From Mobula birostris (Eukaryota): a DNA stretch of 64,000 nt. Below, piece by piece: positions 1-64,000 of the stretch. The stretch spans positions 46,940,581-47,004,580 of the forward strand of contig NC_092388.1 of NCBI RefSeq assembly GCF_030028105.1, written 5' to 3'. Both the position numbers and the translations under genes were made by a program. Within the stretch, counting starts at the first letter, position 1, and each line of letters starts with the position of its first letter. The notes under the pieces are model-generated. The model saw only the letters and a list, made by a program, of their open reading frames with translations. It did no database searches and had not been told where the DNA came from.

Positions 1-1021
1 GCTAAGCTATTCAGGAGCAGTCAGGGAACCCTCAGACAAAGGATGGTGGATATCTGCTCTGTTTTTCTTTTTTTCTCTCTCTCAGATCAACTGAACACCT
101 AATAACTGATAGGTTTAGAAAAAAAGTATGAAGGAATACAGACAAATCGCAGAGTTTCTGTATATCCCCCATGATATTAGTGAATGTAACAGGTAAAAAA
201 GCCTAAGCATATTATTTCTTATGAATCCGGTTACAATCTAATCGAATGGCAGAACATAAAAGCAGCTGAAAGACTTGCTTTCCACATTTCTTCCTGTGGA
301 CACAAAATGTTTTGGACAAGAAATATTTACTCAGGTTTATTACCAGAAAAATAAACTAATTTATCATATTCATAAGGGGAGAATGTGTTGTTTTAAACAT
401 TACACTATAGCATTAATATTCTTTCTGCGTCAGTTCCTGGGATTTCAGTTCCTGGGAAATGCTGATAGTTTAATCAAACTGTTGCACCATCTTTACAGAG
501 TGTTTCCACATATAACACTCAGTAAATGTTGTAAGTGACTGAAGCCAGTGCCTAAGGCCATGAAATCTGAAGGAGACTCAAATCATACTCATTGGGAAAT
601 GGATTAATTGATGTTGCTCAAATCCAATGCCATTTTTCCATCAGAGGGAAAATTTCACATTCCAGGGCTCGAAGGCAAAATATTCTTTCTTTCATCAAAT
701 GTCATTAACTTGTGTTTATCGTTCTCAGTATCAAAGCGCGCTTTAAAATGATATAAAAATAACTAATTGTGAATAGTCTTTGACCGTACGCTTTACTAAA
801 ATATTAACTACTGCACCTAATATTTCCCTTAATCAATTTAGAACAATAGGAATAATGGTTCGGATTCAATTCTAACCAACAGCTAAGAACATCTGACGAA
901 ACGTCGCGTAAATCATTTTTAATAAAGCTTATCTTTGCAGAAATTTGGCCTAAGCTGTGGAGTGCTGGAAGTTTCCTGCAATGCTGGTTACATTCACAAA
1001 TTCACAGCGTCAGCGATTCAC

Positions 1022-1105
1022 CTTGCTCAAAATTTGATCGAAGCCCTTTCCACCTGTCAAATCTCGGATTAACTGTCTGAAATTGTTCAAGGACGATCCA
1101 GCCAT
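1022..1105 (-). CDS. acot13: Acyl-CoA thioesterase 13, coding exon 1 (gene continues left beyond the window)
   Basis: The minus strand reads ACCATGG (strong Kozak), then MAGSSLNNFRQLIRDLTGGKGFDQILSK, then AAG|GTGAAT (phase-0 donor). This resembles human ACOT13 exon 1 (MTSMTQSLREVIKAMTKARNFERVLGK) in sequence, length and phase. It lies head-to-head with tdp2, as in mammals. Confidence 0.85.
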
Positions 1106-1340
1106 GGTCAGAAATAAGGTCGCAGCTATCGCTTCTCGGCGAACTGTTTAAAGGTTATAGAGAGAGGTCTTCCTGGAGCAGACGGAAATACGCCCGCAAG
1201 CTCGGATGACCAACAGCATCTCCCATTGCGCCCCCTAGAGGAGCTGAGCTCCCATACTTCACAAATTAAAACGGCCAGTGCCGGAACTTCTCTTCCGTGA
1301 AAACAGTTCACTTTCTTTCCCCAGGCACAGTATTTGCATC
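1106..1340 (-). promoter_or_regulatory. Putative acot13 5'UTR/promoter
   Basis: Locally CpG-retaining unique sequence directly upstream of the acot13 ATG, with an ETS-like CCGGAA at about 1281. Confidence 0.4.
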
Positions 1341-1720
1341 TGAAACACAAATGCTGGAAGAACTGTCCTGCCGAAGGGTCTCTGCCCGAAACGTCGACTG
1401 CACTTTTTTTCCCCCCGTAAATGCTGCCTGGCTTGCTGGGTTCCTCCAGCGTTTTGTGTGTGTTGCTTGGATTTCCAGCATCTGCAGATTTTCTCTTGCT
1501 GGAAGGACTCAAGTTAGGCAAGATCTACTGAAAGAGAAAACAGTTAACATTTCAGCTCCAAGACCGTCCATCAGGACTGACAGGGCTTTTCCAGCATTTC
1601 TCTTTTGTTTCAGCTACAGAACCCTTCATTAGCTGTTCCTTTCTCGACAGATGCTGCCTGACCAGCTAAGAAAGCATCTGTGGCATTTTCTGTTTTTATT
1701 TCTAATTTCCAGCATCCACA
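1340..1720. mobile_element. Penelope-like-derived fold-back repeats with degenerate hammerhead cores
   Basis: Inverted arms acacaaatgctggaagaac ... gttcctccagcgttttgtgt enclose CTGCCGA-AGGGTCTCTGCCC-GAAAC-GTC-GACTG (1368-1400). A second degenerate copy lies on - at about 1540-1580. Confidence 0.65.
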
Positions 1721-1837
1721 AGTTTTTAACCTTTATAGTTCATTAATCTTTTTTCTATTTTCACTTTTAATTTGAGCAAGTTGTACCACTACCAAGCTGT
1801 GTCGCCTTCTTTGGTTGTTTGTAAAAGTAATGGTAAA

Positions 1838-2250
1838 CGAGAAGGTGCAGAGGAGGTTCCTGGGAATGATCCCAGGAATGAGAGGGTTAACATGTGAGGA
1901 GTATTTGATGGCTCTAAAACTATACTCATTGAAGTTTAGAAGAATGAAGAACTGGGGGTGTAGTGGGGGGTTTGGGAAATCTCATTGAAACTCATTGAAT
2001 ATTGAAAGGCTTTGATAGAGTGAACATGAAGAAGATGTTTCCTATAGTGGTGGAGTCTAGAATCAGAATCAGGTTTATTATCACCAGCATGTGTTGTGAA
2101 ATTTGTTAACTTAGCAGCAGCAGTTCAATGCAATACATAATATAGTAGAAAAAAATAAGTAAATTACTTACAGTATATGTATATTGAATAGATTAAAAAT
2201 CATGCAAAAAACAGAAATAATAGCACAGCCTCAGAATACAAGGACATTGT
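1838..2250 (+). mobile_element. CR1 LINE 3' fragment interrupted by a minus-strand LINE tail (about 2057-2222)
   Basis: Translates roughly as EKVQRRFLGMIPGMRGLTCEEYLMALKLYSLKFRRM, matching the CR1 RT C-terminus. The insert begins with (AGAATC)n-AGGTTTATT, the same family as 4975-5170. Confidence 0.65.
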
Positions 2251-2295
2251 CCTATGGTTTAATAAGACCTATGGTCCAAAAGTTTATTTGCTTAG

Positions 2296-3421
2296 TGTTA
2301 TACAGGGGCGCTGGGAGCGGACCCAGATGCAAGACACAGACACTGAAGTACTAGGAACAGGACTCAGAGTGTCAAGAAAGCAAGGGAAGTGGGGAAGAAA
2401 GGACACTGGACACTGACACAGGCCCTGGACGAGACTAGGATGCAGGGCCTGGGCTAGGACATGGACAAGAAACAAGGAAATGGGAACTAGGAGCCTGGAC
2501 TAGTGACATGGAACTCCGGAACCAGAGCCTGGACAAGGATCCAGAACCTGGGTCTTGGTTGGGACCCAGAACCTGGGTCTTGACTCGGAACCGGAACTCG
2601 GGTCTAGGCTAGGACTTGGGACTAGGATCTTGGCAAGGACAGGACGTGGCTACAGAACAGGACGTGGAACTCCTGCACAGGATGAGGCACATGGACAGGA
2701 AAGGAACACAAAGCCTTGACTTGGACAGGACGAGGTTCTTGGATGTGGCTTGGACAGGACGAGAGACTCCTGGACAGGACGAGGGAACCCCAGCTCTGGA
2801 CTGGGTGAGGTACTCCTGGGCTGGGCGAGGCACATGGACAGGCCGAGAACAAGAAGCCTTGACTTGGTTGAGGGAGGGACAGGGACGCGGAGCCTTGATC
2901 AAGGGAGGGACAGGAACATGGAACACAGAGCCGGGACCCCTCCTTGGGAACAGGACGTAGGGCCAGGACTCATATACAGAATGCTGAACACAACGAGACA
3001 GTTCCCAACACTAGGTAGCGGCAAACGGCCGGACCTACCTAGCGAAGGCATGGATACAGAAACGGTTCTCAACTCAAGGTAGCGGCAAATGGCCAGACCT
3101 ACATAGCGAAGGTGTGGACACAGAGACAGTTCCTTATCTAGGCACAGCAAGGCTCTGATCTTGCTCCAGCTGTAGAACTTGACAGAGATACAGGCAAGCT
3201 TGCAGGCAAGTCTTCAAGTCAAGGCTTCAGGCAGAAGGTGAAAGGAACAGTCCAGCAACCAAAGCTGAACCCAGGAGCTGTTTATGTAGCCAGCCCAAGA
3301 TGAGAATCATATGCCTCAATTAAGGCACCAACAAAACAAAGGAAAACTGGAAAACCTGGAATAAGGATTGATGGACTGGACAGTGAACCTGAATACGGAC
3401 TTCACGGACCGGACCATGACA
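2296..3421. mobile_element. Solo LTR with internal degenerate tandem repeats
   Basis: Termini TGTTAT...ATGACA and a perfect 5-bp TSD CTTAG (2291-2295, 3422-3426). Internal repeats include ggacaggacg, gccttgactt and gtagcggcaaa. Confidence 0.75.
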
Positions 3422-3839
3422 CTTAGATTCTTATGTGAATATTTAACCCAAGTAAAACAGACAACAGTTACATGCTTCCATTACCTCAAAACTTGGGTCT
3501 GATTTCAAAAACTGGCTTTGTTTTTATATTGCTACCTGCAACTCCGTCTCTCTGCAGAGAAGAAAATATTGGAAAGTGGAAAAATATGGTTAATTCATTC
3601 ACTAAAAGTTAATAAGTTAAATGGGTTAAAAGAGGAAAGAGATGTTTGAATAAAGATCCATAAACCCCCAAACTGTAAGGGCAAAGGTCAGTGAATCTAC
3701 AACATACGTAAGTTTGGTTCTCAAGACTGCAGGAGGAAGTGAAGTGAAGCTGCAGAATGCAATGGGACCAGCAGTACCTGTTCAGATTCACATTTATTTA
3801 GTTATCACATGTTCATTGGAACATAAATAAATGAATCTT

Positions 3840-6135
3840 CAGAGGGACTGTGAGTGGAGATATAGTAATGCAAGGTAAGGTCATTCCTGTGTACTTACAT
3901 CAGGAGTTAGAAGGCATAGTAATGGCAGCCGGTGGAGTGCTAAGCTCCTCCTGTGTGAGCAATCAGGGAGAAGTCAAATGTCCCTGTGGTCTATGTTTTT
4001 CAGGAAGTATGTCCACTAATGCTCATCTCAGACCTCATCCATTGGTTGGAGGGGCAGTCGGACTCCCTCAGGAATATACACGAGGCAATGTGTTCTAGAT
4101 AGATGTTTCAATGAGGTGGTCACACTGCAGGTTCAGCCAAAGAGTAGGCAGGTACCTGTCTGAAGGGGCCGGCAGGCAGTGCAAGAGACCACTGTATTTA
4201 TTCCTATCTCAATACTACGTAGGATACTCTTGCGGGGGAAAAGCAACTGCAACCAAATGGGTTGCTCTGCGACTGGCTTTGTTGTGCAGCAGGGAAGGAC
4301 CAAGACTTGATGCATAGTAGTGGCGGGAGACTTGATCATCTGGGGTAGAGACAGCTATTTCTGTGGGCCACTGGTGAGATTCCATGTTTCGTCTCTGGTG
4401 CCAGGGTCAAAGGTGCCTTGTAGCAGGTACAGAACATTTTGAAAGGGCGGGGTGGGGGCAGTCAGCAGTCATAGTCCAGGTTGGTACTAATGACGTGGGT
4501 AATGAAAGAGATAAGGTCCTGCAAAAATAATTTAGGTATAAACTAGCAAAGAAGGACCTCTGGTGTTGTTTTAAAAAAATGCTCCTAAATAGGGTTAGGC
4601 TGATCTGTGTTTTCGTCCCAGCATATATAGTGGGTGCACCCGGAAGCAGGTAGTGTAATTGTGCAGAGGAGAGGTAAGGCTGAGATGGTTTCTGGTCCCA
4701 ACATGCACAGTGAGTGGATACGGAAGCAAGAAGTGTAATTGTGCAGAGGAGAGGTAGGGCTGAGCTGGTTTCTGATCCAAAAGTGCACAGTGAGTGAGAG
4801 TTATTACAGGAGAAGTAGATATAGGGGTAGGGCCACTTTGAGAACCCCAGAGCAAATATTTATAGGATTTGAGGCTTTAGCGGAGAGACCATGGTGACGG
4901 TGTCTGCTTTTAAGGTCAAAGTTCTGTATTTGAGGTATAAGTGTTGAGACTTTGGACTAAAGAATGCTACCTCACTTTTTAAATATATATTGTTTCTGTT
5001 TTTTGCATGATTTTTAATCTATTCAATATGTGTATCTATATACAAACAATTATTATTATTATTTTTCTTCTTCTATATTATGTATTGCATTGAACTGCTG
5101 CTGCTAAGATAACAAGTTTCACAACACATTCTGGTGATAATAAACCTGATTCTGATTCTGATTCTGATTCAGAGGCTTCATCAAGGAAGCTGAGCCGTGG
5201 TAACCAGGTAAGATCTTTCACCTTCCTCTCCAGTCTTACCAGCTTAGAGATGGCAGTCAGGGTGGTTGCAGGTTCCTCCTGCAAGCTGTGAGAGAGCAGG
5301 GAGACTGCCAGTGTGCATTCTGGTGGCTGAATTTATTTCCAGGGGAGAGACACAATCACTAGGGCTCCAATGCATGACAGGGAATGGGGGAGACAAGGGG
5401 GGTGGTTGTGGCTGCAGTGAGGGAGACGACAGGGGTACAGACGGGAGCTCCTGTGGCTGCAGACCCCGCTGCAGGATGGTGTGCTGCTTCCTGGGTCCCA
5501 CGATCGGTGGTGTCTTTGAGCAGTTGCAGTATGCTTCCAACGGGGAGGATGAGCAGGAGATTACTTCCAGTACTGCGTGCTAGTGAGGGCGGGAATAAGG
5601 AGGTAGGTCAGAGGTACGTGTGACTGATGAGCTGGTGTAGGAGGGAAGGGTTGTGGTTCTTGGACCTTCTGAGGCACAAGCGATCTGGACGAGCAGGACG
5701 GGTTGCCCCTGATCTAGGTGGGGAGCGGGCATGGGAGGGAAACCGAACTCCTGGCAGGGAGATCTGCTAATGTCTTTCAGGAGGCACCCCGAGCAGATGA
5801 GCAAGATGAAGCAAATAGGTGTTAAAGTGAGCAACTTCAGAAGGCAGGGTGAGCAGGAGCAAGTAAGCCGATAGATCAAACTGCATATATTTTAAGGTAA
5901 GAAGCCTGACAAGTAAGGCAGATGAACTCAGAACATGGATTGATATGTAGAATGGGACATTGCAGTCAGAATGGAAACATGGCTGAAAGAGGATCAGGAC
6001 TGGCAGCTCAATGTCCCTGGATATGGATGCTACAGGCAAGGGAGGAGGGGAGTTGCAATCTTGATGGGGGAGAACATTATGAGCTTGAAGAGTGGCCATT
6101 TGGATTTCAGGGGGGTAAAGTAACAGTGTCTTCAC
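3840..6135 (+). mobile_element. Degraded CR1 5' fragments (UTR, ORF1 SGNH-esterase remnants, start of ORF2)
   Basis: Remnants VVAGDLIIWGRDSYFCG and VIVQVGTNDVG (about 4316-4500), VCCFLGPTIGGVFEQLQ (about 5480-5530) and AVRMETWLKEDQDWQLNVPGY (about 5960-6025). An 80-bp tandem duplication lies at 4641-4800. Confidence 0.5.
4975..5170 (+). repeat. 3' tail of an L2/Rex-like LINE or SINE with (TGATTC)n end
   Basis: AATAAA followed by cctgattctgattctgattctgattc. A reverse-complement copy lies at about 2057-2222. Confidence 0.6.
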
Positions 6136-6139
6136 CCAG

Positions 6140-6566
6140 GCCAAGGAAGCAGCTTTAAAAATCAGTGCTTCGTAGCCGGTTTTTCCGAGCTTGAACAGCA
6201 GCCAGAGTTTTGAGGCAAATGTAATGGTGTCTTCACTCAGGTCAATGAGAGAGCTTTAAAAATCGGTGCTCCATAGCCGGTTTTCCGGAGCTTGAACAGT
6301 GGCCAAACAGAGTCCGGGATTCATTAGCAAGGTCAAATAAAATTAAGGCGGGGCGAGAGGAGCAGCATTGTTGGAGCAGGGCAGTGTCAGGGTGGGAAGA
6401 CTTCGGCTTCAGGCAAAAACAGGTGTGGGCAACCTAAGTATCTGGCAAGCTTTTTCTTGCTTATTCTTCATCTGTTGGTGTATAGTTGGGGCAGTAAGAA
6501 TGGCTCCAGGGTCTGTGTTTTGTTTTTTGTGTAAGATGTGGGAATTCTGGGAGACCACCAGACTCT
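6140..6566 (+). mobile_element. CR1 5'UTR/ORF1 start (continues after the BEL insertion at 16938)
   Basis: MAPGSVFCFLCKMWEFWETT ends at the BEL LTR and resumes as HICARCSEL at about 16940, giving a split CxxC...CxxC zinc finger. A 48-bp direct repeat occurs at about 6152 and 6253. Confidence 0.6.
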
Positions 6567-7040
6567 TGCTAGGAGCCATGTACCTATTTCCTGTCTGTAT
6601 TGTATTTTGTGGTGCGTTTATTATGGTAATCTGTTACATGGGTGGGCTGTGGTAGATGCAAATGAGTATAGTTAAGTTTTCATGATTTGTCCAATTAGCT
6701 GCTAGTCAGAGGTTGCTGGGGGATTTTTTTGTTGACCAGGATCTCTTAGTTATATCTCTAATTAGATGGTGAAGTCCACTAATTAGATGATTAAGATTGC
6801 TATATTGCTAATTAAACTGCTTATTTACAGTAATTTGAATGCTAAGATCACTATATCGCTAATTTAGTTTTGTTAGGTTTTTAATCGCTATAAGATCATT
6901 CATCTTTCTGGTTTTGTAATAAGGGATTGAATGTACTTTTTTCAATTTGAAACTTCATTATTTGGAAGCACGTCATACAGTGTTGACTCCCTGGCTTCAG
7001 CCTTTCAGCAGTTTTGATTTGTTTTAAGGTAACTGCTACA
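6567..7040 (+). repeat. BEL 5' LTR
   Basis: Starts tgctaggagccatgtacc and ends gtaactgctaca. Aligns by eye with 16327-16937 and has AATAAG at the position where the 3' LTR has AATAAA. Confidence 0.85.
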
Positions 7041-7937
7041 TTTTTGTCAACAAAAAATAGATATACCAAATGAACACCCATCTATGGCAAAGGTTTGCTT
7101 TGGACCTGTCGGCAAAATTGCAATCGCAGCACGAGAACAACATGTTGGAACCTCGAGCAGCTTGCGGTAGAATTATCAGTGAGCTTTCTTGATTTGTGCA
7201 GTGTATCTGTGGTTTGAATACAGTTTTGAATGGTCAGTGCTGCCTGTCCATTGGGAACCATTGCTTGATCATCTGGAGTTTACTTAAGGGTTTGTTGCTT
7301 TGTTTTATTGAAGTGCTGAAATAATTCCCCAACTGACATCTGACATTTGAATTGAATGCCATTTGTTTGGTCTGGTTTAAGCACTGTGGATGCATAATCA
7401 ACTTGTTTGTTGCCTACAATTATTGAATTGAATATCACCAGTGCTGAGAGTGAACAAAGAGTTAATTAAGAGTTGGGCAGCTAGACAAAGTAACATGAGT
7501 GCATCAAAGCATGGATTTGGCACCAACGACTCTGGAGTCAGGGCTACAAAAGAGAAATTAAAGCCATAGCTAAGGCTAATCTAATTTAAGGTTTTGGGAA
7601 GGAGTATGAAACAAATGTGAACAAAATTAAAAGATTAATGTCATCAATTAATAATCTTATGAAAATTAGAGAAATTGTCTTACAAGTTCAATCTTGTCTT
7701 GAGAAGTTGACTAATCATTGCGAAGCTGTTGTTAAGTGACATTACATGTTAATCTTATTACTTCTCAGGGTTGAGCAGGAAAGACAGAATGTCTGTTTTT
7801 AAAAGCATTGATGGCTATAGGAGTGCACTCATAGGGTATGTGAAACAATAGTTGAACTATTGAAGGTCATGTTGCTGCAACAGTGAACATGTGTCTCACC
7901 TTCCACAATGTGGTGAAAACTATTGTGAAATATGTAA

Positions 7938-10900
7938 CATTATCATAGTTTGGCTTCGTGAACGAAGATTTAGGAAGGGGGCTGCCCACGTCTGCTGCCG
8001 GCTTGCTGGTGGCTGACGAGGCCAATACAGGACAGGCAGGTCCAGCCACAACGGCTGCAAGGGAAATTCTGTTCTGGGTTTGGTGCTGCTGTGTCACGGT
8101 TCTTCCTCCTTCTCCTTTTGTCCCCAATGCCAGCCCTACGCGTGTTCCCAAAGGAGGAGACAGACTGGTGAATGGCCAGGCTTCATGATCGGAGGCTAGA
8201 TTAGACCACCGGCGATGGTCAATATGACAGGTACCAAGGGATTTCTTCAGAGAGTCCTTGTACCTCTTCTTCGGTGCCCCTCTGTCACGGTGGCCAGTGG
8301 AGAGTTCACCATACAGCACAATCTTGGGCAGGCGTTGTGCCCTGGGGATGTGCCCTGCCCGGCACAGCTGCGTCTTCAACAGCAAGGCCTCGATGCTGGT
8401 GACCTCCGTCTGTTCGAGGACTTTGATGTTGATGACGAAGTCACTCCAGTGGATGTTGAGGATGGTGCGGAGGCAGCGCTGGTGGAAACGCTCAAGGAGT
8501 CGTAGGTGGTGACGGGAGGTGACCCATGACTCCGAGCCATACAGGAGGGTGGTCAGTACAATGGCTCTGTACATACTGATCTTTATGCCTTTCTTCAAAT
8601 GCTTGTTGTTCCATACTGTTTTGTACAGCCTGCCGAATGTGCTGTTTGCCTTTGCCAGTCTGTTGTCAATCTCTTTGTCGATCTTGGCATCTGACGAGAT
8701 GGTGAACCCCAGGTAGCTGAACTGGTGGACTGTCTTCAGCTCTACCTCACCGATGGTGATGCGGGGAGGGTGGTAATCTTCCTGAGGTGTGGGCTGATGG
8801 AGGACTTCTGTCTTCTTCAAGCTGACTTCCAGTCTGAAGAGCTCGGCAGCCTCTGCGAAGCAGGATGTTATACACTGCAGGGCTGTCTCTGTGTGGGCAA
8901 TAAGGGCAGCATTGTCGGCGAAGAGTAGCTCTCAGAGGAGTTGCTCCAATGTCTTAGTGTGGGACTGTAATCGCCTTAGGTTGAACAGGCTGCTATCGGT
9001 GCGGTATCGGATGTAAACACCGTCCTCGTCATCAAGGTCTTCTGTGGCCCTTTCGAGCATCATGTTGAAGAAGATGGTGAAGAGAGTCGGTGCAAGGATG
9101 CAGCCTTGCTTTACTCCGTTGCCTATTGGGAAGGGTTCTGAGAGGTTGTTGTTGTGTCTGACTTGGCCACACTGATCTTCGTGTAGCTGGATGACCATGC
9201 TGAGGAACTTTGGGGGGCATCCCAGTCGTTCCATGATTTGCCACAGACCTTCCCTGCTCACAGTGTCGAAAGCTTTGGTAAGGTCAACAAATGTCATGTA
9301 CAATCCCTTGTTCTGTTCCCTACATCTCTCTTGGAGCTGCCTGAGAACAAATACCATGTCGGTGGTGCTCCTGTTGGCTCTGAAGCCACACTGGCTCTCT
9401 GGGAGGTGTTCATCTGCAATGATGAGCACCAACCTGTTCAGGAGTACTCTTGTGAGGATTTTTCCTGCGATAGGGAGAAGAGTTATCCCCCGGTAGTTGG
9501 AGCAGTCGGACTTTTCCCCCTTGTTCTTATACAGGGTGACGGTGACTGCATCATGGAGGTCCTGTGGTAGTTTACCTCGTTCCCAGCAGCAGAAAAAGAA
9601 CTCGTGGAGTTTGGTGTGTAACACTAGGCACCCATGCTTCCAAATCTCAGGTGGGATTCCATCAACTCCCTCTGCCTTGCCACTTTTCAGTTGCTCTATG
9701 GCCTTGACTGTCTCTTCTAGAGTTGGAACCTTATCCAGTTCTGTTTTCTCTGGCTGTTGTGGGATGCGATGAATTGCTGAGTTTTGGACCATGTGGTTGG
9801 TGCTGAAGAGAGTTTGGAAATGTTCCGACCACTGGTTCAGGATGGATGCCTTGTCTGTGAAGAGCGCCTGACCGTCTGCACTGTGCAAGGGACTCTGGAC
9901 CTGGTGTGAAGGGCCGTACACTGCTCTCAGGGCTTCATAAAACCCTCTATAGTCACCGGTGCCTGCGCAAAGCTGAGTTCTCTTTGCAAGGTTGGTCCAC
10001 CACACATTCTGAATCTCTTGAAACTTGCGCTGGAGGTTGCTGCATACAAGGCAGAAGGCTGCTTTCTTATCAGAACAAGACGGCTGAACAAGGTGCGCCT
10101 GGTGGGCGGATCTCTTCTTCGCCAGCAATTCTTGGATTTCCTGGTTGTTTTCATCAAACCAGTCCTTGTTCTTCTTTGTGGAAAACCCAAGGACTTCTTC
10201 AGAGGTTTGCAGGATGGTGGTTTTTAGGTGTTCCCAGAGCACTGTGGGGAAACTGGGATCCTGAATCCTCGACTGAAGATTCGTCTGAAAGTCAGCTTTC
10301 ACCTCAGCTGACTGGAGGTTGCCAACCTGAAACTTCTTCCTTGGAGCGCCTCCTCTCTTTGGCTTGGGTTTGAAATGGAGACTGAGTTTGCAGCGGACAA
10401 GATGACGGTCCATATGACACTCTGCGCCGGGCATCACTCGGGTGAGTAAGATGTCCCAAAGGTCTCCCTGGCGCACCAAGATGTAGTCTATGAGGTGCCA
10501 ATGCTTGAACCAAGGACACATCCAGGTTGTCTTCAGACTGTCTTTCTGCTGGAAAATGGTGTTGGTGATGGTGAGTTGCTGCTCCGTACAAAACTCTAAC
10601 AGAAGGCGCCCGTTGTCATTGCAGTTTCCAGCACCATGTTTGCCAAGTACTCCTTTCCAGGCTTCTGAATCTTGGCCTACTCTGGCACTGAAGTCACCAA
10701 GGATGAAGACCTTGCCTTCTGCAGGGGCGTTCCGTAGAGGTTGCGCAGATCAGTGTAAAAGTTGTCCTTTTCTGCAGGATCTGCTTGAAGAATGGGGGCG
10801 TTCACGCTGAAGGGTGTGGCATGCTGCTTGGTTCAAAGTGGGAGGTGCATGGAGATGATGTGGTCGGAGTGACCCGTTGGCAGTTTTTCAAGTTTGGAGG

Positions 10901-11286
10901 CAGTGGAGTTCCTGACCATAAAGCCAACGCCAGAAAGGCGTCTCTCTGTCTCTGGCTTGCCTGACCAGTAGATGGTGTAGCCGGCGCCATGTTCTTGAAG
11001 GTTGCCTTCCTCTGGGAAGCGGACGTCACCGAGAGCAGCGATGTCAACATTCAGTCTTGAAAGTTCATGCGCAACTAGAGCAGATCGTCGTTCTGGACGA
11101 CCACTGTCTGCTGTATGGAGCATGGTTCTGATGTTCCAGCATGCGAGCTTTAGTCCTTGCACTCCTTGTGAGGCAGGTGTGCACCTTTTCTTTTTTTGTT
11201 GTTGTTCGACCGCATTTGAGGATGCCCGCTGACCACAGCTAGCCAACTGCGGGAAATGGAAACGAGCTTTGGTTAGGCCACCTTTT
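7938..11286 (-). mobile_element. RTE-clade LINE, near full length, frameshifted (APE endonuclease + RT)
   Basis: ORFs 10833-11246 (ACWNIRT..DIAAL), 8932-10521 ([37 protein letters not shown]), LFADN at about 8912-8926, and 7867-8820 (FSYLG, LLYGSESW). A short ATG-like tail lies at 7938-7946. Confidence 0.92.
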
Positions 11287-12564
11287 CATTCCACGACAGA
11301 AAGATCTCCAGGGATATTCTCACCTGAAACATGTCACTTTGCCAGATGTTAATTTGGAAATTGAGCTGCTGATGGGGTAAATGTGCCTAAAGTATTGGAG
11401 CCATTGCATGTGATTCATAATGTTAATGATAGACCCAATGTAATTAGAACAATATTGGGTGCACTGTGAATGGGCTACTGAAAGGAGACCATGGTGGTGG
11501 AAGAGACTGTGCTCAGCCTGAGCTGAAAGATAACAGGATCTTGTTTTTGAATTTGGACAAGGTTTGACAGCAACAGCTCTAGGCAGACATCCCTAAATGT
11601 AGTCAGGTACAATGACCTGATTCATCAAGAGGACATCACAAGTTCATGGAGCTGGTTATGAATTCTGCAAAACTGGCGGATGTCCAATGCCAGGTTAGCT
11701 TACCTTTGAGAAAGAAAGAGGTTAATGTGCCTAACAACAGGAAGATTGAAGAACTGCATGCTCTAAATCTAAGGAAGAGGTCTAAGTGGGATTTGTCATT
11801 TCACAGCTTTCATGAAGGATGTCATCTCAAAGAATATGCTGAAAGAGTGCCAGCAGATGATCTGGAATGCAGTGATAGGAAAGTCTGGTATGTTCCACAT
11901 CATGGTGCTTATCACCCCAGAAAAGGGAAACTTAGTGTTGTGTTTGACTGTGGAGTGACTTTTCAGTGAATATCACTTAATGTTCGACTTTTACAGGGCC
12001 CAGATCTTACTAGCTCACTGATTGGAGTCATAACCAGATTCAGAAAAGAACCAGTGGTGATCATGGCAGATATTGAATCAATATTTCATCAGGTTCAAGT
12101 ACCAGTAGAAGATGCAGACCTGCTGAGGTTTCTCTGGTGACATGGTTGTGAGCTCAGCCAAGATATAGTGGACTTTAGAATGATGTTACATCTCTTTGGA
12201 GTAACTTCATTGCCAAGCTGTGTCAACTTTGCTCCTAGAAAATGTATAGAAGACAATGAAGAAGCTGTGAGATAGTGAATAAGGTTTTGCATTGCTTCTA
12301 TATTGATAACTGCCTTGTGTCAGTGCCCTCTGAGGAAGAAGCGGTGTCTTTCTATCATGACCTTGTATCCATTTGTGCTAAAGGCAGATTTCAACTCAAA
12401 AAGTAGATAAGCACAGACATAGCGTTCTAGTTGTGATACCATAAGACCAAAGAGTGAAGGTCATGAAGCATTTGTACTTGGATCAAAATTATCTTCAGTG
12501 GAGAGAGTACTGCGTGTGCAATTGTGCATTCAGTATGATATTTTCAAGTTTAATATCACTATTC

Positions 12565-13236
12565 GGGAGGAGAAGATGGCAGCGCGACGCAGCTCTCAGC
12601 GGTCACTCCGGTGGTGATGTCTGTTATTTGTCAGGTAGGGTACTGTGCACAATCCTGATTTGATGGAGACAGACGTGAGAGCACGGAGGAACACCTGGTG
12701 AAACTTTTGAAATGCCTGCTTCGCTGCTGCTGCTACTGTGTGGTCCAAAATCTCCGGAGGAGAAGGCCCCAAGTCCTCAGCTTTGCTTGTTGCTCGGCGG
12801 CCGGGGCGGGGTCGAACCACTCGGCAGAGGATGGTGCTCGGAGAGGCTGTGTTGGAGGGGCTGGTCAGAGGCTCGAAGTTTTTGGACGGACTCAGAGTCC
12901 GCTGCGGTCGGGTGCTTCCAATGGTGCTGCATCGGCAAGTTAGTGGTGCTTGGAGGTTCATGGCAGGAAGGGTTCCTCCCTTCTGCCGCCTGCATGAGAT
13001 GATGAGTCTATCAGGACTTTGAGACTTTTTTTTACCGTGCCCATGGCCTGCTCTTTATCAAATTATGGTACTGCTTTGCACTGTTGTAACTATATGTTAT
13101 AATTATGTGGTTTTGTCAGTTTTAGTGCTGGTTTTCTTGTGATATCATTCTGGAGGAACGTTGTATCATTTTTTAATGCATTGCATTTCTAAATGACAAT
13201 AAACGAGGACTGAGTGTCCTCATAATCTAATCTAAT
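12565..13236 (+). mobile_element. Non-autonomous LINE-derived element inserted in BEL pol
   Basis: CpG-rich 5' part starting gggaggagaagatggcagcg, AT-rich 3' part with AATAAA and an (AATCT)n tail. Flanking duplication CTATTC (12559-12564, 13237-13242). The BEL reading FKFNITIQDR rejoins across it. Confidence 0.75.
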
Positions 13237-15819
13237 CTATTCAAGATAGATCATGTACCAGAAGGAGGATTCTTTCCACGGTTAGTCCTTCTATAATCCT
13301 TTTAGGAATCTTGAGTCTGGTGGTGCTGTCTGTGAAGAAGATCCAACAAGATATGTGTAAGAAAGTGCCGCACTGGGATGACACTGTACCTACATCAGTT
13401 GCTCACGAGTGGACAAGCTGGCTGGAAGAACTCTGCCGGTTGGAAGACTTGGAAGGTTGTTAGATGTTTGATTGTCTGGATTTTGGAGAAGTTACTGCTA
13501 CACAGTTACACCACTTTACATGCAGTCAAAGATAACTATGGAGCAGTGACCATATTGTTACACAACACATGCTCTCAGGTGCACAGTACTTTTATCATGG
13601 GCAAATCTAGATTAGCTCCATTGAAGTCAGACTCCAACCCTCGTACGGAGCTCATCGCTGCAACAATGGCAAGCTGTGTGGACACGTCGTGGAGGAAGGA
13701 GTTGCACATGCAGCTTCAGGACTCCGTGTTTTGGACTGATCGTACTTCTGTGCTGAAATATATCAAGAATGCAACTTCCTGGTCCTGAACCTGCATTGCA
13801 ATCAGAGTTTCAGAAATTCTACAAGTCTCACAGGCATCTCAATGGAGGTACGTAAATACGTCAAACAACCCAGCAGATGTGGCACTAGAGGGCTGAAGGT
13901 GAATGCATTCCTGAAGAATGAGACATGGGTGTCAGGGCCTCAGTATCTTCTTCAACCTGAAAGGGAATAGCCTGTGAATCCCAATTGTTCTGGAGAACTC
14001 CTGCTGGATGATCTGGAAGTCAAGAGCAGTGCCACAATCAGTGCTATGCAGATTGAAGAGGAGGCAAATGTGGTAACATGTATCATCCATAACTTCCCAT
14101 CTTGGACTCGTTTGAGGAAGACAGTGGTCTGGATTCCTACATATAAGAACTTGCTCTTGTTCCTTAGTTAGAAGAGGAAGCAATTGAACATCGCTCTTGC
14201 TCAGTCTGACTTGGCTGAAGAACAACAAGGGTATTCTTGGGAGAGAGAGATTGAAAAGGCCAAAGGTCAGACCGGCCGAGGTTGTCTCTTGGTGAAGATC
14301 TCAGAAAGGCTGAAATGGATATCTCTGAGTTTTGTCAAAGAAAGGATTTCCAAATTAATTTTCAAGTTTGCAATGGGGGGGGAAAGGGTGAAAAAGAGCA
14401 GCCATATTTTCAAGCCCAATCCAGTACTTGAAAATGGTGTCTTGAGAGTTGGTGATCGGCTTATTAGGGCAACCATGCCTGAAGAGTCTAAACATCCAGC
14501 AAAGGATCTCCATTTCGCAGACATCATTCTGAGGCACGTACATCAAGATATAGGACATGGTGGCCATAAACACATATTATCCAGGTCATGCCAAAAATAC
14601 CGGATTCCCACTGCTAGCACAGCTACAAGAAGAATCGTGTCTCAGGGTGTTGTTTGTTGACATTTGCAAACATCTTCAGGATGCCAGCACCCGGCAGATC
14701 TACCTCTGAACAGGGTCTCTTCAGATGAACTCCATTTACACGTGTAAGTGTGGACTACTTTGGATCTTTTTGAGGTGAAGAGCAGAGGGAGTACGGTGAA
14801 GAGATATGAGGTCATATTTACCTGTCCAGCGATATGAGCTGTTCACGTTAAGTAGCATCTTCTTTAGACTCAGACTCCTTTGTTCGTGCAATTTGATGCT
14901 TTATAGCAAGACGAGGACAGGTTCATGAACTGTGCTCTGATAATGCAACAGACTTTGTTGAAGCAAGGTGTGAGCTGTGAAAAGCCATTGAGAAGTGGAA
15001 TCACTCACGGATCAATGAGGCCCTTCTTCAGAAAGAAATTAGGTGGATTTTTAAACCCCCAGCTGGTTCAAATCATGGAGCAATATTGGAGAGATTGATC
15101 AGGTCTCTGCGAAAGGTCCTCAATTCCACCATGAAGGTACAGAACCTTGATTAAGAGGGTTTCCACACAGTACTTGTGAAGTAGAGGCTATTATCAACAG
15201 TCGTCCAATTACTAAGGCATCCACCAATCCCAGTGATTTGTAAACACTAACACCCACCATCCTTACAACCAGGAGAGTTCCAAAAGGAAGACATTTATGC
15301 TAGTTGTAGATGGAAGCATGTCCAAAACATGTCAAGGAGTATTTAGCACAGTTACAGGAACATCAGAAGTAGTCAGGTATAAAGCACAATTTTCTCCCAG
15401 GAGTCATTATGCTTATAATTGATAACACAGTGCCTCGAAACTTATGGATCATGGGAAGAGTCATTCAAATCTTTCCAGACAGAAGAGGATTTGTGTGTCA
15501 GGTGCACATCAAGACCAAGACCAGCTGTCTGGAGAGGCTTGTAACCAAGATCTGTCTTCCACAGGAGGCAGAGGTTTGAGGAACTACAGATTTAGATGAC
15601 TTAAAACTTTAACTCAACTTACTTATTGGTCAGAGAGTGGTAGTAAAGATCACACTGTATTGAGCTAAGTGCTGGTAACCTCTGGCCTAGATGATTGTTG
15701 CATGACTTGACTGGAAAAAGAAAACAGAATTTCAAGATGTTTATCCTTGGAGATTTCATGTCTCCTATTTTTAGTAGTATGTGGTTGTGATTATTATAAT
15801 AATTAAGAGGCAGGGATAG

Positions 15820-16297
15820 TAACATAGAAACATAGAAAAACTACAGCGCAATTCAGGCCCTTTGGTCCACAAAGCTGTGCTGAATAGTACTTACTTCAGA
15901 AATTACCTAGGGTTACCGATAGCCCTCTATTCTTCTAAGCTCCATGTACCTATCCAGGAGTCTCTTAAAAGACCCTATGGTATCCGCCTCCACTACCGTC
16001 GCCGGCAGCCCATTCCACGCACTCACCAGTCTCTGTGTAAAAAAACTTACCCCTGACATCTCCTCTGTACCTTCTTCCAAGCACCTTAAAACTGTGCCCT
16101 CTCGTGTTAGCCATTTCAGCCCTGGGAAAAGCCTCTAACTATCCACATGATCAATGCCTCTCATCATCTTATTCACCTCTGTCAGGTCACCTCTCATCCT
16201 CTGTCACTCCATGGAGAAAAGACCGAGTTCACTCAACCTATTCTCATAAGGCATGCTCCCCAATCCAGGCAACAACCTTGTAAATCTCCTCTGCACC
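15820..16297 (-). mobile_element. CR1 LINE 3' fragment between the BEL purine tract and 3' LTR
   Basis: (CATAGAAA)n tail on + and RT C-terminal sequence that matches 21645-22047 in reverse. Confidence 0.85.
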
Positions 16298-16326
16298 CTA
16301 TAGGACCTATGTGTCCATTTTCTCTC

Positions 16327-16937
16327 TGTAGGAGCCATGTACCTATTTTCTGTCTGTACTGTATTTTGTGGCACATTTATGAAGGTAATCTGTCATGTGG
16401 TTTATGGTGTGCCAGAAGTAAATGAGTATAGTTGTGTATTCATGCTTTGTAGAAGTAAGTTAGTTAGAGAGAGCCGAGGAATTATATTTTTTTGTTGATC
16501 GCTAATTACACATCACTAATTACCCTTAGTATTGCTTAGTTGGTCATAGTCATAGTCATACTTTATTGTTCCCGGGGGAAATTGGTTTTCATTACAGTTG
16601 CACCATAAATAATAAATAGTAATAGAACCATAAATAGTTAAATAGTAATATGTAAATTATGCCAGGAAATTATGAAATAAGTCCAGGACCAGCCTATTGG
16701 CTCAGGGAGTTATATAACTATTATACTGCTTAGTTTTGCTTAATTTGCCTTATTACTAATTTAGTTTTGTTAATGTTTTATCACTATAAGATTATTCACC
16801 TTTGATGGTTTCACAATAAAGGATAGGACACACTTTTTTCTGTATGGAACTTGGTTATTTGGAAGCACGTCATACAGCGTTGATTCTCTGGCTTCAGCCT
16901 GTCAGCGCTTTTGGTTTATTTTAAAGTAACCCCTACA
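16327..16937 (+). repeat. BEL 3' LTR carrying a ~165-bp LINE-tail insertion (about 16543-16707)
   Basis: TGTAGGAGCCATG...GTAACCCCTACA. The insert (GTCATA)n-CTTTATT is the reverse complement of the 3' part of 50540-50778. Confidence 0.85.
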
Positions 16938-17774
16938 GCCACATCTGCGCCAGGTGCAGCGAGTTGAGGCTCTACAGAATTGGAGCTACAACTTTGATGA
17001 CCTTTGGCTCATAAGGGAAAATGAGGAGAAGATGGAGAGGAGCTACAGGGAGGTAGTCACCTCTAGGCTGCAGGAGGCAAATCGTTGCCACAGGCAGTGG
17101 CCAGGTCACTGGGTGCATTTAAGGTAGAGGTTGATAGGTTCTCGATTAATCTGGGCGTGGGAGAAGGCAGGAGAATGTGGCTGAGAGGGAAATGGATTAG
17201 CCATCATTAAATGGTGCAGCAGACTCAATGGGCTGAATAGCCTAATTCTGCTCCTATGTCTTATGCGCTTATGATGATACTTGAGAGGACATTCTTGGAG
17301 GATTGTCCAGCGAAGTCACACAGTTGGAATTTAGAATAAAGGAGAAAATTACTTTGGATTGTAATTCTTTTAGTCAACTGGAATGAGAAGAACAGATATG
17401 TAATAAGATCACAGAAAGATGAAAGGATAAATAGATTATAAAATTAGGTGATTTCATCTTCTTCACGCTGACTGGGACTGCCAGGGGAATGGGTAATGTG
17501 AGGAGAGGAAAGGGAAATAGGCAGCTGGTACAGAGTGCCCCTGTGGCTTTTCACCTGAAGAACAAGTATACTGTTTTGGATTCTGTTGGGGAGGAACACA
17601 TTACTGGGGGTGGGGGGGGGCAGGGGGGGGGGGGAGCTGAGCGACCGGGTCTCTGTCACTGAGTGTGGCACTGTGGCTCAGAAGAGAAGGGGCCAGAGGA
17701 GGAATGCTGTGGTGATAGGAGATTCCATTGATAGTGGAGTAGACAGGAGAGTCCATGGACGCGATAGAGAGACA

Positions 17775-18235
17775 TAAGAAGAAGAAGAAGAAGAATATCT
17801 TTATTGTCATTGTTGTGGAGCAATGAAACACAGTTTAGCAGCTCAATGTTTTGCAGCATGACAAAGAATATATACATAAAATAAACTCTAAAACCTCAGG
17901 AGTACAGTCCAAAATTAATAATATATGGATGGGGGTGGGGTAGGACTATTGCACACCTGCCATTCCTGGAAGTGTGATGCATTAGGCTGCCGCCGTCTTA
18001 GGAAGGGGGCAGGAGAAGGGAAGGGGGTGTTATACATTCCACTGCTTGTGGGTAGAAGCTGTTAAGGAGTCTCTTTGTTTTCGTCCTTAATGCTCTGTAT
18101 CTCTTCCCAGAAGGTAGAGGGGAAAACAGGTGATGTCCAGGATGAGTGGGATCCTTTGAAATACAAGCAGTCTTCTTTAGAAGTCTGCCAGTATAAATGT
18201 CTCTGAGGGAGGGTATGTTGAGGTGGATAATACCT
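17775..18235 (-). mobile_element. Rex1/Babar-like LINE 3' fragment
   Basis: The minus strand encodes DPTHPGHHLFSPLPSGKRYRAL, followed by AATAAA and a (CTT)n tail. Confidence 0.7.
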
Positions 18236-18261
18236 TAAGGCATATTAAGGTGGAAAATGAA

Positions 18262-18550
18262 GGCAGCACTGTAGCATAATGGTTAATGTAACTCTTTACA
18301 ACACCAGCTGTAAGGCTGGGGTTCAACTCTGGCCACTGTCTGCAAGAAGCTTGTGCGTTTTCCCCATCATTGCGTTACAGCTTCCCCCAACATTCCAAAG
18401 ACATAAATTGTGGCAGGCTGTGTTAGTGCCGGAAGCATGGCAACACCTGTGGATTGCGTCTAGCACATTCTTGGACTGTGTTGGTCATTGGCACAAATGA
18501 CTGACGTATTTCACTGTACGTTTTGATGTACATGTGACACATTTATCTTT
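18262..18550 (+). mobile_element. tRNA-derived SINE (V-SINE/HE1-like)
   Basis: A-box-like TAGCATAATGG, B-box-like GGTTCAACTCT and an L2-like tail tttcactgtacgttttgatgtacatgtgac. Confidence 0.6.
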
Positions 18551-18949
18551 TTGTAAAATCTCCATAAATCCCTGGGGCCTGACCAAGTGATCAAAAGGCA
18601 TGGGTGAAAGCTAGAAAAGAAATTGCATGAATTCTGGCAGAAATCATTGTACCATCTTTAGCCACTGGTGGGGTTCCGGAAAACTGGAGGGTGACTCACA
18701 TTGAGCTTTTATTTGAAAAGAACTGCAAGAATAAACCAATGAACTACAAGCATGAGCCTAACATTATTGGTGCGAAAGTTAATGGAGTGGATTCTGAGGG
18801 AAAAGATCTACCAGCTTTGGGCAAGGCGGGAATGGATAAGAATGTGGTTTTGTGCATGGGAACTCATCCCTCACAAGTTTGATCAAGTTCTTGGGAAGTT
18901 ATTTATTTTTTATTTTAGTTTAGTTTATTTATTTACAGGTATTGTGATA

Positions 18950-19180
18950 GAGCTTGGATCAGGCAATTCTGGCCCTTCAAGCCATGCTGCCCAGCAGCCC
19001 ACCAACCCACCAACTTAACCTTGGACTAATCACAGGACAACTTACAATGGCCAATTAGCCTACTAACAGTCTTTTCACTGTGGGAGGAAACTGGAACACC
19101 CAGAGGAAACATGCGCATATGGGAAGGAACATACAAACTTGCTTACAGAGGAACGCCCCAAGCTGCAACAGTGTAATAGT
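18950..19180 (-). mobile_element. V-SINE-like SINE
   Basis: The core tgtgggaggaaactggaacacccagaggaaac on + is the reverse of the V-domain-like segment. A similar copy lies at about 58490-58750. Confidence 0.55.
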
Positions 19181-19921
19181 GAAGTTTTGCACCTATCAGT
19201 TAAACCTGGATAGGACTTACACAGTAAGTAGTAGAGCCCTAGAGAGTGTTATAGAACAGAGAGACCTAGGGTAGGCAAGTCTAAAACTAGAGGACATAGA
19301 TTTAAGGTGAGAATGTGAAGATTTAAAAGGGACTTAAGGGGAATTTTTTCACACAGAGGGTAGTGTGTATGATGAATCTGTGGCTAAAGAGTTGGTACTG
19401 GTGGGAGGGCTTCAGGTTTTTGGATAATCGGGATCTCTTCTGGGGCACGGGTTACCTGTTCAAGACATTTCCCTGAATGTGGCAAAACAGGTAGAGATAC
19501 TGGTGAAGAAGGTATTCGGCATGTTGGCCTTCATCAGTCCGACATAGAATACGGACGCTGGGATGCCATTTTGCAATTGTACAAGTTTTTGGTGAGACTA
19601 CACTTGGAATATCAAGCACAGTTCCCATCACCAGCTATAGGGATTAAGCTGAAGAGGATGCAGAAAAGATCTTTGAGGATGTTACTTGGAAGGTGGTGAG
19701 GAGGAGGACTGAGGTACAGGGGAGTCTGGATAGGCTGGGTCTTCTTTCCCCAGAGCTTAGGAGGTTGAGATATATTAAATCATGAGGGACATAGATAAGG
19801 TGAATACTCACAATCTTTTTCCCAGGGTGATGGAGTCTAAGATTAGATAACATAGGCTTAAGTGGAGAGGGGAAAGATTTAAAAGGGATTTAAGGGGAAA
19901 CTTTCATACAGAGGGCAATGG

Positions 19922-21057
19922 TGTGATGGATATTCACTTTCTAGGGCCAGGTGGCCTTTTTTTTGCCAAGCTCAGCTTTCTAAATACTAGCCGATGACAC
20001 TTCTAAAAATCAAACTGCTGTTTTTGAGTAAGATAAACTTCCAATCAATATTCTCTGTTTAGCATCTTGTTGTAAATGGGAGCTAGTTTTCAGTTCTTAA
20101 TGTAAATGGCAAGTAATAATCAGTTTGAAGTTAAGAGGAAAGCTTTGAAAACAAACACTGTTTATATAGCAGACTTGCTGGCCCCACAACACCTGGGCTA
20201 CCTGCTCAAGAGGTGCAGTGTAAGACAATGGGGTATGTTAAATGGGCTTGTTTCAAACTAGACAACACTGGCTAAATTGTTTAGCTCAAGGAAGCTTGCA
20301 GACCAGATTGATACTATCACTTAGCACATCAAATAGCTGATCTATTAATAGTTGGAAGGTTTGTGTACTCATAGAGTCAGCTTCACAGCATTTATTGTGG
20401 GATCTCTGTCTCCAGAAGCTTTTAGACCACTTGAGTTGAAATGTATCTGAAAAATATCACATCTGTCTGAAGTCACCCAAGGGGATAAAAAACAGTATCA
20501 ATGTAGAGAGCAGTTCATGCTTTTTAGGAATAGTCCAGGAACATCAAGAAGAATGACAGAAACACAGAGTGAAAGAGAATCCATTCCTCTGCCATCAACT
20601 TCTGTTGTCGGGTGACTAGTTTGTCTGTAGCTTGGAAGTACATCTTTTTAGCTTGTAGGAATTGTATCTGTATTTTGGAATTCCTTTGTGATTTAGAAAT
20701 GGTTTGTAATTTGGAAGTCTTTTATGCTGTAAGATCAAAAGTTTTAAAATGTGTTTAAAAATATAGATTAATTTAAACATGCATCACAGAAAATAAATGA
20801 ACTGTGTTTAAACTACTTTGTTAACTGGAAGTATCTTCTCCTTGGTCGGGAGAGGGAACCCACCACTCAAATAGTTGGTATTGGCAGCTAACCTCGCCAT
20901 GGAGGACAAGCAGGGAAGTGAACTAGCTTTTGAAGATTGGATAGTTATAGTATAACCTCCCTTTAGTGAAGATACCTGTAGCTATCTATATCGGATACAG
21001 CTTAAGGTCTTCATTTTAGTTGAGAACTTTGTGGTTAGCAAACTCAATACCATCACA
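19922..21057 (+). mobile_element. Solo LTR (1136 bp) with 4-bp TSD
   Basis: Perfect 8-bp inverted termini TGTGATGG...CCATCACA, TSD ATGG (19918-19921, 21058-21061) and AATAAA at about 20792. It interrupts a CR1 3' fragment. Confidence 0.8.
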
Positions 21058-21644
21058 ATGGGTATGAAGACCAATGAGCAAATGGCTAAAGAGCTGGCTT
21101 AGATTGGAGGGCTTCAGGTTTTTGGATAAATGGGATCTCTTTGACTTTTAGAGATCATGTGTATATGTGTAGAACTGTAAGGGGCATGAGAAGAAGGACC
21201 TAGTTCTCTCAGCAGAGATATCAATCAGGAGGCATAGATTTTAAGTGGAAGGGTTGAAGGAGAAAAAAAAAACATTTGCAGCATTGGTAAGTGGGGTTCT
21301 GGTACTCAGAAGGAGGGAGGCCGAAAACCTTCTTTCATTGAGAAAAAAATAGATGAAGTCAATGTCGAGTCTATTGTCTAATGCACAATTGCATGCATAC
21401 ACAATTGCAATGTAAAACGTTGCAGCATCACAGGCTCATCATATAAGCACCATATACAAGAATACATAAACTATCTCAATCCAAGCAGTAACCCAATTTG
21501 TAGTGGTGAAATGTGCGCATTAAGGTAATTTTTAAAGCATCTTGCCTAACTTTGTTCTGTAAATGATCACCTAAGGCATCCAATAGCAAAGGTTTTCTCC
21601 TTTATTTTAATTATGCAAGGTAGGAAAGTTATTAACTATTAACT

Positions 21645-22047
21645 CGGCCTTTTCTCCTTGGAGCGATGGAGGATGAGAGGTGACCTGATAGAGGTATATA
21701 AGATGACGAGAGACATTGATCATGTGGATAGTCAGAGGCTTTTTCCCAGGGCTGAAATGGCTAGCATGAGAGGGCACAGTTTTAAAGTGCTTAGAAGTAG
21801 GTACAGAGGAGATGCCAGGGGTAAGTTTTTTATGCAGAGAGTGGTGAGTGCGTGGAATGGGCTGCCGGCGATGGTAGTGGAGGCGGAAACGATAGGGTCT
21901 TTTAAGAGATTCCTGGAGGGATACATGGAGCTTAGAAAAACATAGGGCTATGGGTAAGCCTAGGTAGTTCTAAGGTAAGGACATGTTCGGCACAGCTTTG
22001 TGGGCCAAAAGGCCTGTATTGTGCTGTAGGTTTTCTATGTTTCTATA
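21645..22047 (+). mobile_element. CR1 LINE 3' fragment
   Basis: ERWRMRGDLIEVYKM...FFMQRVVSAWNGLP, ending in a (TTTCTATG)n tail. Confidence 0.9.
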
Positions 22048-22116
22048 CTAATTTGACAATAGTTAGCATAAATTATTGCTAATTAATTATGTGATTATTA
22101 ATTAATTGGGGGATTG

Positions 22117-23430
22117 CAGACATCCCACCTCTCCTGGGAGTCTCCCGCATTTTAATAGTGGCTCCCTGATGCCCACAAATTANNNNNNNNNNNNNNNNNN
22201 NNNNNNNNNNNNNNNNNNNNNNNNNNNNNNNNNNNNNNNNNNNNNNNNNNNNNNNNNNNNNNNNNNNNNNNNNNNNNNNNNNNNNNNNNNNNNNNNNNNN
22301 NNNNNNNNNNNNNNNNNNNNNNNNNNNNNNNNNNNNNNNNNNNNNNNNNNNNNNNNCTTTGTCCTAAGTAGACCTATCAGTTTTCTTTGTAGGCGGGCTT
22401 TACAGTCGACCTCTCTCTCTCTCTCTCTTTTTCATTGTCCATCAGTTCAATTTAGTGTCCTGCAGTGCCATGGCAGAGTGTTCCAAAAAAAGAAAATATA
22501 AAACATACTTCACCCCAGACTACACTAAAGTGTACCCCTGCCTAACAGGGGTCAAAAATAATGACAGTATTGCTCACTGCACTGTTTGCAACAGTGACTT
22601 ATCTATTGCCCATGGTGGGTTAAGTGACTGTAAAAGACATGTTGAGGTAGGTTTAATAGGTGTTATTCATTTATTAGCATAACTAACGTTATTTAAACTA
22701 GCTGGCTAGCTGCTAAGGAGCTACTCTATTGATATCCTAAGTGATGAGGCCAAACTCCCTGTAGACTTGCTTAAAGTTGTAATAGAGTAAAAATATGACT
22801 CAATGATAATATAAAATAATATAAGTACATATTTTAATGTCACGTTTTCTGCATAAGACAATATAATAAGGATACACCTTATGCCTTTATTTCTTTTAGG
22901 GACCACAACAAATTAGGGAGGCTAAGTGCGGGGAAGGCTGCTCAAGTATTTCATAGTTATTTTCAGCAGAAAACGAAAGTCTGACAGAGAAGGTCACTAG
23001 AGCTGGGGTGTACTTTACATCTTTCATCGTTGAGCATAACCTGCCATTCCAGGTGTGTAAGCACTCAGGCAAGCTATTCAGGAAAATGTTTCCTGATTCA
23101 GAAATAGCAAAAAAAAACTATGCCTGCTTATCAACCAAGACAGCAGCTATTGTGAACATGCCACTGGAACCTGAATGTTCAGAGGAGCTGTACAAGGGAA
23201 GTTTGCAAAAGAAATAGAAAAGCAATTTGCACTAGCATTTAGACTGCCAACAAAATACTCAACAAGGAATATATATGTGTGTGTGTAAATAGTTTCAATA
23301 TGTGATCAAATAAATTGTTGTGTTCTTTCATAATCAAATGTCCTGTATACATACACCCTTGGAGGTCGCCCGGGGGCGGGGGTGGTGGTGTTACCTCCCT
23401 GAAATGAGTTTTTGCAGGGTGGGATGTCTG
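22117..23430 (+). mobile_element. Internally deleted hAT-like DNA transposon with BED finger and 6-bp TSD
   Basis: Perfect 13-bp TIRs CAGACATCCCACC / GGTGGGATGTCTG and TSD GGATTG (22111-22116, 23431-23436). Exon 22470-22646 encodes AHCTVCNSDLSIAHGGLSDCKRHVE. A GT-AG intron follows, then from 22900 FIVEHNLPF..KLFRKMFPDSEIAKK. No catalytic domain. Confidence 0.85.
22183..22356. other. Assembly gap (174 N)
   Basis: Run of N. Confidence 1.
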
Positions 23431-23436
23431 GGATTG

Positions 23437-23845
23437 ACATGACCTTACTTTTTTACGGTCAATTATCAGAGTTCGGCAGCATGGCTGTCCCTGACCGGAA
23501 CGCTTCATTGCCCGTGCTACGCCGGGGCCCGCCGGCTGGGGGTGCTGGGGAGCAGGGGTGGCGGGGGTGCGCGGACGCCCAGCGCCGGATGCGAGCCGCG
23601 GGTGCGGAGCGGGAGCGCTGCTCCTCCCGCCCCCCGCCATGAGCGAGCCGCAATGCAAGAGGCCGAGGCTTTCGGGCCCGGATGGCCAAGCAGCGGAGAG
23701 CCCGCAGCCCGATGGCGAGGAGGAAGGGGACGACGGGGCGTTGCGCCGTTACCGTGAGGGTGTTTGCGCCGAATTCTCCGTTGTGACCGGCACGGATGGG
23801 AGCGTAGCGCAGTGTTACCTAGCGGAAAATGAATGGCTCCTGGAA
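23437..23845 (+). promoter_or_regulatory. CpG island / promoter and 5'UTR of tdp2
   Basis: Very GC- and CpG-rich in a CpG-depleted background, with CCGGAA (ETS-like) at about 23495 and CCCGCC GC boxes. Confidence 0.75.
23639..23845 (+). CDS. tdp2: Tyrosyl-DNA phosphodiesterase 2, exon 1 (UBA-like region)
   Basis: gccATG, MSEPQCKRPR...CAEFSVVTGTDGSVAQCYLAENEWLLE, donor GTAGGT. 207 nt, phase 0. Resembles human CVEFASVASCDAAVAQCFLAENDWEME. Confidence 0.93.
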
Positions 23846-23926
23846 GTAGGTACCAAATACCTGGTAGAAGCCGTAAAAATTGGTGCCTTTGTAATGCTGG
23901 TGTCTGGTAAGGGGGATAAAAGCATT

Positions 23927-24092
23927 AAACAACAGGAATTCTGCAGATGCTGGAAATTCAAGCAACACAGATCAAAGTTGCTGGTGAACGCAGCTAGTCC
24001 TGACGAAGGGTCTCGGCCTGAAACGTTGACTGCACCTCTTCCTAGAGATGCTGCCTGGCTTGCTGCGTTCACCAGCAACTTTGATGTGCGTT
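23927..24092 (+). mobile_element. 166-bp Penelope-derived fold-back element with 14-bp TSD
   Basis: TSD GGGATAAAAGCATT (23913-23926, 24093-24106) and a perfect 24-bp inverted repeat (23971-23994 / 24062-24085). Confidence 0.85.
23995..24032 (+). ncRNA. Minimal type I hammerhead ribozyme motif
   Basis: AGTC-CTGACGA-A-GGGT(CTCG)GCCT-GAAAC-GTT-GACT gives stem I, the CUGANGA and GAAA cores, stem II, a palindromic ACGU stem III and an NUH triplet. Confidence 0.6.
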
Positions 24093-25189
24093 GGGATAAA
24101 AGCATTGGTGGCCCCACCGTGAAAAACGTTGTGTCCGTGGAGAAGCAGGAGATTGCAAATCTGGAGCAACCCATTCTGCATGGAGTAACTTATTGGGTCA
24201 AGAGGAATCGTCAACATTTCAGGTTGAGACCCTGCAGACCTTGAATCGATTTTCTCATCCTTATTCATGGGATATATTTGTAATTAGGACGCAGTTAATC
24301 CTGCTAAAATGGAGCTAGTTTGATATCATTCGTGGTCTTTCAGGTGTTCTCCCAAGTGGTTGTAAAGTTACTTGGAAGGACATGGAATTTCTTTCATCCA
24401 CCACAGCGATTCATTGATTATCTAGCTCTTTATCTATCCATCTCTTCCTCCTTCAATGTAAATTGCTGAAAAAAGTACCATAGTCATAAATCATTGAACA
24501 TTTATAGCGAAGAAGGCGGCCTTTTTCATGGTGTTTGTGCTTGTTATTTTGGAAAAAACAAAGTACCTAGCCTAATCGATCTTCCCAATGTAAGGGCTGT
24601 GGGCCCTGAAAGTCACAGCTCTTCACGTACACAAAATTAAAATCAAAATACACCTCTAGTGTTAGAAATTTGAACCAAAAACAGAAAATGCTGAGAATGT
24701 TCAGCAGGTTGGCCAGCATCTGTAGAGGGAAAAACAATGCGTATGGTAACTTTGTTTCTCTTTTCACAGAAACTGCCTGACCGGCTAAGTGTTCACAACT
24801 TTTTCTCTTAAAGTACACGTCCATGTATGTGTGCTCTCCAGGTTATGAATGCCTGACCCATGGATGCACTGTACATGCAAATATTTGGGAGACTGGCAGG
24901 GTGGGTGGGGATAAATTTGACGGCTGTTGTACTGATGCAAGCATCTTCTGAGTGGGAACAGGGCATTTTCCTGTGCCTACTCTCCCTATTTCTCTCAAGC
25001 TGCAGAAGTTGGATGCTGGGTTAAACTGAGCAGAGTAGACTTGCTTGCTCAATCACTGAGTCAGTGAGGCCAGCTGGTTGTCACTTACCTATCGCAGTTG
25101 TTTTTGTTCACTTTTGACTTGCCAACAGTTCGATTTACTAACAGTTCCCAGAAGTGTAATGCTGTGTAACCCCAGGACCTTCTGTAATT

Positions 25190-25780
25190 TTGTTTCTCTG
25201 TACTAGTGACCAAATTTTTTTTTGTAGTCTGTCACCCTGAAAAAGTAATTTCTGTCTGAGCTGCAAGCATCCTTATCATGAACTACCTTCATATAATGCT
25301 TTTGAAAATTGCATCCTCCAAATCTTCATTTTCGTTGTAACATTCAAGATGATTGTCAATAACTTCAAATTCTTCATAGTTCCTAACTTGTTAAGTAGTG
25401 AAGTCCTTTCACGTTCACTCCCGGCTTCTCCAAGCCCGAATGCTTGAAACCACAGTGAACAAAAAGGTTCTGAATTGCTTTACAGCTTAATTCTCACAAT
25501 CTATCAGAGACAAAAACCAGTGCTTTTTGAACACAAACACACACAACTGACACTGTTTAAAAACTGTTCACTTGAAGCATGGTGTGTCTAAAGGCCACAC
25601 GGCTGGCGCCAGTTGGAAACTTTGGCCACAGTCTCCTATCCCAATTAAGAGGCATAGTTGCCTCAAATAAATTAAAGGAATCCTAGCTATCATCTCGATT
25701 AGTTTTTGCTCTTTAAGAGTTATCCCAAATAAGTGGCTACACGAATTGACCGATGGCCCAATAAACCGGAATCCATAGTA
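25190..25780. mobile_element. Probable Tigger/pogo-like non-autonomous remnant
   Basis: The right end ccgatggcccaataaaccggaatccatagta resembles Tigger-type termini. The left end was not confidently located. Confidence 0.3.
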
Positions 25781-26292
25781 TTTTTCATCTGATGTGGTGT
25801 TTTGGGAACACTGGTAATTTCTCACCGGTTTTACCATCATTGAGGTTCTACTGTAGATAATCATCCTTAAAGCCATCCTCATCTGTCAGCTTTTTATTCA
25901 CTCATTGGATATGATTCCCTTCCCTCATTACTCTTTCAGTTGGTGCATTCCTGAATAGTTACGGTTTGTGTGATGAAGCTAATGCCGCAAGTGCATGGGA
26001 AGTGAAAAGAAGAAATAATTTCATATCTTTTGTTTTCTAAGATCCCACTCAAACACCTAGGTATTCACTTTGCATTGCTTAAACTTTTTTGCCTGTGATC
26101 ATTCTCATGTTGCTGAGATATAAATTTGAATGACTGTTGTACAATCAATGTTAAGCAAATTACACTGGAATGGGAAAGGAGCAAAACCAGTCATGAGATG
26201 ATTGACAATCAGAGCTTCTAGCATTTTCACATTTAAACAGTATTTAATATGATCCATTCTGTATGATTTTTGTTTTCCCTAATTGTTTACAG

Positions 26293-26387
26293 AGAGCTCT
26301 CAACTCCTATTTCGAAGCAGCTTTTCAGCCATCTTGCTCTGCAATGGAAGCTGCCTCACAGATAACAAATGCAGCAGATTTCCAAAG
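26293..26387 (+). CDS. tdp2: tdp2 exon 2
   Basis: ttacag|AGA, RALNSYFE..., AG|gtatgc. 95 nt. Confidence 0.93.
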
Positions 26388-27812
26388 GTATGCACACACC
26401 TTACAGGTCTTAACTATTAACATAATCATTCTTTGGTTAAGTGTGTTGTAACTTATTCAAAGAAGAAATACAAAGCTCAAGGTGCTGAGAAATGGATATT
26501 AATTTTAAAATTCATAAGTCACATTTGAGTGTTTCATTGTATGAAGAACATTTTTTTGTACTTCTGAAAATTATTGACGACTTAATTGTTTTGTAGTTGG
26601 AAGAGCCTTGAGCTTCCACCTTTGCACAGATCGTGGGTTCATTTGTTGACTTGCAGTGCTTGAAAATGAAGCTAGACTGAAGCTAGCTTCAGTTATTTAT
26701 AATGATGATCACTTATTTTGAAAAGTAGTTTACAGGGTTGTAAAAGAACTGCAGAGAGTTATGTAACAACTTTTGGAAATATTTAAGAATCTGCAGCAGT
26801 TTAAATATACATTGGTTGGTTTGGACATTCTAAACACTATGGCTCAGATGAGCTCTCTCATCAGAAATACAAAAAACACTGCATGTTTAAGCTATCTAGG
26901 AAGCACAGCTAGGTACTTAGACTTTTTTTTCAGAGAGTTATGCAGTTGAATGTAAGTTCATATTAATGTAATGTATCAATATATGTATGTGCATTTAGAT
27001 GTTGTTAACTATATTCACAGTGGCTTAAACCCCAAATTAGGGTTGTTACATGGCACATTGTTGCTTACTAAGGACGTATCCAATAGAGTGAATTATTAGT
27101 TAAGTAATTAATGGAAAAGGTATTGTGTAAATTATTGTGAAGACATTACTGGATGTTAGTAAAAATACTTCCAAAAGCAGCAGTTTGCAACTCACCTTTG
27201 GAGTAGAGGAAGATCTTGGAGCTGAGGTATTAAGTAGTAATAAAGACTGCACTCTAAACTTTAGGTTTGCTTAAATAAAGTTGTAATGCTGTAAATGGTA
27301 TATTGGGTAAGGATTACAGCAAAATGGCATTCAGTCATGATACTCACCATGCAGAAATGATTGCATGTCCAGCCACTACTGACTGGAGTGATAACCTTAC
27401 TCTATTTCCTGAGGTGGGCAAGCTTACTGAGTCTCAGAGCTATATGTGCTAATATTACAAATTTGGAAGTTGTAAGGCAGGCATAGTTCAGCATTTTATT
27501 GGAAATTCTTCACCTTGTAAAAAGAAAATTATTAATGCTAATTATATACCTCCTGTGTTGTTGTTAATTGGAGCAAAAACTGGAGGCCGTGGAGATCACT
27601 ATGAAAACCATCAATCTTTTGAAAGATAGAAGTTCCTTTTGCTAGTTGCTGGAGTTTTGTCTTATTTGGATCTAAATTTCCATAATATTCTCAGTAAATT
27701 CTCCGGCAGGTTATGAATGTTTTACTCCATGAAATGACAAGATATTCAGATGTGCAGTTTTAAGCACTCTTATGTAACCAGACACATCCATATTAACTTT
27801 CTTTAAATGCAG

Positions 27813-27974
27813 CATTGATTTAACAGACGATAACAGTGTGCAGACGAATAATGGGGATGGCACAGAGTCACATGTAGATGAAAGTACCATCTCACTGTTA
27901 ACCTGGAACATCGATGGACTTGATTCAGCAAACCTATCGGAAAGAGCACGTGGTTTTTGCTGTTGCTTGGCGCT
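27813..27974 (+). CDS. tdp2: tdp2 exon 3
   Basis: tgcag|C, IDLT...SLLTWNIDGLDSANLSERARG, CT|gtgagt. 162 nt. Contains the EEP motif TWNIDGLD. Confidence 0.95.
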
Positions 27975-28057
27975 GTGAGTACAATTGTTTCATTATTATT
28001 GTCAACCCACAGTTAACTTGTTATTTATTTAGTTGGCCTTTTAAGAGTGTATAGATT

Positions 28058-28515
28058 TATAAGGGTGATTGATGAGTTCATGGCCTAAGGTAGAAGGAGA
28101 TGAGTTATACAGCTCTCGTTACATGCACATGCAGGTCAACTCTTTGAGTGATTATGCAGAAAGTTTGAAATTAATACTCAGCTCCTTCTACCTTAGGCCA
28201 CAAACTTATCAATCACCCCTGATGAGTTATTATCTAATAAGTTATTAACTTCAAACTTTCTGCATAATCACTCAGAGTTGAACTGCATGTGCATGTAATG
28301 AGAGCTGTATAACTCATCTCCTTCTACCTTAGGCCACAAACTTATCAATCACCCCTGCTGTGGACACTTTCTGGAGGTCCAAGATCCGTATGCTCCACGA
28401 CCACTGGACTAAGTGTGCAAATGTAGGAGGGGACTATGTTGAAAAATAAATGTGCTAGGTTTTCTAAAATTGACTCCTTCTACCTTAGGCCACGAACTTA
28501 TCAATCACCCCTCGT
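28058..28515 (+). mobile_element. Mariner-derived non-autonomous element with multiple TIR copies
   Basis: Left TIR gggtgattgatgagttcatggcctaaggtagaagga. Three reverse copies end at about 28220, 28355 and 28515. Retains a mariner transposase C-terminus IRMLHDHWTKCANVGGDYVEK* (28384-28449). Confidence 0.85.
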
Positions 28516-29099
28516 TTGATTCTTTCAGGTCAAGAAATGAAGACCCTTGTCTTTTATCAGGCTTTCAATTGTTATTAGCTAACATTTTGTATATTTTTGG
28601 ATTAATGACTAATTTGACTTCAGGATCGAGAAGATTTTGCTCTGTTTTGTAGTTGGCTTAGGAGTGTTTTTTCCTCAGAAAACTGACACAGGTCTTGAAT
28701 TATGCAGCATATCCCTGTCTGTGTGAAAGTTAACACCTTACATAATAATCTATGGTGGCAAACTTCTGTTTTCTTACCTATAACCTTCCTTAAATTTTTC
28801 TAGTATTTATTGCTTTGTAAACCTAAATTATTTACCTTTTAAACTCCTTTAGCAGAACTGTGCATCTAAACTTTGCTCTAACCCTTTTTTGTTTAATCCT
28901 TGAGTTGTTGCATAAATCTGCTCACCCTCCCTTTTACGTCTCCAAAGATTTTCTGTATCCCCAGTTAATCTTCAGATAGGACTTTTATTCCAGTGCTATT
29001 TCTCTCCATCTTAATGGAAAAGGCCCATTCTGTCCTTGCACTCTGACAGTCTATCTTCATTTTGTTTTTCTTAATTGTATGGGATGCAGGTATCGCTCG

Positions 29100-29480
29100 T
29101 TCATTCATTGTGCCATGTCGTATGATGTGGGTGATCGTGATCTTTCCATGACCATGATTGTTTCTGGCAAATTTTTCTTCAGAAGTGGCTTGCCATTGCT
29201 GCCTTCTGGACATTGACTTTACAAGACAGGCGACCCCAGCCATCATAATACTCTTCAGATATTGTCTGCCTGGCGTCAGTGGTCACATATCTAGGAATTG
29301 TAAATTTGCTTCAGCTGCTCATACGACCATCCATCACCTGCTCCCATGGCTTCACGAGAAGCTGATCAGGGGAGCTAAGCAGGTGCTACACCTCGCCCAA
29401 GGGTGAACTGCAGGCTAGCAGAGGGAAGGAGAGCCTTACACTTCCTTTGGTAGAGACGTACCTCCACCCCACTGCCCAGT
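29100..29480 (-). mobile_element. RTE/BovB-related SINE-like element
   Basis: The minus strand contains gcaatggcaagccacttc (BovB/BovA-like) and ends in an (AATG)n tail. Confidence 0.5.
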
Positions 29481-29844
29481 CACTGGAAGATAAGTAGTTA
29501 TCGTTATTGAGAATGTAGAGGTGAATCATTGCAGTCTATCTGGTTAAGATGCCTCCGTGATGTTGTAGGGAATCTCTAGATTTAGATCCACCAATGATGA
29601 GGAACAGAGGGTTATGTGAGTTGGCAAGAAGTTTGCAGTGATGCATCTGTGACTAACTGTGTTGAATGCACTTTGTAGATGGTATACGTTGCAATCTGGT
29701 ACTCTTTGTTGGAAGGTGTTAATGTTTGTAGTGGTAGACGGGGTGCAGTCAGGTGGGCTGCTTTGTCCTGGAAGGTGCAATGCTGTGGGAGCTGAGTCAG
29801 GAGATAAGAGTCTTACCTGAGGACACCCAGCTGCTGACTTACTC

Positions 29845-30345
29845 CACACACAAAATGCTGGAGGAACTCGGCAGGCCAAGCATCATCTCTGGAGTAAACG
29901 GTCAACGTTTCAGGCTGAGACCATTCATCATCATCAGGACTGGGGGAGAAAAGATCAGAAGATAGAGCAAGAAGGTGGGGGGAGGGGAGGAAAAAGTACA
30001 AGGTGGTAGATAATAGGTGAAAATGGGATTGGTGAAGTAATGAGCTGGGAAGCTGATAGATTAAATAGTTAAAAGGCTGGAGAAGGAGGAATCTGATAGG
30101 AGAGGATAGAAGACTATGGGGAAAAAGGGAAAGGGGAAGAGCACCAAAGGGAGGTGATGGGCAGGTAAGGAGATGAGGAGGTGAGAGAGGGGAATGGGAA
30201 TGGTGAGGAGGTGGGCAGTTACCGAAGTTTGAGAAATCGATGTGCATGCCTTTGGGTTGGAGGCTACCCAGACGAAATATAAGGCGTTGTTCCTCCAACC
30301 AGTGTGTGGCCTCATCGTGGCCGTACAGGAGGCCGTGGACTTACC
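29845..30345 (-). mobile_element. Penelope-like element 3' fragment
   Basis: EEQRLIFRLGSLQPKGMHIDFSNF (GIY-YIG C-terminus), pyrimidine-rich 3' region, and a hammerhead-like core with an expanded CTGATGATGATGA...GAAACGTTGAC. Confidence 0.8.
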
Positions 30346-31019
30346 TCAGGATACTGGTGATGGGGCACATGGTAATGGTAATATCATTGGCAGTTAGACA
30401 CCTTCTTGCTTGAGATTAGTTATTGCCTTGCACTTTCAAGTATGGATGTTGCTTGCCAATAAATCAACATGTTGACTGTTGTATAGTCTTGTTGTATGCA
30501 GACATAGACTGCTTCATTTTCTAGTGAATTGCATCTGGAATTAAATTTTGCATGTAATCCCTCTTTCCCACATCAATCTTTCAGTCATGCTTTTGCAAAT
30601 GCCTTTGACAATGTGCTACTTTGCACAATTGAAAGTGCCTTTAACTGCCTCGATCCAAAGTGTCAGAACTTTCTCTCTGTAATATCAGTGTCCCCAACTT
30701 CTTTCTCATCCTTTAAAATGCCCCTGAAAAACCACCACTTCAACAAAGCTGTTTGTCACCTGTCGTAATATACCTAATTGTGCTTGATAACACCCCTGTG
30801 AAGTGCCTTGGGAGTTATTTTACTGGATTAAATATGACCAATGCAAGATGTTGATGCACACGGTTCAGATACCAATCTTGATACTCTTGTCCCCAGTCTC
30901 AGTTCAACCTGGCTCCCATGTCCTGATGTTACCACAGTAGTATTTACTCTCTTCTATCTTTTTCTACATTGGTTATCTGGATTTTCTTCCCCTCTGTTCC
31001 AGAATTTTTTATTGATGCA

Positions 31020-31540
31020 CCATAGGAAGCATCCTTGTATCAGGGCTTGGTATGGTAACTGCTCTGCCCCGACTGCAAGAAACTACAGAGAGTTAGGGAC
31101 ACAGTTCAGCGCATCATGGAAACCAGCTTCCCCTCTACTCTTCTATATAGGTCTCTACTTCTTGCTGTCTCAGTAAAGCAGCTGGCATAATCAAAGACAC
31201 TATCCACCTCGACATTCTCTCTTCTCCCTTCTTGCTTCAGGCAGAAGATTCAAAAGCCTGAAAGCACGTATACCAGTTTCAAAGGCAGCTTCTGTTCCAT
31301 TGTAATAAGACTATTAGGTGCTTTATTAGTACAATAAGATGGGATCTTGACCTCACAACCTACCTCATTATGACTTTGCACTTTATTCTTTACCTGCTCT
31401 GCATTTTCTCTGCATTATTATTGTTTTACTTTGTTCTGTTTCAATTCACTGTGTAATGACTTAATGTGTCTGAATAGTATGCAAGATAAGTTTATCACTG
31501 TATCACAATACATGTGAGAATAATAAACTAATACTGGTAC
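31020..31540 (+). mobile_element. Rex1/Babar-like LINE 3' fragment
   Basis: CIRAWYGNCS and SGRRFKSLKAR remnants, ending in catgtgagaataataaac. Confidence 0.7.
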
Positions 31541-31558
31541 CAATCTTTTGTTTTGAAG

Positions 31559-31650
31559 GTATAACCCTGACATTGTGTTTCTTCAGGAAGTAATTGAGCC
31601 CTATTATAATTATTTAAAGAAGAGAGCAGTGAACTATGTTCTAATTCCAG
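31559..31650 (+). CDS. tdp2: tdp2 exon 4
   Basis: tgaag|G, YNPDIVFLQEVIEPYYNYLKKRAVNYVLIP, G|gtatga. 92 nt. Contains the metal-binding Glu of FLQEV. Confidence 0.95.
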
Positions 31651-31744
31651 GTATGAGATAAGCTCTGAGCTAGAAAAAGAACCTTGATGATTTGAATATC
31701 ATTTATGTTCAAATGAGAAAAATGCATATTTAGCTTGGTTTAAG

Positions 31745-31878
31745 GATCTAGTGCTTTCCCGGCATAAATGACGAATAAATGCTGCTCGGGCTTCCAGCCA
31801 GGTACAGGCATTGATTTTAACTGAAGTTTCGATGACAATCTCCACCATCTTCATCAGGGATGATGCCTGGGCATGTTT
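31745..31878 (-). mobile_element. Second Penelope-like family terminal fragment with hammerhead-like core
   Basis: The minus strand reads CTGATGA-A-GATGG(tggagatt g)TCATC-GAAAC-TTC (31857 to 31823). Confidence 0.55.
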
Positions 31879-32262
31879 GGTCATTTCCAAACTTGTTTTA
31901 TCTCCCTGTACTGCTGGTTGAGAGGAATGGAGTCGTTGACACTAAGGTTTTCTTCTTTCCTATTCTTAAGTTGTTAGTACTGCCCAAGTCTTTTAGTTTA
32001 GTTGACTAATTCTGTGTTTTTTTTTGGGGGGATGGGGTTTGTTTTTTTTCTATTTTTTTTTTCTTTTTCATGATTTTTTCCCAGTTTTTTTTTGCTTTGT
32101 ATTATTTGTTGCTATTTTTACATGATTGGGAGCCTTGTTAATTTATACTATTTGGTCTTACAATTACTTATTTTCAGTGTAACAATATATCTCCTACTAT
32201 TTGTATTATTGCTATGTTTTGTTTCTATGTTATGAAATTAATAAAAAGATTGAAAAAGAAAG
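31879..32262 (+). mobile_element. L1 3'UTR fragment
   Basis: Matches the reverse complement of 37353-37738 (ggttgagaggaatggagtcgttgacactaaggttttc) and ends in AATAAAAAGATTGAAAAAGAAA. Confidence 0.8.
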
Positions 32263-33007
32263 TTTTTCTCTCTTTGCTGACTAAACACATAAAGGTTCCA
32301 AATTTCAGTCAGCACTGACAGTGTTTTCAGCTGTGTATGTCTTCAGCCATAGGATTCACTTTTCTAAATATTTTGGACTCTCTACCCCTCTCTAAGAGCA
32401 TCAAACCTACTTCTTTGATCAAATATAGTGTCACCTGTCTTGATATTTTCTTACGTGGCTCAGTTGCACTTTTTGCCTGATGATGTTACTTTGAAATTCC
32501 TGGGATTATTTTACAATGTTAAAGCTCTTATCTAAGTATAAGTTATTGTTCGCGTGGCAATTTAGCAGAAAAATAGTGTTCAAAATGCTACATATTGGCC
32601 TTAAAGGTACATTGCATTACAAGTACAACCTCATTCCCCTCTCCATTTCATGTTCTTTTAGTAAATGATATTTGGAACTGCACTTTGTCCCACCTAGTAA
32701 ATAACTGTTTACTAGTTTTATTGGTATGTTTTCAGTTTGATAGGTATGGTGATAATTTTGCTTAATATATTTCATTAATCTTTGAGAAACGCAAATATCC
32801 ACAAATTCTGGTTATTAGTTAGATAGTGATGCATTAGGAAACAATTACGAGGATTTTTGAATTCCCTGAACCAGACAATGATCACACAACTGGATACCTC
32901 TACCAGGATTCATTCTTTACATAAACTATATTCCTGACAGGTAACTAAGTGGATGGTCACTAAGTGGAAGCTAAATTCTCAATAAGATAAAGGCTGCTCT
33001 CGTGTAT

Positions 33008-33785
33008 CTCATAGAAAACAAAGAAACGTATAAATCTACAGCAAATTACAGGCCCTTCGGCCCACAATGTTGTGCTGACCATGTAACCTACTCTAGAAAC
33101 TGCCTAGAGTTTACCTACCAAACAATCCAACATTTTTCTAAGCTCCGTGTACCTATCTAAGAGTCTCTTAAAGTACCCTATCCGCCTCTATCACCTTCAC
33201 TGGCAGTGCATTCCATACACCCACAACTCTCTGTGTGAAAAACTTAACTCTGACATCCCCCTTGTACCTACTTCCAAGCACCTTAAAACTATACCCCCCT
33301 TGTGTTAGCCATTTCAACCCTGGAGAAAAGCCTCTCATCAGCTTATACACCTCTATCAGGTCACCACTCGTCCTCCGTCGCTCCAAGGAGAGAAGGCCAA
33401 GTTCACTCAACTTATTCTCATAAGGCATGCTCCCCAATCCAGTAAATCCTTGTAAATCTCCTTTGCATTCTTTCTATAGTATCCACATTCCCCTTACAAT
33501 GAGGTGACCAGAACTGAACGCAGTACTCCAAATGGGGTCTAACTGAGGTCTTACTTCGCTGTAACATTACCTCACTGCTCTTGAACTCAATCCCATGGTT
33601 GATGAAAGCCAACACACTATATGCCTTCTTAACAACATTGTCAACCTGCGCAGCAGCTTTGCGTGTCCTATGGACACAGACCCCAAGACCTCACTGAACC
33701 GCCACACTGCCAAGAGTCTTACCATTAATATTCTGTCTTCAAATTTGACCTACTGAAATGAACCACTCCACACTTACCTGGGTTA
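33008..33785 (-). mobile_element. CR1 LINE 3' fragment
   Basis: VRPHLEYCVQFWSP, GDLIEVYKLM and FFTQRVVGVWNALP. Confidence 0.9.
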
Positions 33786-34198
33786 ATTCTCCTGTGTTTT
33801 ACTTGGACTGCTACTTTGTGCAATCAAATTTGTGTACATCAGGCTATTAGCAAGCATACTCCTTGCCTGTGCACAATGTTAGCTTCATTTTTGGTTGCCT
33901 GTACCAGCCATCTATTCCTTGTCTCTAAATTCTAGAATTGTTTCCCTAACGTGTCTTTTGTACATCCTTTTTATTAGGCATTTCTTAAAATACCACCTTA
34001 ATTGTAGTATATTTATGTGGCTCAACATCCAAGCCAGTTAGTTTTTTTTTGGTGTAGCATCTTTGAGTGCATTACCAATTTAAACTGCCAAATTGATGAA
34101 ATGGATAGAATGCAATTGACTTTAGACTGGAGGTGGGGTGGGGGAAGAGGGTAGAAAGTGTTAATACAACAACCTAAGTTGTACATTCTTTTTTTAAG

Positions 34199-34317
34199 CA
34201 AACAGCGATGGTTACTACACAACTATTATGCTGAAAAAATCTCGAGTGAAATTATTGAAACGAGAAATAATAGATTTCCCAACCACCTCCATGATGAGAA
34301 ACCTCCTTGTTGTTCAG
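34199..34317 (+). CDS. tdp2: tdp2 exon 5
   Basis: tttaag|CA, NSDGYYTTIMLKKSRVKLLKREIIDFPTTSMMRNLLVVQ, |gtaggt. 119 nt. Confidence 0.95.
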
Positions 34318-34869
34318 GTAGGTAGAATGCGAAGGAACCAGGGTATCACTTGGTGTAGTACAAAAAGGAATTAATTTCTAAAGCAAAGTGTTAGTTACGC
34401 TGAAAGGAAACAGTTAACATTGTTTTTAAAAGTTTCTATTCATGCTTTTCTAGCAGGAGTTGTGAAAGTTATACTTTTGCATCAGTTTAATATGTTTAGT
34501 TACTCTGCTGTGTACTTGCAAATTGGAAATGTTTATTGGGATTTCTTTGCACTGTTAAATCCGTTTTCTTCTGATGTTTGGATACCTATGTCTTCAATGA
34601 AAGGGTGAATATATAAATCCTCAAATCCTTTGTGCATTCTTGGTTCAAATTATGGCACTACAAATGTAGCCCTTCACCTGCCTATGAAAGTAGGAACCTT
34701 TTAAATAAAGTCGTTAAAATAACTTCCACATGACATTTGAGATAAACTTCTTACATTGACATCACAACTCCTGAACAGAACTCCTTTTCATTTAAGGAGT
34801 TGACAGATGACAGAAATGTTAGTAATTGAGGTTAATTTTACATGCTTAATTTTATCTTATAACTATTCT

Positions 34870-35447
34870 CTAACGGAAGAAAATGAGACATGAAATGGGA
34901 AGTCGAAGGACTCGGCGTATTGTGAGCAGTTTTGGGCCCCTTAGAAAGGATGTGCTGACAAAGGAGGTTTATGAAAATGATTCCAGGATTGAACAGCTTG
35001 TCATATAAAGAGCGTTTGATGGCTCTGGGCCTGTATTCACTGGAATTCAGAAGAATGAGGGTTAACCTCATTGAAACCTATCGAATGTTGAAAGGCCTTG
35101 ATAGAGTGGATGTGAAGAGGATGTTTGCTATAGCGGGAGAGTCTAGGACTAGAGGATACAGCCTCAGAATAGAGGGGTGTCCTTTTAGAATGGAGGTGAG
35201 GAGGAATTCCTTTAGCCAAATAGTGGTGAATCTGTGGAATTCTTTGCAATAGCTGGCAGTGGAGGCCAAGTCTTTACGTATATTTAAGGCAGAGGTTGCT
35301 AGATTCTTGATTGGTCAGGGCGTGAAGGGAGAAGAGGAAAAGCTAGGAGATTGGGGCTGAGAGGTAAAATGGATCAGACATGATGAAATGGCAGAGCAGA
35401 CTCGATGGGCCAAATGGCCTAATTCTGCTCCTATATCTTAGGGTCTA
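34870..35447 (+). mobile_element. CR1 LINE 3' fragment
   Basis: MIPGLNSLSYKERLMALGLYSLEFRRMR...VVNLWNSL, ending in cctaattctgctcctatatctta. Confidence 0.88.
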
Positions 35448-35904
35448 AATGAATATAGTTATTATTGACTGTTGTGGATTTTGTTGTACTGCTCACTAGG
35501 ATAAAATATCTCTATTAAAATTCGATGGAGGAAGGACAAAGTTCGATTTTTGTCATTGGTTTTCTTGCACCAGCTTACCCAATTAAAAAATAATGTTTAA
35601 TATTTGACTCTCCCCAAACAAAATATGGAGACTTACAGCCCGTTCCTATACCTTGCAACTGCAGAATGTTTAAAATAATGAACCTTTTGCTGTTATTTCT
35701 TCAAGAGAACATGAATTTACTAAGTTGATTTCCAGGCCGGCTGAACACTGGGATCTATTTTTACATTTTTAAATGCTGCTTGTCAAGTGAAAGAAATGAA
35801 TTATACATTTTAGTTAGCACTGATCATTCAATTTCTTGGAGTGATTGAGAAATGATGTATGAAACAAATAATGTTTTGCTGCTGCCACATATCCTGTGTT
35901 GTAG

Positions 35905-36075
35905 GTGAACCTTGCTGGGAATGAGCTCTACTTGATGACTTCCCACCTGGAGAGCACCAAGGAACATTCCCAGGAGCGGATTAAACAACTGAGGACTGTG
36001 CTCAAGAAAATGGAAGAAGTACCAGAGCATGCCACTGTAATATTTGGAGGGGATACCAATCTGAGAGATAGTGAG
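35905..36075 (+). CDS. tdp2: tdp2 exon 6
   Basis: tgtag|GTG, LMTSHLEST...VIFGGDTNLRDSE, |gtgagc. 171 nt. Contains the SHLES and GDTN catalytic motifs. Confidence 0.96.
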
Positions 36076-37352
36076 GTGAGCTTGTGACAGAAGGTACATT
36101 TGAACAGTTTTGTCTGACTTGCAGAAATATGGATTGAATTACCTTGAGTTTAGAGATTTGCATGTTATCACCTGCCATGGCTTCATATGTGCGCTGGTGA
36201 AAGAGTGCAGTGGAATAGAGGAAAATTAATTTTGCCATGCACATGGCTAGCCCTTCAACACATGTTCCATCTGTTCTTCCTTACGGTAATGTACCTTAAA
36301 TTATATTGTCTTTTCCCTGTCAAACAATCTGTTTAGTTTACTGTCCAAAGAATATCTTCCTTGTTTCACTGGTTCACCTCCCAATCCTGTGATCATTGCC
36401 ATTAAGAGAGATAAAGACACTCAGTGCATTGAAATGCCACAGACTACAAGTTAAACCCTGATTCCTTAAGGCAGGAGTCCTGATGAAGAATCTCAGCTTA
36501 AAACATTGACTGTTTATTCCTGTCCATAGATGCTGCCTAACTTGCTCAGTTCCTTCAGCATTTTGCATGTGTTCCTTCAGCATTGCTATGTTTAAACCCT
36601 TTAATTTTCTGTCCATGAAACTGTTGAAATGTCTTTACTATATGGCAGACATATGATGATTAGAGTTAGGTGACAAACACTGACCTTGGCAGCTCTGTCC
36701 ACATTCTATGAGTGAAATAAAGGTACGTCCAGTATAGGCATTTAACTTTTATCCATTTAGAATATATTACAGGTTTTTTGTTATTAGTGAGAAATTTCCA
36801 TTATATTAACAAAAATACAGATTATTGCTGTGGCTGCCACTTTTACTACATATGGAACAGCACAATGTTGTATCTGCCCAGTTTTCTAAGTACTGACCCT
36901 CTTAAATGAGCCTTTGTAATGGAACAATGTTAGATCAGTAATCGTAAACAGCTTGGTGAAGAGTTCACAGTTAAGCGGCGCCTTGCGTTTGGAAGAAGGA
37001 AGGTCACTCATAGCCTCAGTTTTAGAATTCTGTGAAAGTTTATTTTCTTGTTTTATTACCTGATCCATGATTTTTCCAGCATTCTCGTAGGAGTTACCAT
37101 GGAGGTGGCATGCTACAGAAAAAAAATATGGCTACGAAGGCAGGTCAGAGGCTGGGTGTCCTTGGGTGACTGACTCACAGTCTAACACACCAAAGCTTTG
37201 CTGCTACCTGAACATGTTTCAGTGTGGGGAGAAAATATCACATGAACAACTACATCGTCTATTGTAACTGTTCACTTATACACAGACTGGAATTGATCCC
37301 GGTGGTCCCTCTGCATTCATGTTCACCCGACCATGTTACACAAACCAGTCTT

Positions 37353-40300
37353 TTTTTCTTTTTCAATATTTTTATTAGTTTCATAAAGATATAAACATGA
37401 CATAGTAGTACAAAATTATTGGGAATACATGGTTATAATTAACATGAGTGATTATAAAGCCAAATAATATTTAAATGATAAAACTCCCAATTATATAGGA
37501 TACCAATGAATAATATAGAACAAAGAAAAATATCTAAACAAAAATAATGAAAAAGAAAAAAAATAATACCCCCCCCCCCCAATAAAACTAATCTAAACAG
37601 AATTAATCAACTAAACTAAAAAAAAGACCCAGGCTGTTTTAACATTGTAAGAAATGGGAGAAAAGAAAACCTTAGTGTCGACGACTCCGTTCCTCTCAAC
37701 CAACACTACAGAGAAGTAAAATAGTTTGGAAATGGTCAAATTACATCATATGAAAATACTGAATAAATGGCCTGCAAGTCTTTTCGAATTTAATGGAAGG
37801 GTCATAAACAACACTTCTAATTTTTTCCAAATTTAAGCACAACATAGTTTGTGAAAACCAATGAAATATGGTAGGAGGATTAATCTCTTTCCAATTCAGC
37901 AAAATGGATCTTCTAGCCATTAAAGTAAGAAATGCAATCATCTGACGAGCTGAAGAGGTTAAATGATTTGATTCTATCATTGGTAACCCAAAAATAGCAG
38001 TAATTGGGTGAGGTTGTAAGTCTATATTCAAAACTGTTGAAAAAATATCAAAAATATCTTTCCAATATTTTTTCAACAAAGGACATGACCAAAACGTGAG
38101 TTAAAGAAGCTATTTCGGAGTGACATCTATCACATGTAGGATTTATATAAGAGTAATAATGAGATAATTTATCTTTGGACATGTGAGCCCTGTGCACTAC
38201 TTTAAATTGTATCAACACATGTTTAGCATACATAGAGGATGAATTAACTAATTGAAGAATTTTTTCCCATTTTTCAATCGGTACGGTAATCTTAAGTTCC
38301 CTTTCCCAATCAGTTTTAATTTTATTAGATACATCAGGACATAAATTCGTAATTATATTATAAATAGTTGCTACAACACCTTTCTGAGAGAAATTTAAAT
38401 CTAAAATTTTTTCCAAAATATCCATTGGATATAAGTGTGGAGAATTAGGAGAAACCATAATTAAAAAGTTTCTAACCTGTAGATATCTAAAAAAGCGAGA
38501 TCTAGGTAAATTACATTTATTAGATAGTTGATCAAAGGACATAAAACAATTATCCAAAAATAAACCACAAAATCATACTATACCTTTGATTTTCCAATCT
38601 AAATAAGCTTGATCCATAATGGAAGGTTGAGAAAAGAAATTAGATATAATAGGACTTGCTAAAATAAATTGGTTCAACCCAAAAAATTTTCGAAATTGAA
38701 ACCATATACGTAAAGTATGCTTAACTATTGGATTATTCATTTGTTTATACAGTTTAGAAAGAATTATAAGAAGCAAAGTCCCTAAAACCGAACCCAAAGA
38801 AAAACCCTTGTAGTGAATTACATTCAAGATTTACCCAATGTGGACTTGAAATTGCATGCAACTCTTGTAACCAAAATTTTAAGTATCGAATATTAATTGC
38901 CCAATAATAAAATCTAAAATTCCGGAGCGCTAACTCCCCCCCCTCTTTTTTAGATTTCTGTAAATGCCTTTTACCTAGCCTAGGGTTTTTGTTCTGCCAT
39001 ATATATGAAGAAATTTTTGAGTCAACATTATCAAAAAAAGATTTTGGAATAAAAATTGGAACTGATTGAAATACATATGGAAATTTAGGCAAAATAATCA
39101 TCTTAATAGCATTGATCCGACCGATCAAAGACAAAGACATTGGTGACCATTTAGTAAACAAAAGTTTAATCTGATCAATTAAAGGTAAAATTAGCTTTAA
39201 ATAAATCGTTATACTTTTTCGTAATTATAATCCCTAAATATGTAAAAGAGTCAGTAACCAATTTAAATGGTAAACATCCATAAATAGGAACCTGCTTATT
39301 TAGGGGAAATAATTCTCTCTTATTAAGGTTTAATTTGTAACCAGAAAAATTACTAAATTGAGCCAACAAAGCTAAAATAACAGGAATTGACTTCTCTGGA
39401 TTAGAGATATATAATAACAAATTATTTGCATATAGTGATAATTTATGTGTTTCGCTTCCACGGGTAATACCAAAAATGTTGGGCGAGGCACGGATAGCAA
39501 TTGCTAAATGTTCAAGGGCAATATTAAATAATAAAGGACTAAGAGGGCATCCTTGCCTAGTACCGCGAGATAGACGAAAAAAGGGAGATCTTTGATTATT
39601 AGTACAAACCGAAGCTACAGGGGTATGATGTAACAATTTAACCCAGGATATAAATATCAGACTAAAATTAAATTTCTCGAACACACTAAATAAATAAGGC
39701 CGTTCAACTCTATCAAAGGCTTTCTCAGCATCTAATAAAATAATACATTCTGGAGTGTTAAATGAGGGGGTATAAACAATATTCCATTAGCCTCCTAATA
39801 TTAAAAGATGAGTAACGGTTTTTAATAAATCCTGTTTGGTCCACAGATAAAATTTGAGGTAATGCCTTCTCTAACCTAGTTGCTAAAATTTTAGAAAAAA
39901 TTTTTGAATCTACATTCAAAAGAGATATCGGTCTATATGATGCACAATCAGTAGAATCTTTATTCTTTTTAAGAATCAAGGAAATAGAAGCTTCCTAAAA
40001 CAATTGTGGTAATTTACCTAAACTGATTGCTTCTTTGAATATTCTAGACGACCAAGGAGAGAGAATAGAGGAAAAGGATTTTAAAAATTCCACTGTAAAA
40101 CCATCCGGACCAGGTGCTTTACCAGAATTCATTGATGAGATTACAGCTGTTATTTCTTCCTTTGTAATAGGAGTTTCTAATGATAAGCAGTCTTTGGGTG
40201 ATAGCTTCGGAAAATTCAATTTTCTGAAAAAATCATGCATGATGTTAAAATCATGAGGAAAGTCAGAATGGTATAAAGAGGTATAAAATTCTTGAAAGGT

Positions 40301-41804
40301 TTTGTTTATCTCATCATGCTCAACTGTCAAAGTATCATCGTGTTTACGAATCTTAGTAATTTGATGTTTAACCGAAGTAAATTTCAATTGATTAGCTAAT
40401 AATTTACCCGATTTATCACTATGAATATAAAACTTACTTTGTTCTCATTAATTGATTTTTGATTGAGGTTGTTAATAGTAAACTATGTTCCATTTGAAGT
40501 TCAACTCTGTTTATAAAGCTCCTTACTAGGAGCAATAGCGTATTTTTTTTAATCAATTTCCTTAATTTTATTAACCAACAAGAGTATTTCATTCTTAGTA
40601 CATTTTTTCAAACCAACCGAATAGGAAATAATCTGACCACAGATTTAAGCTTTAAAAGCATCCCATACTGTTTCGTTGGAAACTTCTTCCGTAATGTTAG
40701 TTGAAAAGAAGAAATCAATCTGTCCCTTCATAAACTTAACAAAGTCCAAGTCTTGAAGCAAAATAGGGTTAAATCGCCATTGTCTATTAGTAGAAGAAGT
40801 ATCCATTAACTTAATAGAAAGTTTCATTGAAGCATGATCCGAAATGGCGATAATGTCATAATTACAATCAATTACAGTTGGGATTAATTGAGAGTCAATA
40901 AAAAAAAAGTCAATTTGAGAATAAGAATGATAAACATGTGAAAAGAATGAGAATTCTTTGTCCTTTGGGTGTAGAAATCTCCAAATTTCTGAAATCCCAG
41001 AGTCAATCATAAAAGAGTTGATAAGAATAGCCGACTTATTCGGTAGAGCTGGACTACCTATGGATCTGTCCAACATGGGATTTAAACATAAATTAAGGTC
41101 ACCGCTCATTATCAACATATACTCGTTTAAGTTAGGAAAGGAAGTGAATAGGTGCTTAAAAAATTCAGGATTATCCACATTCGGAGCATAAACATTAACC
41201 ATAGCAACCTTTTTGTTAAAAAGTAACCCAGTAATTAACAAGAATCTACCATTAGGATCTGAAATAATGTCTTGATGAGTAAATGTAATTGAAGGATCTA
41301 GAAAAATTGAAACGCCTTTGACTTTGGCTTGGGAGTTCGAGTGATATTGTTGTTTTTTCCAGAAATTAAAGAAGCGTTGATTATCCTCTTTCTTTACATG
41401 AGTTTCTTGTGCAAAAATAATGTGAGCATTCAGTCTTTGGAATACTTTGAAAATCTTTTTCCATTTTATTGGATGGTTTAGACCATTTGTATTCCAAGAG
41501 ACAAAAATAATAATGTGAGCCATAATTTAATGTTAACCCTTTGGTGTGTAAGGGGTTAACCATAATGTAAACTCATGAGATCGGAAGAGGAATACATGAT
41601 CAGAGAGGAAATCCCGACACTGCAGACATCTTTATAGTACTAAATCAGCCCAATAGAAAAAATTAATAAAGAAAAAAGAAACTCCCCCACCCTCCACCCC
41701 TAAGAAGCCCGAACTAAGCCAGAGAAGGCTGAAGAAAGAACTAACTAACATTAAGTCTAACCCCATTTCTGCAGGAGGCAACTCCAAAAATATATGTTAT
41801 AAAT
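37353..41804 (-). mobile_element. L1-clade LINE, 5'-truncated (inter-ORF region, frameshifted ORF2, 3'UTR), in tdp2 intron 6
   Basis: EN motifs (SWNTNGL, AQETH, VYAPN, SDH) and RT motifs (KAPGPDGF, YRPISLLNVD, GTRQGCPLSPLLF, LYANN). A-rich tail and a perfect 17-bp TSD TTACACAAACCAGTCTT (37336-37352, 41805-41821). Confidence 0.95.
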
Positions 41805-42361
41805 TTACACAAACCAGTCTTGCTGGCTTGTGCAAAAACAAGCAGGCCTTGGACAATGTATTGATAAGGCTCTGACAGGCTTTAATAGAAGGCAAAGCTA
41901 TATACATACTTCTAAGCTTCTATCAAAAATATTTTCATTGTTACATGCAACCATGATTACAATACTTTTCTCAAGATTCTTTGATTTTATGGAACTAAGG
42001 AAAAGATCTGTAAAGATTCTTCTGAAATGTTTTCGGCACATCCTTAATATTTACCTTAGCATGTTCCATAGATTCTTATTATCTTATTAGTTAGTTTCTT
42101 ACTTAATTTGCCATTTGTGACAGCATATTATTAATTTTGGACTGGAAGTATTTTGTAGTTGAACATTTTCGGTGTGGAGCAGATAAGGGGAACTGCCTTG
42201 TGTTATGTCCCTTCCTGCTGGAAGTCTTTCACCTGGTATTAGGTATTGATAGATTGATGTAAGATAATAAACTTGGGGTGGTGGGATATGATCTAGGAAC
42301 CTGATGTAGACATACAGTAAGTTGAGTGTGACTTGTCTTCTGTGTTTTTTTTCTTATGCAG

Positions 42362-42640
42362 GTGAAAAAATTAGGAGGATTGCCAGCTAATATCTCAGAT
42401 GTCTGGGAATTCTTAAACAAACCCGAACACTGCCGATACACCTGGGATACTACGGCTAATAATAATTTGAAGGCGTTTTATGCTTGTAGGCTCCGCTTTG
42501 ACCGTGTGTTTTACAGGGCTTCTAGCGAAGGTCAAATTGTCCCAAAGGAAATGTCCCTCGTGGGTCAAGACAAATTGGAATGTGGACGGTTTTGTAGTGA
42601 TCACTGGGGACTCCTTTGTGACTTTGATATCATTCTGTGA
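42362..42640 (+). CDS. tdp2: tdp2 exon 7 (terminal coding exon)
   Basis: atgcag|GTG, DVWEFL...YTWDT..RLRFDRVF...GRFCSDHWGLLCDFDIIL*. The seven exons total 1125 nt (374 aa plus stop). Confidence 0.96.
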   Translation: MKKLGGLPANISDVWEFLNKPEHCRYTWDTTANNNLKAFYACRLRFDRVFYRASSEGQIVPKEMSLVGQDKLECGRFCSDHWGLLCDFDIIL

Positions 42641-43285
42641 GACCAACTGAGCTGTTTACATCATACAGCAATTATGTCTCAAAAGTTAAGTTTTATGATT
42701 TCTGTAATTAACATTTTCAAAGTTCTTTTTGAATTAAAGATGTGTCCCATTAACTACATCGTATTTAAGCTTACAATGCCACTTAAACCCTTGAGTTTGT
42801 AGTCATCCTTCTGCAGAACTAGAGGAATGCTTGCTGAGGAAAATTGTATTGAACACATTACCGGTATAAGGGGTATTGGGCTAAATTACATATTGAAGCA
42901 GAGCTTGTAACTGCTTGGAAGAACTTAATTCTAAAGCCAACAGCTTGCAGCGATAATATCTTCCATTCCTTAGCTCATTTCTTTTTATGAAGAGCAGAGA
43001 GCATTCGCTGCAGTTCGTTTATAAAATAACTTTTCTAGAATGACTGCTAATTGACTACCTCACTGTCAGTGTAGTTGTATTGGAGGCCTTTGAAATGATT
43101 TTACTTGTAATTGTTCTCCATTTGTGCAAAAATACCTTTGGTTTAATTCTTCCATAGGATATCACCTTAATTTTAGAAGTTTATGGAAAAGGGGAAGCCT
43201 CTTTTGTCTCATCTTTCTGCATAATTGGAAATCTTACTTTACTTTTAGGTGCATATCTGATTTATCTGGAGATTTTAATGTTGCA

Positions 43286-43319
43286 AATAAAGATAATATT
43301 TAACCTCCTGCAAAATAAA
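43286..43319 (+). terminator. Candidate tdp2 polyadenylation signals
   Basis: Two AATAAA hexamers (43286-43291, 43314-43319) about 650 nt after the stop, at the end of unique AT-rich sequence. Confidence 0.45.
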
Positions 43320-44307
43320 CTATGGAAAAATATCCCATGTTGGTGGTAGTGCTGTCAGAGACTTCCCCAAGCTGGCCTGGTTGAAGTCCCCTGCAACGAT
43401 TGGGAAGACATCAGGGTGCACACACATTTAAAAGCCATCTAAACATTTAAAAGCTATCCAGATTAGTACATGGCTTGGAGAGGTTTAGAGGGATATTGGC
43501 CGAACATGAGCAGATGGGACTAGGTCACTTAGCAACAGAATCAGCATGAATGATTTGAGCTTTGCCTATTAGACCTGTATCCATGCTGTGTGCCTCCATG
43601 GTGTCTTTTCAGTTAGCATCATAGAGTAGCAGGTCAGGCTCCCTGAGATGCCAACTAAGTAGGATAAAGTAAGATGGGAGTGGCCCTGGTACTCTCCAAT
43701 ATTGCTTCAAAGCCTTGTGAATACCTTAAGAAATCAACTGGAAAAATATGGATTAGAGAACTGATTACCACTAGCACCTTCAGCTGATGAGTCAGTCCCT
43801 GGTGAAGGCTTAAATGTACATTTCTAAGAGTGGCTTGGTAGCACCGTTAGTGATCAATATGGTACGAGTCCTGAAGGTCATAGCCATCTGGTTGAACTCA
43901 CACTGGTAGTGAGACTGGAAGGTATGGAATACCCCACTATTTGAAAATCAAAAAAGCTTTGTCAATATCACCTCTCAAATGCATGACTTCTACTGCTTAG
44001 AAGGACAAGATTAGTGAAAGTGAGGATTAATTGCCATTATCTGCGTGTTCTCTTGTAGATACAAGAGCTAAACCGGCAATGATATGCCAAGAATTTTGTC
44101 CCTCTGCGTACACATAGAGTTTACTTTGGGTTATGAACAACACTGTACTTGGGTTTGGCTCTAATTTAATTCTCGTGTCATTCCATCTGATCTGGCAGTC
44201 AATTCCATTCAACAGTCTTGTGCAAATAAATGTTCCAAGACCTAGACAAAGTAACGACACGCTTATGATGGACATAAGCAATGTTTATGAAGTAACATTC
44301 TCTACAC

Positions 44308-45056
44308 CAGGGGTCCCCAACCTTTTTTGCACCGCAGACCAGTTTAATATTGACAATATTCTTGCCGACTGGCGGTGGGGGGGGAGGGGTGGGGAGGGGG
44401 TGTTCAAGTAGGGTTAAACTCACCTTGACATGTCTTTTACAGTTAGGGTTGCCAACGTTCTCACTCCCAAATAAGGAACAAAAATAGCAGTCAAATCCTG
44501 GGACACTTTCACCCAGGAAAGACTACCATGACCATGAAGCCTTGCATGGGCACCTGTGTGCGCACGCGCGTATGTGCCGATTTTTTTTCCCCACAAATTC
44601 GGTTTTGCCTTCATCTTCCGGACTATACTGTACAGTACATACATTATTTCTACTTTATATAGGCTGTGTATTTATCATATCATTCCTGCTTTTACTATAT
44701 GTTAGTGTTATTTATTTTCAGTTTTATGTGTTATTTGGTATGATTTGCTAGGTTATTTTTTGGGTCTGGGAACGCTCAAAAAATTTTCCCATATAAATTA
44801 ATGGTAATTGCTTCTTCGCTTCACGCCATTTCGGCACGAAAGGTTTCATAGGAATGCTCTACCTTAGCGGGGGAAGTACGGGACAAACCAATTTAGCCCA
44901 AAATACAGGATGTCCCGGCAAATACAGGACAGTTGGCAACCCTATGTTCAAGTTCAACAGTGCGTGACAGGGAATGAGGAAAGGTGCAGCTGACTCATAT
45001 GGTTTCCTCACGGCTCGGTAGCACATGCTTTGCTACCGAGTGGTTGGGGACCGCTG
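44308..45056. mobile_element. Charlie-like hAT MITE containing a nested hAT MITE (44409-44944)
   Basis: Outer TIRs CAGGGGTCCCCAACC / GGTTGGGGACCGCTG with perfect TSD CTCTACAC. Inner ends TAGGGTT / GTTGGCAACCCTA with perfect TSD TGTTCAAG (44401-44408, 44945-44952). Confidence 0.88.
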
Positions 45057-45239
45057 CTCTACACAGAAGCACTAAGCTGTGACTATTTCCAACAGGTAGC
45101 CAGTCCATTCCATAACCAGGCAGATGCAACCTGCAAGTTAAACTTTATGAAATTCTGCGTGAGGTCCCCGGCACCTCTGATTTTTTGGATTTTTTTTGAC
45201 GTGCATGCATCTGTGCGTGTGCGATGTTGGTGGGACGAT

Positions 45240-45487
45240 GTCTTTTTCATGCCTTTAGAAGGCGTGGAGTGAGAGAGAGAGAGAGAGAGAGACTGTGGCG
45301 TGCCACTCCTCACACAGACGTCTATTTCGCAATATTTTTCCCTTTATTTTACGAGGTCGAGTTCTGATCTCGACACTCAACCCGGCACGGATGGAAAGCA
45401 TACTCGGGAGTGGCCCTGACTGGATTCGAACCTGGGAACCTCCATTCCAGAGTCCAGCGCTGATGTCATTGCGCCACCAGCCAGCCC
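45240..45487 (-). mobile_element. tRNA-derived SINE
   Basis: Minus-strand A-box TGGCGCAATGA and B-box GGTTCGAATCC, followed by a non-tRNA body shared with 48335-48538. Confidence 0.7.
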
Positions 45488-45504
45488 GATTTTTTGAATT
45501 TTTT

Positions 45505-46335
45505 CCCTTTTTAGAAAATAGTATACACCTTTATTCTTTCTGCCAAAATGCATGACCATGCACTTCCCTACACTATATTTCATTTGCCACTTCTTTGCCC
45601 ATTCCTGCAGTCTGTCTAAGACTTGTCCTTCTGCAGACACTACCTGCCCCTCCAATTATCTTCGTAGCATACACAAACATGACCACAAAGCCATCAATTC
45701 CTTTATGCAAATAATTGACATACAACGTCCTCTCACCGACTCCTGCAGTACACCACTAGTCACCAGCATCCAGCCCGAAAAGACCCCCTTTATTCCTACT
45801 CTGCTTCCTGCCAGTCAGCCACTCTTCTGTCCCTGCTAGTACCTTTCCTATAATACCATGGATCTTATTAAGCAGACTTGTGTGTGGACCTTGTCAAAGG
45901 CCTTCTGAAAATCCAAATAAACAACATCCACTGAGTCTCCTTTCTCTATCCTGTCAGTTATTTCCTCAAAGAATTCCTTCTTGAAGAGTGGAGTGAGGTT
46001 GCAATTTTCAAGTCCTCTGGAACCATTCCAGAATCTAGTTATTGAAAGATCTTTACTAATGCCTCCCTAATCTCTTAGGCTATCTCTTTCAGACCCTGGG
46101 GTGTAGTCCATCTGGCTGAGGTGACTTATTTACCTTCAGAGTTTTCAGCTGGTCCAAGTACCTTCTCCTTAGAAATAGCAATGATACTCACTTCTGCTCT
46201 CTGACACTCTCATTTCTGACATTCTGCTACTGTTTTTCAGAGTAAAGACTGACACAAAGTGCTCATTAAGTTCGTCTGTCATTTCTTTATACCCCATTGC
46301 TACCTCTCCAGTGTCATTTACAGCGGTCTGATATC
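45505..46335 (-). mobile_element. CR1 RT fragments
   Basis: LDRLQEWAKKWQMKYSVGKCMVMHFGRKN and DFQKAFDKV remnants. Confidence 0.8.
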
Positions 46336-46344
46336 CAAGACTCA

Positions 46345-46560
46345 CAACATGCTGGAGGAACTCAGCAGGTTGGGCAGCATCCGTGGAAACGATGAGTGGA
46401 TGTTTCAGGCTGGAACCCTTTGTCAGGACTGAAGAGGGAAGGGGCAGAGGCCCTATAAAGAAGGTGGGGGAGGGTTGGAAGGAGAAGGCTGGTAGGTTCA
46501 GTTGAAAAACCAGTAATTTGAAAGACAAAGGGGTGGGGGAGCGGGAGGTGATAGGTTATC
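46345..46560 (-). mobile_element. Penelope-like terminal repeat fragment
   Basis: atgctggaggaactcagcagg...gtttcaggctggaacccttTGTCAGgactg (degenerate hammerhead core on -). Confidence 0.7.
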
Positions 46561-46934
46561 GATGCCACTGCTGTGCTGCCCTCTAATAAAGGGACATATT
46601 GAACCAGAGACCTTCCATGTGGCAGATGAACATGATGACCACTACATCAATGTTGTATATGGCCTGGATGAAGACAAATAGGTGGATAGTGTAGAAGACC
46701 GGCAAAGGACACAGTGGGATATTGATCATTTGCAGAGGTGAGCAACAAATGGCAGATGGAACTTAACCCAACCAAATGTGAAGAGTTGCTCCTTGGGAGA
46801 TCAAAGGTAAAGAGTCAGCATACTGTTAATGGCAAGACCATTAACAGTGCTGATCTGCAGAGGGATCAGAGAGCCCAGACCTTCCTGAAAGTGGCTACGC
46901 AGGTTGATGGGAAGGTAAATAAGACGTGGCATGC

Positions 46935-48120
46935 AAAACACACGCGCACACACACAATGCTGGAGAAATTCAGCAGTCCAGGCAGTGTCTATGGAAAAGA
47001 ATACAGTCGACATTTTGGGCCGAGACCTTTTATCAGGATTGGAGGAAAAAAAGATGAGGAGTCAGAGTAAGAAGGTCGGGAGAGGGGAGGAAGAAACACA
47101 AGGTGATAAGTGAAGCTGGGAGGAGGGAGGGGTGAAGTAAAGAGCTGGGAAGTTGATTGGTGAAAGAGATAACAGGCTGGAGAAGGGGGAATCTGAGAGG
47201 AGAGGACAGAAGGCCATGAAAGAAAGAAAAGGGTGAGGAGAACCAGAGGAAGGTGATGGGCAGGTAAGGAGAGAATGTGTGAGAGGGAAACAAGAATGGG
47301 GAATAGTGAAGGGTGGGAGCAGGGCATTACTGGAAGCTCGAGAAATCGATGTTCATGCCATCAGTTTGGAGGCTATCCAGACAGAATATAAGGTCTTGCT
47401 CCTCCTGTTAGAATAAGTTTTTTGGGATAGATGATTTGTTTTCACTTAAATGACTTTGGCCACCAGACTTCTATTTGACTATTTGACAAAGTACTGTGGA
47501 TTGAGTCCACAACAATGTGCTTCCTAAAAAGGTGTGAATACCAGATGCTTCTGGCGCTGTAGTTTGACCTGATGCTGTAGCTTCGGAGACAGTATTATCT
47601 ATACATCATAAATATTAATTGTCTTCTATGTTAGCACGTAAAATGCCAAATAAATTTATTGTGGATTTAACTTGCATTCCTAAAGGCTGTGGGTACCAAG
47701 CCAGACATGTTGGCGTCGGAAGGAAAGGATGAAGTCAGAAGGTGTGATGTTTGTATGTAGCTTCAAAAGGAAGCATTGTCTATGCATTGTCTGTAACTTT
47801 TTAAGAAGCAATTGCCTTTGTGTTTAGCATATAAATATCGAGCCCACATTGGGCTAGCAGACCTTTCTACTGAAAGCATCTCCGTCCATATGATGCCTGC
47901 TGTACCTTGTGTTGTCGAATAAAGAAGCTGCTTTGTATCTACCAGTGACTCTGTTTCTCCGGTGATTTCATCCATGCTACAACACCTTCCACCTAAGTGT
48001 GGCCTCATTGCGATAGAAGAGGAGGCCATGGATTCACATGTTGGAATAGGAATGGGAAGTGGAATTAAAATTTTTCCCTCTCTCACCTTATCTTCTTACC
48101 TGCCCATCACTTCCCTCTAG
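46935..48120 (-). mobile_element. Penelope-like 3' fragment with a short inverted segment, split by a solo LTR
   Basis: Homologous to 29845-30345 and resumes at 47985. The segment at about 48071-48120 is the same family in the opposite orientation. Confidence 0.75.
47406..47984 (+). mobile_element. Solo LTR (579 bp)
   Basis: TGTTAG...ACAACA, imperfect 5-bp TSD CCTCC/CCTTC and AATAAA at about 47918. It cleanly interrupts the Penelope-like repeat. Confidence 0.75.
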
Positions 48121-48334
48121 GCATTTGATTCCTAATTAGATTGAAACAACACTGTGGGCTGAAGGACCTTGTTCTATGTTGTACTGTTCTATGTTCGATG
48201 AATTGTATTGAAAACTCCTCATCAAATGGAACATTCAATGTTTGCTTGCAGAATGTCTTTGAAAACATACTAAATCCGATTGCTGACTGCCAGGTAACAT
48301 ATACAACACAGTATTGCAGGGTTATTCACACAAC

Positions 48335-48538
48335 GTTAGACGATGCTGTGGTGGCATCCTCACCAGACTTTGAGTCAAGTGGTCCGGGTTCGAATCCGGC
48401 CGGCTCCTTGCACCCTTTCCATCCACGTTTGGTTGAGCATCTAGCTAGCAACTCAGCCTCGTTTAAAAAAAAGCCAAATCCTAAAGAAACAGCAAGGTTG
48501 TTGCCTGCTGTGCCACAAGGCACGGAGAGGAACAACAA
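48335..48538 (+). mobile_element. tRNA-derived SINE
   Basis: B-box GGTTCGAATCC, body ctttccatcc..ggttgag..gcaactc, and an (AAC)n tail. Confidence 0.65.
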
Positions 48539-48922
48539 TTCACATGGCATAATTGACAGGCTGTGACCATCTCCAACAGCAGTATCTCCACCGCTATCCT
48601 TCTGACGTTGAACAGCAATATCATTGCTAACGCTGTGCTGTCAATGGTCTAACACCTACCAGGAAATGAACTCCACTAGCTACCCCAGTATGATGGCTAA
48701 AAGAGTGCGTATCTGGGGTGCCTGAATCACTGGTGAAGTGCTATAGTTTTGCCACTATCTACAATTGCCATTTCATCAGACATATCAATCAACATATTCA
48801 ATCAACCTCCCATGCTATTCCATCAAGCTGGCATGCAATTTCATCAATAAGGTTGGTTATTCTATTGGACCAGAATGTCATTTTATCAAGCTGCTGAGCT
48901 GTTCCATTAGGTGGCTATTACA

Positions 48923-49980
48923 CAGAAACATAGAAAATAGGTGCAGGAGTAGGCCATTTGGCCCTTCGAGCCTGCACCGCCATTTATTATGATCATGGCT
49001 GATCATCCAACTCAGAACCCTGCCCCAGCCTTCCCTCCATACCCCCTGATCCCTGTAGCCACAAGGGCCATATCTAACTCCCTCTTAAATATAGCTAATG
49101 AACTGGCCTCAACTGTTTCCTGTGGCAGAGAATTCCACAGATTCACCACTCTCTGTGTGAAGAAGTTTTTCCTAATCTCGGTCCTAAAAGGCTTCCCCTT
49201 TATCCTCAAACTGTGACCCCTTGTTCTGGACTTCCCCAACATCGGGAACAATCTTCCTGCATCTAGCCTGTCCAATCCTTTTAGGATTTTATACGTTTCA
49301 ATCAGATACCCCCTCAATCTTCTAAATTCCAACGAGTACAAGCCCAGTTCATCCAGTCTTTCTTCATATGAAAGTCCTGCCATCCCAGGAATCAATCTGG
49401 TGAACCTTCTTTGTACTCCCTCTATGGCAAGGATGTCTTTCCTCAGATTAGGGGACCAAAACTACACACAATACTCCAGGTGTGGTCTCACCAAGGCCTT
49501 GTACAACTGCAGTAGTACCTCCCTGCTCCTGTACTCGAATCCTCTCGCTATAAATGCCAGCATACCATTTGCCTTTTTCACCGCCTGCTGTACCTGCATG
49601 CCCACTTTCAATGACTGGTGTATAATGACACTCAGGTCTCGTTGCACCTCCCCTTTTCCTAATCGGCCACCATTCAGATAATAATCTGTTTTCCTATTTT
49701 TGCCACCAAAGTGGATAACTTCACATTTATCCACATTAAATTGCATCTGCCATGAATTTGCCCACTCACCCAACCTATCCAAGTCACTCTGCATCCTCTT
49801 AGCATCCTCCTCACAGCTAACACTGCCACCCAGCTTCGTGTCATCCGCAAACTTGGAGATGCTGCATTTAATTCCCTCATCCAAGTCATTAATATATATT
49901 GTAAACAACTGGGGTCCCAGCACTGAGCCTTGCGGTACCCCACTAGTCACCGCCTGCCATTCTGAAAAGGTCCCGTTTAT
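48923..49980 (-). mobile_element. CR1 LINE 3' ~1 kb, well preserved
   Basis: SGVPQGSVLGPQLFTIYINDLD, KFADDTKLG, LVRPHLEYCV and FFTQRVVNLWNSLP. The tail reads (AGAAACAT)n on +. Confidence 0.95.
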
Positions 49981-50099
49981 TCATATCATTAAGATAGCTA
50001 AGGGTTTTAACTAATCCATCAATCAGGTAAACATGCTGTTGAATCAGTCAAGCTTTCCATTGCATCGTTGAGTCAGATTTTCCAGACCATCCATCAGGC

Positions 50100-51350
50100 A
50101 GAATTCTTTGGTACAGGTATTATTGTCACATGTACCAAGATGCAGTGACAAACTTATCTTGCACACTGTTCATACAGATCAGATCATTAAACAGTGCACT
50201 GAGGTAGAACAATATAGTATAACAGGAACAGAGAGAGTATAGTGCAGGTAAATGACAAAGTGCAAGATATAACAAGGTAGATTGCGAGGTCAAGAGTACT
50301 TACTACCTGTTAAGCCACTGGTATTTAGGGCAGCAATGAAGGTCCTCCATCTCTGGTGCTGTTCAGACTTCCTTCACTGTATCGGAAGCTTCTCAGTTTT
50401 CGCTATCATTTGTCATGCAAGTCCTGGGCGGAAACTCAGGAATACTGTCGCATTCAGATGTAGAAGAATTCTTTGTTGCTGTTTCTGTAACAATTTTGCT
50501 TTGCTAGTCAGGGTTGTTATTCAGCCAGAGACACATTCCACCGAGATGCAACACAGAGCGTCATAGGAAGTCATTCCTGCCTGTGGCCATCAAACTTTAC
50601 AACTCCTCCCTTGGAGGGTCAGACACCCTGAGCCAATAGGCTGGTCCTGGACTTATTTCCTGGCATAATTTACATATTACTATTTAATTATTTATGGTTT
50701 TATCACTATTTAATTATTTAAGGTGCAACTGTAACGTAAACCAATTTCCCTCAGGATCAATAAAGTGTGACTATGACTAAGCTGAACCCCCGAATCTGGA
50801 TGACCAGTGGACCACTGTTAGCCTGTCCTCTACCCTTGACCTGTTTGGCATGGGTGACCCTACCAAGAGCCAAAGCATGAAGCCCTGACTCCAGTCAACA
50901 TAACTTGCCGGGCTATTGAGGCTCACAAGACTCCAAACCACGACAAGGTTGTGGACCTCGTGTTTCCTGGTACCTATTGTACTCGGAAACAATTCAGTAG
51001 TTTTAATAGAGTGGGGTAGAAACTGCTCTTGAGTCTGGTAGTGTGTGCTTTCAGACTTTTGTATCTTCTGCCCAATGGCAGAGAAAATGGATGTCTGGAG
51101 TTGGTGGGGTTTTTGATTATGCTGGCTGCTTTTCTGAGGTACTGGGAAGTATAGGCAGAGTCCACAGAGTGGAGGCTGGTTTCCATGAAGTGCGGAGCTG
51201 TGTCCAGAATCCTGTAGTTTCTTGCAGCCATGTGGAGGGTAGTTACCATACCATGCTGTTATGTATCCAGATAGTATGCCTTTTGTACAACGATAAAAGA
51301 GTAGATGGCGATGTGACAAATTTCTTTAGCTTCCTGAGGAAGTAGAGGTG
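50100..51350 (-). mobile_element. Rex1/Babar-like LINE 3' fragment hosting an RTE-derived element (about 50300-50965) that hosts another LINE tail (50540-50778, +)
   Basis: ILSGYITAWYGN and LPLGRRYKSLKAHTTRLKSSFYP. The RTE-like ends match 58790-59135 in reverse. The innermost piece ends in AATAAAGTGTGACTATGACTA. Confidence 0.7.
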
Positions 51351-51370
51351 TTTGATACATTCTATTCTAT

Positions 51371-51870
51371 TGTTGCGGATAAGTGTCAGGAGCAGCAGAC
51401 AGAATAGATCAGGTCGACTCAGAGACTTGTTTCAGACTAAAGGGTTTTATTTCATGATATCATGGAGAGTGCAGACTTCTAAAACAGAGCTCCACAGCTC
51501 TGCTCAACAATGGATTACGCCCTTACTTATAGCCCAGGTGTACGTGACAAGAAGCACTTAAATCTGAAGAAGGAGGGAACTTCGACTACAACTCGTTAGG
51601 ATAGCGAAGCTGCACTATGTGTCCTTGAGCGGTTATACATTTTCTGAAGTGTTAGTTCTCGGGACAGTGTATCAGGCTTTCCCAAGCGCAGACACATGAT
51701 GATTCTTAGAACAAGGAAGCACAGACATAGTTATTTTCCCATCCCATCTACAAGCGCATTTCAGTCACATTAGTCGCAGATAAGTGATTACAGACTTTGA
51801 ATTCACATGCTGGAAGGAGGTCATTAACCTCTTAACATTCGTCAGAATGTCTTACTATTTTTCTTCCACA
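51371..51870 (-). mobile_element. Solo LTR (500 bp) with 5-bp TSD
   Basis: TG...CA termini, perfect TSD TCTAT (51366-51370, 51871-51875) and AATAAA on - at about 51446-51451. Confidence 0.7.
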
Positions 51871-52504
51871 TCTATACACCACTCTGTCTTATTAAAGAGA
51901 CTTTTCATTCCATCAGTCAAACTTTCAGTTCCATCCATCAGGCATAATGGCATTGCCTTTATTGGGTACAAAATATGGATTTAATATGTTTTTAATTGAT
52001 CAATTAATATCGCTTTTAGCTATTGATGAATGTGTAATTTTATTCCAAATTGTGGATTCATTTTCTTTGAACAAGAAGAAATTGATCTTTTCATTATTCT
52101 TTCTGCTCCCTCTCAGCTTTCAGAGCACTAATCTGCCTTTACAGACATTGATTCTCAGATCTTTTGAAGTGAAGCATCTTTCAATGTCAACAGGCTCCTA
52201 ACTGGCAGTATCATTTCCTCTGAATAACTATTAGCTCATGTTCATTTCCTCTGGAGACCATTTACCAAGATTTCTCTTCCCTCTGGGGGAACTTCCTGTA
52301 AAGGCAGAAGATATCAGTTAAAGGGAACTTACTTCATTTGATATCCATTAATTTAAAATTGAAAATTATTTTCTTTATTTACAAGTTATTCTAGTACTTA
52401 ACAGTTGGCCCAACCATGTTGGTTCAGAGGTCAGTTATCTGCTTATCATTTTATTGTCATTTGGATATCATTTTGACAGTACTGCAGTCAACTTTGTAAA
52501 AGGA

Positions 52505-53036
52505 TTTCCTGGTGGCCAATCATTTTAATTTCACTTCCTAATCCCATTCTGACATGTTAGTCCATGACCTCCTCTATTGCCATGATGAGGCCAATCTCAA
52601 GTTGCAACACAAATATTCCGATCTGGGTAGCTTCCAAACTGATGGCATGACCACTGATTTCTCTAACTTTCAGTATTCTCCCTGTCCCCTTCCATTCCCC
52701 ACTCTGCCTCCCCTTTAACCTCTTCTCTCTCCTCACCTGCCTATCACCTCGCCTGGTACCCCTCCTTCTTTCCTTTCTGCCATGGTCCACTTTCCTCTCC
52801 TATCAAATTCCTTCTTCTTCAACCCTTTACCTTTTCCACCTCTCACATCTCAGCTTCTTAGTTCATCCCTCTTTTCCCACCCACCTGGCTTCACCTATCA
52901 CCTTCTAGCTTGTACTCCCTCTCCTCCCCCACACATCTTCCCCCTTCCTTTCCAGTCCTGATGAAGGGCGTCAGCCTGAAACATCGACTGTCCAATCATT
53001 TCCATAGAAGCTGCCTGAACTACTCAGTTCCTCCAG

Positions 53037-53073
<37 letters not shown>

Positions 53074-53075
53074 GC
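52505..53075 (+). mobile_element. Penelope-like 3' fragment with hammerhead core and (TG)n
   Basis: VANHFNFTS.SHSDMLVH..GMTTDFSNF (GIY-YIG C-terminus). CAGTC-CTGATGA-AGGGCGTCAGCCT-GAAAC-ATC-GACTG at 52953-52990. Confidence 0.82.
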
Positions 53076-53717
53076 ATTAGAACATTAAACCTTGATTGTG
53101 CATTCTACTAAATAGACTCCTTTTGACTATCAGTAGAAATAGTATCGAGGAAGGCACTGAGTAATTGGATTTATTTTTGAGAGAGTGAGTGAAAATAGCA
53201 AGTTTGAAATTTAACACGATATCAATGTCTTCCACCTTATGGATGTGTATTTACAGCACTTGTTTTTGAAATATTTTGAAACTATTTCCACGTGGTCCAG
53301 AGTCTTTTAGATAAATCATTAGCTTTATTTCCTTTAGTTATTGAATATAAACAAAATTTTAATCTACCATTTCACTTTAAGAGATTATAAACCAAACATT
53401 TAGTGATCAACCTGGACCTTTGATAATTAAATGGTACTTTACACTGTTACAATGGGACACAATACAATCTTTTGGGCACGTGCAGCATTCAAGATTCAAC
53501 ATGGGGTTCTCTAGCTTTAAATAACATGATCTTTCTCTATATACAGGAACCATTTCTGCCTGCCTTCCCTTACTCTTGTTGTGTCTGTATGGTCTGGTCC
53601 AGTGAGCGAGTTCACTATGCTGCAGCCAAATCAGAAACAAGTTCCACAGTTATAATAGTTTTCCCTTATCCCACCCACCAGCTGTCTTTTCTCTATCAGA
53701 GAAATTCCCTTTGTTGA

Positions 53718-55320
53718 ACATTAGAACATAGGAAATAGGAGCAGGAGTCGGCCACCTGGCCCATCAAGCCTGCTCCACCATTTAGTAAGATCACAGCTGA
53801 TCTGGTCATGGACTCATCTCCACCCACCTGCCTTTTCCCCATAACCCTTAAATTCCCTTACTATGCAAAAATCTATCCATCCTTGTCTTAAATATATTTA
53901 CTGAGGTAGCCTCCACTGCTTCATCGGGCAGAGAATTCCGCAGATTCACCGCTCTCTGGGAAAAGCAGTACCTCCTCATCTCTGTCCTAAATCTACTCCC
54001 CTGAATCTTGAGGCTATGTCCCCTAGTTCTAGTCTCACCTACCGGTGTAAACAACCTTCTTGCCTCTATCTTATCTACCCCTTTCATAATTCTATGTGTT
54101 TCTATAAGATCTCTTGTCATTCTTCTGAATTCCAGCGAATACAGTCCCAGGTGACTCAATCTCTCCTCATAGTCCATTCTCCTCATATCTGGAATCAACC
54201 TGGTGAACCTCCTCTACACCGCCTCCAAAGCCAGTATATCCAAGTATGGAGACCAGAACTGCACACAGTACTCCAGGTGCAGCCTCACCAGTACCCTGTA
54301 CAGTTGCAACATAAGCTCCCTGCTCTTAAATTCAATCCCTCTAGCAATGAAGGCCAACATTTCATTTGTCTTCTTGATAGCCTGCTGCACCTGCAAACCA
54401 ACCTTTGTGATTCATGCACGGGCACTCCCAAGACTCTCTGCACAACAGCATGCTGCAATTTTTTTACCATTTAAATAAAGATCTGATCTTCCATTTTTCC
54501 TTCCAAATTGGATGACCTCGCATTTACCAACATTGTACTCAACTTGCCAGACCCTTGCCCACTCACTTAACCTATCTATATCTCTCTGCAGACTCTCCGT
54601 ATCTTCTGCACAATTTGCTTTTCCACTCATTTAGTGTCATCAGGAAACTTAGATACACTACACACCGTCCCCTCTTCCAGATCGTTAATGTATATTGTGA
54701 ACAGCTGTGGGCCCAGTGCCGACCCCTGCGGCACATCGCTCACCGCTGATTGACAACCAGAGTAACCCATGTATCCCAACTCTCTGTTTTCTATTGGTTA
54801 ACTAATCCTCTATCCATGCTAATACATCACCCTCAACTCTATGTTTCCTTCTCTTATCTTGTACGCAGCACCTTATCGAACGCCTTCTGGAAATCCAGGT
54901 AAGCAACGTCCATCTGTTCCCCTCTATCCACTGTGCTCATCATATCCGCAAAGAACTCCAGTAAGTTTGTCAAACAGGACCTGCCTGTGCTGAATTCATA
55001 CTGCATCCGCCTGATGGATACATTTCTTTCCAGATGCTTCGCTATTTCTTCTTTAATGATAGCTTCAAGCATTTTTCCAACTACAGATGTTAAACCAACT
55101 ATAGTTACCTGCCTTTGCCTACATCCTTTTTTGAACAATGGCGTGACATTCGCCGTCTTCCAATCGGCTGGAATCTGCCCAGAGTCCAGAGAATTTTGGT
55201 AAATTATCACCAAAGCCTCTACCATAACTTTTGGCATTTTTTTTAGTACCCTGGGATGCATTCCATCAGGACTAGGGAACTTATCGATCTTCAGGCCCAC
55301 AAGCTTGCTCGGCACTACCT
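53718..55320 (-). mobile_element. CR1 LINE 3' ~1.6 kb (RT), frameshifted
   Basis: PDGMHPRVLK, PADWKTANVTPLFKKG, YLDFQKAFDKV and LVRLHLEYCVQFWSP. Confidence 0.93.
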
Positions 55321-55899
55321 CTTTATCTGAAATTGTTGCACTCAGAGTTTGCTGTTATCCAGACCACATTGTTCCTCTCCCGAACCTGATGAAGGATTCC
55401 TCATCTGAAATGTAAATTATTTCTCTTTCCACTGATGCCACCTGCCCTGCTTAGCGTTTCGGCATTTTCTGTCTTTAAATAATGTTGGCTCAGTTTTTTT
55501 CTCATGCTCCTCAAAGTTAAGCCTGCTGGAGACGTCCCACCACTTTTTTATTAACAGCACATAGCACAGACCAGGAAGCGTAATGTGCTAGTAATTAACC
55601 GCATCATGTCGTTTCATCGCATAATACGACAGACATTCCCTTCATTTTATACGCCCGCCTTCTTCCCTACTAAGGACAAACTTGGATCTCTCTCTCCCTC
55701 CCATTTCTGCCCAGAAACCCTCACTGTTCCTCTTTCCACAAACGCCGCCCAATTTGCTGGGCTTTTCCAGCATTTTCTGCTGAAGTGCGTTCAGAATTCA
55801 GGAATAATAAAGACTAGCCTCCGTGTTGATTTAATGTTTTTTTTCGTATAAGAACAGCATTTATACTGCTGAATAGCGGGCTGGGAATTTGTGAATATA

Positions 55900-57200
55900 G
55901 TGAACTTTGACCGTAAATGTGTAGTTGAAAAGTAATATCCAGTAATAAAGCATCTTGAAGCTGTACAGTGAACGCGGAACACCGAGTCGTGGCTCCACGA
56001 CTGAAATACATTCTGTGGTGGAATATAGTCCCGCAGATAACTGTGCGGGAGCTAACCGTTTACGTGAGCAGCATTTCCATCCTTACAATAAGGTGGCAGA
56101 TGTGAGCGGCAGCTGAGACCACGGGATCACATCACATCTGGTGCCGAGAGGAGGGTTCAGTAACCGGAGCCGGCGCTCGCACCGTACACCTGCCTCACAG
56201 TCACTGCGGTCACCGCGGACGAGGACAGTCTGTGAGTGTTGCTTTGATCCCAGCGTCCGCAGATTATTTTGTGTGTACCATTGACTGCGGCTCCGTGGGC
56301 TGCTACTCGGATGAACTCGGCTCGCTCAGTGCAGACGGTGGAGAGCAGCAAAGAATTGGCTAGGTAGGATTCAAGCAGGCTGCTTCTCGGTAGTAGGAAT
56401 CTAGCAACCTTATTCTTCGCCCATTCTCTGACCCCACCCCACCCCAGCCCAGTGGGAGATTTGCCCGCGGCTGACTCCTCAGATGGGAGTCATTCCCACT
56501 GCCGGTCTGCGTTGTAGGGCCGACCCGCACATCATGGGGGAATACAATGCAAGCCGTGAACTACCGGGAATAACCACAGTCTAGGCCGATCTGATGCGCA
56601 AGGTGACTCATTTCCTTCACCATCCCTGTGTTCTCTAGTGGTTCCCTGATCCACCGGCTTCAGGGTGGAAGAAATCTTGGGTTGCATGTCAGGAGGTGGA
56701 CGGCACTGTCTCTTTGTGGCATCCGAGCGAGGCACGTCTCTCCCTCGGTTTCTGAGGTAATCTCGAATCACAGAAGTGTCTCGCTGGAGTCGTGGTGACC
56801 AAGTGAACCCGCCAGAGCTAACCCCAGTGAGTGCGCGATAAGTATTTGGAGGAATAATTTTAAAACGGGGTGGGAGGGGGGAGAGAGAGAGAGAGAGAGA
56901 GAATAAAAATATCAACACCCCCACATCCCTTAGTTCCCGGCCTATCGGCTTGCTAATAGGCCACCTTCATTTTTAAAGAGACGAGGATATAAGAATCATG
57001 TACTTCGGCCATTAAAACTAACCAGACAACGTCACTGCCGAGCCATGACGGGTTGAGTTAATGGGGCCGGCTGGTAAATTTCTTAAAGCCGTTAAGTGCG
57101 AGTTTTAGTTCAGTTTCTTTGTTCTCACCGGGTCCCTACGCCGGCGAGTGGTCCAGTCTGCAGATTGATCGGTGTCTGATGCTGACAGTGGAATTCGCCA
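55900..57200 (+). promoter_or_regulatory. CpG-rich unique region, probable promoter / non-coding first exon of the next gene
   Basis: High CpG density with no recognisable TE. Candidate donors CT|GTGAGT (56232) and AG|GTAGGA (56364). Strand and gene identity are inferred only from mammalian synteny (KIAA0319). Confidence 0.5.
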
Positions 57201-58789
57201 GCTAATCTCACCGAATCTTTTTACTGGAACAGTGTAAGGTGGGGCAGGTGTAATGAATGGCCAAGTTATTCTATTAGGAGCTTGTTGGAATTCTGAGCAA
57301 AGGTTTAATCAGTTATTTGGTTTGGTTGATGGTCGTCTCCACTCCCCATTCCATTTTGTAAGCTCTGTATCCCCGTCTCTTATCCAATTAGTTCTTTCAA
57401 ATTACTTTCCCGTCTACCTTCATCACTAATGGAGACAAACTACCAGACTGGCCAGGGCTGACGGGAGAATCTCCATCCTCCCTTCATAGATCATTCCTGC
57501 TTGACAGGAAGAGACTGTGACCGTCTCTGTCCACCCACCTGGTACCGTGAAACAAGTTGTACCGTCAAGCACCGTCCTCTGAGATCTGTTAACGTGGCTC
57601 AAAGCCAAGGACAGGTAATTTTCTGGCTCAAAGGTCCAGTGATAGGTTTTTTGAAAAATAATAATTTCTCAGAAATGAGTCAGGTTTAGCTAACAGTGTG
57701 GATATTTGCCTAGTAATGTAATCAAGTTCACTGCAAGTTATTAAAGCTCAGAATGCAAATTGGCTGCAGGCATCAATATTTGGGCAATGGTAACTTCCAT
57801 GGGGTGAACTGTGATGTCCATGGTAAATGGGGTATGCCTGTAAATGAATGAATTTACAGGGGAATAGTGAGATGAGTTCAAAAAAGGTATTTACTCTGAT
57901 ATTGGACCTGTGTGTGCCACTGAAGAGCAAGGCTCCATCAAAACAATGGGCTTCTAAAAGCACGAAGTGGGGGAAAAAAGCCAAACTGAGATGAAATCTC
58001 CCAAAATCTTAGCAATAAGCAGAGATTCGCAAAGTATATGTGTCTAAACAAACAATAATAGCTGTGAAAAAGAAAATGAAAGCTTACAATGGATGTCGAA
58101 GTCATGAAATGTTGTAACTAGGATATGAATGACAAAGCAAATGAAAAAGGTGGATAGATTTGAATGATCTATCATTCCACCATTTTCATTACAATATCAT
58201 GATTTACAGTAAAGGAGGGTAGCTTTCCAAGACATTCTGAGTGATTTAAGATTAAATATGGAGCAAGAACCTGCAAAAATTAACAACAGCAAAATAGCAG
58301 TGAATTCATTAAAATAAGCCCAAAGAAGTCATATCAGAATCTCACAGCTTCCATTCCTGGATTTTAAAGAAATTGTGTGAGAGGCTGAAATTTCCTAAAA
58401 TTGTAAATTCATTTTATTGTTTTCTACAAAGTGGGCAGAATGGTCTCTATCTATAGCAGCTCTCAGAATATTCCCATCAGTACCATTTCCCATTTATCCC
58501 CCTTGCAACCTATCCCCTCTCAGCTTCCTGCTCAGCAATCCTTACACACAAGGGCAATTTACAACACCCAATTCACTTACCCTGTCATCTCTGGAATATG
58601 GGAAGAAATGGGACAATGGGGCGGGGGTAGAGGGAGGATCCCACAGAAAGACCATCCATACTCTACGCAGACAGTGCTCAAAGTTAGAATTTAACCTAGA
58701 TTAGTCTAGTTGGGCAACTACAGCAGCATTTGCTGTATCACTTTGCTAACGTTTTATCCATACCATTTCACGCTTTCCTCTAAGAAGAC

Positions 58790-59135
58790 CACACCCTTGT
58801 CATGGGGTTTAGAGGCTATGTTGCCTGGAGTCAGCCATGCTGAACAGGCCAAAGGGTAGAAGCCAGACTAAGAGTGGTCCACCAGTCCTCTGGTTTCAGG
58901 GGTTCAGTTCAGGGCTAACAACCCTGACTGGTGAAACAAAACTGTTACAAAAACAGCAATAAATAATCCTTCTATATCTGAGTGTGACGGTATTCCTGAG
59001 TCTCCACCAGGGACTTGCATGACTGAGAGTAGTGAAAACCGAGCTACTGACACAATTGTGGAAGCCCTGGATACCACCAGGGATAGAGGACCTTCATTGC
59101 TGCCCTAAACCCCAGCAGTGTAATGGGCAGTGAAG
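58790..59135 (+). mobile_element. RTE-derived bipartite non-autonomous element
   Basis: RTE 5'UTR-like ccttgtcatgg...gagtggtccac joined to the 3' end ggaccttcattgctgccctaaa. An inverse copy lies at about 50300-50965. Confidence 0.6.
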
Positions 59136-60383
59136 TAGAGCACTTCACTCCTTAGAAAAATGGGAAAGGTGAGCCAAGGGAACTGTAAACCAATCAGTTT
59201 AATACCTGCAGTCAGGAAATTTGTGAAGAATAATGTGATGGCACATCTAGAAAAATAGGATTGAGTGAATCCATTATGAATATGCAATAAGTGTCCATCT
59301 TTGATTGAACAATTTGAAAAGTGGGCAGGAGAAAGTTTTTGCATGTAATTCATAAAGAGCTCAAGAAGGCATTTGATAGCATCCCCCATTTGAGACAGCT
59401 AGTGAATGTGAAGCTTGTTAATGATTAGAAAATTGATAAAGTAGCAAATCTGAAATAAAACGAAGTCTGAAATGGGTCAGACAATATAAATTAACATTTC
59501 AAATGGAAGACATTTCATCAGAACTGGGAAAGGGAGGGTGAGCTGATGATGGAGAGGGGCAAAATAACCGTTAAATTGCAAAAGTTCTTGTTTAAACTAC
59601 TTTGTATACAAATGAAATGAAGAACCAAGCAATGTTTTTGGTAGAGGCACATGTGATTGCAGATACTGGAAATTAGAGATTAAACAATCTGCTGGGCCAG
59701 TGTCCTTGGGAGAAAAGGAATTGTTGATGATTTGGATCAAAACTCTGAATCACAATGGGGAGGTGGTTTTCTTTCAGATAAGACACCAAAATCAAAGTCT
59801 CATTTTCTGCTGATGCAGCATTATGACCGAAATCAGTGACATGTCCTTTCTTCTACCTGTAGAGTTCCTCCAGACGGTTGTTTGTTGCTGTTTTCAGTAG
59901 TTACTGTTGAGTATGTAATGTTTAATATTGCCATAGAAACCCATGTAGTCACTTGAATAATCAGGAGCACAAGGGACGGTGATGGTGGAATCTGGAACAA
60001 CCCGTCAGAGGAACTCTGGGTTGAGCAGTGTCTGTGGTGGGGGGTGGGGGAGGAGGGGGGTTGCTGAGGAAGAATTGTCGTGGTTTCAGGTTAAAACCCT
60101 GCATTATCAGGAAATGGGACTTGGATTTTAGTGTCTCATCTGAAAGAGCAACACCTCCCAAAAATACTACTCTCCCTCGGTACAAGAATGAAGTCATGCT
60201 TTGTTGGCTTTAGATCTGCATCAGAACTTGACAGAACAGGTTGGTAACTAAGAGGTGAATGCTATCAACTGAGCAAAGCAGCACCATAACAACTATCGAG
60301 TCGCAGGGGTGCAGTGCTAAAATTTTTTAGGTGCCGGAGCTGACAAGATGCTTGTCATTTCCTATATCCTCTCTATATATATG

Positions 60384-60474
60384 TCACACCCAATTTGTGT
60401 ACTTGCTCATTTCATGTACTGGGCAACTTCCTTGCCCCATTCACGTAATGAGCAGGTACACAAATTGGGTGTGA
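60384..60474. repeat. Short palindromic MITE-like hairpin between (TA)n tracts
   Basis: tcacacccaatttgtgtacttgctcatt ... aatgagcaggtacacaaattgggtgtga: 28-bp arms with one mismatch. Confidence 0.8.
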
Positions 60475-62662
60475 TATATATATATAAAAATAGGGCTTCT
60501 TATAATGTCAAGCACTAAACCAAGATGAAAGAAATATATGAATTCCAGAGCTCCACAGAAATATAGTTTTAGTTGAAACATTAACAAGATTATAGCCTAT
60601 CACTACATTTCAGTGTATAACTGGTACAATAAAACATATAATACTTAATTTAATAATATGACAAAGTATTGCATGGTTGCACTCACTAATTATCATAAAA
60701 TATAATTATTAAACAAGTAAAGAAAAAGATGGTAATTATGTATTTTACCAATTTAAAAGTAATTACCTACTTACTAAATGCCACCAATGAGAAGTTTCAC
60801 AATAGTTTCCACAAAAGGTCAGGTGTAATATGTGTTTGGGGGTCTGAAGCAACTCTCATCCTGGTGTCATCTGCTGATCTGTGGTGTCGCAGCCATGATG
60901 CGACGTACGGCTCAGGATTCCACTGAACTAGAGGAGATCCGTGTAGTTTAACAAACATAAGTGTTGATACATGATTTATGAGAATTCTTGAGCGTGTTGT
61001 TGTTATTATCAAGTTCATGTGACTGAATCCTTTCTGACTCTCAGCAGTACTAATGGGAATAACTTGTGAACAGCTCAGTAATGGACGTAAATCTTGGGGG
61101 ATGCGGCGTCCACAATCCTCCACATAATCTCTGAAGGCATTTATTACAGAGGAAGAAGAAAGCTGAAACCTCTTACAGAGAGATGATATTGCAGCTTCTC
61201 CATAATTAGGTGATATTTCAGCAGGCCAGTTATCTTTATCAAGGGCACACATTTCATTTAGCAGGGATTTATACATACTTTGAGGTTTAGAAGTTTGAAA
61301 ACCTTTCAAGGATGTTGCCGTGAACATACGGTGCTGCATATTGTTTATAAGACTAGTAAGAAACTGTAGATAATTAATGGAGACAATTTTGTTGGTGCTT
61401 GTTAAGGTAATTTCTCCAAACTTCCCCTTTTCAACTGCCTCTTGAGCTTCTAGAGTTTTTGTACCAGGTTGCTCTTTCAGTCCATGCAGTGATTTTGTGC
61501 TCCGTTGGATCAGTTTGTCTGCATAAACAATCGTAGTAGTGCATTTCTGTAAACACTCTGACAGTAAACCAAGTTCATGCAATGTGTCATACATTAGAGC
61601 TAAGTCCAATAGAAGCTGTTCTGAAGAGAGTCTTTTCAGCAGACCTTCACAGGTTTTTCTGTCACTCCCAGATCTTGTTACATTGCTTTTTCAAAATGAA
61701 AACACAGTGCTTCATAATTTTGCCACACTGCTGAAACTGTTCGAAACGAGCTAGCTACCCACCTGGTGCCCAGAACATGGCCTATTTTGCAAATTTGTTG
61801 TTCTAGTTGAGAGGCACATTCAGACAGTTCCTTTTGATTTAGAGGTGATCTACTGTAAACAGAGTACAATTTGTCCATAAATGATTGAAAATGATTTATT
61901 TCATGAACTTCTCTCACCGAATCACCTACTGCAAGTTCTAATCTGTGATTCAGACAGTGCCAAGTTATCATATCAGGGTAATGTTCCTTGGGAATTGTAG
62001 CAACACCAGATTTGACACCAAGCATTACGCTCGCCCCATCACGCGCAAATGCTACAAGGTTCTGTTTCAAGCAAGGGTCATCAAACCCATGGTTATTGAG
62101 ACAGTTCAATAGATGGTCAGTAATAGTTGCAGCTTTCTGATCAGGCAGTTCAATTAGATCTAAAAATATAAAATGGGGATCACCTTCCTTATCACTTTCA
62201 CATTTCAAATAAATTATTAGGGCGGTCTTAATGCTCAGGCTTGTTGTTTCATCAATGAGAACAGAAAATTTGCCATTTATCTGCTTGATATGCTGGCAAA
62301 TTTTCTTTTTCATATTAATGGCTATGTGATTAATTATCTCTGTAGCACTAGTACGGGAATGCAGTCCAATTCCAATGTCAATACCATTTTTTTTGAAGTT
62401 CCAATAAGCCAAAGTGATCAGAGTATGGTTTGTCATTCTGAGCTAAATAATATGTAGAATGAAAAATTGAACAAGTTGCTTTTAGATGCGAAGCATTCAA
62501 GGTGTCACATAATTTTCGAAGAGCACCTTCACTAGCTATATTTTCAACACTTAGAGCAGCAGTGTGAGCTTTTGATAGTTTGTGATCAACAATTTTCTTT
62601 CTTAGAGACTTCAAGCGTGTACTTCGATCGGCTCCATAATAGAATACTTGGTACACCTGCCA

Positions 62663-63075
62663 TGCCGATTCTCCCGTGATCTGTAAGTTCTTGAGGCTGT
62701 AACGCTTTACATAACCAGCCAGCCATCCCTTACTAGCCTTAAACTCCTTCCTCTTGCTGTCCTCAACCCCCTCACAGTAGTGCTCATAGAGGCTAAGTGC
62801 TTTTTCATGCATAATTTTGCCATCAACAGGGATATGCTTCTGTGACATGTCCTCTAGCCACACGCTTAATGCTTTCTCAGTTTTTGCAAGTACTTTATCA
62901 TGAACCAGAGAGACCATTTTTGACGTTGTAGGGGCAGCACTAACACTTCCACGAATTGCAGGTTCTTTCTGCTTTATTGTGCAAATGCTCGATTCGTTCT
63001 TACCGACCGTACGGCCCACTTCGGCGTGCGACGTGCCACTTTTCAAACGATCTAAGATTGTTACTTTCTCAATGA
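62663..63075 (-). pseudogene. pogo/Tigger (TIGD1-like) HTH-psq + CENP-B-type DNA-binding segment
   Basis: EKVTILDRLKSGTSHAEVGRTVGKNESSI..EKALSVWLED..EKALSLYE..EFKASKGWL..LKNLQITGESA is the characteristic Tigger N-terminus. Confidence 0.88.
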
Positions 63076-63811
63076 ACAACGCTCAAACAGCGAGTGCTGG
63101 AGAGAGACTGAGGATCTGTGAAATGGCGGGAGGCAGGGTACGCTGCGACAATGGCTCAAGTGAGGAGGAATTTCACAAATACCCAAATAAAAAAACAGGA
63201 TTTCACCAAAAATGATCAAATATCCCAATGTTATAAGTGGTATTTTCCCCACCAGCCACCACCCCCTCTCCCCAACCCCCGCTTCCATAAAATTCCCTCT
63301 ATTTAATATGTGGCCTCTGTTAAATTCCCTGCTTGTTTATTTTGACTTTTTTTACAGAGGTGCTGGAGCGGTGCTCCGGTGAGCTCCGGCAGCACCGCTC
63401 CCCTGTTGAGTCGTTAACCAGAATGTGTTTGGGAAAGGGTGAGAACCTAGCCATAAAGAATACTGTAATTCCTCTCAGTTCTGTGATCCAGCTGGCAGGA
63501 TTTCATTTGTTGCATTAACTAGTTCACTATAAGAATACAAGAAGCAGGATCTTGCAGTTCCACTTGCTACTAAATTGGATTTTGATGGTTCAAACAGTCT
63601 CAATGCCATCTTGCCAGGAAGAAGAAAAATCTTGGCTTTAAGGCATTCTCACCTATCTGTTGTTCCTATGTACCTAAGAGTGCAGTTTGGTAACCTTCCT
63701 AATAACTCCACTAATGTTGGGTTGTCGTCTCCCACCATGTAGACCTCATCACTTCAGACATCTTTATTTCTGAATTTGGGAATTTCAGTCAGGTGAACCA
63801 TACCACAACGT

Positions 63812-64000
63812 AGAATCATAGAGATGTACAGCACAGAAACAGGCCCTTCAGCCCATGTAATCCATGCCGAAACCATTTAAACTGCCTACTCCCATCGACT
63901 TGCACCAGGACCATCGCCCTCCATATCCCTACTATCCATGTACCAATCCAAACTTCCCTTAAATGTTGATGTCGAGCTCCCATGGACAACTTGTGCTGGC
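63812..64000 (-). mobile_element. CR1 LINE 3' end (runs off the window)
   Basis: catagagatgtacagcacagaaacaggcccttcagccc is the reverse of the CR1/HER1-type tail. Confidence 0.7.

What the first reader, a model, noticed from the sequence alone, without database searches (positions are those of the whole stretch)
60304..63405. Chimeric transposon: a Tigger/CENP-B DNA-binding module fused in frame to a hAT transposase within intact hAT ends
Seen: hAT TIRs and an 8-bp TSD enclose an ORF in which about 137 aa of Tigger-type HTH-psq + CENP-B HTH (ending ITGESA, junction 62663/62662) continues without stop into hAT sequence (WQVYQVFYYG..SLRKKIVDHKLSKAH..). No Tigger TIRs, TA duplication or Tigger DDE domain are visible. 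The CxxC half of the usual N-terminal zinc finger appears replaced. The hAT part has only a few frameshifts (one in an A-run near 62390), and the third catalytic motif reads AESQKGFS instead of the usual ..ERxFS. No clear in-frame ATG was seen (the ORF call starts at TTG). Known: pogo and hAT are different superfamilies with different DNA-binding domains. Inference: either a one-off capture during gap repair or an amplified family with a swapped DNA-binding domain. The latter would be a new transposase architecture as far as I know.
Basis: partly seen in the sequence, partly recalled or inferred. Interest (0 to 1): 0.7.

Follow-up and report, generated by a model that had tools for sequence, protein, structure and literature searches.

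The report
Amplified Tigger-hAT hybrid transposon family
About a hundred dead copies of a jumping gene in a ray genome join the DNA-binding front of one transposon type in frame to the cutting enzyme of another; sister copies show it arose by deletion after one element jumped into the other, and it was likely moved by the normal enzyme of its relatives rather than by the hybrid protein.

Summary
The chimera is real and is a transposed family, not a one-off. The genome holds 100 junction matches against 46 of the normal zinc-finger form. Of 58 copies with both ends, 57 have an 8-bp target duplication, 56 of them distinct. Both parents are in the genome: a Tigger (99.5% identical to the captured part) and a KIAA1586-like hAT with an intact 742-aa consensus ORF. 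Siblings preserve the route. Tigger inserted at a TA in the hAT's 5' non-coding region, and 33 of 40 zinc-finger copies still carry remnants. A deletion series followed; one deletion joined Tigger codon 162 to hAT codon 118 in frame. The hybrid lost both native start codons and the CxxC and has no Tigger ends to bind. It is out of frame at an A-tract in 62 of 96 copies and decays neutrally (omega about 1). Sister copies sharing stop codons sit at different sites, so it likely moved in trans. Still open: an internal Tigger ATG is the element's first ATG and would give a 748-aa D-D-E protein, and the hybrid is the commonest subfamily assayed.

The parts
63406..63413 (.). Target-site duplication, upstream copy (8 bp)
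   Evidence: 7 of 8 match to 60296-60303
63391..63405 (-). hAT 5' terminal inverted repeat (15 bp)
   Evidence: 13 of 15 complementary to 60304-60318; same end point across the family
63144..63390 (-). hAT 5' subterminal non-coding DNA, shared with zinc-finger siblings; donor-like GT at about 63182-63181 (splicing inferred only)
63071..63143 (-). Tigger 5' non-coding remnant (donor nt 161-239); Tigger 5' terminal repeat already lost; start coordinate approximate
   Evidence: 100% to donor consensus at family level; window hit 63134-63074
62663..63075 (-). Tigger coding fragment (donor nt 369-781, codons about 26-162): truncated CENP-B_N/psq-type HTH plus whole Tc5/CENP-B HTH; joined to the remnant by a 129-nt deletion with 5-nt microhomology
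   Evidence: 99.5% to donor consensus; Pfam
63032..63034 (-). Internal Tigger Met40 codon: ACG here, ATG in 80 of 100 copies; first ATG of the family consensus
62662..62663 (-). In-frame Tigger/hAT junction with 2-nt microhomology; removes hAT codons 1-117 (start codon and CxxC)
60797..62662 (-). hAT transposase codons 118-742 (KIAA1586-like), decayed: two frameshifts, third catalytic E read as Q at 61036-61034
   Evidence: 96% to parent consensus
62387..62394 (-). A8 homopolymer that breaks the frame; the ancestral tract was a mixed 12-nt in-frame sequence
60374..60484 (.). 53-bp-arm palindrome in the 3' non-coding region, family-wide
60304..60318 (-). hAT 3' terminal inverted repeat
60296..60303 (.). 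Target-site duplication, downstream copy

Best explanation
This is one of at least 100 dispersed copies of a hAT subfamily in which a deletion joined the remains of a nested Tigger in frame to the hAT transposase gene, and the copies were likely moved in trans by the normal zinc-finger hAT transposase, the in-frame join likely being a by-product. Steps: (1) shown: a Tigger inserted at a TA about 300 bp inside the hAT 5' end, upstream of the hAT start codon; inferred: this lay in a 5'-UTR intron and was tolerated. (2) Shown: Tigger's first 160 nt were lost, and in one lineage a further 129 nt with Tigger's ATG. (3) Shown: deletions then ended at many points in Tigger; the one ending at nt 781 reached hAT codon 118. 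(4) Shown: this derivative inserted at new sites with 8-bp duplications at the same time as its siblings. (5) Inferred: the enzyme came from siblings with an intact ORF. (6) Shown: all copies examined are now broken.
For: Family: 100 vs 46 junction matches, reversed-pattern controls 0; 57 of 58 two-ended copies have a duplication, against a shuffled mean of 3.4. Route: 33 of 40 zinc-finger copies carry Tigger remnants (32, L101); 10 keep Tigger's 3' end against the same TA site (CA in one); 16 share the chimera's 129-nt deletion but end at nt 407, 465, 646 or 651; L102 spans the site without this Tigger. The parent consensus is an open 742-aa ORF and differs from the chimera's hAT part by 2 deleted and 3 changed bases. 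Non-autonomy: CxxC conserved in relatives is gone; best match to the Tigger terminal repeat has 11 mismatches in 24; 62 of 96 copies are out of frame at the A-tract, mode 10 nt; omega 1.14 in the Tigger part and 0.97 in the hAT part; five sister pairs whose similarity ends at the element share rare stops in the fused frame, e.g. L166/L184 two stops inside the Tigger part. Hermes activity in cells is proposed to rely on BED-domain binding of the left end (PMC10368747, passages).
Against: The internal Tigger ATG is the first ATG of the consensus, and with an in-frame tract the ORF is 748 aa with D, D and E. 34 of 96 copies have an in-frame tract, and the tract slips after insertion (sister pairs differ), so the state of the master copy is uncertain. 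The chimera outnumbers all zinc-finger classes together about 2:1, which is unexplained. Neutral decay and movement of dead copies are also expected for an autonomous cut-and-paste family (established knowledge: transposase acts in trans), and the parent copies give omega 1.01 too, so these tests are weak. Shared changes in sister pairs could come from whole-element gene conversion. Variants shared by 4 or more copies in the hAT part have omega 0.82 vs 1.38 for singletons (Fisher p 0.0002); I read this as recurrent transitions but did not test that.
Confidence: 0.75

Rival explanations
1. The hybrid was a working transposase: translation from the internal Tigger Met gave a 748-aa protein in which the Tigger Tc5/CENP-B HTH replaced the zinc finger as a DNA-affinity module, and it helped drive the family's spread.
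For: In-frame junction at a domain boundary; first ATG of the element; length close to the parent's 742 aa; catalytic triad kept in the consensus; commonest subfamily assayed; 16 of 96 copies keep the 12-nt in-frame tract.
Against: The start falls inside CENP-B_N (aa 17-68 in P0003), losing 23 of 52 residues; no cognate Tigger end in the element; variants shared by 4 or more copies in the Tigger part are mostly non-synonymous (70 vs 12) and the invariant junction Trp reads Gly in 16 copies; no fused homologue among 11 longer proteins or the best 150 of 1260 representatives; same age as the siblings (3.4 vs 3.3%).
Confidence: 0.1
2. The hybrid protein was made but could not transpose alone; it would join parent transposase oligomers through its intact C-terminal part and act as an inhibitor, or tether the complex to Tigger ends.
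For: A translatable first-ATG ORF existed in in-frame copies; hAT transposases oligomerise (Hermes octamer, PMC10368747); the Tc5 HTH is whole.
Against: No Tigger-end hit in 146 chimera flanks or 57 parent flanks of 400 bp (no background rate measured); no selection on the Tigger part; the promoter position is unknown.
Confidence: 0.1
3. The Tigger piece was copied into a broken hAT by template switching during gap repair (Pack-TIR route), without a nested insertion.
For: Microhomologies at both deletion junctions; the route is described for animal Pack-TIRs (PMC8277862, passages).
Against: 10 siblings keep Tigger's exact 3' end against a TA, and L102 looks like the empty site, as expected for a true Tigger transposition. 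Gap repair likely made the later deletions, not the capture.
Confidence: 0.04
4. Single-copy accident or assembly artefact.
For: None found.
Against: 100 junction matches on many contigs with distinct target duplications.
Confidence: 0.01

Closest known systems
KIAA1586-like hAT transposons (coelacanth XP_064412783.1 = P0032; XP_064421760.1 = P0009)
   Same: Parent consensus is 73.8% identical over 744 aligned residues; same D-D-E motifs; the ray family makes 8-bp duplications and has 15-bp terminal repeats.
   Different: The chimera lacks codons 1-117 with the CxxC and carries a Tigger HTH there.
Tigger (pogo) element of this genome, loci L110-L129; relatives P0003, P0031
   Same: Captured part 99.5-100% identical to the donor consensus.
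   Different: No Tigger terminal repeats, TA duplication, start codon or DDE_1 domain in the chimera. The donor's ends resemble human MER2 (recalled, not tested).
Multicopy Pack-TIRs of animals (PMC8277862; search listing and passages read)
   Same: A TIR element carrying foreign sequence and amplified by repeated transposition; hAT is the commonest carrier (208 of the 370 in that paper).
   Different: Cargo is another superfamily's transposase piece, gained by nested insertion and fused in frame to the carrier's own ORF, not host DNA gained by template switching.
Heteromorphic/hybrid Mutator elements of maize (PMC10401008; listing and one passage read)
   Same: Insertion of one transposon into another followed by internal deletion is proposed there as a route to hybrid elements.
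   Different: There the hybrids combine ends within one superfamily; here both ends are hAT and the coding parts come from two superfamilies.
Host-transposase fusion genes such as GTF2IRD2, SETMAR, PGBD3-CSB (bioRxiv 10.1101/2020.05.07.082677; one passage read)
   Same: Transposase domains reshuffled into a new protein architecture.
   Different: Those are spliced, single-locus host genes; this is an unspliced join inside a mobile family with no sign of selection.

Membership tests
hAT superfamily element | 8-bp target-site duplication | tested here: met
   57 of 58 two-ended copies within 2 mismatches (1-nt shift allowed), 29 exact; shuffled mean 3.4, max 11
hAT superfamily element | Short terminal inverted repeats | tested here: met
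   15 bp, same end points across copies
hAT superfamily element | hAT transposase homology with D-D-E | tested here: met
   73.8% to P0032; P0138 (52.7%) passes the Dimer_Tnp_hAT cut-off, the window piece does not; D 97, D 87, E 83 of 100 copies
Autonomous hAT | N-terminal zinc-finger-type domain with CxxC | tested here: not met
   CxxC present in parent and relatives, deleted in the chimera. No Pfam zinc-finger model hit the relatives, so the zinc-finger label is inferred from the C..C/H..H pattern
Autonomous hAT | Open full-length ORF | tested here: inconclusive
   No present copy is intact (longest 328 aa from the ATG among 88); majority consensus is frameshifted; in-frame tract gives 748 aa
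Autonomous hAT | Encoded protein moves the element | not testable with these tools
   Needs a transposition assay
Tigger/pogo element | TA duplication and Tigger terminal repeats | tested here: not met
   Best match 11 mismatches in 24; 8-bp duplications instead
Tigger/pogo element | DDE_1 catalytic domain | tested here: not met
   Donor match ends at nt 781, before DDE_1 (aa 223-404 in P0003)
Tigger/pogo element | CENP-B_N plus HTH_Tnp_Tc5 DNA-binding module | tested here: inconclusive
   Tc5 HTH passes; CENP-B_N truncated and below cut-off
Pack-TIR | Captured non-TE host sequence between TIRs | tested here: not met
   The cargo is a Tigger transposon fragment
Domesticated transposase fusion gene | Purifying selection at a single locus | tested here: not met
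   About 100 copies, star-like tree, omega about 1
Domesticated transposase fusion gene | Transcript across the junction | not tested
   No reads were laid

The most novel reading that the evidence does not exclude
A natural cross-superfamily domain swap that worked: the deletion put the element's first ATG in frame with the hAT core, giving a 748-aa transposase with a Tigger CENP-B-type HTH in place of the zinc finger, and this protein helped make the hybrid the commonest subfamily. Both parents and the intermediates survive in one genome, so the swap can be tested directly.
Probability: 0.1. Interest if true: 0.8.

Novelty: new variant of a known kind. Interest (0 to 1): 0.4.

Why it matters
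Transposon superfamilies differ in which DNA-binding domain sits on the catalytic core, and how such pairings arise is seldom seen directly. Here both parents, a likely empty site and a graded series of deletion intermediates sit in one genome, and the end product amplified about a hundredfold. That shows a full route (nesting, trimming, in-frame join, spread in trans) by which a new architecture can reach high copy number without first being useful. If the fused protein is active it would be a natural retargeting experiment of the kind attempted in transposase engineering. If not, it is a caution: an in-frame, multicopy domain fusion is not by itself evidence of a new enzyme.

Tried and rejected
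Fused homologues elsewhere: none among 11 hits of 411-2000 aa (only 'longer' was searched) or the best 150 of 1260 representatives. P0129 seemed to span the junction but is an ordinary zinc-finger hAT N-terminus. P0001/P0002 carry the same Tigger HTH but on a GTF2I repeat and a different, Spin-doc-type hAT. Upstream exon as source of a start: acceptor-like sites in the Tigger remnant lie upstream of an in-frame TGA, so they cannot supply one (sequence). Tree of 125 of 140 copies (those with over 1400 aligned sites): star-like, internal length 0.19 vs terminal 4.56, so monophyly of the chimeras could not be tested. Targeting to Tigger ends: 0 hits in 146 and 57 flanks. A 3'-end pattern count (111) used this copy's private variants and is only a lower bound; I did not use it as a copy number. 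L221 and L222 have other Tigger-to-hAT-ORF joins, but they may be later deletions of the chimera. Papers: searches returned none; some searches returned listings whose titles and abstract starts name no Tigger-hAT fusion family; passages were read in four papers only, no supplements. Repbase and Dfam were not searchable, so the family may already be catalogued there. Earlier scan notes: none on this family.
Full report
Observation. The element spans 60304-63405 on the minus strand, with 15-bp terminal repeats (13 of 15) and an 8-bp duplication (7 of 8). A 234-aa stop-to-stop frame runs from Tigger into hAT sequence at 62663/62662. Pfam gives HTH_Tnp_Tc5 at E 3.4e-11; CENP-B_N and Dimer_Tnp_hAT are below cut-off. 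The host is a ray, judged from the nearest named proteins and earlier scan notes (unchecked).

It is a family. All 40 scored hits of a 201-nt junction query span the junction (779 candidates). A 28-nt junction pattern with up to 2 mismatches gives 100 matches; the matching pattern for the normal hAT gives 46; both reversed controls give 0. I analysed 100 copies: the window, the 39 other hits, and 60 of the 61 further pattern hits (one on a small contig was not fetched). Two more junction-bearing copies turned up outside the pattern (L225, L226), so 100 is a lower bound. 58 copies have both ends in the fetched stretch; 57 have a duplication within 2 mismatches (1-nt shift allowed), 29 exact, 56 distinct; shuffled pairing gives a mean of 3.4. 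L174 and L176 share a target site and are probably a segmental copy.

Both parents are present. A Tigger DDE-side query found the donor. Its consensus from the top 20 loci matches the chimera at nt 161-239 (100%) and 369-791 (99.5%); its ATG at nt 296 lies in the deleted part, which has a 5-nt microhomology. A query from the zinc-finger region of the coelacanth relative P0009 gave 57 matches, of which I fetched the top 40. The consensus of the first 20 is an open 742-aa ORF with CxxC and D-D-E, 73.8% identical to P0032. The chimera's hAT part differs from it by 2 deleted and 3 changed bases. The junction joins Tigger codon 162 to hAT Trp118 through a 2-nt microhomology.

The route is preserved. 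33 of the 40 zinc-finger copies carry Tigger DNA upstream of the hAT ATG (32, L101). Nine have nt 161-214 plus the last 14 nt of Tigger, and L207 has nt 161-234 plus 1832-2052; all ten abut the same TA site (CA in L097). Sixteen share the chimera's 129-nt deletion and end at nt 407 (1), 465 (3), 646 (4) or 651 (8); six end at 224 and one at 230. Of the other seven, two have deletions over the site, four lack the 5' part, and L102 spans the site without this Tigger, probably the empty site (one copy only). So Tigger inserted by transposition, lost its 5' end, and was trimmed repeatedly; the chimera is the end-point that ran into the hAT ORF. A donor-like GT upstream of the insertion and a strong acceptor about 120 nt before the hAT ATG suggest a 5'-UTR intron, which would explain tolerance; 75 of 81 scorable chimeras lack the donor-like segment. 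This intron is inferred from motifs only.

Could the hybrid be a protein? Tigger Met40 is the first ATG of the consensus, is ATG in 80 of 100 copies (ACG in the window), and with an in-frame A-tract opens 748 codons. The D, D and E codons are kept in 97, 87 and 83 of 100 copies. But the start cuts 23 of 52 residues from CENP-B_N, the CxxC conserved in relatives is gone, and the element has no Tigger terminal repeat. The tract at 62387-62394 was a mixed in-frame 12-mer in the classes that keep Tigger's 3' end and became a homopolymer in the lineage with the 129-nt deletion. In chimeras its length is 9 (18), 10 (41), 11 (18), 12 (16), 13 (2) or 14 (1): in frame in 34 of 96, against 21 of 31 in zinc-finger copies. 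The founder was probably in frame and much of the spread probably came from out-of-frame copies, but slippage after insertion blurs this. No copy is intact today.

Selection and mobility. Non-CpG divergence is 3.4% for chimeras (99 copies) and 3.3% for siblings (34), and the tree is star-like. Omega is 1.14 in the Tigger part, 0.97 in the chimera's hAT part and 1.01 in siblings. Variants shared by 4 or more copies are 70 non-synonymous or stop vs 12 synonymous in the Tigger part. In the hAT part they are less often non-synonymous than singletons (p 0.0002), which recurrent transitions could explain. Of 15 sister pairs examined, most on one chromosome and with similarity ending at the element, the window and L021 (285 kb apart, different target sites) share 25 rare changes. 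Five of the eight pairs checked codon by codon share stops in the fused frame. That fits local hopping of dead copies by an enzyme supplied in trans; gene conversion is not excluded. These tests cannot separate an autonomous from a non-autonomous subfamily, because a cut-and-paste transposase acts in trans (established knowledge). The weight against function rests on anatomy and on the chimera being one of many deletion end-points, where an in-frame join has one chance in three. For Hermes, activity in cells is proposed to need BED domains bound to the left end (PMC10368747, passages); the domain lost here is zinc-finger-like by motif, not shown to be BED.

Comparison. It works like a non-autonomous hAT and is a member of the hAT superfamily by ends, duplication and transposase homology. 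It is not a Tigger, a Pack-TIR in the strict sense, or a domesticated fusion. No fused homologue appeared, and the paper searches listed no such family; Repbase and Dfam were out of reach.

Verdict. Observation confirmed; interpretation partly supported. Best explanation 0.75, working hybrid transposase 0.10, expressed regulator 0.10. The 2:1 excess of the chimera over zinc-finger copies is unexplained. New variant of a known kind; interest 0.4.

Noticed in passing
Proteins P0001, P0002, P0012, P0026 (RefSeq models named for Mobula, Hemitrygon and Hypanus): Ray GTF2IRD2-like gene models begin with the whole DNA-binding module of the same Tigger family (147-156 of 162 aa identical to the donor consensus), then a GTF2I repeat and a Spin-doc-type zinc finger plus hAT. 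This is a second, host-gene Tigger-HTH/hAT architecture, annotated in at least three ray species; orthology, expression and selection untested.
   Followed up: partly
G000:C17, about 33-86 Mb; L210-L219: About 20 copies of a hAT 3' fragment sit inside a longer unit. All 10 fetched align to L212 at 89-97% over several kb, beyond the element end: a chromosome-restricted segmental amplification, not transposition.
   Followed up: partly
window 60374-60484: Palindrome with 53-bp arms bounded by TA runs in the 3' non-coding region; several siblings have about 200 bp extra beside it. Possibly a second nested element.
   Followed up: no
G000:C30 42.70-42.74 Mb; L167, L186, L187: Three related chimera copies, two in tandem about 3.1 kb apart.
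   Followed up: partly
L146 (chimera) and L197 (zinc-finger form), G000:C1 4.15-4.18 Mb: Neighbouring copies of the two forms share 22 rare changes, which points to recombination or conversion between subfamilies.
   Followed up: partly
P0009, P0032, P0036 (coelacanth): The ray hAT is 74% identical in protein to multicopy coelacanth 'KIAA1586-like' models, and the Tigger has close relatives in a skink protein and unnamed assemblies; horizontal transfer is possible but untested.
   Followed up: no
window 63700-64000: Sequence upstream of the element looks like the 3' tail of a cartilaginous-fish LINE (recalled, not tested).
   Followed up: no
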